Shown piece after piece: positions 1-64,000 of a stretch of 64,000 nucleotides of DNA (position 1 is its first letter; every line of letters starts with the position of its first letter). Origin of the DNA: Deltaproteobacteria bacterium HGW-Deltaproteobacteria-2 (GTDB lineage: Bacteria; Desulfobacterota; Syntrophia; Syntrophales; Smithellaceae). Where the stretch lies: positions 131,767-195,766 of the forward strand of contig PHBC01000001.1 of assembly GCA_002840505.1 (NCBI GenBank), read 5' to 3'. The position numbers and the translations under genes were made by a program. The notes under the pieces were generated by a model, which did no database searches, was not told the DNA's origin, and saw nothing but the letters and a program-made list of their open reading frames with translations.

Positions 1-2802
1 GATACCGCAATGACAGACAAACACGCCGGTGCGCACTCCAGTGCCGCGCATATCTTTTTCTTCTGGATTTTCCACCGGAGTAATCATCGTTCCGCGCCTT
101 GCGGCCAGTAATCCTTCCGCACACGCGGCGGCGGCTGAGGCTTCCATAACCGTTTCGGGAATATCTTTAGGTCCGCCGAATGCGCCGCAGACGAAAACGC
201 CGGGGCGTGATGTCTGAACAGGATTTTCCAACTGTGTTTTACAGAAACCATGCTCTTCCAGATCAATGCCCATGCTGGCAGCCAGCTTTTTGGCTTCCTT
301 GGGCGGTGTGAGACCGACGGACAGAACGACCATATCAAATTCTTCTTCGTTTAAGGTTCCATCCTGATTGACATATTTCATCACCAGATTGTTCGTCTGC
401 TGCATTTCTTTAATGACTGACGGCATCGAACGAATATAGCGAATTCCGTATTCATCTTTAGCGCGATTGACAAAACGGTCGAAATCCTTGCCATGAGCGC
501 GAATGTCCATGTAGAAAATTGTCGGTTCCAGTCCCTTGGCATGTTCTTTAGCGATAATCGCTTCCTTGGTCGCATACATACAGCAAACCGATGAACACCA
601 GCTGTTATCACAGGAAACATCGCGTGAACCGACGCATTGAATGAAGGCGATTTTTTTGGGCTCCTTGCCGTCGGAGATTCTCTGAACGTGACCGAAGAAA
701 GGTCCGGACGCGGACAGGATTCTTTCGAACTGAAGCGCCGAAACAACGTTTTTATAAATACCGTAACCGAATTCGCCGCGCAGACGCGCGTCGAAAATTT
801 CGAAACCGGGCGAAGCGATTACAGCGCCGACTTCGATGGTTTCTTCTTCAATCGTCATGTCGTGGTCAATGGCCTTGGCGATACAGGCATCCACGCACTG
901 ATAACATTCCGAACAAATACCGCAATTTAAACAGCGCAGTGCTTCCGCTTTGGCCTGTGCTTCGTCAAAACCAATACCGACTTCCTTGAAATTGGTTCTG
1001 CGTTCTTCCGGTTTCATGAGGGGATATTTTTCACGGGGGACTTTGGCCACGTTGGAAACATCGGCCTTATCAGCCAGATCTTTGGTCCAGTCTTTGGCGC
1101 GGCCGGCTTTTACATCTTCGCCCATCAGATAACGATTGATGGATTTGGCCGCTTCCTTACCGGCAAACACGGCCTTAACAACTGTCTGCGGACCGGTAGC
1201 CACGTCACCACCGGTGAAAACCCCGGCAACATTGGTCGCATAAGTAACTTCATCGTAATCGAGGTTATTCCACTTATTAATGGAAACGCCGCTTTCTTTG
1301 GTAATGAAAGATAAATCTGCTTCCTGACCAATGGCGGGAACGATAGAATCGCATTCAACTATAAATTCAGAACCTTTTATTTCAACAGGACGGCGACGAC
1401 CGCTCTTATCAGGTTCGCCTAATTCCATTCGGGTACATTCGACACCGGTAACTTTTCCGTCCTTGCCTACAACACGCTTGGGGGCAACGAGGAATTTCAT
1501 TTCGACGCCTTCTTCAATAGCCTCTTCGATTTCTTCGGGTGCTGCAGGCATTTCCGCACGGGTCCGGCGATAGAGAATGAAAACTTCTTTCGAACCGGTT
1601 CTGACGGCTGTCCGCACAGCATCCATGGCCACGTTACCACCGCCGACAACGGCGACCTTGTCGCCCAGGGAAACTTTCTTGCCTAGATTGATCTGCATCA
1701 GATAATCGACGCCATGAATCACGCCCTGCATATCCTCGCCGGGAATATTGAGCTTGCTGCTCTTCATGGTACCGCAGCCGATGAAAATCGCGCTGTAATC
1801 GGACTTCAGTTTGTCAAAAGAAATATCTTTGCCGATTTTTGTATTGAGGTGAATCTTAACGCCCAAGTCTTCCATGACCTTGATTTCTGCATTGAGGACT
1901 TTTTTGGGAAGGCGGTATTCGGGAATACCGACGGCCATCCAACCACCCGCTACGGGCAGGGCTTCAAAAACTTCCACATCATAACCTTCAATGGCCAGGT
2001 AGTAAGCACAGGTCAATCCCGAGGGGCCGGCGCCGATAACGGCGACCTTTTTGCCCTTGCTTTCCTTCTTTTCGGGCATATAGCGGGTATCGCTGTTCAT
2101 GTCGAGATCCGCAACGAACTGCTTGAGGTGCATAATATCAATGGGATCATCCACTTTGCCCCGCATACAGGCCGTTTCACAGGGATGGTTACAAACACGG
2201 CCGCAGACGACGGGGAAAGGATTATCCTGTTTGATAAGTTTGAGAGCTTCTTTAAATTTGCCCTCGCCGATCAGAGCCACATAACCCTGAACGCTGATAT
2301 GGGTCGGACAATTGGATTTACAGGGAGATGTCCCCAGCTTGTCGATGGCAAAACCGCTGGGAATAGCCTGAGGGAAATGCCGGTAGATAGCTTTTCTTTC
2401 ACTTAAATTGCCGTTGAATCCGGCTTTTACGGAAACCGGACAGACATTGGCACAATCACCGCATCCTGTACATTTGTTCAGATTAACAAAACGCGGGGCG
2501 CTGGTTAATTTAACTTTAAATTTCCCCGGCTCGCCTTCTACTGCTTCGACAGTGCGTCGTGTTTTAATTTCTACATTAGGATGTCGTCCAACTTCAACCA
2601 GTTTTGGCGACAATATACAGGCGGAACAGTCATTTGTGGGAAAAGTCTTGTCCAGTTGCGCCATTACGCCGCCGATGCTGATCCCGTTTTCGACCAGATA
2701 TACTTTCATTCCGGAATTGGCTAAATCGAGAGAGGCCTGAATACCGGCGATTCCCGAACCAACTACCATTACCGCACCAACTTTTTCGTTATCTTTTAGC
2801 AC
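1..2802 (-). CDS. HdrA-like FAD/Fe-S oxidoreductase with an inserted GltD/NfnB-type NAD(P)H-binding module. The N-terminus is at 2802 and the C-terminus runs off the left edge.
   Basis: My own reverse-strand translation is open from a GTG at 2802 (AAGAGG about 8 nt upstream) to position 1. It is missing from the ORF track because no stop lies inside the window. Motifs read: VVGSGIAGIQASLDLA (FAD fold), CTGCGDCANVCP, VAVIGAGPSGLTCAYYL and VAVVGGGNVAMD (two dinucleotide folds as in GltD), CLNCGICSECYQCVDAC, CSSVCCMYATKEA and GVFVCHCG (HdrA-type Cys motifs). The plus-strand ORFs here are antisense shadows. Confidence 0.8.
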   Translation of the reverse strand, partial: MLKDNEKVGAVMVVGSGIAGIQASLDLANSGMKVYLVENGISIGGVMAQLDKTFPTNDCSACILSPKLVEVGRHPNVEIKTRRTVEAVEGEPGKFKVKLTSAPRFVNLNKCTGCGDCANVCPVSVKAGFNGNLSERKAIYRHFPQAIPSGFAIDKLGTSPCKSNCPTHISVQGYVALIGEGKFKEALKLIKQDNPFPVVCGRVCNHPCETACMRGKVDDPIDIMHLKQFVADLDMNSDTRYMPEKKESKGKKVAVIGAGPSGLTCAYYLAIEGYDVEVFEALPVAGGWMAVGIPEYRLPKKVLNAEIKVMEDLGVKIHLNTKIGKDISFDKLKSDYSAIFIGCGTMKSSKLNIPGEDMQGVIHGVDYLMQINLGKKVSLGDKVAVVGGGNVAMDAVRTAVRTGSKEVFILYRRTRAEMPAAPEEIEEAIEEGVEMKFLVAPKRVVGKDGKVTGVECTRMELGEPDKSGRRRPVEIKGSEFIVECDSIVPAIGQEADLSFITKESGVSINKWNNLDYDEVTYATNVAGVFTGGDVATGPQTVVKAVFAGKEAAKSINRYLMGEDVKAGRAKDWTKDLADKADVSNVAKVPREKYPLMKPEERRTNFKEVGIGFDEAQAKAEALRCLNCGICSECYQCVDACIAKAIDHDMTIEEETIEVGAVIASPGFEIFDARLRGEFGYGIYKNVVSALQFERILSASGPFFGHVQRISDGKEPKKIAFIQCVGSRDVSCDNSWCSSVCCMYATKEAIIAKEHAKGLEPTIFYMDIRAHGKDFDRFVNRAKDEYGIRYIRSMPSVIKEMQQTNNLVMKYVNQDGTLNEEEFDMVVLSVGLTPPKEAKKLAASMGIDLEEHGFCKTQLENPVQTSRPGVFVCGAFGGPKDIPETVMEASAAAACAEGLLAARRGTMITPVENPEEKDMRGTGVRTGVFVCHCGI

Positions 2803-3070
2803 CTGATTACACCTCTTTATTCTGTATGAAAGAACCTCAAAAAATTGATATTAACAAGCATTGGTCGGCTAACATAATTTGCTTATCCTGTCAAGAGCAT
2901 TAGCCTTGTTTATTTGTTTTTTGTCGCTAACTTATTGATATAATAAAATTAAAAAAATGACTGCCGTTCACTGACCGGCATTCATGGATGGCTCAATAAA
3001 TCTCATTTTTAGTCATCTTAATCTTTTTTCAAAAACCATTATTTTATTCTAATCACGGGTATGAAACCAC

Positions 3071-3168
3071 AAAGCAAGCTACGGGGTATCATACCCTCCG
3101 CTTTGTCCCGATGTATCGGGATTCAACTTACCAATTCCGCTACGCATCGCTTTCGGAATTGGAGTTTC
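3071..3168. repeat. Cluster of three short palindromic repeat modules that recur in other intergenic regions
   Basis: The modules are GCTACGGGGTATCATACCC (3078-3096), TGTCCCGATGTATCGGGATT (3104-3123) and CCAATTCCG-14 nt-CGGAATTGG (3131-3162). They have close relatives at 29633-29655, 25494-25514 and 24610-24653 respectively. Confidence 0.6.
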
Positions 3169-3287
3169 ACGAAGAATTTGAATCATTACTGACAAAAAAA
3201 CAGACTCAATGGAGAATGCCGGCCAAACGCAATTTCCCTGATTTTTTAAAAACAGAAAAAAAGTAAACCATGGATATATTTTATATC

Positions 3288-3497
3288 TTAATTTTTCGGA
3301 CCAAGCCACGGTCTTGTGTTGTCTAAAAGATAATCGTCGCTGTGCTCCATCATGCATTCCGGGCAAAGATGAACCATCATCTGGCTTTCCATATGCCGGA
3401 CAGTCAACAATCGCGACGCGTTCTGATTGCAGCAGAAGCATCTGTCCGCCACATCATTTTTATGAAAACGATAACTTTCTTCATCATAGTATTTCAT
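3288..3497 (-). CDS. Small Cys-rich (zinc-ribbon-like) protein, 69 aa
   Basis: ORF with CFCC...CPEC spacing typical of a 4-Cys zinc ribbon. It lies directly downstream of the REC-kinase gene on the same strand. The RBS is weak and I recognise no family. Confidence 0.35.
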   Translation of the reverse strand: MKYYDEESYRFHKNDVADRCFCCNQNASRLLTVRHMESQMMVHLCPECMMEHSDDYLLDNTRPWLGPKN

Positions 3498-3558
3498 ATA
3501 AATTGTCTCAAATGTTTTTAATTAGCTTACCTGAAAATATATTACTCTTAAAATAGAT

Positions 3559-4695
3559 TTAAAAATTTGTCCCGGACGTTTTTCGTGCCGGATCTATTTG
3601 GCAGGGAAATGTGAGCACAAACGTCGTTCCCTCGCCTTCTTTTGACGAAACTGCGATACAACCATTGTGTGACTCCATTATTTTTTTGCAGAAAGTCAAT
3701 CCCAGACCGGAACCACTGTGTTTTTCATTTTTTCCACCACATCTGAAAAAAGGCTCGAAAATTAACGAAAGCTTCTCCGGGGGAATGCCCATCCCCGTAT
3801 CCGCAATGCTGACGTTAATGTAATATTCGTCGTGTTGACAGGTAACTATTATTTTGCCTCCGTCAGGAGTGTATTTTGTCGCGTTGCCGATAATGTTGGT
3901 AAACACCCTTACCAGGCTTTCCTCATCTCCTGTTATCTGGGGTAACTTTTGGGGAATATTTGTTTCCAGAGAAATTCCCCTCTTCCGGCAGAGAGGGGTC
4001 ATTTCCTCCACGCTCCGGGAAATGATGGCAGCTAAGAGTAAAGAGACTTTCTGTTGTGAAAGAGTTCCATTTTCTATGCGGCTGATGTCCAGCCAGTGTT
4101 CAACCATTTCCTCAAGATTCTGGATGCGTTTTCTGCATCGTTCAATGATTTCCCTGACGTCTTTGTCGAAGCGCTCTCCCGCTATTTCGTTGAGCGCCTC
4201 AATGTATTGTCGTATAACGACAAGCGGAGAACGCATTTCGTGGCTTACAAAAGTTATGAAGTTTCTTTCCATCAGGTCTTTTTCTTCCCTCAATCTCTTC
4301 GTCTCGATTTTGAGATTGCGGTGTTCCAGCCCGCGCTTTGTCAGAGCTCTTAATTGATCAGGATTAAATGGTTTGGGAAGATAGTCGTAAGCTCCCTTTT
4401 GCATGGCTTCGACTGCCGAGACAATAGTCGCAAATCCCGTGATCATGACGAGGACAATATCAGGTATGTCCCGTGAGAGGATCTCAATTATTTCCATCCC
4501 CGATAGATTGGGCATTTTAAGATCAATAAAAGCCATATCAGGCAAATTCTCCCGTGCCAGCTTTATGCCGTCGATCCCCTGCTCGGCAGTAAGCACAGCG
4601 TATCCGGATTTCTCCAGCACCTGCCTGCACCCGTCACGAAGAGCTTCTTCATCATCGATGATAAGAATCAGGTATTTTTCAGACTTGTTCGTCAT
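3559..4695 (-). CDS. Soluble hybrid sensor kinase (N-terminal receiver + HisKA + HATPase)
   Basis: Receiver motifs are LILIIDDE and FIDLKMP. The H-box is FVSHEMRSPL. N/G boxes are NIIGNATKYT and DTGMGI...GSGLGL. No TM segment is seen. Confidence 0.85.
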   Translation of the reverse strand: MTNKSEKYLILIIDDEEALRDGCRQVLEKSGYAVLTAEQGIDGIKLARENLPDMAFIDLKMPNLSGMEIIEILSRDIPDIVLVMITGFATIVSAVEAMQKGAYDYLPKPFNPDQLRALTKRGLEHRNLKIETKRLREEKDLMERNFITFVSHEMRSPLVVIRQYIEALNEIAGERFDKDVREIIERCRKRIQNLEEMVEHWLDISRIENGTLSQQKVSLLLAAIISRSVEEMTPLCRKRGISLETNIPQKLPQITGDEESLVRVFTNIIGNATKYTPDGGKIIVTCQHDEYYINVSIADTGMGIPPEKLSLIFEPFFRCGGKNEKHSGSGLGLTFCKKIMESHNGCIAVSSKEGEGTTFVLTFPCQIDPARKTSGTNF

Positions 4696-4697
4696 GG

Positions 4698-5096
4698 CTA
4701 TTTGACGCCCAGTTCCTGAGCAATGTATCTTAGAAGATCATCTGCCTTTATGGGTTTCTGCAATACCTTGTTGACTTTGGGGAATTCCGGAGGCGGTTCG
4801 AAGGAGTTGTAAGGGCCCTGAAGATCGACAGCACTCAGCATAAAAAGAGGCGTTTCTTTTCCCGTATCGGTGGCACGGATTTTGTTCAATACCGAGAAGC
4901 CCTCACCCCATGTTTCCATCATCATATCGATAATAGCCAGATCTGGACTTATTGATTTCCAAATCTCCACTCCAGTCTTTCCATCTTCCGCCAAAAATAC
5001 CTCGTACCCACCCTTTTCCAGAATAAGTTTGGTGGCAAATAAGAAATCTTTGTCATCGTCTATTAGGAGTATTTTCTTCTTAATCGTCATGATCAA
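4698..5096 (-). CDS. Single-domain response regulator (receiver only)
   Basis: ILLIDDDKD...LAIIDMMM...KP receiver pattern. The protein is 132 aa with no output domain. A GGAGGTG RBS lies upstream. Confidence 0.8.
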   Translation of the reverse strand: MIMTIKKKILLIDDDKDFLFATKLILEKGGYEVFLAEDGKTGVEIWKSISPDLAIIDMMMETWGEGFSVLNKIRATDTGKETPLFMLSAVDLQGPYNSFEPPPEFPKVNKVLQKPIKADDLLRYIAQELGVK

Positions 5097-5128
5097 ACAC
5101 CTCCATAATATTTTTATTACTTAATAAT

Positions 5129-5144
5129 AGCAAAGATAATGCCA
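5129..5144 (-). promoter_or_regulatory. Candidate sigma-54 (-24/-12) promoter for the REC / REC-kinase genes
   Basis: The minus strand reads TGGCATTATCTTTGCT. It matches TGGCAC-N5-TTGCW at the GG and GC dinucleotides with canonical spacing. The -12 element is about 34 nt upstream of the ATG at 5096. Confidence 0.55.
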
Positions 5145-5204
5145 GTTCATAAGATATTGAATTAATTGATTATATTATTGTGGTAAGCTGTCAAAATTTG
5201 TTTA

Positions 5205-5221
5205 AGGGGCAAAACGCCCCT
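5205..5221 (-). terminator. Hairpin after the sigma-54 activator gene
   Basis: AGGGGC-5 nt-GCCCCT lies immediately 3' of the stop at 5225 and is followed by a U-rich stretch on the minus strand. Confidence 0.45.
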
Positions 5222-5224
5222 AGA

Positions 5225-6589
5225 TTAATGCTCTGTCTTTATATTGAAGTTGCGTATTTTTATTCTCAGAGTCTTTCTGTTGATACCGAGGAATTCTGCC
5301 GTTTTGTTAATCTGAAAATGGAAGTGTTTAAGAGCCTTTTCGATGTGCTCTTTTTCGACATCGACTAGGGTTACCCTGCCTGAAGAAGAATCCACCACCG
5401 GTGTTTTTGCTCCTTCACCCTGACCATAGTAAAAAATATCTGATAAATTTACTGTTTCCTGGTCGCAAAGGACGCACAAACGTTCGATGGTATTTTTCAG
5501 TTCTCTGACGTTTCCGGGCCATTTGTATGACAATAGCGATTTTTTTGCTTCTTCAGAAAGGTGTCGTACTTTGCTCTTATGCTTTTTTTGATAATGATCG
5601 ATATAATGCTCGGCGACAGGAATGATATCCGCCTTGTGCTCTTTCAGAGGCTTTATATCCAAAGGAACAACTGAGAGACGGTAAAACAGGTCTTCCCTGA
5701 ATTTTCCCGCTACGATTTCAGCATGTAAATCCCTGTTGGTTGCCGCTATTAACCGTACATCAACTTTTTCGGGCGATGATTTGCCTACCCGCGGGACTTC
5801 CTGTTCCTGAATCACCCGCAACAACTTTGCCTGAATATTCAAATTGATATTGGAAATTTCGTCAAGAAATAAAGTCCCTGTATCCGCCATCTGGAACCGG
5901 CCTTCGCGTGATTCCGTGGCACCGCTGAAAGCGCCCTTGACATGTCCGAAAAGTTCGCTCTCCATTAGATTTTCAGCCAGTGACGAACAATCAACAGGTA
6001 TAAATGGCTTGTCGGACCGCTTGCTTAATTGGTGAATGGTGCGCGCTACAAGTTCTTTTCCGGTGCCGCTCAATCCGGTAATTAAAACAGTGCTGTCGGT
6101 CTGCGCAATGCGCCTGATTGAATCTTTGAGTTCTTTCATGTAGTCGCTAGATCCAATGAGCAGGGCAAGGTTTTGTTCGTTGCCGCATGGTTCATCATCC
6201 TTTAGCGCAACGCTTACCGCTTCGTTGAGTTCAGCAGCAGAATATGGCTTTGTGAGAAAATTGAATGCGCCTTGACGCATTGCTTCCACCGCCAGCGGTA
6301 TTGTCCCGAAGCCGGTGACGATAATGACTTTGGCGGATACATTTTTTTCTTCTTTCAGTTTCTTCAGGATATCCATTCCGCTCACGTTGGGCATTCTGAC
6401 GTCCAGTAAAATCAAGTCATAGGAATTTTTCAGTCCCATCTGCAGACCGTTGACAGCATCTCCTGCACAATCGACATGATATCCTTTGCGCGTAAGAACC
6501 TGCTGACATCCGTCCCGGATGACTTCTTCATCATCAATAATAAGAATTTTCCTGCTTTTGCTTGACGCTTCTTTCACTTGCCCCCTCAT
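5225..6589 (-). CDS. Sigma-54-dependent response regulator (NtrC family: REC + AAA+ + Fis-type HTH)
   Basis: Receiver is ILIIDDEE...LLDVRMP. Walker A is GLSGTGKE. The GAFTGA-like loop is KGAFSGA, with ESELFGH also present. The C-terminal HTH is KTAEFLGINRKTLRIKI. Confidence 0.9.
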   Translation of the reverse strand: MRGQVKEASSKSRKILIIDDEEVIRDGCQQVLTRKGYHVDCAGDAVNGLQMGLKNSYDLILLDVRMPNVSGMDILKKLKEEKNVSAKVIIVTGFGTIPLAVEAMRQGAFNFLTKPYSAAELNEAVSVALKDDEPCGNEQNLALLIGSSDYMKELKDSIRRIAQTDSTVLITGLSGTGKELVARTIHQLSKRSDKPFIPVDCSSLAENLMESELFGHVKGAFSGATESREGRFQMADTGTLFLDEISNINLNIQAKLLRVIQEQEVPRVGKSSPEKVDVRLIAATNRDLHAEIVAGKFREDLFYRLSVVPLDIKPLKEHKADIIPVAEHYIDHYQKKHKSKVRHLSEEAKKSLLSYKWPGNVRELKNTIERLCVLCDQETVNLSDIFYYGQGEGAKTPVVDSSSGRVTLVDVEKEHIEKALKHFHFQINKTAEFLGINRKTLRIKIRNFNIKTEH

Positions 6590-6654
6590 ATAGTCGTCCC
6601 TTAAAAAATAATAACATATTTTTTAAGGGGCAGAAAGTTAATAATTTTATCTAT

Positions 6655-6674
6655 ATATGTCATAATTGACATAT
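6655..6674. promoter_or_regulatory. Perfect 20-bp palindrome in the activator-gene upstream region (candidate operator)
   Basis: ATATGTCA-TAAT-TGACATAT lies about 70 nt upstream of the ATG at 6589. Confidence 0.3.
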
Positions 6675-6867
6675 TACAAACAGGCAATGAAATCGACATT
6701 GTACAACAGATGCGAAGACACATTGGCTGATTAATTAGTTGTCCCTGAAAAAGTTACAACATGGGAAAGTTTTGATCAATCTTTGGTTGTACTGTTTGTG
6801 TATAAACAAAAAAGACCTGGGCTGCGCATGACACGCTTGGCGGATGTCCGTTTCCTGTAATTCAATC

Positions 6868-8871
6868 TTAGCTAACAACATTATCCGATGAATTTTCTGT
6901 CTCTTTATGCACAGGCAGGCAGATAATAAAAGTAGTGCCCCTTCCCTTTCTGCATTCGACGTCTATAGTGCCTTTGTGTTTTCTAATAATTCCGTAGGCG
7001 ATGGAAAGTCCCAGGCCCGTTCCTTGACCGGGTTCCTTCGTTGTAAAGAATGGTTCAAAGATGTGGTAAATATACTTTTCATCTATTCCTTTGCCTGTGT
7101 CGGTTATAGTAATACGAACGGTGTCTTTTCCTCTCAATGTAGTTGTAATGGTTAGCTTTCCGCAACCCTTCAAGGCGTCCGCCGCATTGATGAACAAATT
7201 GAGGAAAACCTCCTCTAATCTCGATATGTCGCCTTTTATTTCTGGAAGATTTTGAGCAAGATTTATTTCTATTTCTATTCCATGAAACATAGCCTGGTCT
7301 CTTACCAATTTGAGAGATGTATTGATAATCTGATTTATTTGTAGAGGAATCATATCCCCCGTAGGAGTTCTCGCGAAATCCAACAGGCTTTGCACAATTT
7401 CTTTACAGCGGTTTGTCTGATAAATAATTTTCTGAATGTTTTCCTTAAGCGGACTGTCTTCCGCAACATCCTCTAAAATTATATTACTGTATAAAAGAAT
7501 CCCCCCCAGAGGATTGTTGATTTCATGAGCCACACCGGCCGCCATTTGTCCCAGCGCAGTTAATCTTTCAGTTATTGAAAGCTGATAATGCATTTTCTGC
7601 AATTGATCATTATGGTCTTTGAGAGATTTTGCCATTTCGTTAAAAGCTTCATCCAGCATGTTGAATCCGGATATATTATCTGGCGTTAATTTATAATCAA
7701 GGTTGCCGGAAGCAATTGCTTCGGTTGCCTTTTTAAGTATTCGTATTCTTTTGATAATGGTGTTTCCAAAATACAGGGAAATAATAAAAGCTATAATCAT
7801 CCCTAGTGTGGTTATTCCAAGATTTAACCAGATCATGTGCCACTTTATGTCGCGGTATTTGGCTTCCAGAATCCCTGTGTAGAGAACACCGATGAGCTTT
7901 TTATCCATGTTATAAATAGGCGTATAAGTAGTAATATACCAGTCTTTTACAACGAAGGCCCTGCCCACCCAGTCTTTTCCTTCCTTGATGACCCGTTCAT
8001 AAACTTCTTTGGAAAGAATCGTGCCGATGGCCCTTTTGTTATCTTTAGTCATGACGTTTGTTGATATGCGTACGCCTCCCTGAAAGATAGTGGCCACTCC
8101 TATTTCCTGGCCTTTGTATTTTTCTTCGTGATATACAGTCTCTTTAATCCTATCCACTATTTCGTTGTCCTTATTGATAAGAACGCCTCCTATCAGAACA
8201 CCCATTAACACGTTTGTATTTTTATCTATTAACGGATAAGCAACCTTCATGACCATCCCGTCAACAAGTTTATCTTCCCGGATATCGGCAGATAGCGGTG
8301 TTTTAATAATATCCGTTTGAGCCCTGTTTGAAAGAGCAGGATTTTCTCTTAAAATATTTTTAATCGGCATAAGTTCAGTCGAAGAGAGCGGGATTTTTGA
8401 CCTTATGCAGTTTCTGACAACGGGGTCATTCAATAGGTTGTCCCCGGAAATTCCCGGGTTAGCCGCCCGGAATAAGACCCTTCCTTCTCTATCCACAACC
8501 GTCAGCATGTCCAGAAAAACATGGTCATTCCCCTGTTGAGTACCTGTTTCTTTTCGAATTAATCTTTTAAGATGTGCCATACCGTTTATATCATTCTTAT
8601 AGATAAGTTCGCGCAGATCAGAACCTTCGGCGGTAAACTGAACCAGATACATAATTTTATCTATCTTATTATTATAGATCAGTTTGGCCGTATTGATATC
8701 CTGGCGCACTCTGTTTTCTACTTCATCAATTGTGTTTCTGTTGATTGTCCATATGCTGACGACAGTTGCAAAGATACCGGTAAGGCAGGCAGCAATCAAA
8801 AATCCGAACGCAAGACGGCTTTGTAAATCCAATTTTAAAAGCCGCCGTATTAGTTCATGATTGATTTTCAT
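6868..8871 (-). CDS. Membrane sensor histidine kinase with a large periplasmic Cache-like domain, HAMP, HisKA and HATPase
   Basis: Two TM segments flank a domain of about 300 aa. A HAMP-like linker follows. The H-box is GVAHEINNPL, with N/G boxes NLFINAADA and DTGKGI...GTGLGL. Confidence 0.85.
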   Translation of the reverse strand: MKINHELIRRLLKLDLQSRLAFGFLIAACLTGIFATVVSIWTINRNTIDEVENRVRQDINTAKLIYNNKIDKIMYLVQFTAEGSDLRELIYKNDINGMAHLKRLIRKETGTQQGNDHVFLDMLTVVDREGRVLFRAANPGISGDNLLNDPVVRNCIRSKIPLSSTELMPIKNILRENPALSNRAQTDIIKTPLSADIREDKLVDGMVMKVAYPLIDKNTNVLMGVLIGGVLINKDNEIVDRIKETVYHEEKYKGQEIGVATIFQGGVRISTNVMTKDNKRAIGTILSKEVYERVIKEGKDWVGRAFVVKDWYITTYTPIYNMDKKLIGVLYTGILEAKYRDIKWHMIWLNLGITTLGMIIAFIISLYFGNTIIKRIRILKKATEAIASGNLDYKLTPDNISGFNMLDEAFNEMAKSLKDHNDQLQKMHYQLSITERLTALGQMAAGVAHEINNPLGGILLYSNIILEDVAEDSPLKENIQKIIYQTNRCKEIVQSLLDFARTPTGDMIPLQINQIINTSLKLVRDQAMFHGIEIEINLAQNLPEIKGDISRLEEVFLNLFINAADALKGCGKLTITTTLRGKDTVRITITDTGKGIDEKYIYHIFEPFFTTKEPGQGTGLGLSIAYGIIRKHKGTIDVECRKGRGTTFIICLPVHKETENSSDNVVS

Positions 8872-8969
8872 TGTTTCAGCCCGATTTTGGGAATGGTTTG
8901 AAGACTATCATGGAAAGCATAGCATTATCAAACATTCTTTAGAGAAGCCAGGCCGTATGATATACAAGC

Positions 8970-9359
8970 TCAGCCGATCATCTTTTTTACCCGCAAAAGA
9001 AGTTCGGCAGCCGGGACAGGCTTGGCCACATAATCCTCTGCCTGCAGATATTCACCGTCCATTTCCGGCGAGAATTTAAATCCTGTCTTACCGGTAACGG
9101 CAGTTACCATCAAAATGGGTATGCTTTTGTATTTTTCATCATGTTTCAGGCTATAACACAAATCAAATCCATCCGTGTGCTTGTCCATCATGACATCCAG
9201 GATAATCAATGCCGGCCTGTCCGCTTCAATGGCTTTGCGGCCGTCTTGAACGTTTAGAACATGATGAACATTGAAGCCGCTATTTCCTAAAACAATTTTA
9301 AGAGCTTCGCCATAGTCTTTATCGTCATCAATAATCAGTATCTTCTTTTTCTCAGACAT
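8970..9359 (-). CDS. Single-domain response regulator (receiver only)
   Basis: ILIIDDDKD...LIILDVMMD...KP receiver pattern; 129 aa. Confidence 0.8.
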   Translation of the reverse strand: MSEKKKILIIDDDKDYGEALKIVLGNSGFNVHHVLNVQDGRKAIEADRPALIILDVMMDKHTDGFDLCYSLKHDEKYKSIPILMVTAVTGKTGFKFSPEMDGEYLQAEDYVAKPVPAAELLLRVKKMIG

Positions 9360-9399
9360 TATGACCTCCGATATGGGAATTGGTTACCAAGTAGTTATA

Positions 9400-10413
9400 T
9401 TATTCAGCAATCGCTTTCACAACTTCAAGCGTGCCGATGTGCACGGGACAATGATCGGAACAACGGCCGCACCCTACACAACCGCATAAACCATCCTGAA
9501 TGTCGGTTTTGTTATAATCAATCAGTTTGTGCTCGTGACGTCTCTTGAGCCTTAGGGCCTGGATCATCCGGGGATTGTGGCCTGACGCCTCACGAGTAAA
9601 ACCTCCGTAAAGACAAGCATCCCATGCCCGCAATCGTATACCGCTCCCGGAAGAAAACTGCTGATCATAAACATTAAAGCAGGTGCAGGTGGGACACACA
9701 AAGGCACAACCACCGCAGGTGATGCACTTTGCGCCAAAATCATCCCAGACTTTTTCAGCAACCTTTTTATCCCTTAGCTTATTCATGGCTTTAATGACCG
9801 CTTTCACCTCAGGTATGTTCTTTTTTGCGTTTTGCAGGAATTCATCTATTTGCTTCTTCGCAAGAGAGTCATCTATTTCGGAAAGGGGTATGCCGGAGAG
9901 CAATTCGTTGCCCCGGGAACTACCGATTTCGATGAGAAAAACATCCCCTTTGTCATAGAACTGCAAATCGAATCCTTGTTTTGCGACAGGACCACTGAGT
10001 GTGGTGGTACAGAAACAGGTTTCGTTTTGCGCTTTGGGACAGGCCATTACAATTGTCGCCGCAGCATTCTGCCTGGCATTATAATAAACATCTTTGTTGT
10101 CACGCGCCATAAAACTCGACGCCTGACGAATGCCCATCATATCGCAGGCACGTAGTCCGAAAATGAGCACCTTGTTTGCCGCCACTACTTCCAGATACTC
10201 GTTATTTTCCACATTGAAAGTTATCTCCGCCTGCGGGAAAAAAACAGATTTGGGAGAAAGCGGCGGTTTTTTATAGTCTAGTGTGAAAGTTTTTTCGCTG
10301 AAATCACCGAATATACAATCACCATTCTCTGTTTTCGTCGGAGAAAGTACTTCGTACTTCTGAGCCCATATACCCAGCGTTTTATTAATGTCTTTTTTGG
10401 CCAGTGTTTTCAT
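9400..10413 (-). CDS. Fe-S subunit related to sulfhydrogenase beta (HydB) / anaerobic sulfite reductase AsrA
   Basis: Cys clusters are CITCGGCAFVCPTCTC and CVGCGRCSDHCP. I place the start at MKTLAKK (ATG 10413) because it overlaps the fdhA stop as ATGA and has AAGGAG 8 nt upstream. The track's start at 10440 is probably too long. Confidence 0.75.
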   Translation of the reverse strand: MKTLAKKDINKTLGIWAQKYEVLSPTKTENGDCIFGDFSEKTFTLDYKKPPLSPKSVFFPQAEITFNVENNEYLEVVAANKVLIFGLRACDMMGIRQASSFMARDNKDVYYNARQNAAATIVMACPKAQNETCFCTTTLSGPVAKQGFDLQFYDKGDVFLIEIGSSRGNELLSGIPLSEIDDSLAKKQIDEFLQNAKKNIPEVKAVIKAMNKLRDKKVAEKVWDDFGAKCITCGGCAFVCPTCTCFNVYDQQFSSGSGIRLRAWDACLYGGFTREASGHNPRMIQALRLKRRHEHKLIDYNKTDIQDGLCGCVGCGRCSDHCPVHIGTLEVVKAIAE

Positions 10414-12446
10414 GCGCATCTCCTTATTTTTACTGCACACCCCTTATATTCAGGAATTTTGGCAATAGGATCAAATGCAGGGTTGGTCAAAAGGTTTATG
10501 GAGGCTTCTTTAAAATGAAAAGTGGAAAAAACAACTTTTTGCGGAACTCTGTCCGTAATCTCCGCCTTCAATTCTATCGATCCGCGGCGGGAGCTTATCT
10601 CAACTTTATCATGATTCCTTATGCCCAGTTTTTTGGCGTCCTCCGGGTGGATTTCCAGCAGTGCTTCGGGAGCCTCCCGATCCAGAATGCTTACACGACG
10701 CGTCATGGTGCCGGTGTGGTAATGATAGTAGATGCGTCCTGTGGTCAGCATAAAATTGTATTCCTCATCAGGTATTTCCGCCGGCGGCTTGAATTCACAG
10801 GGCATAAATGTTCCCAGCCCCTTGCTGAATTTATCCTTATGCAGAAAAGGTGTGCCCGGATGTTCCACCGTGGGACACGGCCAGGGCAGCCCATTGCCTT
10901 TACTTAACCTTTCATAAGTTATGCCCCCGTAAGAAGGGGTCAGAGCGTTTATCTCTCTAAGTACATCGACAGGTGATTCATAATTCATCGGATAACCGGC
11001 AAGTTTGCTGATTTCACAAATTATCTGCCAGTCGGGACGGGCTTGTCCCGGAGGAGAAACAGCTTTTGCTCCAAGCTGTACCTTTCTTTCCGTGTTGGTA
11101 TAGGTGCCGTCTTTTTCCGCAAAGCAAGCTGCTGGCAAAACGACATCGGCTTTTAAAGCCGTCTCGGAAAGAAAAATATCCTGCACAACAAGAAGATCAA
11201 GATTGGAAAGAGCCTGTTCAATGTGCGAGGTATCGGGATCGCTCATCAACGGATTTTCTCCCATAATATACAGAGCCTTCAGTTCTCCTTTCTGAGCGGC
11301 AATCATCATATCGGTGATGGTCAGTCCGGGCTTGTCGTCCAGTCCTTCAACTTTCCACGCTTCTTCAAATTTCTTCTTTACGTTCGCGTCAATAACCGGC
11401 TGATAAGCGCTGTAAACATTGGGCAGACCGCCCATATCGCAGGCGCCCTGAACATTATTCTGACCGCGCAGCGGATTGACACCGACGGCGGGACGACCCA
11501 AATGACCGGTCAGCATGGCCAGATTCGCGCAGGTTTTCACATTGTCCACACCGGTCGTATGCTGCGTGATGCCCATGGCGTAGGCAATCATCGCTTTGTC
11601 CGCTTTGGCGTACATGCGCGCCGCTTTTTTCAAATCCACGGTGGATATGCTGGAAATTTTTTCCACAACTTTCGGCGGATATTTGCTGACGATTTCTTTT
11701 AATTGCTCGAATTTTTCAGTCCTCGTCTCGACAAATTCCTTGTCATAAAGATCTTCTTCAATAATGACATTCATCATACCGTTTAATACGGCCACATCCG
11801 TGCCGATATTTTGCCGCAGATGCAGATCGGCAAACTTTGCCAGCGGTATTTCTCTCGGATCAATAATCAGCAATTGCGCGCCTCTTTGTTTGGCATTGAT
11901 GATGCGCGACCCGATTAAAGGATGCTGTTCCGTTGTATTGGAACCGGTCACAAGGAATAAATCGGCATCATCGAAATCGTTTATCGAATTTGTCATGGCT
12001 CCGGAACCAAATGTCGCGGCCAGACCGACCACGGTGGAGCTGTGTCAAAGCCGGGCACAGTGATCGACATTGTTTGTTTTGAAAACCGCCCGCGCCAGCT
12101 TCATAAAAAGATAATTTTCTTCATTAGTCACTTTTGCCGAACAGAGAAACCCCAGAGAGCGCGGACCATATTTCTTTTTTGTATCAATCAGCTTGTCCGC
12201 AACAAACTTCAACGCTTCTTCCCAACTTGTTCCTACAAGCTCTCCGTGCCTGCGCACCAGCGGCATGGTCAACCTTTCGGAAGAATGGATAAATTCATGA
12301 GAGTTCCAACCTTTCACGCATAACATGCCTTTATTAATCGGATTCGAGGGACTAGGCTCAACACCCACCACCCTGTCTCCTTCCGACAGGAGATAAAAAC
12401 TGCACCCGCATCCGCAAAAGGGACATACGCTTCTTGTCCTTTTCAT
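10410..12446 (-). CDS. fdhA: Cytoplasmic molybdopterin formate dehydrogenase alpha subunit, a selenoprotein (in-frame UGA at 12047-12045)
   Basis: Track ORFs 12045..12446 and 10410..12032 are in the same frame, separated only by TGA. The joined sequence reads ...[30 protein letters not shown], which is the conserved Sec/Cys active-site context of FdhH-type enzymes. The N-terminal CPFCGCGCSF is a 4Fe-4S motif. There is no twin-arginine signal. Confidence 0.85.
11995..12044 (-). other. Candidate bacterial SECIS stem-loop immediately 3' of the UGA
   Basis: The RNA CACAGCUCCACCGUGGUCGGUCUGGCCGCGACAUUUGGUUCCGGAGCC can pair GCUCC/GGAGC and GUCG(G)/C(C)GCGAC around a GGUCUG apex. As I recall it, GGUCUG sits at the same codon offset from UGA as in the E. 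coli fdhF SECIS. Confidence 0.45.
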
Positions 12447-12448
12447 GA

Positions 12449-13291
12449 TCAGATTGCCTCCTTAATGTTTTCAATCTCGGGATAGGGAAAGACCGGCCCC
12501 TCAATGCAACAATACTTGTCTCCGAAAGCGCAGTGTCCGCACTTTCCTACACCGCATTTCATCATTCTTTCCAGGGACATGAAAATATGTTCCTTGGCAA
12601 ATCCTAAGTTAAGAAGTTTTTGCAAAACAAAACGATACATTACTGGCGGACCGCATAGCACGGCGTATGTTTCCCTGGGCGAAAGATCGGTACGGTCGAA
12701 CAGGCCAGTAACCACGCCTACATACTGTTTCCATATTCCTTCATCATCCCTATCCACACTATAGAGATAATTGATGTCATCGCGATCAAAAAAACTTAAC
12801 AATTCATATTTAAACAGAACATTATCGGGATTATTTGTGCCATACATTAAAATGATATCATCAAACTCTTTCCTCTTGTCCAATGCATAGAGCAAAAGTG
12901 AGCGTAGCGGGGCAAGCCCGAGACCACCAGCAACAAAAAGCAGTTTGTGCCCTTTGAGCTGTTCCACGGGAAAACCTCTTCCGTAAGGCCCCCTGATGTG
13001 GAAGGCAGAGCCTTTGCTCATCTCAAAAAGAGCGTTGGTCACCTTTCCCGCACGTCTTACGCAAATTTCGAGAGTGTCCGGTCTAGTCGGCGGAGAGGAT
13101 ATGCTGATGGGTGCCTCGCCTTTGCCAAAAATGGAAACTTCGATAAACTGTCCCGGCTGATGCCCGAAACTCTCCCACGTTGTTCCATCCTCCAACTTCA
13201 ATTGAAAGAGCCGATGGTCTTTTATCTGTGGCAAAGCTCTGATAATCGAAACAGGTCGAAGCTGATAAACATTGCCGCAATCACCTCCCAT
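12449..13291 (-). CDS. FAD/NAD(P)-binding 2Fe-2S subunit related to sulfhydrogenase gamma (HydG) / AsrB / PyrK
   Basis: RAGKVT (flavin), LLFVAGGLGLAPL (NAD(P) fold) and the C-terminal MKCGVGKCGHC 2Fe-2S motif. The stop lies 2 nt before the fdhA ATG. Confidence 0.8.
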   Translation of the reverse strand: MGGDCGNVYQLRPVSIIRALPQIKDHRLFQLKLEDGTTWESFGHQPGQFIEVSIFGKGEAPISISSPPTRPDTLEICVRRAGKVTNALFEMSKGSAFHIRGPYGRGFPVEQLKGHKLLFVAGGLGLAPLRSLLLYALDKRKEFDDIILMYGTNNPDNVLFKYELLSFFDRDDINYLYSVDRDDEGIWKQYVGVVTGLFDRTDLSPRETYAVLCGPPVMYRFVLQKLLNLGFAKEHIFMSLERMMKCGVGKCGHCAFGDKYCCIEGPVFPYPEIENIKEAI

Positions 13292-13334
13292 AGCTGTACC
13301 TCCTTCATCCTGATGATTCTTGGTTATCTGACGA

Positions 13335-13352
13335 AAGCAAGTTTAATACCAA
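13335..13352 (-). promoter_or_regulatory. Weaker candidate sigma-54 promoter for the FDH operon
   Basis: The minus strand reads TTGGTATTAAACTTGCTT. GG and GC have canonical spacing, about 45 nt upstream of the ATG at 13291. The -24 element is TGGTAT rather than TGGCAC. Confidence 0.35.
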
Positions 13353-13706
13353 AAGGTTATATATTTGATATAACGGCGATATTTGGAACACTCCATGATG
13401 TTTTAATGAGAGTGGGGGCAGGATACCCCGACTTCGGGTATATATTACCCCTCTTTCTGTATCGTGATGATTTGCATAAATTTAGGCAAGCGGGACTATT
13501 TTCTCCAGTCATAATCGCCATAATAATTCAAACGGAGAATATAATATTGATGGTCGCTTTCCGTTTCTTCTCTGAAAATTTCCGGACAGCAACGATCTCT
13601 CGGCTTTCGTAAAATAAAAAAACTGCGGATTTATTTTTTTGTGAAAAACGAAAAATGCAGTCAAGAATACAATATATTTTACGCTTTCTGGAATGTCTCT
13701 CGAAGA

Positions 13707-13722
13707 GGGCATATTCTTTGCT
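13707..13722 (+). promoter_or_regulatory. Candidate sigma-54 promoter for the OFA transporter gene
   Basis: GGGCATATTCTTTGCT matches tGGCAc-N5-TTGCt with correct spacing, about 130 nt upstream of the ATG at 13854. Confidence 0.55.
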
Positions 13723-13853
13723 TATGCGTAATAAAATGTTTTATTTATTCATGACGCGATAAAAGCACTTCATCTACCAACATGCTGAGGTTGTCTTAAA
13801 GTGTCACCAATTAAATTCAGCCTTTTAAAAGGCAAGGGAGGAAATAAAAAAAT

Positions 13854-15146
13854 ATGGCGAATGAAAATTTAGAAAGTAAGAGATGGTTGATTGCCGGCGC
13901 AGCTGTTATCATTCAGCTTTGTCTCGGCACCGTGTACGCGTGGTCTGTTTTTAAAATTCCTTTAATGAAAATGCATGGATGGGATGGTAAAACTGTTCAG
14001 TACACTTTTATGATCCTCATGGGCATCATTGGACTGGCTGCAGCTTTCGGCGGTACCCTGGTTGATAAAAAAGGCCCCCGTTTTGTCGCTACAATTGGCG
14101 GCATTCTTTTCGGTATCGGTACATTGGTAGCCGGTTACGCTGATCAGGTCGGTAATATTTATCTACTTTATCTCGGCTTCGGCGTCATCGCCGCCTTGGG
14201 AAATGGTTTCGGCTATGTAACACCTATTGCAACTTTAATTCGTTGGTTTCCCGATAAACGAGGTCTCGTAACTGGTCTTGCCGTTATGGGCTTTGGCGCC
14301 GGCGCTTTTTTTATGGGCAAAATCGCTCCGCTCATGATAGCGTCCTTCAAGCAGGTTGATCCGTCCGGAACAGTTTTGGCCTCTGGCGTAGCTAACACCT
14401 GGTATATATGGGGTGTTATATTCCTTATCCTTGTAACCGGTTCTGCCCAATTATTTAAAAATCCTCCCAAGGGATGGTTGCCTGCCGGTTTCAAACCAGC
14501 CGCTACAACCGTTTCCGCAGCTGATTCTTTCACTTTAGGCGAAGCTGTAAAGACTCCCCAGTGGTGGATGCTTTGGTCTATGCTTTGTCTTAACGTCTCC
14601 GCCGGTCTAGGTCTTATCTCCCAACATTCCCCGCTGGCCCAGGATATATACAAAAAAACGATGGGCTTAACCGGTGACTTAACTCCGGAACAAGTAGCCA
14701 TAGTCGCTGCCGCCGGCGGCGCTGTCGTTGCCTACGCCGCAATATTCAATGGACTGGGAAGACTTTTTTGGGCAAAAATTTCCGATAATATCGGCCGCAA
14801 AATGGTCTTCATGATTATGTTTGCCACTCAGGCAGTTTTGTACGTGCTGGTTGCTAAAGGATTTGTTGCCACCTACGTGCTTTTTATAGTAGCTTCCTGC
14901 TATCTTCTGGCCTGTTACGGCGGTGGCTTTGCTACGATGCCCGCTTTTGCCGCCGACTCATTCGGCCCGGCTAATATCGGCAAAGTTTATGGCTTTATGC
15001 TGACCGCCTGGAGCACCGCCGGTCTCATCGGACCCTATGTATTTGAAGCGTTCAAACCTCAGGCACTGATGATTGCAGCCGGGCTGCTAGCCGTCGGCTT
15101 TTGTATAGCGCTTGTTTACAAAGCACCCAAAGGAAAAAAAGCTTAA
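13854..15146 (+). CDS. MFS transporter, oxalate/formate antiporter (OFA) family
   Basis: About 12 predicted TM segments. The N-terminal LCLGTVYAWSVFK motif is characteristic of OFA-family MFS proteins. The RBS is AGGGAGG. Confidence 0.8.
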   Translation: MANENLESKRWLIAGAAVIIQLCLGTVYAWSVFKIPLMKMHGWDGKTVQYTFMILMGIIGLAAAFGGTLVDKKGPRFVATIGGILFGIGTLVAGYADQVGNIYLLYLGFGVIAALGNGFGYVTPIATLIRWFPDKRGLVTGLAVMGFGAGAFFMGKIAPLMIASFKQVDPSGTVLASGVANTWYIWGVIFLILVTGSAQLFKNPPKGWLPAGFKPAATTVSAADSFTLGEAVKTPQWWMLWSMLCLNVSAGLGLISQHSPLAQDIYKKTMGLTGDLTPEQVAIVAAAGGAVVAYAAIFNGLGRLFWAKISDNIGRKMVFMIMFATQAVLYVLVAKGFVATYVLFIVASCYLLACYGGGFATMPAFAADSFGPANIGKVYGFMLTAWSTAGLIGPYVFEAFKPQALMIAAGLLAVGFCIALVYKAPKGKKA

Positions 15147-15159
15147 CAATGATTCGACT

Positions 15160-15195
15160 CTGTTCGTCCGACCTCACATGCGGTCGGACGAACAG
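15160..15195 (+). terminator. Long perfect hairpin after the transporter gene
   Basis: CTGTTCGTCCGACC-8 nt-GGTCGGACGAACAG is a 14-bp perfect stem. The trailing T-run is poor. Confidence 0.5.
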
Positions 15196-15313
15196 ATAGT
15201 TTATTAAAATCCATGCCTCCCCCATATTCATCATTGGGGTATTTCATCAATAAAGAATTTTCAGCGATTAATATTTTTTTTAAATCAAAGTTTTTAAAAA
15301 TAATAGAACACGT

Positions 15314-15907
15314 TTAAGGAAGTGAACTTAAATGATCTTCCAGGAATTGCCAGATATCGCTCTTGCCCTTTTGCGTTATTGCAGAAAAAAGGATGGGCTT
15401 TTTGCCAGCCGATACTCGCAGAGTTCGCTCTATTGCGCGCTGACGGGCAATAGTCTGATTATTGGATAATTTATCGGTCTTGGTCAAAACATATAAATAA
15501 GGTATGCGGTAATGCTCCAGCCAGTCACGCAAAGACAAATCATCTTCGCTGGGATCGCGCCGGATATCCAGAATTAAAATTACCAGAGCAAGGCACTGTC
15601 TCTCCCGCAGATAGGATTCAATCATATCCCCCCAGTCTTTTTTAACGGACTGAGAAACCTTGGCAAAACCGTAACCGGGAAGATCAACGAAAGAAACCTT
15701 CTCATTAATCGTGAAAAAATTGATTAACTGCGTCCTCCCTGGAGTATTGCTCGTCTTGGCTAATTTTTTGCGCCCGACAAGCGTGTTGATCAATGATGAT
15801 TTGCCGACATTGGAACGCCCGACAAAAGCAATCTCCGGCAGTATCGCTGGTGGATATTGAGGCGGCCAGACCGCACTTTTTATAAATTCCGCACTTGTAA
15901 TTTTCAT
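15314..15907 (-). CDS. engB: Ribosome-biogenesis GTPase YsxC/EngB
   Basis: GRSNVGKSSLINTL (G1), DLPGYG (G3) and TKTDK (G4), with typical length. Confidence 0.85.
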   Translation of the reverse strand: MKITSAEFIKSAVWPPQYPPAILPEIAFVGRSNVGKSSLINTLVGRKKLAKTSNTPGRTQLINFFTINEKVSFVDLPGYGFAKVSQSVKKDWGDMIESYLRERQCLALVILILDIRRDPSEDDLSLRDWLEHYRIPYLYVLTKTDKLSNNQTIARQRAIERTLRVSAGKKPILFSAITQKGKSDIWQFLEDHLSSLP

Positions 15908-15918
15908 AGTGTTTAATA

Positions 15919-16851
15919 CTAAAGCTTTACTTCTGATTTATCCACTCTTAAATTTGCCCGGAAAATCTTTTCTTTCAAAATTAGCCATGGCCGGACTAAA
16001 AAAGGATATTGCGCTATAATATTGTAGATACTATATATAATAATCCCTTTCAAACAGTATCCTTTTCTTCCCTGTCTCTCCATAACGGAATTATAATATT
16101 TCTTAAAAAAATAAGATGTATAATATACCGACCAGAAAACATATGCGAAACGTCCAACCCGCTGACCACCGCTGTTCACTTCCGAAGAATGCATATGAAC
16201 ACTATGAGTGTCATTGGTCATGATAATTTTCCCCCCGCGGGAGTATATTTTTGCCTGCACATCGCTTTCCTCTCGAAAACCGTTTCCCTTACTGTAAAAG
16301 GTATCAATATCGTGGGACAGCAGAAGATCTCTTTTTGCCAGAAAAATAGCATGGGTAAAAGGAAGCTCGATATCACCTTCAAATTTTGCATCTAAATTAA
16401 TATAAAAAAACCGAAAATCAAAAACCGGTCCATCATTTTCTCCCGTTTGAAATCGGGCAATCGCCGAAACCACACTTTCTCCCGGCTTACGAAAAAAATG
16501 CCGCCCCGAAACAATGTCCGCCTGTAAACTTTTCAATTTTCCGAGGCAGACTTCCGTGTAATTTTCTTCCAGAAAATCATCATCATCGCCGAATAGAACA
16601 AATTCACCATGAGCCGCCAGAAGCCCCCGCCGCCGGGAGTAAGGAGCACCTTTCCTTTTTTTGTTTTTCAAATAAAGCGTTTTTATCAAAGGATACTTGC
16701 GGCTGAATTCATTGACAATGGCGGTCGTGTTATCTGATCCTCCATCATCAACAATAATCATCTCTTTAATAAATTTTTGCCGGTAAAACGAATCAAGAAC
16801 CTGAGAAAGGGTGTATCCGCGATTGAAGGTTGGAATTATTATACTTATCAT
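15919..16851 (-). CDS. Family-2 glycosyltransferase
   Basis: N-terminal ISIIIPTFNR...IIVDDGGSDNT and a DDDD acidic motif. Confidence 0.75.
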   Translation of the reverse strand: MISIIIPTFNRGYTLSQVLDSFYRQKFIKEMIIVDDGGSDNTTAIVNEFSRKYPLIKTLYLKNKKRKGAPYSRRRGLLAAHGEFVLFGDDDDFLEENYTEVCLGKLKSLQADIVSGRHFFRKPGESVVSAIARFQTGENDGPVFDFRFFYINLDAKFEGDIELPFTHAIFLAKRDLLLSHDIDTFYSKGNGFREESDVQAKIYSRGGKIIMTNDTHSVHMHSSEVNSGGQRVGRFAYVFWSVYYTSYFFKKYYNSVMERQGRKGYCLKGIIIYSIYNIIAQYPFLVRPWLILKEKIFRANLRVDKSEVKL

Positions 16852-16930
16852 TAAAGTATGAGTAATTTGACTTTGTTAATTTTTTCTCGCTCAAAAAACA
16901 TGTATGATGTCCCCGGATTTCCAAGATATT

Positions 16931-17731
16931 TTATGGTTGAAAAATTCTGGTTTTAGGATTTTCAAGGAGTAATTTTAAATCATACTTTTTATGAGATCTC
17001 AAAACGTCGTTCTCAGTCGGTCCTATGCAGGGGTCTTCAGTAACAACATCAACTGTATGGTCATCAAGAAAGTGACAATATAATGTTTTGCCGTGGCAAC
17101 TCGTACCATCTTCCTGCTCATACAAACTCAAATCTTCATACAGTCTGGATAAAACAGTCGCATTACATTTATTATCAATGAACAGAAACACCAAACTAGA
17201 CCAAGAATCCATACCATCACCACCAAATAATTTAATAACCGCATAATATCCCCGTTCTATATTCTTACGTATTTCAATTGGTTCTATTTGGTAATAATAA
17301 AATTTATCTTTTTCTTTACCCATAAGATCAATATGCTGAAAACATAAAGGTTTGTTTGTATTATTCCTATTAAACATAGCCATTATAAATTCCGTTCCAA
17401 TGACAGTACCTTCACGACATGCCGGACAATCCAGAAATGCCATAATAAGAGGAGTTCCGGGTAAAGGCACAGCAGAGTGAAGAGAATACAATACAGCTAT
17501 AGTGTTGTTACATGATTCAGGACAGCCGTCTTTATACCATTCTGGATTTGCCATATGGACGGTATATCCAGTAATCAATTTCAGCGACTGTTTGCCTTTA
17601 TTGTTTGAATAGCGAAAAGCTTTTTTAGATAGTTCTTCTATTTGTTTGTCACTTTTATTCTCAGGTTCAACAGCTTGAACAGAGAAGACCACAAACATTA
17701 TACAGGCTAGGATTATCAATGTCTTTTTCAT
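16931..17731 (-). CDS. Secreted Cys-rich hypothetical protein
   Basis: Clear signal peptide (MKKTLIILACIMFVVFSVQA). No family recognised. Confidence 0.5.
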   Translation of the reverse strand: MKKTLIILACIMFVVFSVQAVEPENKSDKQIEELSKKAFRYSNNKGKQSLKLITGYTVHMANPEWYKDGCPESCNNTIAVLYSLHSAVPLPGTPLIMAFLDCPACREGTVIGTEFIMAMFNRNNTNKPLCFQHIDLMGKEKDKFYYYQIEPIEIRKNIERGYYAVIKLFGGDGMDSWSSLVFLFIDNKCNATVLSRLYEDLSLYEQEDGTSCHGKTLYCHFLDDHTVDVVTEDPCIGPTENDVLRSHKKYDLKLLLENPKTRIFQP

Positions 17732-17970
17732 TTTAACTTATGTAAATATTAATAAAGTTCCAAAATATACTTCCTAAAAATAAAACAATGATCAGTAAAC
17801 ATCCAATTACTGTGTTTCTATTCCTTGCTTTTATTAAAGATATAAAAGTAAATATGCTTAATGATAACCAAAATGGATAATGGGGTCAAGTCTTGAAATA
17901 TCAGTTTCCCCGTCAATTGTAATTATTTTTTATACTACTGGATTCCCGCCTATGCGAGAATGACAAACGT

Positions 17971-18095
17971 AGGGGCTTTTCAAAAATGGTTAGATGCAAG
18001 GCTCCCGATCCCTGAGGAGTGAGACGTATTTTTTGCATACGTCGCAACGACGAAGGGCGAGGGAAACGCAGCATATGACCGTTTTTCAAAAGCCC
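17971..18095. repeat. MITE-like element bounded by about 19-bp terminal inverted repeats
   Basis: GGGGCTTTTCAAAAATGGT (17971-17989) faces ACCGTTTTTCAAAAGCCCC (18077-18095). The internal hairpin GACGTAT-7 nt-ATACGTC shares the CGTAT...ATACG core with the 36.5-kb and 39.3-kb elements. Confidence 0.55.
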
Positions 18096-18100
18096 CACAC

Positions 18101-19483
18101 TCACTCGCGTTCAAAGGTGATGCCATATTTTTCCAGCTTCCTTTCTAGTGTCGGCCTGGACACTCCCAATATATCGCAAATTTCACCTTTATTTTTATCC
18201 GTCTCTTTAATAACTTTTCTGATGTAGCGCTCTTCAACTTCATCGAGTGTGAGAAATTTACCCGGCTCCGACGGTTTAAATAAATCAGTTGTCACATCAC
18301 CCGATAATTTGGAAGCATCTTCCTTGCCCAGTTCGGGGAAGTCACTGACTCCCAAAACCTGCCCTTTGGCCACGACGCAGGCGCGCACCAGCAGATTTTC
18401 CAGTTCCCGGACATTGCCCGGCCAGTTATAATTCATGAAAATTTCCATAATTTCGTCGGAAACACCAATGACCTTTTTGTGCAGATCCAAATTAATTTTG
18501 GCCAGCAGGTAGTCGATCAACGAGGGAATATCCTGACGGCGCCCGCGCAGCGGTGGCAGAGTAATGGACACGATATTCAGGCGATAATACAAATCATCTC
18601 GAAACTTTCCTTCGTTAACCAGAGTCTTTAAATCTTTATTGGTCGCGGCTATGATCCGGGCGTTGACTTTGACCTTATCTTTTCCTCCCACTCTGTCGAA
18701 TTCCATTTCCTGTAAAACCCGCAGGAGTTTCGCCTGCAGGTTGACGGACATTTCGCTTATTTCATCGAGGAAAACAGAACCGTATCGCGCCAGTTCAAAT
18801 TTGCCCAGTTTTCGGGCAATAGCGCCGGTGAAGGATCCCTTTTCATGACCGAACAGTTCCGACTCCAGAAGAGTTTCGACAATCGCGGAACAGTTTACCG
18901 CAATAAAAGGTTCGTCGGGCGAAGTATTGTTATGAATGACTTTGGCGATTAATTCCTTGCCTGTGCCGCTCTCTCCCTGAATCAGGACGGTGGTGCGGCT
19001 TTGCGATACCGTGCCGATGGTTTTAAAAATATCCCGCATTTCATTGCCGGTGCCGATGATATCCCCGACTCGGAAACTTCGGGATGGCTCCATCAAAAGT
19101 CCGTCAATCTTTTTTTCCATCTCCAGGGATTTCAGGGCTTTTTTGATCGCCAGATCCAGTTCATCAACATTGACCGGTTTGTGAATGTAATCGAAAGCAC
19201 CGCTCTTCATCGCATTAATGGTCGTTTCCATGTCGTGAAAAGCGGTTATCATGATGACCTTGACGTTTTCATTTTCTTCCTTGAGATCTTCCAGAACGGT
19301 GAATCCATCAATGTCCGGCAGGCGGATATCCAGAATGACGACATCCGGTTGTTCCTGTACATATTTATTCAAGCCTTCAGTACCGGTAAGCGCGGTACGG
19401 ACTTTGTAGCCTTCTTCAGTCAGATACAAATCCAGTGTCTCAGCAATGGAAGCGTCATCATCAATAACAAGAATACTCGGCAT
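18101..19483 (-). CDS. Sigma-54-dependent response regulator (NtrC/AtoC family)
   Basis: Receiver is ILVIDDD...ILDIRLPD. Walker A is GESGTGKE. Also KGSFTGA, ESELFGHE and the C-terminal HTH ICDILGVSRPTLERKL. Confidence 0.9.
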   Translation of the reverse strand: MPSILVIDDDASIAETLDLYLTEEGYKVRTALTGTEGLNKYVQEQPDVVILDIRLPDIDGFTVLEDLKEENENVKVIMITAFHDMETTINAMKSGAFDYIHKPVNVDELDLAIKKALKSLEMEKKIDGLLMEPSRSFRVGDIIGTGNEMRDIFKTIGTVSQSRTTVLIQGESGTGKELIAKVIHNNTSPDEPFIAVNCSAIVETLLESELFGHEKGSFTGAIARKLGKFELARYGSVFLDEISEMSVNLQAKLLRVLQEMEFDRVGGKDKVKVNARIIAATNKDLKTLVNEGKFRDDLYYRLNIVSITLPPLRGRRQDIPSLIDYLLAKINLDLHKKVIGVSDEIMEIFMNYNWPGNVRELENLLVRACVVAKGQVLGVSDFPELGKEDASKLSGDVTTDLFKPSEPGKFLTLDEVEERYIRKVIKETDKNKGEICDILGVSRPTLERKLEKYGITFERE

Positions 19484-19494
19484 AAGATATTACC

Positions 19495-22101
19495 TTATTC
19501 ATTATTTGTAACGGGTAAACGCGCGCTTTCAGTTCCCAGCGGTAAAATTATAAGCACCTTCGTTCCCTCATTCTTTTTGCTGAAAATATCAATCATTCCC
19601 TGATGAATATCAATTATTTTCTTTACCAGAGAAAGCCCCAAACCTGTACCATAATTTTTACGCGTGAAGAAAGGATTAAATATATGAGGCATATCCGCCT
19701 CGTCAATACCACTCCCATTATCCTTAATCTCCACAGCCACAGAATTACGGGTTTCATCAAAATAGCGCAATGAAACTTTGATTTCACCGTGTTCTTGCAC
19801 AGCTTCCACGGCGTTGCGGATAACATTTATAAAAGCATCTGTTATCATTGCCGCGTCAACCGTCACGGACGGGACATCGCCAAACTCCATCCGCACATCA
19901 ATTTTTTTATCAGCAATTCCTTTCTCCGACATCGCCAGTGCCTGCTCCAGAACTTTGGACAAAGCTACAGAGACTTTTTTCGGTTCCACTGGCTTGGCAA
20001 AAGCTAAAATATTATTGACCAGCATTTCCAGATGGTCCACTTCTTTCTCAGCAATTTTGAACCTCTTCAAATCGTTTCCTTCGGGAGTCATACGCTTGGT
20101 CAGTATCTGCAGACTCATTTTGATTGAAGAAAGAGGATTGCGTATTTCGTGAGCAATGCCTGCCGAAAGCTGGCCTAACGCTGCCAGTTTCTGGCTGTCA
20201 TAGAGTTTCTTTTCCAGATTTTTAAATTCGGTAATATCGCGCTGAACCAGAATATAATGATTGGTTCCCATAACAGGTGTTGTTGTAATCAACAGGTTGT
20301 GCTTGCGCCCATCTTTGCCTGTCGCTTCAATTTCGTAGGGTTTGTAAATTCCTTTTTTGGCTTCTTCCCATTTGGACAAAACAAAATCTTCATATCCGGG
20401 AGTAACAAAATCCAGAAAATGCTTGTTAATAAATTCGCGCGAAGAGGATTCTCCCTTTTTCTTCAAACCCCGGCTCATAAAATTGATGATGCCGTTTTCA
20501 TCTATCTCATAAATCTTATCCGGTAAACTGGTAATGATTGTCTGAAGATAATTATATAAATCCTCAATCCGCCGTCGCAGTTCGATATTTTCAATCAATT
20601 CATTCTGCATTGTCTCGGCGTATTCACTTAAACTTTTTGTCATCTCTCTTTCGCGCGAAATATCCTGCAGTGTTTCAATCGCAGCTATAATTTTACCTTT
20701 TTCATCACTGATGGGAGCCGCCAGAAAATATAAAACCCTCCCGCGGCCGCCAAGATTTTCAAAATAATCAGTCGCTTCATAAGCGCCCAATACCTGCTCG
20801 GATTTTTTTACTTTCTTTGTGCCATAATACTTGCTTAAATCCTCCAGCTCATTATCGATGATCAAATCAGCAATCAGCGGCCTTTTAACTGAATAAAAAG
20901 CTTTGTAGTGATTACTGGTTCCAAGCATGTCTTCGGCGGAATAACCTGTGAGTTCGGTGCAGGCACGATTCCATAATATAACATTATGTTCGTTGTTAAT
21001 AACAAAACTGGGAATGGGCGAACCTTCAATAATACCTTCTATTGTTTTCTTCTCTTTAAGCAGTTTCTCCTGCCAATCCTCCCGTTCGCGGAGCCTCTTC
21101 TTTCCTTCACTGACGCGCAGTCTCTTGCCCTCTTTGTAGGCAAAAGATAAACCGGCAACAATAACCACCAGAATCAGCAGAAATGAAATAAAAAGCGTAT
21201 AAACGAAAGTTTTACGAATGGGAGAAATTACCTGGCTGTACGGAGTGATCACGCAAAGAATCCATTTTTTATCCCCGGCCTGCAACGGATGAAAAGCAAT
21301 CACGCTGCGTTGCAGCTTATTATCACTTTGGCGAACTAAAGCCTCAAAGTAATCACCATTGTCCGATGAAAGATCAATTGGCGTTCCTTTATTGTCACTC
21401 AATAGATCTTGTAAGTTTTTACCTACAAATGCCGGATCGTTATGAACAATTATTTGCTGTTTTTCATCTGCCAGCCATACTTCTCCCATTTCATTGTATC
21501 TGGCTTGTTTTTCATATTTATCGACAACAGCCGTCAAAGAAAAAGCAACTATCCACGCTCCGGCGAAATTACCATCCCGGCCCTGCAGCGGACACCCGAT
21601 TATCAGATATCTGTCTTTCAGGCGGGCCATATTCCACTGCTCCGATATAGCAAGATCAAGGTAGGATTTCTGATGCTTACGGATAATTTTAAAGTGATCG
21701 GATAAATTCACCAACACGGCATTATTACGCGGATAAATATCCTTTACCTTGCCTGTTGCATCAAAAAAAACAATTGCATTCAGAGTATTTCCCCAGCCGG
21801 CAGACAATATTTTGTAGTAATGATCCATTTCTGCGGAAGGTTTTCGCAGATCAGGTTTGAAGTTCGAAAATAAAGCGATGTTTTTTTCAACCTGCAAGAA
21901 AACATCGGTCATTCGTGTTGCAGTATTTTTTACATGGGCAAATTGCTGGCGGCTGAAGAGCTCTACCATTTCTTTTTCACGGGCGCTGTTCACTGTAAAC
22001 GCCAGAAGTAGAATCAGGATAATTACCGCGGCGCTCGCGAACAGGATGCGGGCTTCCAAGACCTTATAAAGTAGATTATTGATCCTACCGAAAAAAGTCA
22101 C
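19495..22101 (-). CDS. Membrane sensor histidine kinase (periplasmic Cache-like domain, two PAS-like regions, HisKA, HATPase)
   Basis: Two TM segments flank a domain of about 270 aa. The H-box is GIAHEIRNPL, with N/G boxes NVIRNAVEA and DNGSGI...GTGLGL. Confidence 0.85.
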   Translation of the reverse strand: MTFFGRINNLLYKVLEARILFASAAVIILILLLAFTVNSAREKEMVELFSRQQFAHVKNTATRMTDVFLQVEKNIALFSNFKPDLRKPSAEMDHYYKILSAGWGNTLNAIVFFDATGKVKDIYPRNNAVLVNLSDHFKIIRKHQKSYLDLAISEQWNMARLKDRYLIIGCPLQGRDGNFAGAWIVAFSLTAVVDKYEKQARYNEMGEVWLADEKQQIIVHNDPAFVGKNLQDLLSDNKGTPIDLSSDNGDYFEALVRQSDNKLQRSVIAFHPLQAGDKKWILCVITPYSQVISPIRKTFVYTLFISFLLILVVIVAGLSFAYKEGKRLRVSEGKKRLREREDWQEKLLKEKKTIEGIIEGSPIPSFVINNEHNVILWNRACTELTGYSAEDMLGTSNHYKAFYSVKRPLIADLIIDNELEDLSKYYGTKKVKKSEQVLGAYEATDYFENLGGRGRVLYFLAAPISDEKGKIIAAIETLQDISREREMTKSLSEYAETMQNELIENIELRRRIEDLYNYLQTIITSLPDKIYEIDENGIINFMSRGLKKKGESSSREFINKHFLDFVTPGYEDFVLSKWEEAKKGIYKPYEIEATGKDGRKHNLLITTTPVMGTNHYILVQRDITEFKNLEKKLYDSQKLAALGQLSAGIAHEIRNPLSSIKMSLQILTKRMTPEGNDLKRFKIAEKEVDHLEMLVNNILAFAKPVEPKKVSVALSKVLEQALAMSEKGIADKKIDVRMEFGDVPSVTVDAAMITDAFINVIRNAVEAVQEHGEIKVSLRYFDETRNSVAVEIKDNGSGIDEADMPHIFNPFFTRKNYGTGLGLSLVKKIIDIHQGMIDIFSKKNEGTKVLIILPLGTESARLPVTNNE

Positions 22102-22286
22102 CTATTTTCATTGTCCTTTTTATCTTCTTTGTGAGAAAGCCTGATGCCTATCAGAACATAAACCAGAATTGCTGCCGTAAGTGAAATAAGAAGTTTTGCC
22201 AAACCGCTTTCAATTTTTAAAAAATGAGAACAAACAAGCCATACGATAGGATAAGTAACTGCTGTTAAAAGCTCCTGCATGATCAT
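22098..22286 (-). CDS. Small two-TM membrane protein, translationally coupled to the kinase gene
   Basis: 62-aa ORF with two hydrophobic helices. AAGGA lies 7 nt upstream and the stop overlaps the kinase ATG. Confidence 0.4.
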   Translation of the reverse strand: MIMQELLTAVTYPIVWLVCSHFLKIESGLAKLLISLTAAILVYVLIGIRLSHKEDKKDNENR

Positions 22287-22371
22287 CCTTTAATATAAAG
22301 AGTAGTACTTTATTTAACAAATTTTTTTTATACTAACGGCCTTAGTGAAAAATTTCAACAGAAATATAAAA

Positions 22372-22387
22372 AGCAAATTCAGTGCCC
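22372..22387 (-). promoter_or_regulatory. Candidate sigma-54 promoter for the small-protein/kinase/activator operon
   Basis: The minus strand reads GGGCACTGAATTTGCT, close to consensus TGGCAC-N5-TTGCW, about 87 nt upstream of the ATG at 22286. Confidence 0.6.
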
Positions 22388-22689
22388 GCATATAAAAACT
22401 ATCGTAATAATCCAATGGATGAAAATATTTTTATGCACATTCAAGATGAATCTCAGCAAATATATTTTAATGTTTTATAACGACTCATTTAACAAAACAT
22501 TAAATGCGGCTGTAAATTTTCATGATCTTTACGTTTGTAGAAACAACTTGCGGATATTTTTCCCGTGAAACATTTTCATTTTTGTCGTATTTTTAAATAT
22601 AACAATCTCAATAAATTAGGCTGATATTTTTTTATTCACTGCATTTTTCGGCTAAAACATCGATAAATAATTTTATTATATTAAAGCAA

Positions 22690-22705
22690 TGGCATAAGTC
22701 ATGCA
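22690..22705 (+). promoter_or_regulatory. Candidate sigma-54 promoter for the c-subunit-like gene
   Basis: TGGCATAAGTCATGCA has GG/GC at canonical spacing, about 110 nt upstream of the ATG at 22817. Confidence 0.55.
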
Positions 22706-22816
22706 ATATGCGTAAAGCAAGTAAAGATTAAATTATTTCTCTTTCCCTTGACTGCTCATTTATGTTATGGAAATACGAAGTAATAATAAACACTTTATTA
22801 TGAAAGGAGACAAACA

Positions 22817-23191
22817 ATGTTACACAAATTCGGTAAAAAAATCTTGACAGCATTTACATCAGCGGTAGTTCTGCTTATGGCAACTCCGGTTGTCTTCGCG
22901 GCAGAGGCTATTCCTTCCGGCGATCTTTCTTCCAAAGCTATGTTTGCAGTGGGGGCGATGATTGCCGCAGGTTTGGCAATTGGTATTGGAGCCGTCGGCG
23001 CAGGTTTGGGTATTGGAACAGCGGCCAGTGGAGCTTGCGGCGCTGTGGGAAGAAATCCGGGCGTTCAGGGAAAAATCATGATGACCATGCTGGTTGGTAT
23101 GGCCATGGCTGAGTCCATCGCGATTTACGCGCTGGTTGTTTCTCTGGTTCTTCTCTACGCTAACCCTTACATGCGTTATTTTTTGGGTTAA
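22817..23191 (+). CDS. atpE: F-type ATP synthase c-subunit homolog with an N-terminal signal-peptide-like extension (orphan; no other atp structural genes adjacent)
   Basis: The C-terminal 83 aa is a classic c-subunit hairpin (GAVGRNPG loop; carboxylate in MAMAESIAIYALVVSLVLLYANP). The first 40 aa or so look like a signal peptide (KK, hydrophobic core, VFA-AEA). A strong AAAGGAG RBS sits at this start, and there is none at the internal ATG 22940. Confidence 0.75.
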   Translation: MLHKFGKKILTAFTSAVVLLMATPVVFAAEAIPSGDLSSKAMFAVGAMIAAGLAIGIGAVGAGLGIGTAASGACGAVGRNPGVQGKIMMTMLVGMAMAESIAIYALVVSLVLLYANPYMRYFLG

Positions 23192-23238
23192 TAAAAATTA
23201 ATTTAACACAAAATAACAAAGGTTAGGGGGAAATAGTA

Positions 23239-24546
23239 ATGTCAAAAACTAATAAAGATAAGCGGTCTTTTAGTATAGGAAGCGTGTTCTTCCTGCTTAT
23301 CGTAATCCCCTTATCATTAATGGCTTTTTTAATTGCCAACGGCATGTTTAAGCTGGGGGTTACTATAAAAGAGAGAACCGTTAACGTACTCGATAGCAAA
23401 GTTCAGGAAGATATAAAAGCTAGAGCCGTCAACGCATCAAACGAAGTTGCCAGTTTCCTCATGGAATGTAATAAAGATTTACAAATAGCAACAATCATTC
23501 CCTCAACAGAAGCTGTATACAAGCAGTTTGTTTCTGAAAATAAAAAACCTGTCTGGGTCAAAATTGACGGTAAAATACAGCAGTTATTAATCCCGCTGTA
23601 CAAAGAAATGACTCTGATTGACAAAAACGGCAACGAACAAATCAAAATCGTTGATGGTCAGGTATCGAAAAAACTGGCTAATGTCAGCAATCCGGCCAAT
23701 ACAACATTTAAAAATGAAGTTTATTTTGCTAAGACAAAAAATCTGAACAAAGGTGAATTTTATGTTTCCCCTGTAGAAGGATACTATGTCGATAAGGCAG
23801 CATTTGAAAAGGGGAAAAGATTTGACGGGATTGTCCGTTTTGCGACACCGATATTCAATCAAAGTGGCTTCGCCGGTATAATTACACTGGCGTTGGATTA
23901 CCGTCATCTGGCCGAGTTTACCGATCACCTTGTTCCTACGCAGGCGGAAAGGGTATTTGAAACCCAGGCTTCTACCGGTAATTATGCTTATATGGTAGAC
24001 AACCGCGGTTTTGTCATTTCCCATCCCAGTGATTTTCATATTGTTGGACTCAATCATGATGGAACAATTGTTCCAACTCTTTCGGCTCAAAACGCGGCAG
24101 AACTGGCCAAGAATGGTACAGAAGCGTTGAACATGTTCCAGTTAGGTTTTTTGGATCCCAATATATTTAAAATCACGAAGGAAGCTGCGCAAGGAAAATC
24201 GGGAGTATTAATGTACAAATTTGGTGGAATCAATAAGTTTGTTGCTTATGCACCGATTAAGTTTTATGCCTCAAACCTTCCTGCACCTACCGGTTTTGGC
24301 TGGATAGGACTGGGACTGGAAGTTGAGAAATATAACGAAGCGGCAACGAAGTTATCTCAAAACATTGAAAAGGAATCAAAAGCATGGACTGCGACAGTCA
24401 TCTTTATTCTTATCGCCTCCATGATTATTTTGTTCTTCATTATGATGCTTTTGGTTCGTGGAATCAGTCGTTCATTGAAGTCAGAAATTCCTGAGGGATC
24501 TGAGGGTGCGGGTTCCTTCGATGACGATGATGACGATGATAAATAA
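23239..24546 (+). CDS. Membrane-anchored double-Cache-like extracytoplasmic sensor domain protein with no output domain and a poly-Asp C-terminus
   Basis: An N-terminal TM is followed by an extracytoplasmic region of about 330 aa with Cache-like sequence character. A second TM and a 35-aa tail ending SFDDDDDDDK follow. No kinase, MCP, GGDEF or HAMP motifs are seen. Confidence 0.65.
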   Translation: MSKTNKDKRSFSIGSVFFLLIVIPLSLMAFLIANGMFKLGVTIKERTVNVLDSKVQEDIKARAVNASNEVASFLMECNKDLQIATIIPSTEAVYKQFVSENKKPVWVKIDGKIQQLLIPLYKEMTLIDKNGNEQIKIVDGQVSKKLANVSNPANTTFKNEVYFAKTKNLNKGEFYVSPVEGYYVDKAAFEKGKRFDGIVRFATPIFNQSGFAGIITLALDYRHLAEFTDHLVPTQAERVFETQASTGNYAYMVDNRGFVISHPSDFHIVGLNHDGTIVPTLSAQNAAELAKNGTEALNMFQLGFLDPNIFKITKEAAQGKSGVLMYKFGGINKFVAYAPIKFYASNLPAPTGFGWIGLGLEVEKYNEAATKLSQNIEKESKAWTATVIFILIASMIILFFIMMLLVRGISRSLKSEIPEGSEGAGSFDDDDDDDK

Positions 24547-24576
24547 CTAATTTCCATTTAATAAAATTAAATTAAC

Positions 24577-24606
24577 AAAAAGGCCGAATTTCGATTCGGC
24601 CTTTTT
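24577..24606 (+). terminator. Intrinsic terminator after the Cache gene
   Basis: AAAAGGCCGAA-tttcga-TTCGGCCTTTTT is a GC stem with a T-run. Confidence 0.75.
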
Positions 24607-24734
24607 AATGAGACTCCAATTTCAAAAGCGTAGCGTATTGAAATTGGAGTCTCAGCATCCCATTCTGCTTCGCTTCAGGGATAATTCGCTCTAAGATTTT
24701 CCGAGCACTGCGTTTCGGAAAATCAAGGCTCATT
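24607..24734. repeat. Composite palindromic repeat element
   Basis: Outer inverted ends are AATGAG...CTCATT. A perfect 16-bp inverted repeat GAGACTCCAATTTCAA-12 nt-TTGAAATTGGAGTCTC sits at 24610-24653. A second hairpin is TTTCCGA-9 nt-TCGGAAA. The 24610 module is related to 3131-3168. Confidence 0.6.
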
Positions 24735-24822
24735 AAAATAAAATGGATTTTAATTAAATACAATATATAATAATTTGTATCATTATTAATATTATTTTAT
24801 TTCAAAGAGTAAGGAGGACGAA

Positions 24823-25017
24823 ATGAACTATTTGCCGCATCTGATCGCTTTAGTTATAGGCTGCATCGTTCTTTGGATAATAAAAAGAAAATATAAAAAA
24901 ATAAATAACCGCGAATTGATCATCGTATTCATTCTTTTCATTATATTAATCGCCCTCTTTACAGAACTGGGAATGGACCTGATAAAAAGGTTTATAAGCT
25001 TTATCCAGGTAGAGTAA
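24823..25017 (+). CDS. Small two-TM membrane protein
   Basis: 64-aa ORF with a strong AAGGAGG RBS and two hydrophobic helices. A 13-bp perfect hairpin follows it. Confidence 0.45.
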   Translation: MNYLPHLIALVIGCIVLWIIKRKYKKINNRELIIVFILFIILIALFTELGMDLIKRFISFIQVE

Positions 25018-25020
25018 ACC

Positions 25021-25049
25021 CCGTTAGAAAGTCTTCGACTTTCTAACGG
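25021..25049 (+). terminator. Perfect 13-bp hairpin (terminator-like, no clear T-run)
   Basis: CCGTTAGAAAGTC-ttc-GACTTTCTAACGG. Confidence 0.4.
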
Positions 25050-25136
25050 AGTAAATGCAACCGGTAGCCGCCGACCGGGTATAAAAAGTTTGTCAAATGC
25101 ATTTTCATGTTCATATTTTGATGTGGATTGAGTGAA

Positions 25137-25391
25137 ATGAAGGGTTACCAGATAGGAAGAAAACCAAAGGAAAGCCTGGATAAATTCAACAAACTAGGTG
25201 GAATTTTGATGTTATCGGCCTGGGGATTGGCGATGGTCTTATCTTCCTTCCTTTTCTTGTTTATCGGTTATCTTGTGGACGAAATCCTGGGAACCACACC
25301 TAATTTTATGTTGTGTTCTTTCTTTCTGGCTATCGGGTTGTGTATGTGGAGGATTTATAAAGAAGCGAAGGACAGAGGAAAGCAGCTATAA
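25137..25391 (+). CDS. AtpZ/AtpR-like small membrane protein (family usually encoded at the head of F-type or N-type ATPase operons)
   Basis: FLFIGYLVDEILGTTPNFMLCSFFLAIGLCMWRIY matches the G-Y-x-L-D-x-x-L-G-T-x-P-x-F pattern of this family as I remember it. The start is uncertain (ATG 25137 or TTG 25128). Confidence 0.55.
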   Translation: MKGYQIGRKPKESLDKFNKLGGILMLSAWGLAMVLSSFLFLFIGYLVDEILGTTPNFMLCSFFLAIGLCMWRIYKEAKDRGKQL

Positions 25392-25394
25392 TTA

Positions 25395-25625
25395 TGGGCT
25401 GTTGACCGGGAGCGCATTCCCGCAGGGGAGCGCAATAATAAATGGTCACTTCCCTTGCCGGAAAAAGCCGAAGGCTTTTATAAAACGCTCATCTGTCCCG
25501 ATAAAATCGGGATTGCGCTGCAAATCGCATCGCTCAACGTATGACTATATACGCCTCGCGATACGCTTCTTGCGCGCCTCGCATCTGAACATTTTTGAAC
25601 AGTCCATGAAAAGAGATTATATATG
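25395..25625. repeat. Intergenic patch of repeat modules
   Basis: GGGAGCGCA occurs twice (25408, 25424). The hairpin AAAAGCC-gaa-GGCTTTT lies at 25462-25479. TGTCCCGATAAAATCGGGATT (25494-25514) resembles 3104-3123. CTCAACGTATGACTATATACGCCTCG (25533-25559) resembles the core of the 36.5-kb and 39.3-kb elements. Confidence 0.55.
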
Positions 25626-25679
25626 CTTGGATAATTGTTCTGTTTCTGAACAATATATCAAAAAAAACAGGCACGAGAG

Positions 25680-26060
25680 AAGATCGTAAGCCGAGTCCTG
25701 TCCCACGATTAGGTTACCCTGCACGTGGTGATGATCATTCATCTGGGACGTGAGTTGCCTCACGCCTCTAGCGACACTACCCGAGAACATCGGGCGGGCC
25801 GCCCTTAACGTTCTCCTATTTGGTCTTGCTCCGGATGGGGTTTACCATGCCTTTCCTGTCGCCAGGAAAGCGGTGAGCTCTTACCTCGCCTTTTCACCCT
25901 TACCTGGCGAAAACGCCAAGCGGTATATTTTCTGTGGCACTTTCCTTAGGGTCGCCCCCAGTCGCCGTTAGCGACCATCCTGCCCTGTGGAGCTCGGACT
26001 TTCCTCCTTTATCCTTCTTTCAAGACATGTTCTTTATAAATAATCCAGCTCTGAATAATA
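25680..26060 (-). ncRNA. rnpB: RNase P RNA, bacterial type A (both ends approximate)
   Basis: The reverse strand carries the universal blocks GGAGGAAAGTCCGAGCTCC (P4 5' strand), GGTAAGGGTGAAAAGG...GGTAAGAGCTCACC, CCGGAGCAAGACCAAATAGG, AGATGAATGAT and ACAGGACTCGGCTTA (P4 3' strand), in the canonical order. I could not resolve P1-P3 by eye, so the 5' boundary is a guess. Confidence 0.85.
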
Positions 26061-26249
26061 TTAAATAGATAGCGGCAATTAAGCTTTTAAATGCCACGGA
26101 GGCAAATAAGCCCGAATTTGCGGCAACATTTGTTTAAGTTATCTCTTGCAGATAAGAGAATATTTAAACTACTTAGTTGCCAATTTAACCTTGACAAATA
26201 AATACTACTATGATTTAAAAGCCATTTCATCACTTTTAGAGGATAAATC

Positions 26250-26387
26250 ATGAAAAAGACATTAACTAACAAAACAAATACCAAAAGAAAGAAGACACAC
26301 GGTTTTCTCGTTCGTATGGCTTCAAAATCCGGAAGGCAAGTTTTAAGCCGCAGAAGAGCTAAAGGAAGAAAACGTTTAGCCGTATAA
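26250..26387 (+). CDS. rpmH: 50S ribosomal protein L34
   Basis: My own translation gives [45 protein letters not shown] (45 aa, below the ORF-track cutoff). GAGGA lies upstream. Confidence 0.9.
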
Positions 26388-26427
26388 ATTCAGGGCCTTG
26401 GTATCTTAATGATTGTCGTCGGTATGC

Positions 26428-26775
26428 ATGAAAGAACAATCTTACCGGAAATTGGAAAGGATTACTAATCATAGCAGATATAGAACTATTTACCAACAGG
26501 GGGTGTGGAGAAGTTCTCAACACTTTACAGCCATAACATGCAGTAATTCTCAAGGGGTTAGAAGGCTGGGACTTACCGTAACCAAAAAAGCGGGAAACGC
26601 CGTAAGAAGAAACAGAATCAAACGATTGATCAAAGAATATTTTCGCCTCAATAAAAGTTTGTTTCCCGCCGGATACGATGTCGTAATCATGGTTAGAAGA
26701 AATATGCCCCCCCTAACTTATCTAGAAGCATGCAAAGAATTGACTGAACTATTCACACAGAAAACTAATATATAA
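26428..26775 (+). CDS. rnpA: RNase P protein component
   Basis: Position after rpmH, with GLTVTKKAGNAVRRNRIKRLIKE (RNR motif). ATG 26428 is preferred over the track's TTG 26413. Confidence 0.85.
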   Translation: MKEQSYRKLERITNHSRYRTIYQQGVWRSSQHFTAITCSNSQGVRRLGLTVTKKAGNAVRRNRIKRLIKEYFRLNKSLFPAGYDVVIMVRRNMPPLTYLEACKELTELFTQKTNI

Positions 26776-26778
26776 TTT

Positions 26779-27006
26779 ATGCTCAAGACAATTTCGTTAA
26801 AATTTCTTATTACCATAATTCGTTTATACCAAATCTGCGTATCACCTTTCTTTTTTGCTCCATGCTGCCGATTCTATCCGTCATGTTCCGAATATACCAT
26901 CTCGGCAATTAAACTGCATGGACCGGCAAAAGGAACGTACATGGGCATAAAAAGAATTCTTCGTTGCCACCCCCTGCACCCCGGCGGTTATGATCCCGTC
27001 AAGTAA
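26779..27006 (+). CDS. yidD: Membrane protein insertion efficiency factor YidD
   Basis: YQ..VSP.....[11 protein letters not shown]...HG motif, with conserved position. Confidence 0.85.
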
Positions 27007-27026
27007 AATGAAACTGGAGGTTATAA

Positions 27027-28724
27027 ATGGATAAAAGGACAATTATGGCCATAGTCCTGTCACTTGCCGTACTTTTGATATATCAGTTATTTTTTCTCAA
27101 ACCACCGGCACAAAAACAGGCAACTCCGGCTCAAGAATCAAAACAAATCAGCAAAGATACGGATGCAAAAACACCGGCTACACCGGCATCGGCGGTAGCG
27201 TCAAAACCCGCAATTAAACAGACTGTAGCTAAAAAAGAAGCTGCACCAAAAGATATCAAGGTAGAAACTGAAAATTATACGGCGATATTTTCCACCAAGG
27301 GCGCGGCCGTTAAATCGTTTCAGCTCAAAGGATATAAGAAAGAATGTACAAAATGTACTGAGGATATTTATCCTGCAATTAAGAATTCCATAACCGGAAC
27401 GAAGCAACCGGCCAAAGCAAAAAGCAACGAACCGATAGAGCTTATAACAGTTAATGAATCAATGCCCTATCCGCTGGCAATCACCTTTCCCGAGTCGGCT
27501 CCTGAAATTGCCGCTGATTCCGTATATGATATTGATGTAACCAGCCTGGATATGAAAAAATCCAAAGAAAAAAATCGTCTGGTTTTTTACCGGACTTTTA
27601 ATGGACTGAAAATAGAAAAGATTTTTACTTTTAATCCGGATAATTATTCAATCGCGCTAGACGTAAAAATATCCAACCTGACCAATTCGCCGACGACCCA
27701 GATACCTCACCTTAACTTGTACGAGTATGCAGATCCGAAAAAAGAAAATGATAGCTACAGCAATGAAGGACCTGTCGCCTATGTCTCCAAGTCCATCAAG
27801 CGTAAGAAAGTTTCGGATATCTCCACGGATACAAGTCTTGGTCCTGATGTTTCCTGGGGCGGATTTGAGAATAAATATTTTATGGCGGCAGTTATACCGC
27901 AAGATCCATCTCTGACCAGTATCAATATTTCCAAAGACAAAAACAACATGGTCTCCGTAGAAATTAAAGGAACCAAGAGTATTATCCCGCCGAACCAGTC
28001 GGATTCTTTGAAATACTCCTTGTTTATTGGTCCCAAGGATTACACTCTTCTCAAGAAACAGGGTATATCATTAGAAGAAGCTATTGAGTTTGATTCATTT
28101 ATACCTGGATTGAAATGGCTTTCCATTGGCTTACTGATTTTTATCAAATTTTTGTATCAGTTTGTCAGCAATTATGGAATTGCCATTATCATCCTTACAA
28201 TCCTCATCAAACTCATCTTCTGGCCGCTGGGTAACATAAGTTATAAATCTATGAAGGAAATGCAAAAACTTCAGCCAAAACTAGTTGAGTTAAAAGAGAA
28301 ATATAAAAATGATCAGGCTAAACTCGGTCAGGAAACCATGGCTCTATACAAGGCGCATAAAGTCAACCCCCTTAGCGGCTGCCTGCCAATGTTAATTCAG
28401 ATTCCGGTGTTTATCGGCCTGTACAATACACTCCTTTATGCCATTGAACTGCGCCACTCACCATTGTTCTGGTGGATTCAGGATTTATCGGCCAAAGATC
28501 CTTATTACATTACACCGATTATCATGGGTGCAACGCAATTTATTCAACAGAAGATGACCCCTACTACGGGTGATCCCATGATGGCAAAAATGATGTTGAT
28601 TATGCCCATTGTGTTTACCTTTATATTTTTAAATTTTCCGTCAGGATTGGTTATTTACTGGTTATTAAATAATGTTTTAAGCATCGGACAGCAAATTTAT
28701 ATTAATAGAAAATTCGCTGATTGA
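27027..28724 (+). CDS. yidC: Membrane protein insertase YidC
   Basis: An N-terminal TM and large periplasmic domain are followed by a C-terminal 5-TM core with the PLGNISYKSM...GCLPMLIQIPVF signature. Confidence 0.9.
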   Translation: MDKRTIMAIVLSLAVLLIYQLFFLKPPAQKQATPAQESKQISKDTDAKTPATPASAVASKPAIKQTVAKKEAAPKDIKVETENYTAIFSTKGAAVKSFQLKGYKKECTKCTEDIYPAIKNSITGTKQPAKAKSNEPIELITVNESMPYPLAITFPESAPEIAADSVYDIDVTSLDMKKSKEKNRLVFYRTFNGLKIEKIFTFNPDNYSIALDVKISNLTNSPTTQIPHLNLYEYADPKKENDSYSNEGPVAYVSKSIKRKKVSDISTDTSLGPDVSWGGFENKYFMAAVIPQDPSLTSINISKDKNNMVSVEIKGTKSIIPPNQSDSLKYSLFIGPKDYTLLKKQGISLEEAIEFDSFIPGLKWLSIGLLIFIKFLYQFVSNYGIAIIILTILIKLIFWPLGNISYKSMKEMQKLQPKLVELKEKYKNDQAKLGQETMALYKAHKVNPLSGCLPMLIQIPVFIGLYNTLLYAIELRHSPLFWWIQDLSAKDPYYITPIIMGATQFIQQKMTPTTGDPMMAKMMLIMPIVFTFIFLNFPSGLVIYWLLNNVLSIGQQIYINRKFAD

Positions 28725-28746
28725 TATATTGATAAGAGGTTTGAAG

Positions 28747-29598
28747 ATGGATTCCAAAACGTTAGAAATAGAAGAAAAATCAATTGATGAGGCTATAGAA
28801 AAAGCCTGTCGCGAATTTGACGTACCGCGGGAAAAATTAAATATTGAAATTATTTCAGAAGAAAGCGGAGGCTTCCTGGGTATGTTCTCCAAAAAAGCCA
28901 GGATAAGAGCTTCGCTGCTTTCTCTGAATATCGATTTTTCGTTCACGGATCATCCGGAAGTCAAAAATGAGTTTAAAATAGAACCTCGGGTAAAACCTGA
29001 AAAAGAGGTTATAACTGAAAAAGAAGTTATACCTGAAAAAAAGATTATGACGGACAAACCGAAAAAGCAGGTAGAGCCTGCCGTCATTTATGATTCTACT
29101 GCCAGTGCTATACTCGCATCAAAAGCAAAGGATTTACTGGAAGGCATTTTGCAGAGGATACCATTGGAATGCCAGGTCACTGTTAATGAAACGGCGGAAA
29201 AAATAATTCTCAACATTGAAGGTGATAACAGCGGGTTGCTCATAGGCAAACGCGGCCAGAATATTGATGCTCTTCAATATATATTGAACAAAGCCATCAA
29301 CAAACTTCATACTGACCATAAAATGATCATGATCGATTCCGGAGAATACCGGAAGAGAAGAGAGGAATTTCTGCTTGGTTTGGCGGAAAGAATCAGGGAA
29401 AAAGTAAAAAAGACCATGAAGCCTGTATCGATTGGCCATATGAACGCTCATGACCGGCGCCTCATCCATATGGTACTGCAAGAAGATGAATCGCTGATTA
29501 CACAAAGCCGCGGCGAGGGTAAATTTAGAAAAATTGTTATTCTTCCTGCAAGAACAGGCAATACCAGGCACGTCAGAGAAAAAAAATCACGGGTATGA
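28747..29598 (+). CDS. jag: Jag/KhpB-type RNA-binding protein (Jag_N + KH + R3H)
   Basis: LLIGKRGQNIDALQYIL (KH) and AHDRRLIHMVLQ (R3H). ATG 28747 has an AAGAGG RBS. Confidence 0.8.
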   Translation: MDSKTLEIEEKSIDEAIEKACREFDVPREKLNIEIISEESGGFLGMFSKKARIRASLLSLNIDFSFTDHPEVKNEFKIEPRVKPEKEVITEKEVIPEKKIMTDKPKKQVEPAVIYDSTASAILASKAKDLLEGILQRIPLECQVTVNETAEKIILNIEGDNSGLLIGKRGQNIDALQYILNKAINKLHTDHKMIMIDSGEYRKRREEFLLGLAERIREKVKKTMKPVSIGHMNAHDRRLIHMVLQEDESLITQSRGEGKFRKIVILPARTGNTRHVREKKSRV

Positions 29599-29632
29599 AC
29601 CCAAAGCAAGCGTTGGAAAAAAATTTCGCAGT

Positions 29633-29655
29633 AAGCTACGGGATATGATACCCCG
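29633..29655. repeat. Copy of the GCTACGGG-RTATSATA-CCCC palindromic module
   Basis: AAGCTACGGGATATGATACCCCG compares with GCTACGGGGTATCATACCC at 3078-3096. Both are preceded by AAAGCAAGC. Confidence 0.5.
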
Positions 29656-29705
29656 TTTATACTGGATAATTTGACGATCACAACATAAAGGGGAAGTGTT
29701 CTACT

Positions 29706-31085
29706 GTGCTCCGCCAGGATACCATAGCAGCCCTTGCGACTCCTTTCGGTTTGTCCGGAGTTGGAGTAATTAGGATCAGCGGACCGGAAGCTCTCGAAAT
29801 CGCCCGTCTCATCTTTCAGCCCTCCAATGGAATCTGTCCATGGGAAACCCATCATTTATACCACGGCGATATAGTCTCTGCCGATGGCAAAACTATTCTC
29901 GACGAAGTCTTAATCTGTTATATGCGCAAGCCCCACTCCTTCACGGGAGAGGATGTTATAGAAATAAACTGTCACGGCAATCCAATCATTATCCAGTCCA
30001 TTCTCTCACAACTGCAGGAACTGGGATGCCGCCTGGCTCGCCACGGAGAGTTCTCCCAGCGCGCCTTCTTCAACAATCGCCTTGATTTATCACAGGCGGA
30101 AGCACTCTCGGCAATGATTTGCGCCAAATCGGCAAAAGCTTATGCCATTGGACTTTCCCAGTTAAAAGGATCGCTTTCCAAAGAAATAGAAGACCTGCGC
30201 CTTCTTTTGATCGACGCTCTGGCTTTGATGGAGGCGACCATCGATTTTACCGAAGATACATCCGGCGAAAAAATCACGGGAACACCTCCGCAAATTAATC
30301 AGGCATTAGAAAGGATGCAATCGCTTCTTTCGTCATACAGTTCGGCAAGAGCGTACGCCGAAGGTATTAACGTCATAATCACCGGCAAACCAAATGTGGG
30401 AAAATCCAGCCTGCTCAATTCCCTGACCGGCAGGAAAAAAGCTATTGTTACCGATATTCCGGGAACAACACGCGACTTGATCACGGATACAATCAACATC
30501 AACGGCGTTCCGGTTCATTTAATTGATACCGCAGGAATAAGAGAACCGCAAAACGCAATAGAAAAAGAAGGAATATCTCTTGTCTGGGAAAGTATAGCTA
30601 ACGCTGATGTTGTAATTGTAATGCTGGATATAAGCAAACCGCTGACAGACGAAGATAAAATTATTATTGATAAAAATAAATCGGGAAATATTATCATCGC
30701 AATTAATAAGATTGATTTGCCGCGGAAGTGGGAAGAAAGTATTATTAAAGAACTATTTTCACAGGAAACAAAAATCCTGAATATCTCAGCAAAGTTAGGC
30801 AATGGATTGGACGAATTGAAAAACACAATTACGGATTTATCTGTCAGCAGCGAAGATGTAAATGCCGGCAGTGTGATGATTACCAACCTGCGTCATAAAC
30901 TGGCAATAGAAAAAGCCTTTAAAAACATTCAAAACGCGAAGGAAAGCATCGCCAATGGCATGTCTGCTGAATTCGCCGCTTTCGACTTGCGTGAAGCTCT
31001 GGATAGCCTGGATGAAATAACCGGGAAAAAAATAAATGATGAAATACTGGACAAGATATTCTCCAGCTTTTGTATCGGCAAATAA
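29706..31085 (+). CDS. mnmE: tRNA modification GTPase MnmE
   Basis: GKPNVGKSSLLN, DTAGIR and the C-terminal FCIGK motif. GTG start. Confidence 0.9.
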   Translation: MLRQDTIAALATPFGLSGVGVIRISGPEALEIARLIFQPSNGICPWETHHLYHGDIVSADGKTILDEVLICYMRKPHSFTGEDVIEINCHGNPIIIQSILSQLQELGCRLARHGEFSQRAFFNNRLDLSQAEALSAMICAKSAKAYAIGLSQLKGSLSKEIEDLRLLLIDALALMEATIDFTEDTSGEKITGTPPQINQALERMQSLLSSYSSARAYAEGINVIITGKPNVGKSSLLNSLTGRKKAIVTDIPGTTRDLITDTININGVPVHLIDTAGIREPQNAIEKEGISLVWESIANADVVIVMLDISKPLTDEDKIIIDKNKSGNIIIAINKIDLPRKWEESIIKELFSQETKILNISAKLGNGLDELKNTITDLSVSSEDVNAGSVMITNLRHKLAIEKAFKNIQNAKESIANGMSAEFAAFDLREALDSLDEITGKKINDEILDKIFSSFCIGK

Positions 31086-31237
31086 TACTATTACGCCTTA
31101 TATATGGTATCATAATTACCTCAATATCGCTGCCTTCACGCTGACGCCGAACATTGAAGCTCCTACAACTTTATGCTAGCATCGCCGAACAACTTTTATA
31201 TATCTTTACCATCAATGACATAAAACGAGTTAGTATT

Positions 31238-32368
31238 ATGAAGAGTTTTTATTTTTTACTTTGCTTTTCAGTGATTTTTTGCTGGCCAACAAGCTACGCC
31301 CTTAGCCAGGATAAATGCGTTAATGCGGAAGCGGAATCATTTATTGTCAATAACGATATTTCTTCCGCCAAACTGAGAGCCACCACTCGCGCCAAGTGGT
31401 CGGCAATTGAAGAGGTCATTGACACAGAAATAAAATTGTACAGTTTTATCCAAGACTTCACATTACTGGAAGATATTATTAAAACAAAAGCGGACGGTAC
31501 AATTAAAAGTTATAAAGTGATCGGCCAGAAAAACGACACGGATAGTGTCAACGTAAAGATTAACGCTTGCGTGGATCCTTTCAGCGCCAGAGAAGCTGTT
31601 TACCGGTTAGGATTAAATAATTCTATTGCTGTTTTTATTCCGGCACGCAAACCCGGCGGCAACGGCAATGAATTTGAAGAAACGAATCTTCTTTCCGAAA
31701 CTCTTATCGATATCCTCTCCGAACAAAACTATACCGTTGTCGATGTCGCTCCGGCAAAAGTCATTGATGCGGTGGAAATAGAAAAAACTGTTTTTAGCGG
31801 TAACCCGTCAAATTTACGCAGTATAATGTATAAATTTTTATCTAATTTAATTGTTATCGGCAAAGTTGATTATACAATTTCCATGAAAAAAGGAGAAAAC
31901 ATAAGCCATGTTTCTTCCATGCTTTTTAATAATGTGACCGTACGGCTGACTTACCGGATAATCGCTAAAAACAACAAGAGCGGCAACATGGAAATTTTAA
32001 CGACGGGAACTGAAGAGGCTAAAGGAGTGGCCACTAAAGTGGAAGATGCGGCCTTAGAAGCCATGAAAGAATTGGCTCAAAATCTGGCACCTGCAATTCT
32101 GGACAAGATCGGCCAATACATAAAAGACAACACAAAGAAAGTTACCGTTAAAGTTAACAATGTAGATGATATAGAGACTGTCAAAGAAATAAAAGAACTA
32201 TTGCAAAGCATCGTCTGGGTTTCGGAAGTCGAAGAAAAACAGATGGGAGATTTCACAGTAAGTTATCCGGAAAATATAATTTATCTGGCCAACAGTATTG
32301 AACAAAAGAGTGATTTAAAAGTTTTAAATTTTTCACCTTCTTCTATTGTTTTGGAGTATCAAAATTAG
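31238..32368 (+). CDS. Secreted or lipoprotein-like hypothetical protein
   Basis: The signal peptide MKSFYFLLCFSVIFCWPTSYA starts at the internal ATG. No family recognised. Confidence 0.5.
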   Translation: MKSFYFLLCFSVIFCWPTSYALSQDKCVNAEAESFIVNNDISSAKLRATTRAKWSAIEEVIDTEIKLYSFIQDFTLLEDIIKTKADGTIKSYKVIGQKNDTDSVNVKINACVDPFSAREAVYRLGLNNSIAVFIPARKPGGNGNEFEETNLLSETLIDILSEQNYTVVDVAPAKVIDAVEIEKTVFSGNPSNLRSIMYKFLSNLIVIGKVDYTISMKKGENISHVSSMLFNNVTVRLTYRIIAKNNKSGNMEILTTGTEEAKGVATKVEDAALEAMKELAQNLAPAILDKIGQYIKDNTKKVTVKVNNVDDIETVKEIKELLQSIVWVSEVEEKQMGDFTVSYPENIIYLANSIEQKSDLKVLNFSPSSIVLEYQN

Positions 32369-32617
32369 AGTGACTTCGTTTGTTCGCTGATCAATACCGC
32401 GATTTATCTGACTGCGTCACCTGTTGGAAAAGGAATGCGCCCCGATTAAATCACACTTGTATTAAATAATTATGAAGCTCACCTGGTGGGATTATTAATT
32501 AATTTAATCAGATGTAAGTACAGAAAAAAATGTAACTGTAAAATAGTGCATAAAGATTGGTGGCTAGTGTAGGAAGTTTTTATTACTCACCATTCACCAG
32601 CCACCTTCCGTTAGCTA

Positions 32618-33196
32618 CTATTTGCCCGCGACCATTTTCCTTAATGAAGGAACCATAGATTGTGCGTTTTCCTTGCTGGTGGATATCACTTTAAAATACG
32701 GGATATACCAACCGGCGTTTACAAAATTGGAATAAGTGCAGTCAACCCAGCCCGGGTATTTCTCAGAGGCCATTAATTTCCAACTTCCGCCGTAATAGTC
32801 CATATCTCCATCGGTCCTTATCCACTTTACCGAAAAATTCTTTTCATCAACAGTGCGTTTCACATTAAAAATCTTTGTTCCCAGTGAAGTCTCGAGAGTA
32901 TAATTCCATAAAATAGTATTAGCATCAATGTCCTTCACTTTAACTACCTTTTTCACCGCGGGGAAAAGCTTACCGAGATGTTCGACGCTACCTATCCATT
33001 TCCAAACATCTTCAGTTTTACCCTTCACGAAAAAGTTAACGGTAAGTCCTTTGATACCGTCATCGTTTTTAACTTCTTTCATGTCCAGAGTCTGAGGAGG
33101 TTCGGCGCCAAAGGCAGGCACAAAATTACCTAAACAAAATATCGATAAAGCCATGCTAAAAAACAATACGGTGAAAATTCTTCTCGCTGTGTCCAT
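32618..33196 (-). CDS. Secreted SRPBCC/START-fold (cyclase/dehydrase-like) protein
   Basis: A signal peptide is followed by about 150 aa with the size and pattern typical of SRPBCC proteins. The assignment is tentative. Confidence 0.5.
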   Translation of the reverse strand: MDTARRIFTVLFFSMALSIFCLGNFVPAFGAEPPQTLDMKEVKNDDGIKGLTVNFFVKGKTEDVWKWIGSVEHLGKLFPAVKKVVKVKDIDANTILWNYTLETSLGTKIFNVKRTVDEKNFSVKWIRTDGDMDYYGGSWKLMASEKYPGWVDCTYSNFVNAGWYIPYFKVISTSKENAQSMVPSLRKMVAGK

Positions 33197-33446
33197 AAAA
33201 ACCTCCTTTTTTTGCTTAAGGATTTCAAATAATTATTCTGAACTATTTAACTCCCGCTGTAATAAAAATTTCTCATAAGGATAACTAAAAATCAAGCAAT
33301 TATTTAAATTGCAAAAGCGTTTATCTGGATTAACCAAAGCGATTTTAATAGCTTATCTTGATATTATTCTGTCCCTGACTCCCGACGTAATGCCAGAACA
33401 TTTTTATTTAAAACACGTAGCTGTAGCTTTCGCTAAAAAATTCATT

Positions 33447-34469
33447 TTAGGCAATCTCAACATTAACGCTGCTCTTATTTTCAAACTTTACCAGAGTTTC
33501 TTGAATTGAGTTAATCAATTTGCTTGGTTCAAGCCGTTTCTGAATATTTTTTCGTTCAGTAAGAGTTCCGTATTTTTGCAGCCACTTCTTTAAATTTCGG
33601 TTATCCCTAACCTCTTTCCAGTCATCAATTATAACAACCGGAAGACCTTCGAACAGGCTATCAAGAGACGATGTTTTTGTAATTACAATAGTGCCCATAT
33701 AAAGCAGTTCCCACGTTCGATGACAATCAAGCCCGTTTCCCAGCACGCTGAGGGCAAAGGGATATTCGGCATAGCGACGCCAAATCGATCTTTGCGAAAT
33801 ACTTTTTTCCAGAAAATCCACATGATCGCAATTGCAAAGTCCGGCAACAGCCCGACGTCTTTCTTCCGAAGCAAGACTTACGCCCAGATCGCAAAATACT
33901 CTGAGTGGCAATTGATCCAGCGGCAAACGACGCGCGCGAATACTCTCCAGCAGTGCGACGAGATGGCGCGGACTTGTGCAGAAACGCGGTGTGTGAAGGT
34001 CAATTCCGATAGGCCAGGGAGCGAGTTTAGGATGCCCGTTGCCATCATAGTTTTGTGTATGCCAGGACACAAGCCAGGGGCAATCAAGCAGAGCACTGAC
34101 GGTTACCGTTTTGATGTCGGAAGGAACAGACGCATCACCATCGGTGGTAATTAAAGCGAACGGCTTTTGAATCATAGGTAAAGCACCACGAACAAAATTG
34201 TCAAGATCGCAGGGTTTTCCATCCCTTGACTGTGTACTTAATCTCACCCACACAAGACCGTTGGCACCGGCATAATGCTGACGGAAAAACGATTCCGGCT
34301 GGCATGATTCAGTTTCTTCACGCCAATAGGATTCAGGACCTTTGAAATCGCAATACTGACTTATTCCCTTTGACCACAGGTAAGGCGGATTATACTCATG
34401 CGAGGCTATCCATGTTGACCGGATTATCAGGCGCCTCAACTCCTCGAGCTTACCACGAAGGAATTTCAT
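33447..34469 (-). CDS. Trp/Arg/Cys-rich hypothetical protein, possibly glycosyltransferase-like
   Basis: Long ORF. The C-terminal ALSVLGNGLDCHRTWELLYMGTIVI resembles the exostosin/CAP10-type acceptor motif. The start is probably MKFLRGK (34469). Confidence 0.45.
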   Translation of the reverse strand: MKFLRGKLEELRRLIIRSTWIASHEYNPPYLWSKGISQYCDFKGPESYWREETESCQPESFFRQHYAGANGLVWVRLSTQSRDGKPCDLDNFVRGALPMIQKPFALITTDGDASVPSDIKTVTVSALLDCPWLVSWHTQNYDGNGHPKLAPWPIGIDLHTPRFCTSPRHLVALLESIRARRLPLDQLPLRVFCDLGVSLASEERRRAVAGLCNCDHVDFLEKSISQRSIWRRYAEYPFALSVLGNGLDCHRTWELLYMGTIVITKTSSLDSLFEGLPVVIIDDWKEVRDNRNLKKWLQKYGTLTERKNIQKRLEPSKLINSIQETLVKFENKSSVNVEIA

Positions 34470-34476
34470 AAGAATA

Positions 34477-35223
34477 TTATTTTGTCTCCAATCCTTCGAC
34501 AAACGCCAGGACATTTTTACCTAAAACACTGTGGTTATAGCCGCCTTCCAGGATACTAAAACAACCGCCGTTATTTCGTTTTGCTGTTTCTCTTACCAGC
34601 TTGCCCATATATTTATAGTCTTCGGTTTTTAACAGACCACCCCAATCGTCTTCATGATTATCAAAACCGGCTGATACGGCAATCATATCGGCATCAGTTT
34701 CAGAAAGAGCATCCTGTACATTTTTTAAATATTCATTGCGATTGGATGAGGCAGGATTATAGATTGTCACATATCCCTTATTCCCGAGAATATTGACATT
34801 GCCGTCCCCGAAATGCAGATCGAAATCCAAAATAAAAGCTTTTTTGATTTTACTTTCCCTTTTTAGTTTCTCCAGCGCTATCGCCATATTGTTGAAATAG
34901 CAAAAACCCCAGGCGCTACCCGCTGAAGCATGATGCCCGGGAGGACGGATGAGCGCAAAACAGGGTTCTGTCAAACCAATTTGCGCCGCTTTAATTGCAC
35001 CTCCTGCCGCAAGTGCGGCAATATCATAGACACCTTCCCGCTCGACCGACCTGACGTGATCGGGAGTATGTACTTTAAGAATATCTTCTTTTGCTGCCAC
35101 AGACGGCTCAACAAAAGTTACTTTTCCGCGCAGAGACATTTCCACGGCTTGAATTCTTCCGGAAGCGGAAGCAGGATCGGAACAGTACACTTCGTTATAA
35201 TCTTCGTGATAAACAACCTTCAT
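34477..35223 (-). CDS. Histone-deacetylase-family (class I/II HDAC, AcuC-like) deacylase
   Basis: IRPPGHHA, DFDLHFGDG and EGGY motifs. The start at MKVVYHEDY follows an AAGGAGG RBS. Confidence 0.8.
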   Translation of the reverse strand: MKVVYHEDYNEVYCSDPASASGRIQAVEMSLRGKVTFVEPSVAAKEDILKVHTPDHVRSVEREGVYDIAALAAGGAIKAAQIGLTEPCFALIRPPGHHASAGSAWGFCYFNNMAIALEKLKRESKIKKAFILDFDLHFGDGNVNILGNKGYVTIYNPASSNRNEYLKNVQDALSETDADMIAVSAGFDNHEDDWGGLLKTEDYKYMGKLVRETAKRNNGGCFSILEGGYNHSVLGKNVLAFVEGLETK

Positions 35224-35250
35224 ACAATCCTCCTTTTGTTGGCGCCGCAA

Positions 35251-35694
35251 TTAATCCGACTTAAAAAATCCAACCGATTTTAAAGCATTAATAGTATTTA
35301 TTGCCACCGGCAATTCCCGTAAATCTTTCAGAGAAAACCAGCGGGCCTCCAGTGCGTCATCCGCACCATGGGGAACACCTGCAACATAATCAGCAGCGAA
35401 ATCAACTATAACAAAATGAAACTTAATTTTTCTTTTGCTGTCGTATTCGATGAAATCAAACACGTATTTGCAGTCCCTGACTTTTATCGTTATGCCTGTC
35501 TCTTCGAAAATTTCCCGCGCGGCACATTCCTGCATACTCTCACCAAGTTTCAACGTTCCTCCGGGAATTGCCCAAAGTCCTTTACTCGGTTCTGTCCCAC
35601 GTTTTACTAACAAAACTTTCCCATCTCTTATTGTTATCGCCCCGACTCCGACCCTTGGTTCAACAGGATAAGCATTACTTGACTTCTTTTTCAT
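35251..35694 (-). CDS. NUDIX hydrolase
   Basis: Nudix box GGTLKLGESMQECAAREIFEETGI. Confidence 0.8.
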   Translation of the reverse strand: MKKKSSNAYPVEPRVGVGAITIRDGKVLLVKRGTEPSKGLWAIPGGTLKLGESMQECAAREIFEETGITIKVRDCKYVFDFIEYDSKRKIKFHFVIVDFAADYVAGVPHGADDALEARWFSLKDLRELPVAINTINALKSVGFFKSD

Positions 35695-36461
35695 TTTTTT
35701 CCCGACACGAAAGAAAAGCTGCTTTCGATCCAGGGCTCCTTTTGTCCATCAAAAACTTTCTCCACAAACCTGACACGCCTGTTTTTTCCGATAAGTAAAA
35801 TCGTGGAAGAACGGGTCCCATAATCAGGACTTGTAATAAACATGGAAGATAATATCCGCTCCCATTCCAGACCAACACCTGTTGAGGGTAGTTTACTGTC
35901 CGGCGGAATATGGCGATCAGCCAGCACAGTAAATAATGTTTTTTTTAATTCAGATCGTTTTTGATCCAGTGTAGATTTCAAAAGACGTTTCCCCCGAGAT
36001 ACTTTCGGCCAGGGTGTATTCAGGTTATGATTGCTTAAACCATAGATCCCTGGATTCAGCTTTTGTTTTTCTCCGTTACTGGAGAAAACGAAAAGATCAT
36101 TATCATCACCTATAAGTAAATTGAAACCGTTGTACTTATCCGCTTGCGAGGAAACGTCTTCCAGATACCCAGCGGCGTTTTGTTTACCAATAAGGTAGCG
36201 GCTGACCAGTCTGCCGCGCGACGGAGCATTGCTTTTAAAAGCGGACGGATCGCGATAATTAGTGATGGCGGCGAATTTTCCTTCTTTGGTAATACCCAAC
36301 CAGGTGCCGCCCTCTTTTAAGTCTCGCCCGGCAAGCACATTATGTTGGTCTTCCCAAAAATCCGCAGGGAGCGACGGCCGTTCATAAAACTCATCACGGT
36401 TAGCCGCAAGGATTAACCGGTATGATGGATGAACTTTATAAGCAAATAATATAAGGCACAT
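35691..36461 (-). CDS. NRDE-family (TANGO2-like) protein
   Basis: N-terminal MCLILFAY...LAANRDEFYERP signature. Confidence 0.8.
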   Translation of the reverse strand: MCLILFAYKVHPSYRLILAANRDEFYERPSLPADFWEDQHNVLAGRDLKEGGTWLGITKEGKFAAITNYRDPSAFKSNAPSRGRLVSRYLIGKQNAAGYLEDVSSQADKYNGFNLLIGDDNDLFVFSSNGEKQKLNPGIYGLSNHNLNTPWPKVSRGKRLLKSTLDQKRSELKKTLFTVLADRHIPPDSKLPSTGVGLEWERILSSMFITSPDYGTRSSTILLIGKNRRVRFVEKVFDGQKEPWIESSFSFVSGKK

Positions 36462-36487
36462 TGTTTTAATTAACTAAAAGATTTATG

Positions 36488-36605
36488 CCAATTCTAAATC
36501 AATGATGATATCGCGGCGGCTAGGAGGAGGCGACGAGGCGTATTATACATACGTTGAGGAAGCAGACGACGACGCCAACAAAGATAGCGCTTGATTTAGA
36601 ATTGG
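36488..36605 (+). repeat. 118-bp MITE-like element with TCTAAATCA...TGATTTAGA terminal inverted repeats (copy A)
   Basis: It fills the gap between the NRDE gene start and the cobB stop. It aligns by hand with the reverse complement of 39231-39347, with about 14 differences over about 117 nt. Confidence 0.75.
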
Positions 36606-36607
36606 TA

Positions 36608-37375
36608 TCATTTCATTATTTCTTTCAATCTGGCTACAATTCTGTCCATTGTATCTCCTGCCGGCGCGTTTAGAAATACATCGGCTATATCATCCTGACC
36701 GGTCTGGCCCATATTAATGATGACAATCTTCGCGCCGGATTGCTTGGCATAAATCGGTATATAGGCAGCAGGATAAACAACCAGTGAAGAACCTATCACC
36801 ATTAATAAATCACATTGCTCTGATTCTCTCTCGGCTATCCTTAATGTATCCTGCGGAAGCATTTCGCCAAAGAAGACGACGCCCGGCTTCAGAATACCTT
36901 TGCATTTTTCACATACCGGAAAATGATCGGGCGATGGATGTTTTTGTCTTATAAGTTCCAAATCATAACGTTCACCGCAATCGAGACAAACCAGCCATTC
37001 CATATTGCCGTGCAGTTCGTGAACTTTTTTCGGATTATTTCCTGCCTTCTGGTGCAGATTATCAATATTCTGCGTAATGACGGAACTTAGTTTGTTCATT
37101 TTTTCCAGTTCGGCTATTGCCAAATGAGCCCTATTGGGCTGGGCATTAATCATCAATCCGCCTTCCACAAGGTAGTACCAGACTTTTGTACGTGTCTCGC
37201 CGGAATTAAGAAACCTGTCAATTGTAAAATCATTGGGATCAACTTTAGTCCAGAGTCCGTCCGGGCCGCGGAAATCCGGTATACCTGATTCCGTGCTAAT
37301 GCCCGCTCCGGTAAAAACTACCAACTTTTTCGATGCCGCAATCATTTGAGCGACTTTATTTATCTTTGCTTCCAT
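36608..37375 (-). CDS. cobB: NAD-dependent protein deacylase (Sir2/CobB)
   Basis: GAGISTESGIPDFRG, QNIDNLH, HG, and the Zn ribbon CLDCG...CEKCKG. It overlaps the tyrA 3' end. Confidence 0.85.
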   Translation of the reverse strand: MEAKINKVAQMIAASKKLVVFTGAGISTESGIPDFRGPDGLWTKVDPNDFTIDRFLNSGETRTKVWYYLVEGGLMINAQPNRAHLAIAELEKMNKLSSVITQNIDNLHQKAGNNPKKVHELHGNMEWLVCLDCGERYDLELIRQKHPSPDHFPVCEKCKGILKPGVVFFGEMLPQDTLRIAERESEQCDLLMVIGSSLVVYPAAYIPIYAKQSGAKIVIINMGQTGQDDIADVFLNAPAGDTMDRIVARLKEIMK

Positions 37376-38144
37376 ATAATTTTTCTGCCGTTTTTTTGAT
37401 TGCTTTTTTAGATTCAGTTTTATTGCCGGATTTAATTTTTGATCTGATATCTTTTAGCGCTTGTTCGTAGATATCCAGCATTTTACCGGTTTGCGGATTT
37501 CCCGTTATTATATCAAGGTACAGTTCAGGACTTTCCACGAAAACTTTTCTGATAATGTCCAACTTTGTCCGAAAAATAGGTGTAGAAAATTTGTTTACAT
37601 CCGCAAGAGTAACATTCGTCCGGGCAAGAGCCATTCCCAGGGTAATGGTGTTAAAATGATTGAGCGCTTGAATAACAGCCATCATTTTATCATGCTTTTC
37701 GGGAGTTGCTTCCCAGACAGCCAGTTTATTTTTTTTAAATACAGCTTTGAGCCAGTTCAACCACTTTTTCCCGCGTGCCGGACACAAAATAACATTCTGA
37801 CCGGAGGAATCTTTCACTTGAGGTCCGAAAAGAGGATGACAACCGATAACCTCCGCCTGAGAATTAGCCAGCATCATTTTAACCGGTTCTTTTTTCAGCG
37901 AAGTTAGATCCATCAGAAGCATATCTTTGTTTAACATCGGGCCGACTTTTCTGATTATATCGGCAGTGGCGGAAATAGGCACGGCCACAACTATTACCTC
38001 ACAAAGTTTGGCTAAATCGCTTATACCCAGCTTGGTTTTTCTGCCGCAAACATGGACGGTGTAACTTTCTTTTTTGAGCAAGCCGGCAAACCATTTTCCC
38101 ATGCCGTTGGTGCCGCCGATTATCCCCACTTTAATATTTTTCAT
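37356..38144 (-). CDS. tyrA: Prephenate dehydrogenase
   Basis: N-terminal Rossmann fold IIGGTNGMGKWF, HPLFGP, and operon context. Confidence 0.8.
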   Translation of the reverse strand: MKNIKVGIIGGTNGMGKWFAGLLKKESYTVHVCGRKTKLGISDLAKLCEVIVVAVPISATADIIRKVGPMLNKDMLLMDLTSLKKEPVKMMLANSQAEVIGCHPLFGPQVKDSSGQNVILCPARGKKWLNWLKAVFKKNKLAVWEATPEKHDKMMAVIQALNHFNTITLGMALARTNVTLADVNKFSTPIFRTKLDIIRKVFVESPELYLDIITGNPQTGKMLDIYEQALKDIRSKIKSGNKTESKKAIKKTAEKLYGSKDK

Positions 38145-39223
38145 TCGCTTATCGCTTTCTGCCTTAGTAAATGATCTGCCAGAACAATGTTCACCATCGC
38201 TTCACAAACCGGCACAATCCTGGGCAAAACGCAAATATCATGTCTTCCCTGAATTTCGATTATTCTTTCTTTTCCTCTGCAATCTATAGTGTGTTGCGGT
38301 TTCGCTATGGAAGGAATCGGTTTACAATAAGCCCTCAGCACAATTTTTTCGCCATTTGTTATGCCCGCGAGTATTCCTCCCGCATGATTTGTTTTAAATC
38401 CTTTTTTATTCATCTGATCATTGACTTCCGAGCCCATTCTGCCAGCGACTTCCATGCCATCGCCAATTTCCACCGCTTTCACCGAACCGATGCTCATCAG
38501 AGCTTTGGCCAGATCCGCATCCATCTTATCAAAGACCGGCTCCCCTAGACCTGCTGTACAGCCACTGGCGACAATTTCCACTACTCCGCCCAGCGAATCC
38601 CCTTTTTTACGAACTACCGCAATCTTTTTTTCCATTGCCGCTGCAGCCTGTGCATCCGGGCAGAAAAGAGAATTCCCCAGCACAGATTTTCTTAAATTTT
38701 TATCTGACGGCATCCTGCCGCGGTCAATTTCGATTGCGCCGATTGCCTGTGTGTAAGCTATGACATCAATGCCTGATTGGACAATTACCTTTGCGGCAAT
38801 TGCTCCCGCAGCTACACGGGCAGCCGTTTCTCTGCCGGAAGCGCGTCCTCCACCCCGCCAGTCGCGGATTCCATATTTATTCAAATAGGTAAAGTCTCCC
38901 TGACCCGGACGGAACACATCTTTTAATTCATCGTAAGAAGACGATTTCGCGTCAACGTTTCTAATGATTAACGAAACAGGGGTGCCTGTTGTTTTGCCCT
39001 CGAAAACACCAGAGAGAATTTCAACCTTGTCACCCTCTTTCCTTGTCGTGGAGGAAACCGAGCCGGAAGGCTTTCTTCTATCCAGTGCCTGCTGAATATC
39101 GGATTCATTCAAAGACAGCCCTGCCGGACAGCCATCCACAACCGCTCCCAGCGCCGCCCCATGCGATTCTCCCCAGGTGGTTACGCGAAAAATACTACCT
39201 ATGGTATTACCAGCCATGAACAC
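38141..39223 (-). CDS. aroC: Chorismate synthase
   Basis: TWGESHG, GRxSxRETA-type block (GRASGRETAARV) and typical length. Confidence 0.9.
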   Translation of the reverse strand: MFMAGNTIGSIFRVTTWGESHGAALGAVVDGCPAGLSLNESDIQQALDRRKPSGSVSSTTRKEGDKVEILSGVFEGKTTGTPVSLIIRNVDAKSSSYDELKDVFRPGQGDFTYLNKYGIRDWRGGGRASGRETAARVAAGAIAAKVIVQSGIDVIAYTQAIGAIEIDRGRMPSDKNLRKSVLGNSLFCPDAQAAAAMEKKIAVVRKKGDSLGGVVEIVASGCTAGLGEPVFDKMDADLAKALMSIGSVKAVEIGDGMEVAGRMGSEVNDQMNKKGFKTNHAGGILAGITNGEKIVLRAYCKPIPSIAKPQHTIDCRGKERIIEIQGRHDICVLPRIVPVCEAMVNIVLADHLLRQKAISE

Positions 39224-39230
39224 TCCCTAT

Positions 39231-39347
39231 CATTCCTAAATCAAAGCGCTATCTTTGTTGGCTTCGTCGTCGGCATCCTCAACGTATGTACAATACGTCT
39301 CGTCGCCTCCTCCTTGCCGCCTCGATATCATCTCTGATTTAGAAACG
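39231..39347 (-). repeat. 117-bp MITE-like element (copy B, inverted relative to copy A)
   Basis: It exactly fills the aroK-aroC intergenic gap. See 36488-36605. Confidence 0.75.
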
Positions 39348-39350
39348 ATA

Positions 39351-39896
39351 TTACTTTTTATTTATTTTATCCAAATTTCCCGATTTACGCAAATACTGAT
39401 AAATTTCTTCGGCAACTTGTATAGCTTTTTTACCTGTTGTATCCACAATATAATCAGCGGCTCCTTCATATAAAGGAAGCCTTTGCTTCATGACATCGAC
39501 AGTCTCCTCAGCAATATTTCCAGTTGTAAACTGCGGTCTTATAGCCTTGCTCTGCGCATCTTTGCTGAGCCGCTTGACAATATCCGGCACGGGAGCATTA
39601 AGCCAGATTATTACACTTGTCTGCTTTAAAAGATTTACATTCTCCTGGTCCAAAACTACTCCACCACCCGTAGCAATAATAGCCGATTTTTTTTTCGTCA
39701 GAGTTTTAATTGTCTCTTTTTCTTTGATGCGAAAATAATCCCACCCATGAAGCGCAACAATTTCTCTAATCGGCATCGCCATTTTCTTTTCCACCAGCAA
39801 ATCGGTATCACAAAAAGCAATTTTCAGCTTAGTGGAAAGAATTTTGCCTACTGTGGATTTTCCTGTTGCCCGATAACCGATTAAGACAACATTCAT
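39351..39896 (-). CDS. aroK: Shikimate kinase
   Basis: LIGYRATGKSTVG P-loop and 181-aa length. Confidence 0.85.
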   Translation of the reverse strand: MNVVLIGYRATGKSTVGKILSTKLKIAFCDTDLLVEKKMAMPIREIVALHGWDYFRIKEKETIKTLTKKKSAIIATGGGVVLDQENVNLLKQTSVIIWLNAPVPDIVKRLSKDAQSKAIRPQFTTGNIAEETVDVMKQRLPLYEGAADYIVDTTGKKAIQVAEEIYQYLRKSGNLDKINKK

Positions 39897-41149
39897 ATTT
39901 TTCTCAATTCCTCCCAGAAAGTGGGAAACGATTTATCAACACATTTTTTATCGCTGATTTCAATGCCGCTGGCGACAAGACCGGCAATGGCAAAGCTCAT
40001 GGCCATACGATGGTCGTTATAGGTTTCAATTTTTGCCGGTCGCATTTTTCCACCCTGAATCACAAGTCCATCCGGCATTTCCCTTGCTTCAATACCTGTA
40101 CGGTTCAATTCGGTAACCAGAGCTGCCAGACGGTTGCTTTCTTTTATTCTCAAATGCGCTACATTGCTTATAACCGTTCGGCCTTTACGGAAAGCGGCCA
40201 GCACAGCCAAAGTAGGCACCATATCCGGCATATCGTTCAGGTCGAAAGTAAAATCACCTTCCGCCAGATTATTGCCGGATACTTCTACCCAACTTTCTTC
40301 TGATTTTACCTTGCAGCCCAATTCTTCCAAAACACTCAGCAAGTGCATATCTCCCTGCTTGCTTTGCCGGTTGATCCCCGTAACTCTGACTGTTTTTCTT
40401 AAAAGCATCGCAGCCAGAAAAAAATAGGAAGCACTGGAAGCATCTCCTTCAACGAGATATTTGCGTCCCTGATAAATTTCGCCGGCCGTAACATGATATT
40501 CATACTTTCCTGTTTGGGTAATCTCAGCGCCGAAATCTTTCATCACGGCAATAGTCAGATCTATGTAAGGAGTAGAAACAACGCCTCCCTGCAAAGTTAA
40601 ATCCATGCCTTTTTTCGTGTAGGGCGCGCAAAGAAGCAGCGCTGACACGTATTGTGAGCTTTCAATATTCTGAAGGGTTATCTTTCCTCCCTTCAGGCCG
40701 TTGGCATTTATTTGAACCGGCGGGCAATTTCCCCGGGTAAGTATATCAACACCCATTTCTTTTAACGCATCCGCCAGAGCGCCTACCGGCCTTTCACAAA
40801 GCCGCTTTTCACCGGTCAGAACGTATTTGCCGCTGCCCAGACAGACCAGTGCCGTAAGAAATCGCAACGCGGTGCCGTTATTTCCCAAAAATAATTCTTT
40901 ACCTGTGTTTATTATTTTACCGGCTGTACCGGAAATATTAAAACCGTCCTCCATGGACACAATTTGCGCACCCAATGTTTGCAATCCTTCAATCAGATAT
41001 GTTGTGTCCTGGGAAACAAGAGCATTGCTGATGAAAGAATTATTCTGCGCCAAAGCGGCAGCCACCAGTGCCCGCTGGGTCAGGCTCTTGGAACCGGGCA
41101 CATGAATAGTCGCAGATACTTCTTCAAAATGAACGTCTTTATTATTCAA
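39893..41149 (-). CDS. aroA: 3-phosphoshikimate 1-carboxyvinyltransferase (EPSP synthase)
   Basis: PGSKSLTQR, LGNNGTALRFL and NDHRMAMSFA motifs. Confidence 0.9.
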   Translation of the reverse strand: MNNKDVHFEEVSATIHVPGSKSLTQRALVAAALAQNNSFISNALVSQDTTYLIEGLQTLGAQIVSMEDGFNISGTAGKIINTGKELFLGNNGTALRFLTALVCLGSGKYVLTGEKRLCERPVGALADALKEMGVDILTRGNCPPVQINANGLKGGKITLQNIESSQYVSALLLCAPYTKKGMDLTLQGGVVSTPYIDLTIAVMKDFGAEITQTGKYEYHVTAGEIYQGRKYLVEGDASSASYFFLAAMLLRKTVRVTGINRQSKQGDMHLLSVLEELGCKVKSEESWVEVSGNNLAEGDFTFDLNDMPDMVPTLAVLAAFRKGRTVISNVAHLRIKESNRLAALVTELNRTGIEAREMPDGLVIQGGKMRPAKIETYNDHRMAMSFAIAGLVASGIEISDKKCVDKSFPTFWEELRKI

Positions 41150-42710
41150 CTTGAGTCAACCTTTCTAATATTGTTTTTTTCATCAAAGCTCGTGGCGGTT
41201 CTTTGCCCGTCCATAGTCGTAATTGCTCTGCTCCCTGGTTTACAAACATGTCCAAACCGGAAATAATACCGCATCCTTGCTTTTGCGCATCCTTAAGTAA
41301 TTTTGTCTTTATCGGATTGTATATAACATCCACCACATATTTATAATTACTCAGAATAGCAGCTTTCACCGGCGATTTATCCTTAGGATACATGCCTACA
41401 GGAGTTGTATTGATCAGGCAGTCAGCTTTGATTTTGCCGATTTCGGCAAGGGAATAAAACGGACAGTTCAATTTGCGGGAAAGAATTTCTCCCTTTTTCA
41501 ACGTGCGATTAACAATCATCGGGAATCCGCCTTCTTTTATTATTCCATAAGCTGCCGCCCGCGCTGTTCCGCCCGCACCAATAATTACAAAAGTTTTATT
41601 TTTAATCGGCATTGCTTCCCGGATTGTAACAATAAGTCCCAACCAGTCGGTATTGTAACCGATCAGGCAACCATGATGATTGATAATTGTGTTCACAGCT
41701 CCGATTTTCAGCGCGTCATCGTCAACATCATCCAGGTATTCCATAACAGCAACCTTAAAAGGAATGGTGATGCTGGCGCCACAAATATTCATTGCCCTCA
41801 TACCCTGTATCGCGCCCCTTAAATCGTGAACACAAAAAGCGCTGTAGTTTCCTTCAACACTCATTTTTTTTAACGCAGCATTATGCATGATCGGCGAGAG
41901 ACTTTGCCCCACCGGATTGCCCAGCAGAATATAATGCTGAGGTTGAAATGTTTGTTTAGGTAAAGCCATCTCTGAAGATAAAGCTTCTTTGTCTTTAAAT
42001 AGTTCATTAATTTGTTTCATCCCGCCAACAGTAAACTGTCCCGGCGCAGACTGCCCTTCTTGTTTTAATGCGGCAAAACTCAAATAATTCCCCAAAAAAG
42101 GAGCTATGGCACGACTGATGCCGCCTTTGTCTCCCATGCACAAAGAAATTATTTTTTGAGAACGCTCTTTAGCGTAAGAAATTAAACTCAGCGTTATCAG
42201 ATTATCTTCAGCAGTCTTCGCTGTAGTAACTATTTTTACAATAGCCGGTTTAAACTGCACGCTTTGATAAAATATCTTTTTTAATTTTGTCAGCGAGGGA
42301 GTCTCTTTAAGATTATGGTAGGAAATAATGATTTTTGTTTTTCCCCCGTGTTTTGAACAAAAAGACTGCAGATCTTTAATTACCGCAAGTCCTTTCGCGA
42401 GCTCGATATCCACGAAATCAGCACCCAACTCGATTGCTTCTTTGAGCAGTGCTATTTTTTCTTCTGTACATCTTACATAACTTTTTGAGAGCATCGCTCT
42501 TCCGGCAGAAGCTGCTTCTTCTTTTTCCCTGCAAGTAACAATTATTTTAACCGAATCGGAATTGTTGCGGGCAATTGAAATAAATTCCTCAAGCCTTCCG
42601 CCATTGATCAAATCCATTCTCAGTTCGATAAAATCGGCAAACTGACAACTTCTTTCAATACTATGCAAAGCTTCTTTTTTTGTTCTGGCTGTAATGGGAA
42701 CACAAATCAT
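41142..42710 (-). CDS. aroDE: Bifunctional type I 3-dehydroquinate dehydratase / shikimate dehydrogenase
   Basis: The N-terminal half has the type I DHQase pattern (IELRMD, ISYHN). The C-terminal half has GNPVGQSLSPIMHNAA, NTDW and GAGGTARA. Confidence 0.85.
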   Translation of the reverse strand: MICVPITARTKKEALHSIERSCQFADFIELRMDLINGGRLEEFISIARNNSDSVKIIVTCREKEEAASAGRAMLSKSYVRCTEEKIALLKEAIELGADFVDIELAKGLAVIKDLQSFCSKHGGKTKIIISYHNLKETPSLTKLKKIFYQSVQFKPAIVKIVTTAKTAEDNLITLSLISYAKERSQKIISLCMGDKGGISRAIAPFLGNYLSFAALKQEGQSAPGQFTVGGMKQINELFKDKEALSSEMALPKQTFQPQHYILLGNPVGQSLSPIMHNAALKKMSVEGNYSAFCVHDLRGAIQGMRAMNICGASITIPFKVAVMEYLDDVDDDALKIGAVNTIINHHGCLIGYNTDWLGLIVTIREAMPIKNKTFVIIGAGGTARAAAYGIIKEGGFPMIVNRTLKKGEILSRKLNCPFYSLAEIGKIKADCLINTTPVGMYPKDKSPVKAAILSNYKYVVDVIYNPIKTKLLKDAQKQGCGIISGLDMFVNQGAEQLRLWTGKEPPRALMKKTILERLTQVE

Positions 42711-43783
42711 AATATGCCTTCCATTTTCGGATAGGATCCCAATATCTTGAGAAAAGTTGTTTTCCCCTCCAATTCTTCCAGGCAGCTGTTCACCTGCCTA
42801 TCTGTTATGTGACCGATAATGTCCACGAAAAAGCTGTATTCCCACAATTTCTCCTTTACAGGGTGCGATTCTATTTTTGCCAAATTAATTTTTCGCCGGG
42901 CAAAGGACGACAGTGCCCGATGAAGAGAACCCGGTGAATGCGGTGTGGCAAAAATCAAAGAGGTCTTATCATTGCCTGTCGCGGCATTTTCTCCTCTACC
43001 TATAACCAAAAATCGTGTCGTGTTGGAAGAATTATCTTCAATGCCTTCAGCAAGTATATTCAATCCGTAAATATGGGCGGCAAGCAAACTGCCTATAGCC
43101 GCTTCATTCTTTTTACCCCGCACCATCTGAACAGCGGCGGTTGTGCTTTCTGTTTCACCCAGTATACAATTGGGCAAATTGGTTTTTAGCCATATCTGAC
43201 ATTGCGCTAATGGCTGAGGATGAGAATAAATTTTTTTGATGTCTTTCATACTTTCGGCCGAAGAAATAAGACACTGGCTGATCCGTAAAAAAATCTCCGC
43301 TCTGATTTTCAGTGATGTTGTAATCAGATGGTCAAGCGTAATATTCACCGATCCTTCCAGCGAATTTTCCACTGGAACAACACCCCAATCTACAGAACCT
43401 TTTTCGACTTCATCGAACACACGATCAATTCTAGGCTGAGGGAAATAATGGCTGGACTCACCAAAATTTAAACGTGCCGCTTGATGTGTAAAAGAAGCTT
43501 CGGCTCCGAAAAAAGCGACCGTCGTCGGTTTTTGCAGACTGCGCGATGCGGAAATAATTTCCCGAAAAATCGATGTTACCGCCTCACTCGGCAGAGGACC
43601 TGAATTTAATTCCTGCAAATATCTGTGAACCTTTGCTTCCTGCGCAGGGTCATATACGTCAATACCGCCTTCACCTTTAACCTTACCGATCTGGACGGAT
43701 ATTTGCGCCCGTTCATTCAACAAACGGATAATCTCCCGATCTTTTTCTTTCATGTTTTCCCTTAACGTTTCCAGCAGTCTCAT
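42707..43783 (-). CDS. pheA: Chorismate mutase / prephenate dehydratase (P-protein)
   Basis: An N-terminal CM helix region (REIIRLLNERAQISVQIGKVK) is followed by PDT (VAFFGAEASFTHQAA, TRFLVIG) and a C-terminal ACT domain. Confidence 0.85.
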   Translation of the reverse strand: MRLLETLRENMKEKDREIIRLLNERAQISVQIGKVKGEGGIDVYDPAQEAKVHRYLQELNSGPLPSEAVTSIFREIISASRSLQKPTTVAFFGAEASFTHQAARLNFGESSHYFPQPRIDRVFDEVEKGSVDWGVVPVENSLEGSVNITLDHLITTSLKIRAEIFLRISQCLISSAESMKDIKKIYSHPQPLAQCQIWLKTNLPNCILGETESTTAAVQMVRGKKNEAAIGSLLAAHIYGLNILAEGIEDNSSNTTRFLVIGRGENAATGNDKTSLIFATPHSPGSLHRALSSFARRKINLAKIESHPVKEKLWEYSFFVDIIGHITDRQVNSCLEELEGKTTFLKILGSYPKMEGIL

Positions 43784-44874
43784 TCTTTCATCTCCTCAAT
43801 CACTGCGGTAATCATTTCTGGTTTAATACTTCCAATAATAAAAGGCATTCCTATTTTCTTTAACAAAACAAAACGGATAATGTCACCTTTTTTCTTTTTA
43901 TCCATTTGCAAAGCAGCAATAATATTATCAGCAAAAAAAGTCTCCGGTATTTTCCAGGGCAAACCTGCTTCGCGGATAAGCGTTTCGATGCGTTTAGCTT
44001 CATTGCTTTCCAGGTAGCTCATTTTTTCGGAAAGACGCGCCGCCGCGATCATCCCTAAAGCAACACCTTCGCCATGCGTTATTGTATACTGGGACATTGT
44101 TTCCAGAGCGTGTCCCAATGTGTGGCCAAAATTAAGAATATGCCGTAGACCTTGATCTTTTTCATCAATTTCGACAATTGATTTTTTAATGCGGCAACAT
44201 GCTTCCACTATATTCAGCACAAGTTTCGGATCTTTTAATTTTATCGCTTCCATGTTGTTTTCCATGGTATGAAACATTTTTTCATCATCAATGATGCCGT
44301 ATTTGATAATTTCCGAGAGCCCGTTATTAAATTCTTTTTCCGGCAGCGTTTCTAAAAAGCTCAAATCCGTAAAAACAGCGCATGGTTGATAAAATGTCCC
44401 CAGCAGATTTTTCCCGTGGGTAAGATCAACGGCTGTTTTTCCACCTATACTGCTGTCCACTTGTGCAACCAGCGTTGTGGGAATCTGAATATAAGGCACA
44501 GAACGCATAAAAACAGAGGCGATAAAACCGGTAACGTCGCCTACAACTCCACCGCCTAAAGCAAGTAGAAGAGTCTCACGATCAGCTCCTAATTGCAGTA
44601 ATTTCCCTGCAATATCCAGCACAGTACTGATATTCTTGGAAGCTTCGCCTGCGGGGAATTCTATTAAATTTACATTTAATCCGACATCTTCTAAACCGGC
44701 AAGGAACTTTTTACCGTAAAGACTGCCGACACAATCGTCAGTAATCACCACATAACGCTCCGCTTTATGGTTTTTGGCAATAATCAGCGCCATTCTGTCG
44801 ATTATATCTTTACCGATACGAATTTCATAAGATGATCGAATTTTCTTATCGAGATTAACTTTTATTGTTCGCAT
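43780..44874 (-). CDS. aroB: 3-dehydroquinate synthase
   Basis: GGGVVGDVTGF, the metal ligands HTLGHALE..HGEGVALG and typical length. Confidence 0.9.
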   Translation of the reverse strand: MRTIKVNLDKKIRSSYEIRIGKDIIDRMALIIAKNHKAERYVVITDDCVGSLYGKKFLAGLEDVGLNVNLIEFPAGEASKNISTVLDIAGKLLQLGADRETLLLALGGGVVGDVTGFIASVFMRSVPYIQIPTTLVAQVDSSIGGKTAVDLTHGKNLLGTFYQPCAVFTDLSFLETLPEKEFNNGLSEIIKYGIIDDEKMFHTMENNMEAIKLKDPKLVLNIVEACCRIKKSIVEIDEKDQGLRHILNFGHTLGHALETMSQYTITHGEGVALGMIAAARLSEKMSYLESNEAKRIETLIREAGLPWKIPETFFADNIIAALQMDKKKKGDIIRFVLLKKIGMPFIIGSIKPEMITAVIEEMKE

Positions 44875-44932
44875 ATATTCATTCCTTTTTCTTCTTCAAA
44901 GCATCATTACATAAGACATAAAATCAAGACTA

Positions 44933-44961
44933 GTATTAGACTCAACTTTTGCAAAAGTCAA
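44933..44961 (-). promoter_or_regulatory. Possible internal sigma-70 promoter between aroF and aroB
   Basis: The minus strand reads TTGACT-17 nt-TAATAC, preceded by the hairpin CCGCCA-T-TGGCGG (44967-44979). Confidence 0.3.
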
Positions 44962-45005
44962 TTGAACCGCCATTGGCGGAAATCGACATCTGCCAGGTCA
45001 CGTGA

Positions 45006-46016
45006 TTAATGTTTCATTACCGCGGCAATCGCTCTTAACTCATCCATTAGTTGATAAAACTTCTCCGGTTTCAGCGACTGCGCTCCATCGGAAACGGCTT
45101 TTTCCGGTTCCGGGTGAACTTCCACGATAAGACCATCGGCGCCAACAGCAACCGCCGCGCAGGACAACGGGATCACATATTTCCAATGACCGGCAGCATG
45201 ACTTGGATCAACAATAACCGGCAGATGAGTCAAACTTTTTAATACCGGAACAGCGCTTAGATCCAAAGTGTTTCTTGTGGCCGTTTCAAAAGTTCGGATA
45301 CCACGTTCGCAAAGAACCACATGGGGATTACCCGATGAAAGGATATATTCCGCCGACATCAGCAGCTCTTCGATGGTGGTCATCATGCCTCTTTTTAAAA
45401 GTACCGGCTTTTTCGAACGGCCGACTTCTTTGAGCAGGGCAAAATTCTGGACATTACGCGCACCGATTTGCAGCATGTCGGCATAAGATTCCACAAGATC
45501 AACATCAGCGGGATTGACCACTTCCGTAACCGTCGGTAGATTTGTTCGCGCGCTAACCTGATTTAATACCTTTAAGCCTTCTTTTTCCATACCCTGGAAG
45601 CTATATGGAGAAGTGCGCGGTTTGTAGGCGCCGCCTCTAAGAATCTGGGCGCCACCCTTTTTGGCGATATAGGCGCTTTCTAATAATTGTTCTTCGCTTT
45701 CAATCGCACATGGACCGGCAATTACAACGAAGTCCGGACCGCCGATTTTGATTGAACCTACCGAAACCACAGTATTACCTTCGTGCGATTCGCGACTGGC
45801 CAGCTTGTAGGGTTTTAAAATCGGCATGGTTTTTTCTACCCCCGGCAAAGACTCCGCGTACTTAAGGATTCCCTTGTCGCGATTGTCACCGACTGCCCCG
45901 ATAATTGTCCGTTCAACACCGATTGAAGGATGCGCTTTATATCCGACAGATTCAATCCAGCGAATCACATCTTCAATTTGCTTTTCTGTAGCCTGATTTT
46001 TCATTACAATGATCAT
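45006..46016 (-). CDS. aroF: DAHP synthase, type I-beta with an N-terminal ferredoxin-like regulatory domain (Thermotoga type)
   Basis: The extra N-terminal domain is about 70 aa. The catalytic core has [18 protein letters not shown] and DPSH motifs. The RBS is GGAGGGAG. Confidence 0.85.
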
Positions 46017-46033
46017 TCTTTCTCCCTCCTGAA

Positions 46034-46067
46034 TTAAAAAAGGCCAGGGCTTTTGCTGCCATGGCCT
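46034..46067 (-). terminator. Leader hairpin 2 with U-tract (proximal to aroF)
   Basis: The minus strand reads AGGCCATGGC-agcaaaa-GCCCTGGCCT (9 of 10 bp) followed by UUUUUU. It ends about 20 nt before the aroF RBS. Confidence 0.6.
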
Positions 46068-46111
46068 AAAAAAAGAAAAGCCATGGGAGCTCTTTCGATC
46101 TGCCCATGGCT
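46068..46111 (-). terminator. Leader hairpin 1 with U-tract
   Basis: The minus strand reads AGCCATGGG-15 nt-CCCATGGCT (9 bp perfect; the loop can extend the stem to a GAAA cap), followed by UUUCUUUUUUU. Confidence 0.6.
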
Positions 46112-46129
46112 GTTTTGGTTTATTTTAAC

Positions 46130-46228
46130 CTAACAAGTCATCCTTAGCGACGGACAGACCGATGCAAAATAGGTATAAAACCAATAATAATAAGCATTGT
46201 TGTTTGCAGTCAGTTTTCTGTCCATCAT
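46130..46228 (-). CDS. Putative aro-operon leader peptide, 32 aa, with a Tyr/Trp/Phe codon run
   Basis: My own translation gives MMDRKLTANNNAYYYWFYTYFASVCPSLRMTC. GAGGA lies 10 nt upstream. The ORF sits between a consensus-like promoter and two terminator hairpins. Confidence 0.6.
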   Translation of the reverse strand: MMDRKLTANNNAYYYWFYTYFASVCPSLRMTC

Positions 46229-46254
46229 GAAAAACTTATCCTCTATTTGGAGGC

Positions 46255-46283
46255 CATATAATCAAACTGAAGATATTTGTCAA
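46255..46283 (-). promoter_or_regulatory. Sigma-70-type promoter of the aro supraoperon leader
   Basis: The minus strand reads TTGACA (46283-46278), a 17-nt spacer, then TATATG (46260-46255). Confidence 0.6.
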
Positions 46284-46404
46284 GAGAAAACTTAAGCAGT
46301 GTCAATTTATCACTTTGGCAAAGAAACAAAATGTTCTATTCCCTTCTGCATAGCCGAATCCGGCAACCGTTTGACATTTATTAAAAAATAAGAGAAGAAT
46401 CCTT

Positions 46405-48294
46405 ATGCACAAAAGTAAGACAAAGGCAACGACAACTACCCAATCAGTCAATGACGCGATTAATCCTCAGGACAATCGTTTCTCAATAATGTCTTCTTTC
46501 TTTGCCTTCTCGGGGAAATTGGCTTCTTCCAGTTATCTAAAGTGGACATTGATAATGCTTCTGCCAGTCCTGATTCTGCTGAGATATCCTGTCGACCGGA
46601 TAGATTACGACTTGTGGTGGCAAATGACGCTCGGCAAATATTATCTGACTCACCACACTCTTATTATAGACCATTCTATTTTTTCCTGGACACCTGCCGA
46701 TCCGACCTGGGTTTATAACACATGCCTGGGAAGTATTGTTATTTATCTGGCTTACAGTCTCATGGGAGGGTTTGGTTTGTGGATCTTCCAATGTCTGATA
46801 TTCTTGGGAGTTTTTCTTTCATTTTATATTTTTCTACGCCTGATTCGCCGACGGCTTGATGTAACCAGCATCACCATCATTGCCGCCATTGGTATTGCCA
46901 GCTCCCTCTCCTGCAGTTACTACAAACCTGAATTGTTTTCCGTTCTCCTATTTTGCTGGATAATATTTATCTTTTTTTATGTCAAACTGACTCGTCAAAC
47001 GTTTCTTTTTTATCTTTATCCATTGATTTTTGCCCTCTGGACTAATTTGCACGGCGCTTTCATCCTGGGATTCGGTGTGTTTGCCTGCTTTTTCATAGGT
47101 GAACTTTTAAACAGAATTTTTTTACCTGAAGAAGCATTTACTATTAAAGAACTGACCAATCTCGGCGCCGCAATTGCTCTGTCTTTGGCTGCAACTTTGC
47201 TGAATCCTTATGGCATCAATTACCTATTGAGCATTTATAATGCAATAACTTCCGAGGCCTATAACATAACCAGTACGCATATTCAGGCCTATGTAAGCCT
47301 CTGGCCATATTTAAAAGATATGGATATTTCATTCTTCAGATTGGGACAAACTGCCTGGATCATGACCCTAATGATGTTTTTGATGGGCTGCCTTTTTCTT
47401 TATGAACTTATCAAAAAGAGATCCTGTGATTTTACTTTGCTGATTTTAAATATCGTCTTATACTGGGCAAGCATGAGAGCCACCAGGGCGAGTTACCTTT
47501 TCCCCTTCGGCTTTTTTTTCTCATTCTTCTACCTGCTCAACCGTTTGAAATTAAAAAATGTTTCCGGCAGGGCAACCATTTTGTCTTTGCTCATTTTCTT
47601 TTTCTTTTTTATCAACATCACCTATTTCACTTTCAGATACAATACGGACAACAAATGGTTCGGTGCCGGTCTCGACAATTTCGTACCGGCCAAGGAAGTA
47701 GCTTTTTTGAAAAAATATCGGTTAGAAGGCCCTATCTTTAACGACTATGTTATCGGCGGCTATCTGATATGGGATCTCTATCCCGATTACAAAATTTTTA
47801 TTGATCCTCGTTTTATGCCGTTCAGTAAACAAGTTGCTGCCGATTACTGGGCCTTTACCGGCAATCCCGTAACCAGTGAAACTCTACAACATTTTAATAA
47901 AAAGTATCCTTTCAAAATCGCAATAATCCATTACCGGGAACTTCCCTTAATTTTCGATTTTCTGAGAGCCGGAGGCGAATGGCGGCTTTTATACTTTGAA
48001 CAAAATGCCGCTATATTGATTCACAAATCACTGCTTTCCACCATTCCGCCGGAAATCAGCTCAGTTGATCTTGGTCCATCGCGCTTCCAAGACGTCAGCA
48101 ATCCGGAGGTTCTTCTTAATGTATTCACCTTGTACGTTAATCTGGATCCGAATGCCGGAAGGGTCATCTACGATATCTATGAAAAGAATATCAGTGATTG
48201 TTACAAGCTAAAAAAAGATCACCTGCAAACGATGAAAGACGATATTCGGCAGAAGGAACATGAGCTTCAATTCATGACCAACGGGCAGAGATGA
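46405..48294 (+). CDS. Polytopic membrane protein (GT-C/ArnT-like fold suspected)
   Basis: More than 10 hydrophobic helices in the first 400 aa or so, then a soluble C-terminal domain. The family assignment is tentative. Confidence 0.5.
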   Translation: MHKSKTKATTTTQSVNDAINPQDNRFSIMSSFFAFSGKLASSSYLKWTLIMLLPVLILLRYPVDRIDYDLWWQMTLGKYYLTHHTLIIDHSIFSWTPADPTWVYNTCLGSIVIYLAYSLMGGFGLWIFQCLIFLGVFLSFYIFLRLIRRRLDVTSITIIAAIGIASSLSCSYYKPELFSVLLFCWIIFIFFYVKLTRQTFLFYLYPLIFALWTNLHGAFILGFGVFACFFIGELLNRIFLPEEAFTIKELTNLGAAIALSLAATLLNPYGINYLLSIYNAITSEAYNITSTHIQAYVSLWPYLKDMDISFFRLGQTAWIMTLMMFLMGCLFLYELIKKRSCDFTLLILNIVLYWASMRATRASYLFPFGFFFSFFYLLNRLKLKNVSGRATILSLLIFFFFFINITYFTFRYNTDNKWFGAGLDNFVPAKEVAFLKKYRLEGPIFNDYVIGGYLIWDLYPDYKIFIDPRFMPFSKQVAADYWAFTGNPVTSETLQHFNKKYPFKIAIIHYRELPLIFDFLRAGGEWRLLYFEQNAAILIHKSLLSTIPPEISSVDLGPSRFQDVSNPEVLLNVFTLYVNLDPNAGRVIYDIYEKNISDCYKLKKDHLQTMKDDIRQKEHELQFMTNGQR

Positions 48295-48427
48295 CCTGCT
48301 ACACGCTAGAACACGGTATAGGTTATTTTATGCTGGAAACAAAAACAGGATTTGAAACAAGTTTTATATTGATACACAAGCGGATTTTCTACCAATATAA
48401 ATGGGACGACATACCGGTTAAAACGCA

Positions 48428-48463
48428 AATTCCCCTCAATCACAAACATGGCTGAGGGGAATT
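48428..48463. terminator. Bidirectional hairpin between convergent genes
   Basis: AATTCCCCTCA-14 nt-TGAGGGGAATT is an 11-bp perfect stem. Confidence 0.5.
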
Positions 48464-48492
48464 ATTAAAGCAATGTATAAATGGTTTTTATA

Positions 48493-50538
48493 CTAATCAC
48501 TGTTTTCTATATAATAGGATTGTCCTTCAACTCGTAAATTATCTATAGCCGTCGTCGATGGTGAATCTACTACAACATTTTCCGTGGTCTTCAAACCAGT
48601 TTTAGCTGAAGCCGACTTTTTACTAAAGGGATTCAACACATCAATCGTCTTAGAAAGGGCAGTGGTAACAATATCCAAAGGCATGGTGGCCTTGACAGAG
48701 CCTAAGTAGGCAGCTGTTTCCTGCTCGTAATTCAATCCGGCAAAGGGGTTCATAACTCCACTGCCGAGAACGGTGGAGTTCATATTGCTACTGGTGTTAT
48801 TACTGACTTTGTACGATTTATTAACCAGGTAACCTACCGCGAGATCGATATCTATATCTCTCAACATTTTGATGCCCAGGCCCGATCCTTTGATCCCTAA
48901 CCCAGCTCCATAGTAATCCAGTGTGGGAAGGGCATATATGGCATCGTAATATATAGCCTGAACAGAGGAAATCCGATTTTCATAGCCGGCACGAAGCATA
49001 AGCCAGTCCAGCGCCTGATATTCCGCACCGACTCCCCAGTTCCAGGTATCTTTCCAGTTACGTTCCAGAAGCAGAATACTGTCACCACCATTATAACCCA
49101 TATACTTGGCTAATTGGAGGAGCTGGATTTTCTGATCAAAAACGAAATAGTCCTGTTTAACGGACGACCAGTTTGCCCAATGCACATCGGCAAGAAGAGA
49201 TAACCTTTTGATCGGCTTGAGCTTGATTCCCAAATTGACAATTTGTGGTATTTCTCTATCTGCCGTAATTGTTCCAGCCTGTTCGCCAACACGTTGATAG
49301 GGCAGATCAAGCGCCATGGATATAATCTGCATCAAAGCAGATTTTCCGCACCATTCAACCATATTTTGCCATTGTTCACTGTATGTCAGCTGATATTTCC
49401 CACTTAAGTGCGTTTTGATGGCGCTTTGGTAAGATATTCCAAAGGAAATCCAGTCAAAGGGTCCCCAGAGAACACCTAAATTAAATGATGGAGAAAAATC
49501 ATCATGAGCACTTAGAGATAAATGTCCTATTGAATCATATGGACCTATTCCGCCACCGAACAAAGGCATGGGAATTGTAAGGTCAAAAAGCGGATTCCCC
49601 ATACCCTGGGTTGCATCTCCCAGGGTTTTTGTCAGATTCACTATGGCATTTGGCGCCCTTACCTCTGTGCCAACACCCAGCGCTGATTGCCCCACCCCTA
49701 AAGAAGCACCAACAGAAAGAGTCTTGTTTACCTGATAACTTACCCCAGGACCAATATAGATCAGGTGCTGCCAATACACAGCTTCTCCATCCCACCTTGA
49801 CGGATCGGATTTATCTCCATTATTCATTCCGACGGCAAAGGGAACATAAGCGCTGTAAGCAAACGTCCATTTTGAACCGGGATTTCGATGCGAAAGACCG
49901 AGTATGGGTGCTACTAGAAAATCCAGGGTAGTGTCCAGAACCGGAATGTACATTTTACCGGAAGTATTGCTTCCCTCTGTGCCACTCCAGGAATTACCGC
50001 TAAAACGATCGGGACCATTCTGAGTGCCCCAAAGCGGGTCTTTTATTAAGTTACCATTTAGATCATGAAAGCCCTCAAAGTTAGGATCTTTGCTTACCCT
50101 TGAGGTTTTATTGATGATCGGCAGAATGGCTCCCAAACTAATATAATTGCCGTCACCTAAAAGTGAAAGGCCGGCAGGATTGTAGTGAATTGACAGGATG
50201 CCGGGAGGATCCGCAGTAACATTGTTGGCAAGTGCAATGGCCCGGGTATCAACGGCCAGTTGTTCATGGAACGCTCCTTCTACCTGCGGTGGATTGAGGA
50301 ATTGGCTTGCAGCCATTACCATGCATATGACAAAGCAAAGTAATATCCGCAAATGGGATAACCCCGGCAAATTAAATCTTTTCACACGAAAACAGAGAAA
50401 TCCCGATAACGGCAGATGGGCAATAAACATTGTTAATTCTAAAATCTTTTTCATATCATTGCTCCCGGATTGTTTGATTATAAGAAAATTAATCCTTCCT
50501 GTTTCCAGTAAACAACTTTCTTTTTCCCTTCGTGACAT
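48493..50538 (-). CDS. FadL/TodX-family outer-membrane transporter for hydrophobic compounds (start uncertain)
   Basis: LSIHYNPAGLSLLG is the family N-terminal NPAGL motif. The protein has beta-strand-rich, aromatic-terminated segments. The true start is probably internal (MKKIL... or the later signal peptide). Confidence 0.7.
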   Translation of the reverse strand: MSRREKESCLLETGRINFLIIKQSGSNDMKKILELTMFIAHLPLSGFLCFRVKRFNLPGLSHLRILLCFVICMVMAASQFLNPPQVEGAFHEQLAVDTRAIALANNVTADPPGILSIHYNPAGLSLLGDGNYISLGAILPIINKTSRVSKDPNFEGFHDLNGNLIKDPLWGTQNGPDRFSGNSWSGTEGSNTSGKMYIPVLDTTLDFLVAPILGLSHRNPGSKWTFAYSAYVPFAVGMNNGDKSDPSRWDGEAVYWQHLIYIGPGVSYQVNKTLSVGASLGVGQSALGVGTEVRAPNAIVNLTKTLGDATQGMGNPLFDLTIPMPLFGGGIGPYDSIGHLSLSAHDDFSPSFNLGVLWGPFDWISFGISYQSAIKTHLSGKYQLTYSEQWQNMVEWCGKSALMQIISMALDLPYQRVGEQAGTITADREIPQIVNLGIKLKPIKRLSLLADVHWANWSSVKQDYFVFDQKIQLLQLAKYMGYNGGDSILLLERNWKDTWNWGVGAEYQALDWLMLRAGYENRISSVQAIYYDAIYALPTLDYYGAGLGIKGSGLGIKMLRDIDIDLAVGYLVNKSYKVSNNTSSNMNSTVLGSGVMNPFAGLNYEQETAAYLGSVKATMPLDIVTTALSKTIDVLNPFSKKSASAKTGLKTTENVVVDSPSTTAIDNLRVEGQSYYIENSD

Positions 50539-50706
50539 GGGAAAAGAAAGAAAACAAAATCAAACATATAATTGCCTATGGCTTGTTGCTTCCTGAATTT
50601 CAAACTATCCTTTTATTACTAAACGGTTTAAAAAACAGTTGTTGTATATCTGTAATTCTTTACCTGAGTTTCTCCTATTATATCTTTAACATTTTGGGGA
50701 AAATCC

Positions 50707-51939
50707 TTAAAAATCAAACGGCACCCTGACCGCTAAGGAAAAGTCAGGATCGTTAACAGTCAATCCTATACTTAACGTCAGATATATGGATCGTGCCGGA
50801 GTCACCCGCCACCCGGTTCCGACGTTGAAGGTAGAAGAGACGGAACTGCCACTTTCAATAACTCCAGCATTGCTAAAAACATATTTACTGCCGAAAGCGT
50901 AGCTGAACTGAGTGCTTAAGTTCAATGATGCCTGATAAGAAAGAGCGTAACCGAAACCCAGGGCAAAGCCGATAGAACTGCCTGGTTCGACTTTAGTCAG
51001 AGTAGCACCACTCTCGCCCGCAGATGTCCAGTACTGAGACAGACCGCTTACCGGAAGACCATAGCTGTAAATCAAATTGCCGAAGGCAACAAGTGGATCC
51101 AGCGTCTTACTGAGAGAAACTCCGCCGCTGAATGAATAATAACCATTGCCGGTCGGTAACGACTGATCCGGATCAATTTTGTAGGGACTGCTTCCGGTAG
51201 GTATAGTAACTCCGGCACTTAATATCGTTGTGGGGAGTTTCCCTCCAGCTTTAATTGGCTGCCACTGCAAACCGAAGGAGATATCACCAAAATCGGTTGC
51301 ATCCTGACTGGAAGATGTTCCCACCTTATTGTATTTGTAAGCAAAAGGGACGTTCGCGCTGATGGTCAGGTTGTTAAGGATTGCATACTCAGTATCAATA
51401 ATATTGGCGATATTATGGCTGCTTCTACGTTCGATGGCGAAAGGGACGGCCGATTCATTGATCACATCCCCTGAATAGTATGAGTAACCAAATGTGTATC
51501 CGAGTCCGACGGTCCCCTTTTTCAAGAGTGTATATTGACGACTAACGGCAGAAAGAATATCCTCTACCGATTTGCTTTTTTCTTCCTCCGGAACTTCCAG
51601 TCGCTTGCGCGCTTCACTTTCATCCCGCATTCTTTGTACTTCTCGCTTCAGCTCTTGTACTTCCTGCTGAAGACTTTGAGGGGAGTCATCTTGTTTCGAT
51701 TTTTTTACTTCCGGCTGAAGGCTTTGAGGTAAAACTTCTTGTTTCGGTTCTTTTAATTTCTTCTGAAGGTTTTCAGGAGATACATCATCAAGAGCAGCGT
51801 CTGCGTCTTCCGCACTAATTTTATTTAAAGCAAGCTGCATTCCTTTAATGGGAATCTGTGCCATAGCGGGAACGGTCACAAATAATGTACACGCAAAAAA
51901 CACAACAGACAATAAATTAATAAATATTTTACTATTCAT
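50707..51939 (-). CDS. Outer-membrane beta-barrel protein with an N-terminal charged coiled region (possibly of the MetA phenol-degradation transporter type)
   Basis: The signal peptide MNSKIFINLLSVVFFACTLFVTVPAMA is followed by a repeated PQSLQ-containing Lys/Glu-rich segment. Alternating beta-strand patterns follow, ending in ...VRVPFDF. Confidence 0.55.
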   Translation of the reverse strand: MNSKIFINLLSVVFFACTLFVTVPAMAQIPIKGMQLALNKISAEDADAALDDVSPENLQKKLKEPKQEVLPQSLQPEVKKSKQDDSPQSLQQEVQELKREVQRMRDESEARKRLEVPEEEKSKSVEDILSAVSRQYTLLKKGTVGLGYTFGYSYYSGDVINESAVPFAIERRSSHNIANIIDTEYAILNNLTISANVPFAYKYNKVGTSSSQDATDFGDISFGLQWQPIKAGGKLPTTILSAGVTIPTGSSPYKIDPDQSLPTGNGYYSFSGGVSLSKTLDPLVAFGNLIYSYGLPVSGLSQYWTSAGESGATLTKVEPGSSIGFALGFGYALSYQASLNLSTQFSYAFGSKYVFSNAGVIESGSSVSSTFNVGTGWRVTPARSIYLTLSIGLTVNDPDFSLAVRVPFDF

Positions 51940-52225
51940 TATTCTCCGGTTGAAATATTTACGAGTCTTGTCGCTCCCATTACATTGCAATAATCCGTAT
52001 AACACCCTTCAATACATGCGCTATAACATTGTGCCGGAAATGTGACGTGGCAACTATATTTTTTAAAATATTTGTAACACTATATAAGCTTTTTACCCTT
52101 GTCAAGGGAAAAACAATATTTTATCAAGGTTCATAGAAAATGTTTTTTCGGTATGTTACTACTTTATTATCTGATTGCACTATCCGGTCTTTGGAACAGA
52201 TATAAATTATAATTATTAAATTAAT

Positions 52226-53371
52226 TCAATCGATTTTCTTTCCGATTAAATCAATAATTGTAATTTCCGGCTGCGCCAGAATACGCACCGGCGGCCCCCA
52301 AGTTCCGGCACCTCTGGTAACATAAAGTGATTTGTTTTTTCCAAACTGACAATATCCACAGTTTTTGGAGAAAAATAAGCGCGTTATTAACGTAAAAGGG
52401 AAAATTTGGCCACAATGTGTATGTCCGGAAAGCTGTAAGTTGAAGTTTTCATTATTATTGACAAATGGCTGATGTTTCAACAATAAAATAAAGCCGTTAC
52501 TTTGTATTGCCGGCAATACATAATCCGGACGAGAATTATCCTTTCTCATACCCAATTTTCTCCCGGTCACATCATCGACGCCTATAATATTTATTCCCGC
52601 TACTTGCCTGGTTTCATCACGTAAGATTTCAAATCCCGCATTTTTAGTAAACTCCAACGAATGTCCGATCCCGGCATAATATTCATGATTGCCGGTAACT
52701 GCATATTTACCGTACTGAGTTCTAATTTGAGCAAGTTGCCTGGCTTGCGGCATCACATTGTCTAGTTCACCATCCAACAAGTCTCCGGTGGAAACCAAAA
52801 TATCGGGATTAGCTTCCTGCACGCAATCGATTATCTTCTGTAGACGTTTATCCCGGACAATTAATCCAATATGCACGTCGGATATTTGGACGATACGGAT
52901 TTTACCATTATTAAGCAATGATTGTTCTGTATGAATTTCCATTTTTTTTACCCGGACTCTTTGGGCATCAAAAAATCCATAAACAACGAAAATAAAGGAA
53001 ACAAATATGGATAAAACAAAGACAATATTTCTAACAGGAGCACTTCCCGCGCTTTTGAAAAAAAACTTACATATGTGTCTGAGTAAATTAAATGCGATAT
53101 CCAGAAAGAAAAATAAAAAAACAAAAGCCATCCAGAGATAACCGAAATAGGCAATTGACCTCGCCAATGTTTCCAAATGACGGCTTTCCGCCAGCCGTAT
53201 AATCACAGGAGCCAGAATCATCAAAACGAGCAAAACTATTACAATGGCTTGCACTTTACCGGAAAGATGCAAAACGTTTCTCGTCCGGGAAAAGGCATAA
53301 AAATTAATTCCCCCGTAAAGACATATAAAAATCAGAAGAAAAATAATCATAATGATTCCAATAAATGGCAA
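52226..53371 (-). CDS. Membrane-anchored metallophosphoesterase
   Basis: Four N-terminal TM helices, then the ISDVHIG, GDLLDG, GNHEYY and GHTH motifs. Confidence 0.8.
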   Translation of the reverse strand: MPFIGIIMIIFLLIFICLYGGINFYAFSRTRNVLHLSGKVQAIVIVLLVLMILAPVIIRLAESRHLETLARSIAYFGYLWMAFVFLFFFLDIAFNLLRHICKFFFKSAGSAPVRNIVFVLSIFVSFIFVVYGFFDAQRVRVKKMEIHTEQSLLNNGKIRIVQISDVHIGLIVRDKRLQKIIDCVQEANPDILVSTGDLLDGELDNVMPQARQLAQIRTQYGKYAVTGNHEYYAGIGHSLEFTKNAGFEILRDETRQVAGINIIGVDDVTGRKLGMRKDNSRPDYVLPAIQSNGFILLLKHQPFVNNNENFNLQLSGHTHCGQIFPFTLITRLFFSKNCGYCQFGKNKSLYVTRGAGTWGPPVRILAQPEITIIDLIGKKID

Positions 53372-53446
53372 ATTGCGTAAAAACTTGACAAGGAATACCC
53401 CTTAAGATAAATATCACAACTCTTGTTTAGATATTGATAAATGGAT

Positions 53447-53519
<73 letters not shown>

Positions 53520-53663
53520 CTCTTAAAATAGTGACCACAAGTGACCACATTACTTATTTATTTCCATTTATAATCTAGAAGTGTCCGATTAAGCATTGTC
53601 TAGATTATTTCTTTCATTTACTAATTCACAACATTGGTTTGTCTTCAGTTTTGTCTATACCAT

Positions 53664-55100
53664 TTATTCCTTTGCTCCCGCTTTGTTAAGTATTTCCATA
53701 ATTTCTGTTTGACCATTCTTTTTTGCTATCTTTAGGATAGAATACCCTTCAGCATCTTTTACATTTACATCAGCACCTTTGTCTAAAATAAGTTTGAAGA
53801 TTCCTACATATAAATTATGTAATTTCAAAAAAACTTGATCAGATAAAATATCTTTAATCTTCCTGAAGTTAATTTTCAATGGCACCATTAGAGGAGTTAT
53901 ACCAAAATCATTCTTTGCATTTACATCAGCCCCCTTATCTAAAAGAAGTTTGACAATTTCTAGCTGCCCACTTTCCGATGCTCCCATTAGAGGAGTTACA
54001 CCAAAATCATTCTTTGCATTTACATCAGCCCCTTTGCTTAAAAGAAGTTCTACTATTTCCGTATATTGCTGTTGCCATCCTTTTAGCAGCGCCAATTCGT
54101 CGCTTGATGTTACATTTTTATTTACATTCTTGTCTCTATTTATAAAGAATTTGATGATTATATTACCACCAGTTGATGCATGAATAAGCGCCGTGTTACC
54201 ATTATCATCATTTACATTTATTTTAGCACCATTATCCAAAAGAAGTTTAACAATTTCCATATAACCGCCACTTGATGCCTCCATAAGAGCAGTTCTACCA
54301 TTACCACCATCTATTTTAGCACCTTTATCCAAAAGTAATTTGACGATCTCTGTATAGCCACCTCGTGATGCCCACCAAAGTGCTGTTTCACCATAATCAT
54401 TCTTTATATTTACGTCAGCGCCTTTTTCCAAAAGAAGTTTAACAATTATTTGATAGCCGTTCTCCGATGCCTTAATAAGAAAAGTTGAGCCGTCTGTCAT
54501 TTTTATATTTGTATCAAAACGCCCCTTGTTTAAAAGAAGTTTAGCAATCTCCACACGGCCACCGCGCAATGCCCACCAAAGAGCATCAATACCATCACTA
54601 TTAACATTTACATCAACACCATTATCTACAAGTAATTTGACAATATCTATATGGCCATACCAAGATGCTATCCAAAGGACTGTTCTATCATCTTTTCTCT
54701 TTGCATTTACATCAGCGCCTTTTTCCAAAAGTAATTTGAAGATCTCCGTATAGCCACCTTGTGATGCCCACATGAGCGCAGTTATCCCATCAGGGATTTC
54801 CTTCACATTTACATCAGCACCCTTATCCAAAAGTAATTTAACGATCTCCGTATAACCTTTTTCTGATGCCAATATCAATGCTGTCACATTTCTTAAATAA
54901 GCACGGGAATGTTTTTTGATAGTTTTTATCGTTTTAATAAAATTAACCTCAGCGCCTTCAGTCAGAGCATTCTGTACCTCTTGAATGTTGCCTTTTTCAG
55001 CAGCTTGAATTAATTTTTCATTTTTGTTCGATATGCCTGCTTCAGCAAAAGCAGCAGACACCAGAAAAACAACAGCCATTAAACATAATATTCTTTTCAA
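53664..55100 (-). CDS. Secreted ankyrin-repeat protein (about 12 ANK repeats)
   Basis: Repeated G-TALM-AS--GH-EIVKLLLDKGADVN units. I prefer the TTG start at 55100 (AAGGA 7 nt upstream), which gives the signal peptide KRILCLMAVVFLVSAAFA. The track start is 55205. Confidence 0.8.
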   Translation of the reverse strand: MKRILCLMAVVFLVSAAFAEAGISNKNEKLIQAAEKGNIQEVQNALTEGAEVNFIKTIKTIKKHSRAYLRNVTALILASEKGYTEIVKLLLDKGADVNVKEIPDGITALMWASQGGYTEIFKLLLEKGADVNAKRKDDRTVLWIASWYGHIDIVKLLVDNGVDVNVNSDGIDALWWALRGGRVEIAKLLLNKGRFDTNIKMTDGSTFLIKASENGYQIIVKLLLEKGADVNIKNDYGETALWWASRGGYTEIVKLLLDKGAKIDGGNGRTALMEASSGGYMEIVKLLLDNGAKINVNDDNGNTALIHASTGGNIIIKFFINRDKNVNKNVTSSDELALLKGWQQQYTEIVELLLSKGADVNAKNDFGVTPLMGASESGQLEIVKLLLDKGADVNAKNDFGITPLMVPLKINFRKIKDILSDQVFLKLHNLYVGIFKLILDKGADVNVKDAEGYSILKIAKKNGQTEIMEILNKAGAKE

Positions 55101-55442
55101 TGGATAATCCTTGTTTTTTAAATTATTCAATTTTGATAAGTAATTATTATTTGATTCAGAAATATTACAGAGAAATGTATTGTATGTCAATAAAATGGAT
55201 AACAAAATAGCATTAAATAGTGTTTATTGCTGATTAAAAAGTTATATAATTTATAGAGACTGATGATCTGAAGATTACATGAAGAAGTTTTTAAAAATCT
55301 TTACATCTATTATTTAATAATACTTTATCCTACGGCAACTTATTTGAATACTCTCTTTATAGTGATTGATAATTTTTTTATAATATGATTATAAAATACC
55401 TGTTCATTTAAAATATTTTCGGCTTAAATAAAGGAGGATGTC

Positions 55443-56057
55443 ATGAAAAAGACTTTTTCAGTTGTTGCTGTTATGTTCATGTTGTTGATGCTTCCGGGGA
55501 TTTCCTTAAGTGCTACTACTGGACCTTATATCAGTGCTCAGTTGGGTGGGGCATACTTGACCGATAGCGATTATAAAGAGCCGGTAGATTATGGCACGAT
55601 GGAATTTAAACTAGGTTTTGCTGGTGGTTTTGCAGGCGGTTATAACTTTGGAATGTTCAGAGTTGAAGGAGAAATAGGATACCAGCGGAATGAAATGGAT
55701 AAGGCTAGCGTTTGTTCAGGAGGGGGTTGTATCTCTGGAACTGTTTCATCAAGCAATATGTCAGCCCTTTCAGGCTTAGCAAACGCATACATCGATTTTG
55801 TAAACAGCAGTCCCGTTACGCCATACATCAGCGGTGGAATTGGTGTGGCGAAAATCGACCTCAAGATAAGCGATACATCTTTTGATTCTACGGTATTTGC
55901 TTATCAAGTTGGTGCGGGCGTTGCATTTGCCATTAATCCACATATGAGCATCGATTTAAAATATCGGTACTTTGCTACGGCAGACCCTAAACAAGACTTC
56001 AGCACGTGGACATTTGCAAGTCACAATATCTATTTCGGATTCAGGTACAATTTTTAG
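55443..56057 (+). CDS. Small 8-strand-type outer-membrane beta-barrel protein (OmpA-N/OmpW-like)
   Basis: A signal peptide, Gly/aromatic alternating strands and the C-terminal ...YFGFRYNF. Confidence 0.7.
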   Translation: MKKTFSVVAVMFMLLMLPGISLSATTGPYISAQLGGAYLTDSDYKEPVDYGTMEFKLGFAGGFAGGYNFGMFRVEGEIGYQRNEMDKASVCSGGGCISGTVSSSNMSALSGLANAYIDFVNSSPVTPYISGGIGVAKIDLKISDTSFDSTVFAYQVGAGVAFAINPHMSIDLKYRYFATADPKQDFSTWTFASHNIYFGFRYNF

Positions 56058-56346
56058 CTGACTCGAAGAAGTCTTCAACAAAGCCAGAGATAGGTTACTT
56101 TTATCCTCTGGCTTTACTTTTTTCAACTGTCAAAGAATGACACTGCTCAAATTATGCCTGTTTAATACTTTTTTATGCTAATTCCGTTGCATCACAGTGC
56201 CTACTAGTTATGCAGTGCATTACTATCTTTCAATCCGTAATCAATAATGATTTGTATTTTTCTTTTTGAAAAAAGAAAATGTGCTAATTGATATTAAACT
56301 TATTTGGAAAAGTGAAATTAGTAAAAATCAATTTAAAATGAAATAG

Positions 56347-57062
56347 GTGAAAATGAGCGATAACTACGTTTCGTGGAAGTATTGGCTGTTGAAGGACTTC
56401 GATATATCTATTGCCTGTGCCAAGAAAATACTCATTTCTCGCTTCGGTAAGGAGCAAGGCAAGGCCCTCATAAGGGAGTCGCGCCATGAATATGACATCC
56501 TGATACCACAGATTCCTTACATTGGTGATAAGAATCCTTTCCTAGTCTTCCTGATTCCATCGAGTCGAATTTTTACGATTTATTGAGTACTACAAAGACA
56601 TGGCCAAACAGTCAAGGATGCTGGACAACTGATTTATGAGATGAGCGAAGCGATGTGCAAAGTTATTCCAAAATTTGTACGATGGATGATTGGCTATATT
56701 TGTTTTCCCCGATGGTATTTAGGACACGTGAAAAAGTCGGCGATAGAATCTCAGAAGCGCAAGTATCCCAGTGATTTTGTCATGACCTATGTAGATGGCA
56801 ATGGCCGTGACTTTGACTTCGGCTTTGACTACAACGAGTGTGCTATCTGCAAGTTTCTCAGCGCACAAAACTCTTTAGAATTGGCGCCGTATATATGTGC
56901 TACGGACAAGTTTCTTAGAGATATGTTAGGTTTGGGGTGAGTCGAACCATAACCCTTGCCGAGGGTCACGAGAAATGTGATTTTTGGTTTAAGAAGGGCG
57001 AGAAGACGAACATGGTGATGCCTCAATCGTTGAATCATTTAAATAAATCAAATATGGCATAA
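56347..57062 (+). pseudogene. Disrupted gene resembling the L-2-amino-thiazoline-4-carboxylate hydrolase family (family assignment tentative)
   Basis: ORFs 56347-56586 and 56641-56940 are in the same frame, separated by an in-frame TGA (56584-56586). The conserved C-terminal block VSRTITLAEGHEKCDFWF continues in another frame after the G-run at about 56933, implying a 1-nt frameshift. Confidence 0.5.
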
Positions 57063-57249
57063 CAACCACATGCAACCGATTTGTTCCACAGCGTATACGG
57101 CTGATGCAAAATGTTGCACCTTTCAAATCGTAATTCACAACGTAAAGACTTTTCAAAGTCGTTTGTTTGTAGGTGAAAGAGATAGTGGCAAGTGGTCATT
57201 TTTTCGTAGTATAAATAACTGTTTTATAAAACAAACAGCTAAGAACACA

Positions 57250-57297
57250 TGATTCGTAATCAGTAGGTCACCAGTTCGATTCTGGTCATCGGCTCCA
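57250..57297 (+). repeat. Displaced tRNA-Thr 3' fragment (att-type direct repeat, ending in CCA)
   Basis: 43 nt are identical to 53475-53517, followed by CTCCA. Confidence 0.85.
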
Positions 57298-57531
57298 GTA
57301 AAATCAAATATTTAAACAAATTGTCCGAATATTTATTTTCCCCCGTGCTACCCTGTATGCTACCCTTAGGTATGATTATTCGTGGTTTCTGGTTATGTTG
57401 AACTATCATAAATTTTAAAGAAGAAATTATGTTATTTTTGATGCAAAATTTTTATTCCCCTTTTGTAAGAAGATTAACACGTGAAAACAAAAATGTAAAT
57501 CTGAAGGGTAAAAGGCTTCTTTTTTTACCCC

Positions 57532-57560
57532 TTGACATTAGCAATCAGCAGCAGTATCTT
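57532..57560 (+). promoter_or_regulatory. Sigma-70-type promoter with no downstream CDS
   Basis: TTGACA-17 nt-TATCTT. The predicted start (about 57567) coincides with the first base of a 17-bp closing helix. Confidence 0.5.
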
Positions 57561-57566
57561 AAAGTT

Positions 57567-57746
57567 GAAGAGTGCTGCAATGCCCAGACGATATTAGTGA
57601 AAGTTACACCATTTCACTGGAGGTGATTAAAACAAACCTTACTTTTGGGTATTGAGTGGTAATGCTGACTGCTAGAAAGCAGTTATAAAAATAAGCTGAT
57701 TACAGCTTATGAATATAATGCATTGCGGTGCTCTTCATTTTTTATT
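57567..57746 (+). ncRNA. Candidate structured ncRNA of about 180 nt, family unknown
   Basis: The closing helix 57567-57583 / 57720-57736 has 17 bp, three of them G-U pairs that work only on the plus strand. Inner stems are CCAGA/UUUGG around AGUGAAA-9 nt-UUUCACU, UGACUGCU-agaa-AGCAGUUA and AUAAGCUG-auta-type-loop-CAGCUUAU (57691-57710). AUUUUUUAUU follows the closing helix. No plausible ORF is present. Confidence 0.4.
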
Positions 57747-57872
57747 GTGTTCACCAACTAACCCTTAAAAATCTAGCACCATAAATTAACGATTACCGTT
57801 TGAAAAGGTTAATCTATTGTAGAATTGCTGGATGCTTTGCTACAGGGAGTAAGACATTTTAGACAAGTATAC

Positions 57873-58244
57873 TTAGGCAGGATTAAGACGTATACACTCT
57901 TTTTTCCACGAGATGTAATCCGCAAGTTTCTTGATTGCTTCGCTGGGGGTGTTGACGAATTCCACGCCCGCTTCATAATACCTGTCCTCAAAGATGATTT
58001 TTATCCATTTTACTTTTCCGAAGGCGGTTATCTTTTGTTGCAAATCCTTTAATGTGAAATCCATCTTGAGGATGGTATCAATAGGTAAAACAATAGTGGC
58101 CCTAATTCTGGCACCGGACACAGAGATATCCTTACTGTGGCTATATAAGATTTCTTCTTTAGGAAGATTATCTTTTCCGGAAACGACAGATATGACGATC
58201 TCATTAACATCTTTCAGTCGTTCCGTTTTCCTTTCTTCTTTCAT
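57873..58244 (-). CDS. PilZ-domain protein (c-di-GMP receptor type)
   Basis: 123 aa with an N-terminal R-rich motif (ERKTERL) and a D-S-GG-like block (DISVSGARI) typical of PilZ. Confidence 0.65.
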   Translation of the reverse strand: MKEERKTERLKDVNEIVISVVSGKDNLPKEEILYSHSKDISVSGARIRATIVLPIDTILKMDFTLKDLQQKITAFGKVKWIKIIFEDRYYEAGVEFVNTPSEAIKKLADYISWKKECIRLNPA

Positions 58245-58316
58245 AACGATCTATTCCTTTTAATTTACTCTAGGATGTTCGTTTTTCATACTTTACGTCA
58301 AACCCTGCTTATTCAT

Positions 58317-58345
58317 ACTATAAGAAACGCTTTCTTCTATGTCAA
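58317..58345 (-). promoter_or_regulatory. Sigma-70-type promoter upstream of the PilZ gene
   Basis: The minus strand reads TTGACA-17 nt-TATAGT. Confidence 0.45.
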
Positions 58346-58658
58346 TTAAATCTTGGCGACAAAATGTGAGGTGCGAATTGTGTTTATTTCCAATTGAAAT
58401 TTTGCATTTTCGTTGAGATTGACGATTTATTTGTTACAGGAAGAAGGAAATAAAATCCAATTTACGATCCGGTAGCATTGTTTAGTTCACCTACAAACAA
58501 ATAGATTAATTAAGCAGAGATAAGTGAAGATTACCGCTTAAAAGAGAGCAACTCCTATCTCACGGGAAGGACTGAGCACGCGCCGATCCGATGAAGTGTT
58601 TGGTTAGCGTATTTTTTATGAACTAAGTTTCTCCAGAATAACTGAATTCCAATGCTTT

Positions 58659-58997
58659 TTATCGATCTGCCAGCCATTCCTTTGCCTGTTCTATAGTATC
58701 GAACAGAACTAGTCTTCTGCCGAATAATTTCATTACCCTGCCAGTCACACCTACCACTGCCGCCGCAACCACATAAGGCTTGTCGCCGGCCACGAATTCC
58801 TTCATGGCATCAATCACCTCAGGATCGAACCAGGCGTCGGTCACGTCCGTAAGAGAGAAAACTGATGCCTCGGGCTGGTTTCTGATGATTTCTCTTGCGT
58901 TCGCGATGACCGCAAACATCTCCTCAGCACTGCATTTGGACATATCTATATAAAGAAGCTTCTTTCCTTTGTACTCGGTGAAATATACCCTCTCCAT
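58659..58997 (-). CDS. SpoIIAA/STAS-fold-like small protein (tentative)
   Basis: 112-aa ORF whose length and pattern resemble the STAS/SEC14-like DUF family. Recognition is weak. Confidence 0.4.
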   Translation of the reverse strand: MERVYFTEYKGKKLLYIDMSKCSAEEMFAVIANAREIIRNQPEASVFSLTDVTDAWFDPEVIDAMKEFVAGDKPYVVAAAVVGVTGRVMKLFGRRLVLFDTIEQAKEWLADR

Positions 58998-59166
58998 ACA
59001 ATTCCTTCCGGCAAAATTTTACTGGCTATTATTTAATATTTTCTATCTCTTTTTGTCCACACATTTCTTCAACCATTTTTTGATGATTTACGATTGAAAG
59101 AGTGAAAAAAATATTTTAATAATTTGCGTTTGAAATATGTTTTTATATTGCGCTGTTTTTTCCATA

Positions 59167-60222
59167 TCACGCAAGCTGATAGCTTTTTTCCCGGAATAAT
59201 CTTAAACAAGCATCGGCAACCGTGTTGTCATAAAGAATTCCCTTATTTTTATCGATCTCTTCAAGGGCTATTTTAATACTCCAGGCCGAACGATAGGGGC
59301 GATGGGAAGCCATGGCCTCCACCACATCCGCCACGGCCAGAATACGAGCCTCCATAATAATTTCATCCCCTTTCAGATTTCGGGGATAACCGGAACCATC
59401 CATTCGTTCGTGATGCTGGTGAACAATTTGTGCCAACGGCCAGGGAGATTCGACATTTTTAAGCATTTCGTATCCACTCCGCGCATGTTCTTTAACCAGA
59501 GAAAATCCCAATTCTGACAGCTTTGTGGGCTTGGCCAACACCTCCACGGGTACGGATAATTTTCCGATGTCATGTATAACACCGGCCATGCGGATTCCCT
59601 CAATTTTTTCCTGATCCAATCCCATCTCAGCGGCAATAGCGCAGGCCAGATTTGCAGACCGGGACTGGTGACCGGCTGTATAGGGATCTCTGGATTCCAG
59701 AGCGGACACCAAAACCTGAACAGTTGTGTTAACTGCTTTTTTGAGATCGTTAATGGTTTGTTGAAGTTTTTCCTCTTCCCGCTTGCGTTCGGCTATGTTT
59801 CTGGTTATAGCCATAGAAGCAGGCCTGCTTTCGTATTGGATAAGTTTTGTTGATGATTCTGTTTCTTTGATCGTACCGTCTTTGCATAAGAGTCTTACAT
59901 GAAATATTTCGGGTATGTCCTTGCCTTGTTCACGCAGAGCAACTCTTTCTTTTATCACAGAGACAAAATCGGGAGGCACCAAGTCATATATTGATTTACC
60001 AATCAGTTCTTCGACTGTATATCCGGATATTTCTGCCTGGCGTTTGTTGGCAAACTTAATAATCTCATCTTGAATAATCGAGATACCATCCGGCGCGTTT
60101 TCCACAACGGTTGCATATTTTTCTTCACTAACCCGCCGGGCATCATCTACCTGATTGCAACGGTTGACATGATCCAGTGGTCCAGTATTTTTTTTATGTT
60201 TTTGGGCACTCTTATTTTTCAT
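59167..60222 (-). CDS. PAS-domain HD-GYP phosphodiesterase
   Basis: A PAS region is followed by HDIGKL and HHERMDGSGYP motifs. Confidence 0.85.
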   Translation of the reverse strand: MKNKSAQKHKKNTGPLDHVNRCNQVDDARRVSEEKYATVVENAPDGISIIQDEIIKFANKRQAEISGYTVEELIGKSIYDLVPPDFVSVIKERVALREQGKDIPEIFHVRLLCKDGTIKETESSTKLIQYESRPASMAITRNIAERKREEEKLQQTINDLKKAVNTTVQVLVSALESRDPYTAGHQSRSANLACAIAAEMGLDQEKIEGIRMAGVIHDIGKLSVPVEVLAKPTKLSELGFSLVKEHARSGYEMLKNVESPWPLAQIVHQHHERMDGSGYPRNLKGDEIIMEARILAVADVVEAMASHRPYRSAWSIKIALEEIDKNKGILYDNTVADACLRLFREKSYQLA

Positions 60223-60369
60223 TTTATTCCTTAATTCAAGACCACGTTAATAACCGATTTGGTTCAAGTTTTCATTCGGGTTGAATTTATATCAAACATT
60301 AAATTAGAATTCATTACTTTTTTTACTTATTTCCGATTGAAATTCGGCGACAATAAAATAAACTGAAAA

Positions 60370-61752
60370 TCATTTAATAAATATAAAAAGTCTGCGAAAA
60401 ATATATTTTAATCTTTCGAGAGAGCGAGTCGCAACCAGAACATTAAATATGATCCCGGGGCGTATATAAAACTTTAAAAATGCCAGAACAAACAACCATG
60501 TAAATTTCTGTTTAGTAATACCTTCAGGTATATATGGTCTCAGATCCTGTCCCATCAAATCCCAGTCTATAGTTTTTAATTCTTTCTTTATCAGTAATTC
60601 ATCAAATATCTCCGTGCCGGGCGTGGGATGAAAGGGAAAGAAATTCGCACCAGAAAGAGGCAGACTTTTAGCCAGCCGTATTGTTTTATAAATATCTTCC
60701 TCTGTCTCCAGAGGATACCCCAAAATAAAATTGCCGATAATTTTGATATGAGTTTCGGCATTAATAAGATTTATTTTACTCTTTATAAGATTAAGGGTTA
60801 ATTTTTTTTTCATATGGTCGAGAATTCGCTGAGACCCTGACTCGATTCCCACGGTTAATAAATAACAACCTGATTTTTCCATTAAATTTAATATGTCTTT
60901 ATCAATCAAATCCAAGCGAATACCAAAACAGGACCATTTTATATTGATCTTCTGTTTAATCAACTGTTCACACAAATCACTAACCAGGTTCTTGAAAACC
61001 AAAAAATTATCGTCAATGAAACACACTTCTTTGATTCCAAAATTTGACTTCAAGTATCTTATTTCCTCTATTATATAAGAAACACTATGGGACCTTATTT
61101 TATGTCCGGTAACCGAACGGCAGGAGCAGAACGAACAATGATAGGGACATCCTCTGGTCATAATAAGAGGAGCTACAATTTTCGATTTTGTAAGATAGGA
61201 TGTCTGAAATGGATAATTGCAGGGATTTATTAAATTCCAATCAGGATGTCCCAGTGAGTCCAAATCTTCCGGAAAAACGGGAGGATTACTTTTTATTTCG
61301 CCGTTGTTTCTCCAAATCAAACCAGGGATCTGTTCTTTTTGGGCTATATCCAAATTCGGGAAATTACTTATCAAATCTGACAGGCCCGCTTCCGCTTCAC
61401 CTCTGATAGCAAAATCGGCTTCTTCAAAATATTGCAGCGTTTGTTCCGGAAAAACTGAAGGATGAGCTCCGCCGAGAATAATCTTGGCATCAGGGCGCCT
61501 TTTTTTAACAAGTAACAAAGATTTCTTAACTGAAGGTAAATCTGTGGAAAATACCCTGAAGCCGATAACATCAAAATCAAAGCCGGCAATATAATCCTCA
61601 AATTTTTTAAAAGTCATTCTAAGATTGACACAATCCAATATGGCAACCTGATGATTTTTTCTTTCCAAAGCCTTAGCCAGATAGCCTAATCCCAGATCCG
61701 GAGAGGATAGAGAAATATTGCGAGTGACAGGATTTACCAGTAATACTTTCAT
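60370..61752 (-). CDS. B12-binding-domain radical SAM protein
   Basis: An N-terminal Rossmann-like B12 domain is followed by the TRGCPYHCSFCS (CxxxCxxC) cluster motif. Confidence 0.8.
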   Translation of the reverse strand: MKVLLVNPVTRNISLSSPDLGLGYLAKALERKNHQVAILDCVNLRMTFKKFEDYIAGFDFDVIGFRVFSTDLPSVKKSLLLVKKRRPDAKIILGGAHPSVFPEQTLQYFEEADFAIRGEAEAGLSDLISNFPNLDIAQKEQIPGLIWRNNGEIKSNPPVFPEDLDSLGHPDWNLINPCNYPFQTSYLTKSKIVAPLIMTRGCPYHCSFCSCRSVTGHKIRSHSVSYIIEEIRYLKSNFGIKEVCFIDDNFLVFKNLVSDLCEQLIKQKINIKWSCFGIRLDLIDKDILNLMEKSGCYLLTVGIESGSQRILDHMKKKLTLNLIKSKINLINAETHIKIIGNFILGYPLETEEDIYKTIRLAKSLPLSGANFFPFHPTPGTEIFDELLIKKELKTIDWDLMGQDLRPYIPEGITKQKFTWLFVLAFLKFYIRPGIIFNVLVATRSLERLKYIFRRLFIFIK

Positions 61753-61881
61753 GAAGTAATTTTAGATATTTTAGAAATTGGTTTGATAAGGAACTGTTTG
61801 CCCATTAATAGACACTAAGAATTTATGTTCTTCATGTCAAGGGAATAGTGCAGCCTCTGGCAGGTCGAAGGCTTCCTACGC

Positions 61882-63354
61882 TCACTTTATTAACAACTTG
61901 CGGAAATGATAGCCAAACATCATGAGCATTACAGCTTCTCCTAAGGACTGACGATAAGAAATTAATGCCTTGAACAGCAGTTTCCAAAAGTAGATGCTGT
62001 TACTCCACTTGTCGAAAATACCCATATAAAGAACGGAATTGAAAAAAGCAATTATTCCCAGTAACGTTAACGGGCGAGGCCTTACGGGCTTGTACGTCCT
62101 AAGAAATTCGAGAAGCCTTGTATAGTATTCTTTCGGGGAATATATATAATTCAGAACAGCGCTGTAGCCTTCTTTCAGCACTTGCGGATCCATTTTGGGA
62201 ATGAAATTCAAGGATCCGTCACAGTTATCTCCGGAGCAGTCATCAATTAGGCGTCCTTCATCCTTAAGACGCTGGTAAAGGCGGGTTCCCCGAGGTGCAT
62301 TGAGCAACCCGATCATGGCCAGCACTACACCGCTATTTTGAATGAACTTTATCTGGCGTTCGAAAATGTCAGGCGGATCGTTATCAAAACCTATGATAAA
62401 TCCACCCATAACCTCCATTCCGTTTCGCTGTATCGTTTTGACCGCTTCTACAAGATCCACCGAACGGTTCTGGTGTTTGCTGCATTCCGCAAAGCATTCT
62501 TCCTCCGGCGTTTCCAGACCAAGAAAGACATGGCCAAAGCCCGCCGCCGTCATAAGTTTCATGAGCTCTTCATCCTGAGCCAGGTTTACCGAAGCTTCCG
62601 TGTAGAAAATAAATGGAAAATTTCTTTTCTCCTGCCATGTTTTGAGCTCCCGGAGGAGTGTTTTTACCTTCGATTTATTTCCGATAAAATTGTCATCCAC
62701 AATGAAAAGACTTCCGCGCCAACCTATTTCGTAGAGCCTGTCAAACTCACGGATCATTTGCTCATTGGATTTTAATCTGGGATATCGTCCATAAAGATTT
62801 GTTATATCACAAAACTCACAATCGTAAGGGCACCCTCTGGAATACTGAACTGACATTGAAGCGTAGATATTTATATCTATAAGATCCCATCTGGGAAGTG
62901 GAGTCAGATTAATGTCGGGTTTTTCCTCAGTTGTATAAATTCGGCGCGGGCTTCCATTGGCCAGGTCCTTCAGAAACAGGGGAAGAGTTATCTCCGCCTC
63001 ATTGAGAACCAGGTAATCGACATCGTTAAAATCATCCTTATAGCTTGTAAAAAGTGGGCCGCCACCTACTATTACTTTGCCCAGAATGCGACATCTGGCT
63101 ACAATCTGCCTTACGGACTCCTTTTGAACTATCATGGCTCCGATGAAAACCATGTCGGACCATTTAATTATTTCATCCGAGAGGCTTTCAGTGTTCATGT
63201 CTACCATCTTAATGTCCCAATCCTTGGGAAACATGGCCGCGACCGTCAGTAGTCCCAAAGGAACGTGAAAAGCCTTTTTACGGATTAATTTCATAACATG
63301 CCGAAAATTCCAGAAAGTATCGGGTATCAACGGATTAATGAGTAAAGCTTTCAT
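61882..63354 (-). CDS. B12-binding-domain radical SAM protein (with a DUF4070-like C-terminus)
   Basis: An N-terminal B12 domain and SRGCPYDCEFCD, plus a long C-terminal extension. Confidence 0.8.
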   Translation of the reverse strand: MKALLINPLIPDTFWNFRHVMKLIRKKAFHVPLGLLTVAAMFPKDWDIKMVDMNTESLSDEIIKWSDMVFIGAMIVQKESVRQIVARCRILGKVIVGGGPLFTSYKDDFNDVDYLVLNEAEITLPLFLKDLANGSPRRIYTTEEKPDINLTPLPRWDLIDINIYASMSVQYSRGCPYDCEFCDITNLYGRYPRLKSNEQMIREFDRLYEIGWRGSLFIVDDNFIGNKSKVKTLLRELKTWQEKRNFPFIFYTEASVNLAQDEELMKLMTAAGFGHVFLGLETPEEECFAECSKHQNRSVDLVEAVKTIQRNGMEVMGGFIIGFDNDPPDIFERQIKFIQNSGVVLAMIGLLNAPRGTRLYQRLKDEGRLIDDCSGDNCDGSLNFIPKMDPQVLKEGYSAVLNYIYSPKEYYTRLLEFLRTYKPVRPRPLTLLGIIAFFNSVLYMGIFDKWSNSIYFWKLLFKALISYRQSLGEAVMLMMFGYHFRKLLIK

Positions 63355-63406
63355 TGGTCAGGTACCTTTTGACGGACTACAAAAAAGCGTGGTTAATTAA
63401 TCCTCT

Positions 63407-64000
63407 TTATATTTGCTTTTCAGAAAAAATTTTAGATTTTAATATCCACATCATTTGCTTCATATATAATGCTAAAAAAAGTTTTATTCGTGGACTTCTA
63501 TGTTTGACGGCTAAATAAAAAATAGAATAAATAAAAATAGGCAGCTTGATGAAGTAAGGTATCTTTTGGGATGTGCTGTAAGTCAGTTTCTTTCTTAAAA
63601 AAACCGGCACAGCGGGAAGAACTTTAAGGATGAAATAATATTCATCGTGAAAATCATGGGATGCCGGAGAGGTTTCAAAATAACTGTGAGGATTACGGCC
63701 ATGATTTATTAAATCCAATTTTTCAGCATTTAAAATATTATGTTCAAAACCCTTCTCAATGATTTCAGTCTGAGGATGATAGGACATCCAGTAGGGCTCT
63801 ATAATATCAGGCATGTTTTCAATAAAGAATAGTCTGGCTTCCTCGTAGTGCTCTATAGTATCGCCGGGCAACCCGATAATGTAATCAGCAAAAGAGACAA
63901 TTTTATGCTTCTTCAGAATCTGAAGGGCTTTCATTATATTGGCGTTTGTTTCGTTACGTTTTAAATATTTTTTACGGTATTCTTCATTAATATTTTGAAT
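63407..64000 (-). CDS. Third radical SAM paralog, C-terminal part only (N-terminus beyond the right edge)
   Basis: The reading frame stays open from 63934 up to 64000 (my own translation: IQNINEEYRKKYLKRNETNANIMKALQ...). ADYIIGLPGDT is the conserved late radical-SAM block. The C-terminus is hydrophobic. Confidence 0.7.
   Translation of the reverse strand: MQNINEEYRKKYLKRNETNANIMKALQILKKHKIVSFADYIIGLPGDTIEHYEEARLFFIENMPDIIEPYWMSYHPQTEIIEKGFEHNILNAEKLDLINHGRNPHSYFETSPASHDFHDEYYFILKVLPAVPVFLRKKLTYSTSQKIPYFIKLPIFIYSIFYLAVKHRSPRIKLFLALYMKQMMWILKSKIFSEKQI

Follow-up and report, generated by a model that had tools for sequence, protein, structure and literature searches.

The trpL, pheL and hisL leaders of E. 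coli and Salmonella each contain a short ORF that is translated and in which codons for the pathway product are clustered, a 1:2 hairpin that forms in untranslated RNA, and a choice between a 2:3 antiterminator and a 3:4 terminator that is decided by a stalled ribosome. In the classical model of the his operon leader the hairpins A:B, C:D and E:F alternate with B:C and D:E, such that more than four segments pair with either neighbour and the choice made by the ribosome at the 5′ end is passed to the 3′ terminator. Aromatic leaders upstream of aroF are also known. The aroR leader peptide of C. glutamicum, which contains Phe-Tyr-Phe, attenuates the aroF (DAHP synthase) operon, and only Phe limitation is reported to act (Neshat et al. 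2014, via PMC11802643). The uORFC-13-1 motif of Acholeplasma is described as a candidate uORF and terminator found only before aroF, and is a bioinformatic prediction proposed to sense the speed at which aromatic (Phe) codons are translated (Brewer et al. 2021, PMC8632094).

The locus analysed here lies in a 64,000-nt stretch of DNA (the window) whose host is Smithella (Syntrophales). Direct reading of the minus strand from 46283 to 46017 identifies a promoter, a 31- or 32-codon ORF rich in aromatic codons, two hairpins with U-runs and then aroF, arranged as follows.

46255–46283, minus strand: promoter (TTGACA 46283–46278, 17-nt spacer, TATATG 46260–46255)
46239–46243, minus strand: Shine-Dalgarno-like GAGGA of the leader ORF, from sequence reading
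46130–46228, minus strand: leader ORF; counted from 46228 it has 32 codons, and from the ATG kept in relatives (46225) it has 31; the stop codon TAG is at 46132–46130
46205–46225, minus strand: segment Z, the 5′ strand of P1, covering the start codon region and codons 2–8; partner 46166–46150 in the minimum free energy (MFE) fold of the full leader
46166–46192, minus strand: regulatory codon block YYYWFYTYF, codons 13–21
46146–46162, minus strand: segment B, leader codons 23–28, the putative antiterminator 5′ strand and also the 3′ strand of P1
46115–46132, minus strand: segment C (UAGGU...AAACCAA), partner proposed in an earlier note for the Trp-Phe codons at 46184–46171
46095–46111, minus strand: segment D, 5′ arm and loop of terminator 1, predicted to pair with B (read-through) or E (termination)
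46068–46110, minus strand: terminator 1, hairpin 46110–46080 and U-tract 46079–46068
46079–46086, minus strand: segment E (CCAUGGCU), which forms the 3′ arm of terminator 1 and is complementary to F
46036–46067, minus strand: terminator 2, hairpin 46067–46041 and U-tract to 46036
46059–46066, minus strand: segment F (GGCCAUGG), which forms the 5′ arm of terminator 2 and is complementary to E
45006–46030, minus strand: aroF (DAHP synthase), the first gene controlled (NCBIfam NF006421, 511 bits), with the RBS AGGAGG at 46030–46025
36608–44874, minus strand: aroB, pheA, aroDE, aroA, aroK, aroC, tyrA and cobB (NCBIfam matches), presumed to be co-transcribed

Translation of 46228–46130 gives MMDRKLTANNNAYYYWFYTYFASVCPSLRMTC before the stop codon, with eight aromatic residues among the nine of codons 13–21 (5 Tyr, 1 Trp and 2 Phe, in the order Y Y Y W F Y T Y F). 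Folding of the window sequence gave ΔG −19.4 (z −4.6) for hairpin 1, which is followed by the U-tract UUUUCUUUUUUU with 11 U in 12 nt, and ΔG −15.2 for hairpin 2, which is followed by a U6 run. These data bear out much of what an earlier note on this DNA had read from the letters, namely the near-consensus promoter, the GAGGA-preceded 32-codon ORF with its aromatic run, the two hairpins each with a U-run, and the hexamer CCATGG in three of the four hairpin arms. Two details differ, in that relatives start at the second ATG (46225), giving 31 codons, and hairpin 2 ends ∼10 nt, not ∼20 nt, before the aroF RBS. Only ∼25 nt separate terminator 2 from the aroF start, which leaves no room for a promoter. 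Both hairpins are absent from the output of a simple terminator scan, which allows loops of no more than 8 nt (the loops are 14 nt in hairpin 1, and 9 nt in hairpin 2 under the scan's no-mismatch rule), and a simple promoter scan missed the leader promoter because its −10 element ends in G.

The NCBIfam matches reproduce the gene order aroF-aroB-pheA-aroDE-aroA-aroK-aroC-tyrA-cobB given in the earlier note, with pheA being a CM-PDT and aroDE an aroD-aroE fusion. Most gene junctions overlap by 4–20 nt. No convincing terminator was found in the two gaps of ∼130 nt within the operon (45005–44875 and 39350–39224), and we infer that all nine ORFs are on one transcript.

The locus combines a conserved ORF with a start codon and RBS, a cluster of cognate codons, intrinsic terminators and an antiterminator predicted to exclude the terminator, the features by which leader-peptide attenuators are recognized. 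On sequence comparison we consider it about 75% probable that the leader is a ribosome-mediated transcription attenuator of the aroF-aroB-pheA-aroDE-aroA-aroK-aroC-tyrA(-cobB) operon that includes a relay between two terminators, and the switch would very probably turn the shikimate/Phe/Tyr operon on when aromatic amino acids are short. In the proposed mechanism six segments, in the order Z, B, D, E, F and G, can each base-pair with their neighbours. When charged Tyr-, Trp- and Phe-tRNA are plentiful the ribosome would reach the stop codon, 19–20 nt before terminator 1, with B inside or just behind it; B would then re-pair with Z to form P1, as it would remain in untranslated RNA, D:E would form, and RNA polymerase would stop at the first U-tract. 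Polymerases escaping terminator 1 would meet F:G and the second U-tract. A shortage of any one of the three charged tRNAs would stall the ribosome within roughly the first six aromatic codons, and the stalled ribosome would break P1 and leave B exposed ∼20 nt downstream. B would capture D as it emerges, E would lack its partner and would pair with F, which is made before G, and terminator 2 would thus also be prevented, allowing transcription to enter aroF. Stalling would presumably occur on all three kinds of codon. At the stop codon segment B lies just behind the ribosome, not under it, and the OFF state would therefore depend on timing and on the re-forming of P1. A ribosome stalled at either of the final two aromatic codons would itself cover B.

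The mechanism is classical, with P1 corresponding to the 1:2 hairpin of trpL, pheL and hisL, and B:D versus D:E to their antiterminator and terminator. The Smithella leader differs from these systems, however, in that it has no sequence or structural similarity to them (as judged by Rfam), appears to read three amino acids in one ORF, carries its regulatory codons in the loop of P1 and not in a P1 strand, leaves the antiterminator strand uncovered by a ribosome at the stop codon, and has two terminators in series. The his operon leader resembles it in the predicted chain of more than four segments, and relatives located before a GNAT gene, in which hairpin 1 has no U-tract, match the his design closely. 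In the aroF version, by contrast, the middle hairpin D:E has its own U-tract and is itself a predicted terminator, the hairpin arms share the CCAUGG palindrome, and the codons are mixed aromatic instead of a His run. Compared by their descriptions, aroR likewise places a mixed aromatic leader on a DAHP synthase operon, but it belongs to another phylum, has only three aromatic codons and includes no Trp. The uORFC-13-1 motif, which is likewise a predicted uORF and terminator before aroF, is described as a Phe-based element of Mollicutes with a single terminator stem. Given the phyla, it seems likely that the Smithella leader originated independently of both.

Searches of 44500–47500 against Rfam 15, with E values up to 10, gave no match to a leader family, T-box or riboswitch, only two spurious weak matches, and at the gathering threshold the whole window contains just an RNase P RNA and a tRNA. 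No match related to uORFC-13-1 was found in the window in Rfam 15. As the elements are absent from Rfam 15 they are missed by standard annotation. Our literature search found nothing on such an element in Smithella, Syntrophus or delta-proteobacteria, nor on leader peptides with tandem terminators; neither the design with two terminators nor its use at further operons has been described. The earlier note knew of no mixed Tyr/Trp/Phe leader described for a common-pathway operon in this kind of organism; aromatic leaders before aroF are known elsewhere, as aroR and uORFC-13-1 illustrate. The proposed leader would show that an uncultivated syntrophic degrader of alkanes and fatty acids tunes the common aromatic pathway through one RNA switch responding to three amino acids. 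Two terminators chained through a shared palindrome have not been described for leader-peptide attenuators, and should tighten the OFF state while keeping the ON state.

Comparison with relatives supports translation of the leader. Of 80 loci from related genomes, 76 keep the whole arrangement and the remaining four are cut by contig ends; this is far more than chance. The earlier note had suggested looking upstream of aroF orthologs for a conserved small ORF with an aromatic run and for covariation in the hairpin arms; the ORF is present in these 76 loci, and compensatory changes occur in both D:E and F:G. In the 70 leader sequences over which the alignment counts were taken the start codon is ATG in 67 and GTG in two, and the relatives' Shine-Dalgarno sequence GGA(C/T)AGG lies 9–13 nt before the conserved ATG. 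The leader is 31 codons long in 58 of the 70, and 19–20 nt separate its stop codon from the terminator 1 stem in 55. Indels before or within the aromatic block are multiples of three, while in four genomes a +1 frameshift just 3′ of the block scrambles the downstream peptide yet leaves the nucleotides conserved. Each leader contains 3–5 Tyr and 2–4 Phe codons, and 69 of the 70 also contain 1–2 Trp codons (L059 has none); seven or eight of the nine block codons are aromatic in relatives, falling to six of nine in two leaders (L045 and L079). Flanking positions in the block interchange TAT, TAC, TTT and TTC, and synonymous swaps also occur; the central TGG-TTT-TAT is fixed at the nucleotide level in at least 68 of the 70. 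At the protein level the C-terminal half of the peptide shows no conservation. Upstream, TTGACA is invariant in the aligned relatives and the −10 element is TATAnn or TAAGTA, the exception being L005, which has no promoter. The earlier note's central proposal, a translated aromatic-codon leader that controls premature termination before aroF, is thus strongly supported at the comparative level by the conserved ORF, frame and promoter and by the Tyr/Phe swaps.

The AroF protein search supplied relatives with at least 79% identity among the matches listed, and the range was extended by further look-ups and by a DNA-pattern scan of metagenomes, in which ∼40 of 120 matches were chance hits in GC-rich coding DNA and were discarded. 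The leader persists in lineages whose AroF is down to ∼67% identical, with peptides that differ and are still aromatic (for example SYWRFGFYYY, GFWFSYYYFY and YFGYFWYF). In some relatives an extra HMGL-like gene is located between the leader and aroF, and the leader still heads the operon. In the metagenome scan this scaffold also appeared with leaders whose only aromatic codons are Trp, upstream of trpD and of an outer-membrane protein gene, and with Phe/Tyr leaders upstream of the GNAT gene; mixed Tyr/Trp/Phe leaders were found only before aroF among the scaffold relatives. The contrast between Trp-only at trpD and the mixed codons at aroF is a natural control for a mixed leader sensing the three products of the common pathway, and this comparison supports the earlier view that one leader would sense all three aromatic tRNAs.

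P1, B:D, D:E and F:G are conserved, mutually exclusive pairings, and the position of the ribosome fits the exposure of B. On the alignment evidence B:D, in which leader codons 23–28 pair with D, is the actual antiterminator, a pairing missed in the earlier note. Its 13 pairs are 97.8% paired over the 70 sequences, compared with 33–42% in slid controls, and RNAalifold predicts it unprompted with three further pairs. With a ribosome placed on the Trp codon (UGG) it is in the MFE fold of all 70. Variation in B:D consists of wobble-compatible changes, together with the replacement of G-C by A-U in L080, at a pair that is invariant elsewhere. In untranslated RNA segment B is sequestered by Z, as indicated by the MFE fold and by covariation; the inner helix of P1 contains three compensatory pairs (UA42/CG22, CG55/UA15 and AU63/GC5; 0 of 500 shuffles) and the outer helix is 85% paired. 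Terminator 1 (D:E) is 91% paired, with compensatory changes from UA to CG in four sequences and from AU to GC in one, and 7–8 T lie within the 9 nt 3′ of its stem in 54 of the 70. Mean duplex energies are −18.4 kcal/mol for B:D and −17.4 kcal/mol for terminator 1, and the estimated barrier to refolding from the former to the latter is ∼20 kcal/mol. Equilibrium folding of the window sequence with a ribosome mask showed that terminator 1 always wins once E is present. As in trp, the switch must accordingly work kinetically, and this result is no evidence against it.

The pairing of the Trp-Phe codons with segment C (A:C) proposed in the earlier note can be drawn and is conserved in the Smithellaceae core, where it is 87% paired and almost invariant on both sides, but it shows no covariation in the 70 sequences and is missing from L081 and the distant aroF leaders. 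It is possibly a lineage-specific helper of uncertain role, and the invariant TGG may be fixed by this pairing rather than by Trp sensing. Two other candidates were rejected. A local hairpin of B with a downstream GGAUGAC is specific to the clade of the window and is not conserved. A second small ORF from the AUG inside CCAUGGG (13 letters in translation) has no Shine-Dalgarno sequence, and length differences in the terminator 1 loop that are not multiples of three leave its frame unconserved; its Phe codons are merely the U-tract.

In terminator 2, F:G is 98.7% paired, with compensatory changes at three pairs (for example UA52/GC11), a mean ΔG of −18.7 kcal/mol, and 6–8 T within the 8 nt 3′ of the stem in 68 of the 70. 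According to the earlier note, pairing of the 3′ arm of terminator 1 with the 5′ arm of terminator 2 (E:F) would dissolve both hairpins. E:F can be drawn and is conserved (97.5% paired in the 70 sequences), although it cannot alone dissolve terminator 1 and is plausible only as the second link of the chain. The alternating complementarity Z:B, B:D, D:E, E:F and F:G is present, and E:F is kept across the four operon classes, in all of which the duplex has ∼−17 kcal/mol and z of ∼−3 to −5 against shuffled F arms. In the window it outcompetes terminator 2 when B occupies D. From these observations we infer that E:F would relay the decision to terminator 2. The competing view, that only terminator 1 is attenuated while terminator 2 is an unregulated, partly efficient or duplicated terminator that lowers output, with E:F a by-product of the CCATGG palindrome, appears unlikely. 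It draws on the lack of compensatory change in E:F within the aroF set, on an A × G mismatch in the middle of the helix in one clade of 11 sequences, on the weakening of E:F in the outer-membrane-protein class, and on energetics, in that terminator 2 beats E:F at equilibrium in 51 of the 70 and the estimated barrier from the 8-bp E:F to terminator 2 averages only ∼6 kcal/mol, so that in many genomes E:F might not last long enough for the relay. Against this, an unregulated terminator 2 of such strength, with no space for a promoter behind it, would throttle an essential pathway. Substitutions in the F arm are biased towards those that preserve E:F through wobble pairs, namely C to U and A to G, with compensating changes in the G arm, and E:F of the trpD class (−17) exceeds hairpin 2 (−14.5) in stability. 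The relay gains further support because in some relatives only hairpin 2 can terminate; the U-tract of terminator 1 is lost in L057, L064 and L175, where hairpin and leader are kept, and never occurs in the GNAT class, so that there the leader could act only via E:F on hairpin 2. Such relatives still keep the leader, B and D:E.

Three explanations that dispense with the sensing of tRNA charging by a translating ribosome, or with regulation of aroF, are each very improbable. Nucleotides are conserved over long stretches, down to the third codon positions in B and the TGGTTTTAT core, as would be expected if the ORF were untranslated and the terminators were controlled by a ligand- or protein-binding RNA such as a riboswitch, T-box or TRAP-like target. 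Such an RNA would not, however, explain the conserved start codon and Shine-Dalgarno sequence, a block frame preserved by indels of three, or the Tyr/Phe and synonymous swaps at its flanks, and codon content that follows the operon is unlike a fixed ligand pocket; the leader matches no Rfam family even at the permissive E values used, and contains only two GAG triplets compared with the 9–11 (G/U)AG repeats of a TRAP site. The near invariance of the W-F-Y core in the Smithellaceae set could instead reflect a TnaC-like nascent peptide that arrests translation in response to free aromatic amino acids sensed within the ribosome tunnel. This is hardly credible for a biosynthetic operon, which abundance would then induce, and it conflicts with the quite different aromatic sequences of the distant aroF leaders, with the frameshifted variants, in which the peptide 3′ of the block is dispensable, and with terminators that are intrinsic and not Rho-dependent. 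Finally, a strong promoter, two efficient-looking terminators and a conserved RNA of ∼200 nt might point to the terminated leader itself as the product, either a trans-acting small RNA or a hydrophobic micropeptide whose position before aroF is incidental. There is little chance that this is so, as the leader always heads the operon, even where the HMGL-like gene intervenes, aroF has no separate promoter, the codon content matches the pathway, and half of the peptide is not maintained as protein.

It is somewhat more probable than an even bet that the aroF attenuator belongs to a paralogous, modular family in Syntrophales-like bacteria, in which a shared expression platform is reprogrammed in specificity by its leader codons. 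The platform would consist of GGUCUGCC followed by two hairpins with the CCAUGG palindrome, and would form the relay B:D / D:E / E:F / F:G, through which one stall could silence two terminators. Tyr/Trp/Phe codons would set its specificity for the common shikimate pathway, Trp runs for trpD and the outer-membrane channel gene, and Phe/Tyr codons for the GNAT-domain gene. If true, this would be the first described leader-peptide attenuator scaffold to have radiated across operons as T-boxes do, non-biosynthetic targets included. It points to new candidate members of an aromatic amino acid regulon, the outer-membrane Phenol_MetA_deg protein and a 525-aa GNAT protein, and to unannotated regulators in the form of ∼30-codon ORFs, while the Trp-only and Phe/Tyr versions offer a natural series relating codon content to attenuator specificity. 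The TTGACA element also precedes the leaders of trpD, of the outer-membrane protein gene and of the distant aroF group, as well as three of four GNAT leaders inspected.

The leader lies on the minus strand, and its promoter, GAGGA sequence, aromatic ORF and two hairpins with U-runs were all found as the earlier note had described them:

46283-46278 and 46260-46255, minus strand, promoter TTGACA and TATATG, spaced by 17 nt
46243-46239, minus strand, GAGGA
46228 or 46225 (second ATG) to the TAG at 46132-46130, minus strand, leader ORF encoding MMDRKLTANNNAYYYWFYTYFASVCPSLRMTC
46110-46080, minus strand, hairpin 1, followed by UUUUCUUUUUUU; -19.4 kcal/mol folded alone, z -4.6
46067-46041, minus strand, hairpin 2, followed by a U-run; -15.2 kcal/mol folded alone
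46030-46025, minus strand, aroF RBS; the aroF start codon is at 46016

Two details required correction: the conserved start of the leader is the second ATG, at 46225, and hairpin 2 ends ~10 nt, not about 20 nt, before the aroF RBS. NCBIfam assigned the downstream genes as aroF, aroB, pheA (chorismate mutase-prephenate dehydratase), an aroD-aroE fusion, aroA, aroK, aroC, tyrA and cobB, bearing out the list originally proposed. Overlapping junctions suggest that these nine ORFs are co-transcribed. The operon contains two gaps of ~130 nt on the minus strand (45005-44875, aroF-aroB; 39350-39224, aroK-aroC), the first of which displays a weak hairpin, CCGCCAATGGCGG, and a promoter-like TTGACT-18-AATACT. 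Neither gap contains a convincing terminator, and internal promoters are possible in both. Divergent from the leader promoter is a 629-aa ORF (46405-48294, plus strand) that matched nothing in NCBIfam or Pfam searches. A TANGO2-family gene (35691-36461, minus strand; Pfam PF05742, E 7e-79) follows cobB after 146 nt, and the window also encodes a class A bacterial RNase P RNA (25675-26021, minus strand; 283 bits) and a tRNA (53447-53519, plus strand).

The proposal that the ORF is a regulatory leader peptide is supported by its conservation. A search with AroF of contigs representing one genome per species returned 80 loci, all from Smithella, Smithellaceae or 'Syntrophaceae' MAGs (84-98% identity). 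The small ORF, consensus MDRKLNANxNfYGYWFYTYFasVCpSLRRTc, was detected upstream of aroF in 71 of these by a simple motif search and is present in one more (L035), while four (L036, L038, L041 and L080) retain a complete leader ~1.1 kb upstream, with an extra HMGL-like gene between it and aroF. As the last 4 of the 80 are cut by contig ends, the ORF is present in every locus where it could be seen. The HMGL-like gene (321 aa, Pfam PF00682; L036:1505-2470, with the same position in the other three Smithellaceae) sits between the aromatic leader and aroF, and would therefore be under the same attenuator. TTGACA is invariant among the aligned relatives except in L005, where it is replaced by unrelated sequence; this is also the sole locus with a damaged leader start (ATGGACAG to ATGACAG, L005:2260-2300), which may mean that regulation has truly been lost or that the assembly is wrong there. 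Both hairpins, the promoter and an aromatic leader (for example MDRMNGSGIITSYYFWNYYYFPLVCPSLRRN) also persist in three more divergent loci, whose AroF is 79-82% identical.

Codon comparison of 70 distinct leader sequences (alignment A1) shows 67 ATG and 2 GTG starts. Tyr codons number 3-5 and Phe codons 2-4 per leader, and 1-2 Trp codons occur in 69 of the 70, L059 having none. TAT, TAC, TTT and TTC interchange at the flanking aromatic positions, and indels before or inside the aromatic block are of +3, -3 or -6. A +1 insertion directly after the block in four genomes turns the peptide into ...YFCIGLPVDEEDLLR, with the nucleotides still conserved and the stop at nearly the same place. The leader is thus under two kinds of conservation: as a translated frame over its N-terminal and aromatic portion, and as RNA over its 3' portion.

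The alternative fold in the earlier note paired the 3' arm of hairpin 1 (E) with the 5' arm of hairpin 2 (F). This complementarity exists, but the predicted antiterminator is a different helix, revealed when the RNA was truncated before E. Such RNA folds into a long helix in which B, leader codons 23-27 (UCGGUCUGUCCGU), pairs with D, the 5' arm and loop of hairpin 1 (AUGGGCAGAUCGA). As B:D uses D, terminator 1 (D:E) would be excluded. The 13 pairs of B:D are formed in 97.8% of cells of A1, and sliding the partner lowers this to 33-42%. Variation is confined to one side in eight pairs, one pair passes through CG/UG/UA, and in L080 both bases of a pair invariant elsewhere have changed, from G-C to A-U. 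Unguided RNAalifold recovered B:D, extended by three pairs, as well as hairpin 2 and the inner portion of a further hairpin, P1. P1 is seen in the full-length MFE structure, where B pairs with segment Z at the start of the leader ORF (AUGGACAGA...) and the aromatic codons lie in the apical loop. Its inner helix contains three compensatory pairs (UA42/CG22, CG55/UA15 and AU63/GC5), a level of covariation reached in 0 of 500 shuffles. These changes alter amino acids (Ala to Val or Thr), so it is the RNA that is selected. The hairpin arms were likewise inspected for covariation, and compensatory changes were found in terminators 1 and 2.

These helices fit the positions that a ribosome would occupy. 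With the Trp codon in the A site, the front edge of the ribosome is ~7 nt short of B, and when the RNA from this edge to the D loop is folded, the MFE includes B:D in 70/70 sequences (mean 12.5 of 13 pairs). A ribosome stalled on an early aromatic codon would thus leave B free, allowing B:D to form and preventing terminator 1. Since a ribosome stopped at either of the final two aromatic codons would itself occupy B, productive sensing is likely confined to about the first six, and in almost all leaders these encode Tyr, Trp and Phe alike. B:D (mean -18.4 kcal/mol) matches terminator 1 (-17.4) in stability, and a direct-path estimate puts the barrier from the former to the latter at ~20 kcal/mol; B:D, once formed, should therefore outlast the passage of polymerase, even though terminator 1 is the favoured structure at equilibrium, as it is in the trp attenuator. 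The leader stop codon is 19-20 nt upstream of the terminator-1 stem in 55/70 sequences, a distance predicted to let a terminating ribosome sit clear of hairpin 1.

A second pairing proposed earlier, between the Trp-Phe codons UGGUUU and AAACCA near the leader stop, is fixed on both sides in the Smithellaceae core but shows zero covariation and is missing from aroF leaders of greater divergence. It may be a helper specific to one lineage, and it would explain the near absence of synonymous change in TGG-TTT-TAT, where at most 2 of 70 sequences differ. Given these fixed sides, the invariant Trp codon is by itself no proof of Trp sensing.

Terminator 2 (F:G) must also be bypassed, as it is strong and ~25 nt from the aroF start codon, leaving no room for a promoter. 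CCAUGG occurs in three of the four hairpin arms in the window and in all four in most relatives, and therefore E can pair with F. In the proposed relay B:D would leave E free, and E:F would then prevent F:G, silencing terminator 2. Within the aroF set the evidence is equivocal: the complementarity noted earlier is borne out, with 97.5% of cells paired, but there is zero compensatory change, and one 11-sequence clade has a central mismatch. With D sequestered, the equilibrium fold is E:F in 19/70 sequences (window included) and terminator 2 in 51/70, and the barrier from an 8-bp E:F to terminator 2 averages ~6 kcal/mol (10.3 in the window). Three observations favour the relay: the strength of terminator 2, the wider family described below, and three loci (L057, L064 and metagenomic L175) in which TTAAAAAAGTATGA stands in place of the hairpin-1 U-tract, while hairpin 1, B, the leader and terminator 2 are retained. 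In these loci the leader would act only through hairpin 2.

A metagenome scan with the pattern GGTCTGCC...GCCATGGG...CCATGG returned at least 120 loci. About 40 of the 120 matches listed are chance matches in GC-rich coding DNA; the others listed are attenuators of the same build, in these classes:

Class I, mixed Y/W/F leader, aroF; ~50 loci among the matches listed
Class IIa, ..NWWCW.. leader, anthranilate phosphoribosyltransferase-type gene (trpD; Pfam Glycos_transf_3 and its N-domain); among the matches listed L088, L105, L144 (130-470), L154, L159, L164, L174, L178, L201
Class IIb, ..GWWWW.. leader, outer-membrane Phenol_MetA_deg family gene (domain search); among the matches listed L090, L111, L120, L130, L155, L191, probably L161
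Class III, Phe/Tyr-rich leader with GGTCTGCC read in another frame, gene for a ~525-aa GNAT-domain protein; among the matches listed L099, L110, L169, L170, L189 (also L122, L158)

Distant class I lineages (AroF down to ~67% identity) have new peptides, such as ..SYWRFGFYYYGAQVCPS.. and ..GFWFSYYYFYGQVCPSLRRT. Class IIa retains the promoter, GGTCTGCC and the CCATGG double hairpin, with Trp-rich leaders (..NWWCWEKK.., ..NWRRWRKN..) and an inter-hairpin spacer of ~40 nt that contains an extra small hairpin. Class IIb leaders carry W3-W4 (for example MAGQAHKNIFGWWWWANISAGVCPS) and precede a ~300-aa signal-peptide protein that may be a tryptophan-regulated uptake channel; their contigs are GC-richer, and so probably derive from other lineages. 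In class III (leader for example MKRRVQIRFFSVGFFYFSTGSAHLRQITWK) hairpin 1 lacks a U-tract (0-3 T in 9 nt), leaving hairpin 2 as the one terminator, and the B:D, D:E, E:F, F:G relay is the predicted sole route for the leader. Across all classes the E:F duplex is ~ -17 kcal/mol (z ~ -3 to -5 against shuffled F arms), and in the trpD class it is more stable than hairpin 2 itself. Substitutions in the F arm (C to U, A to G) preserve E:F through wobble pairing and are compensated in the G arm within hairpin 2; the exceptions, with a weakened E:F, are the outer-membrane-protein class and one aroF clade. Across classes I-III, then, the RNA platform stays constant and the codons of the leader follow the operon downstream; no better argument is available that the mixed leader would sense the three products of the common pathway.

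Conservation and comparison at the sequence level therefore support the leader-attenuation interpretation. The mechanism appears to be the classical one of trpL, pheL and hisL in a new two-terminator relay variant, whose chain of alternating hairpins resembles the his leader. Aromatic-codon leaders precede aroF in C. glutamicum (aroR, Phe-Tyr-Phe, as described in PMC11802643) and, as a prediction, in Acholeplasma (uORFC-13-1; PMC8632094). Our literature search found no such element described in Smithella, Syntrophus or delta-proteobacteria, no leader-peptide attenuator with two chained terminators and no single scaffold of this kind common to several operons. A search of Rfam 15 returned no family for the leader, which is probably a member of an undescribed modular family.

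Two further features were seen in the relatives. Four loci have ~100 extra nt between terminator 2 and the aroF RBS; the insert contains the hairpin GGGTATC...GATACCC in L007, L018 and L021 and is a different sequence in L067, and may represent either a short mobile repeat or an additional regulatory element. The other feature, at A1 columns 101-109 (window 46145-46137), is a GAGGAGGAC that hardly varies among relatives; it contains a Shine-Dalgarno-like GGAGG and ends 6 nt upstream of the leader stop codon, and the clade of the window itself has GGATGAC in its place. Neither a role nor a pairing partner was found for this stretch, which might hold the terminating ribosome in place.
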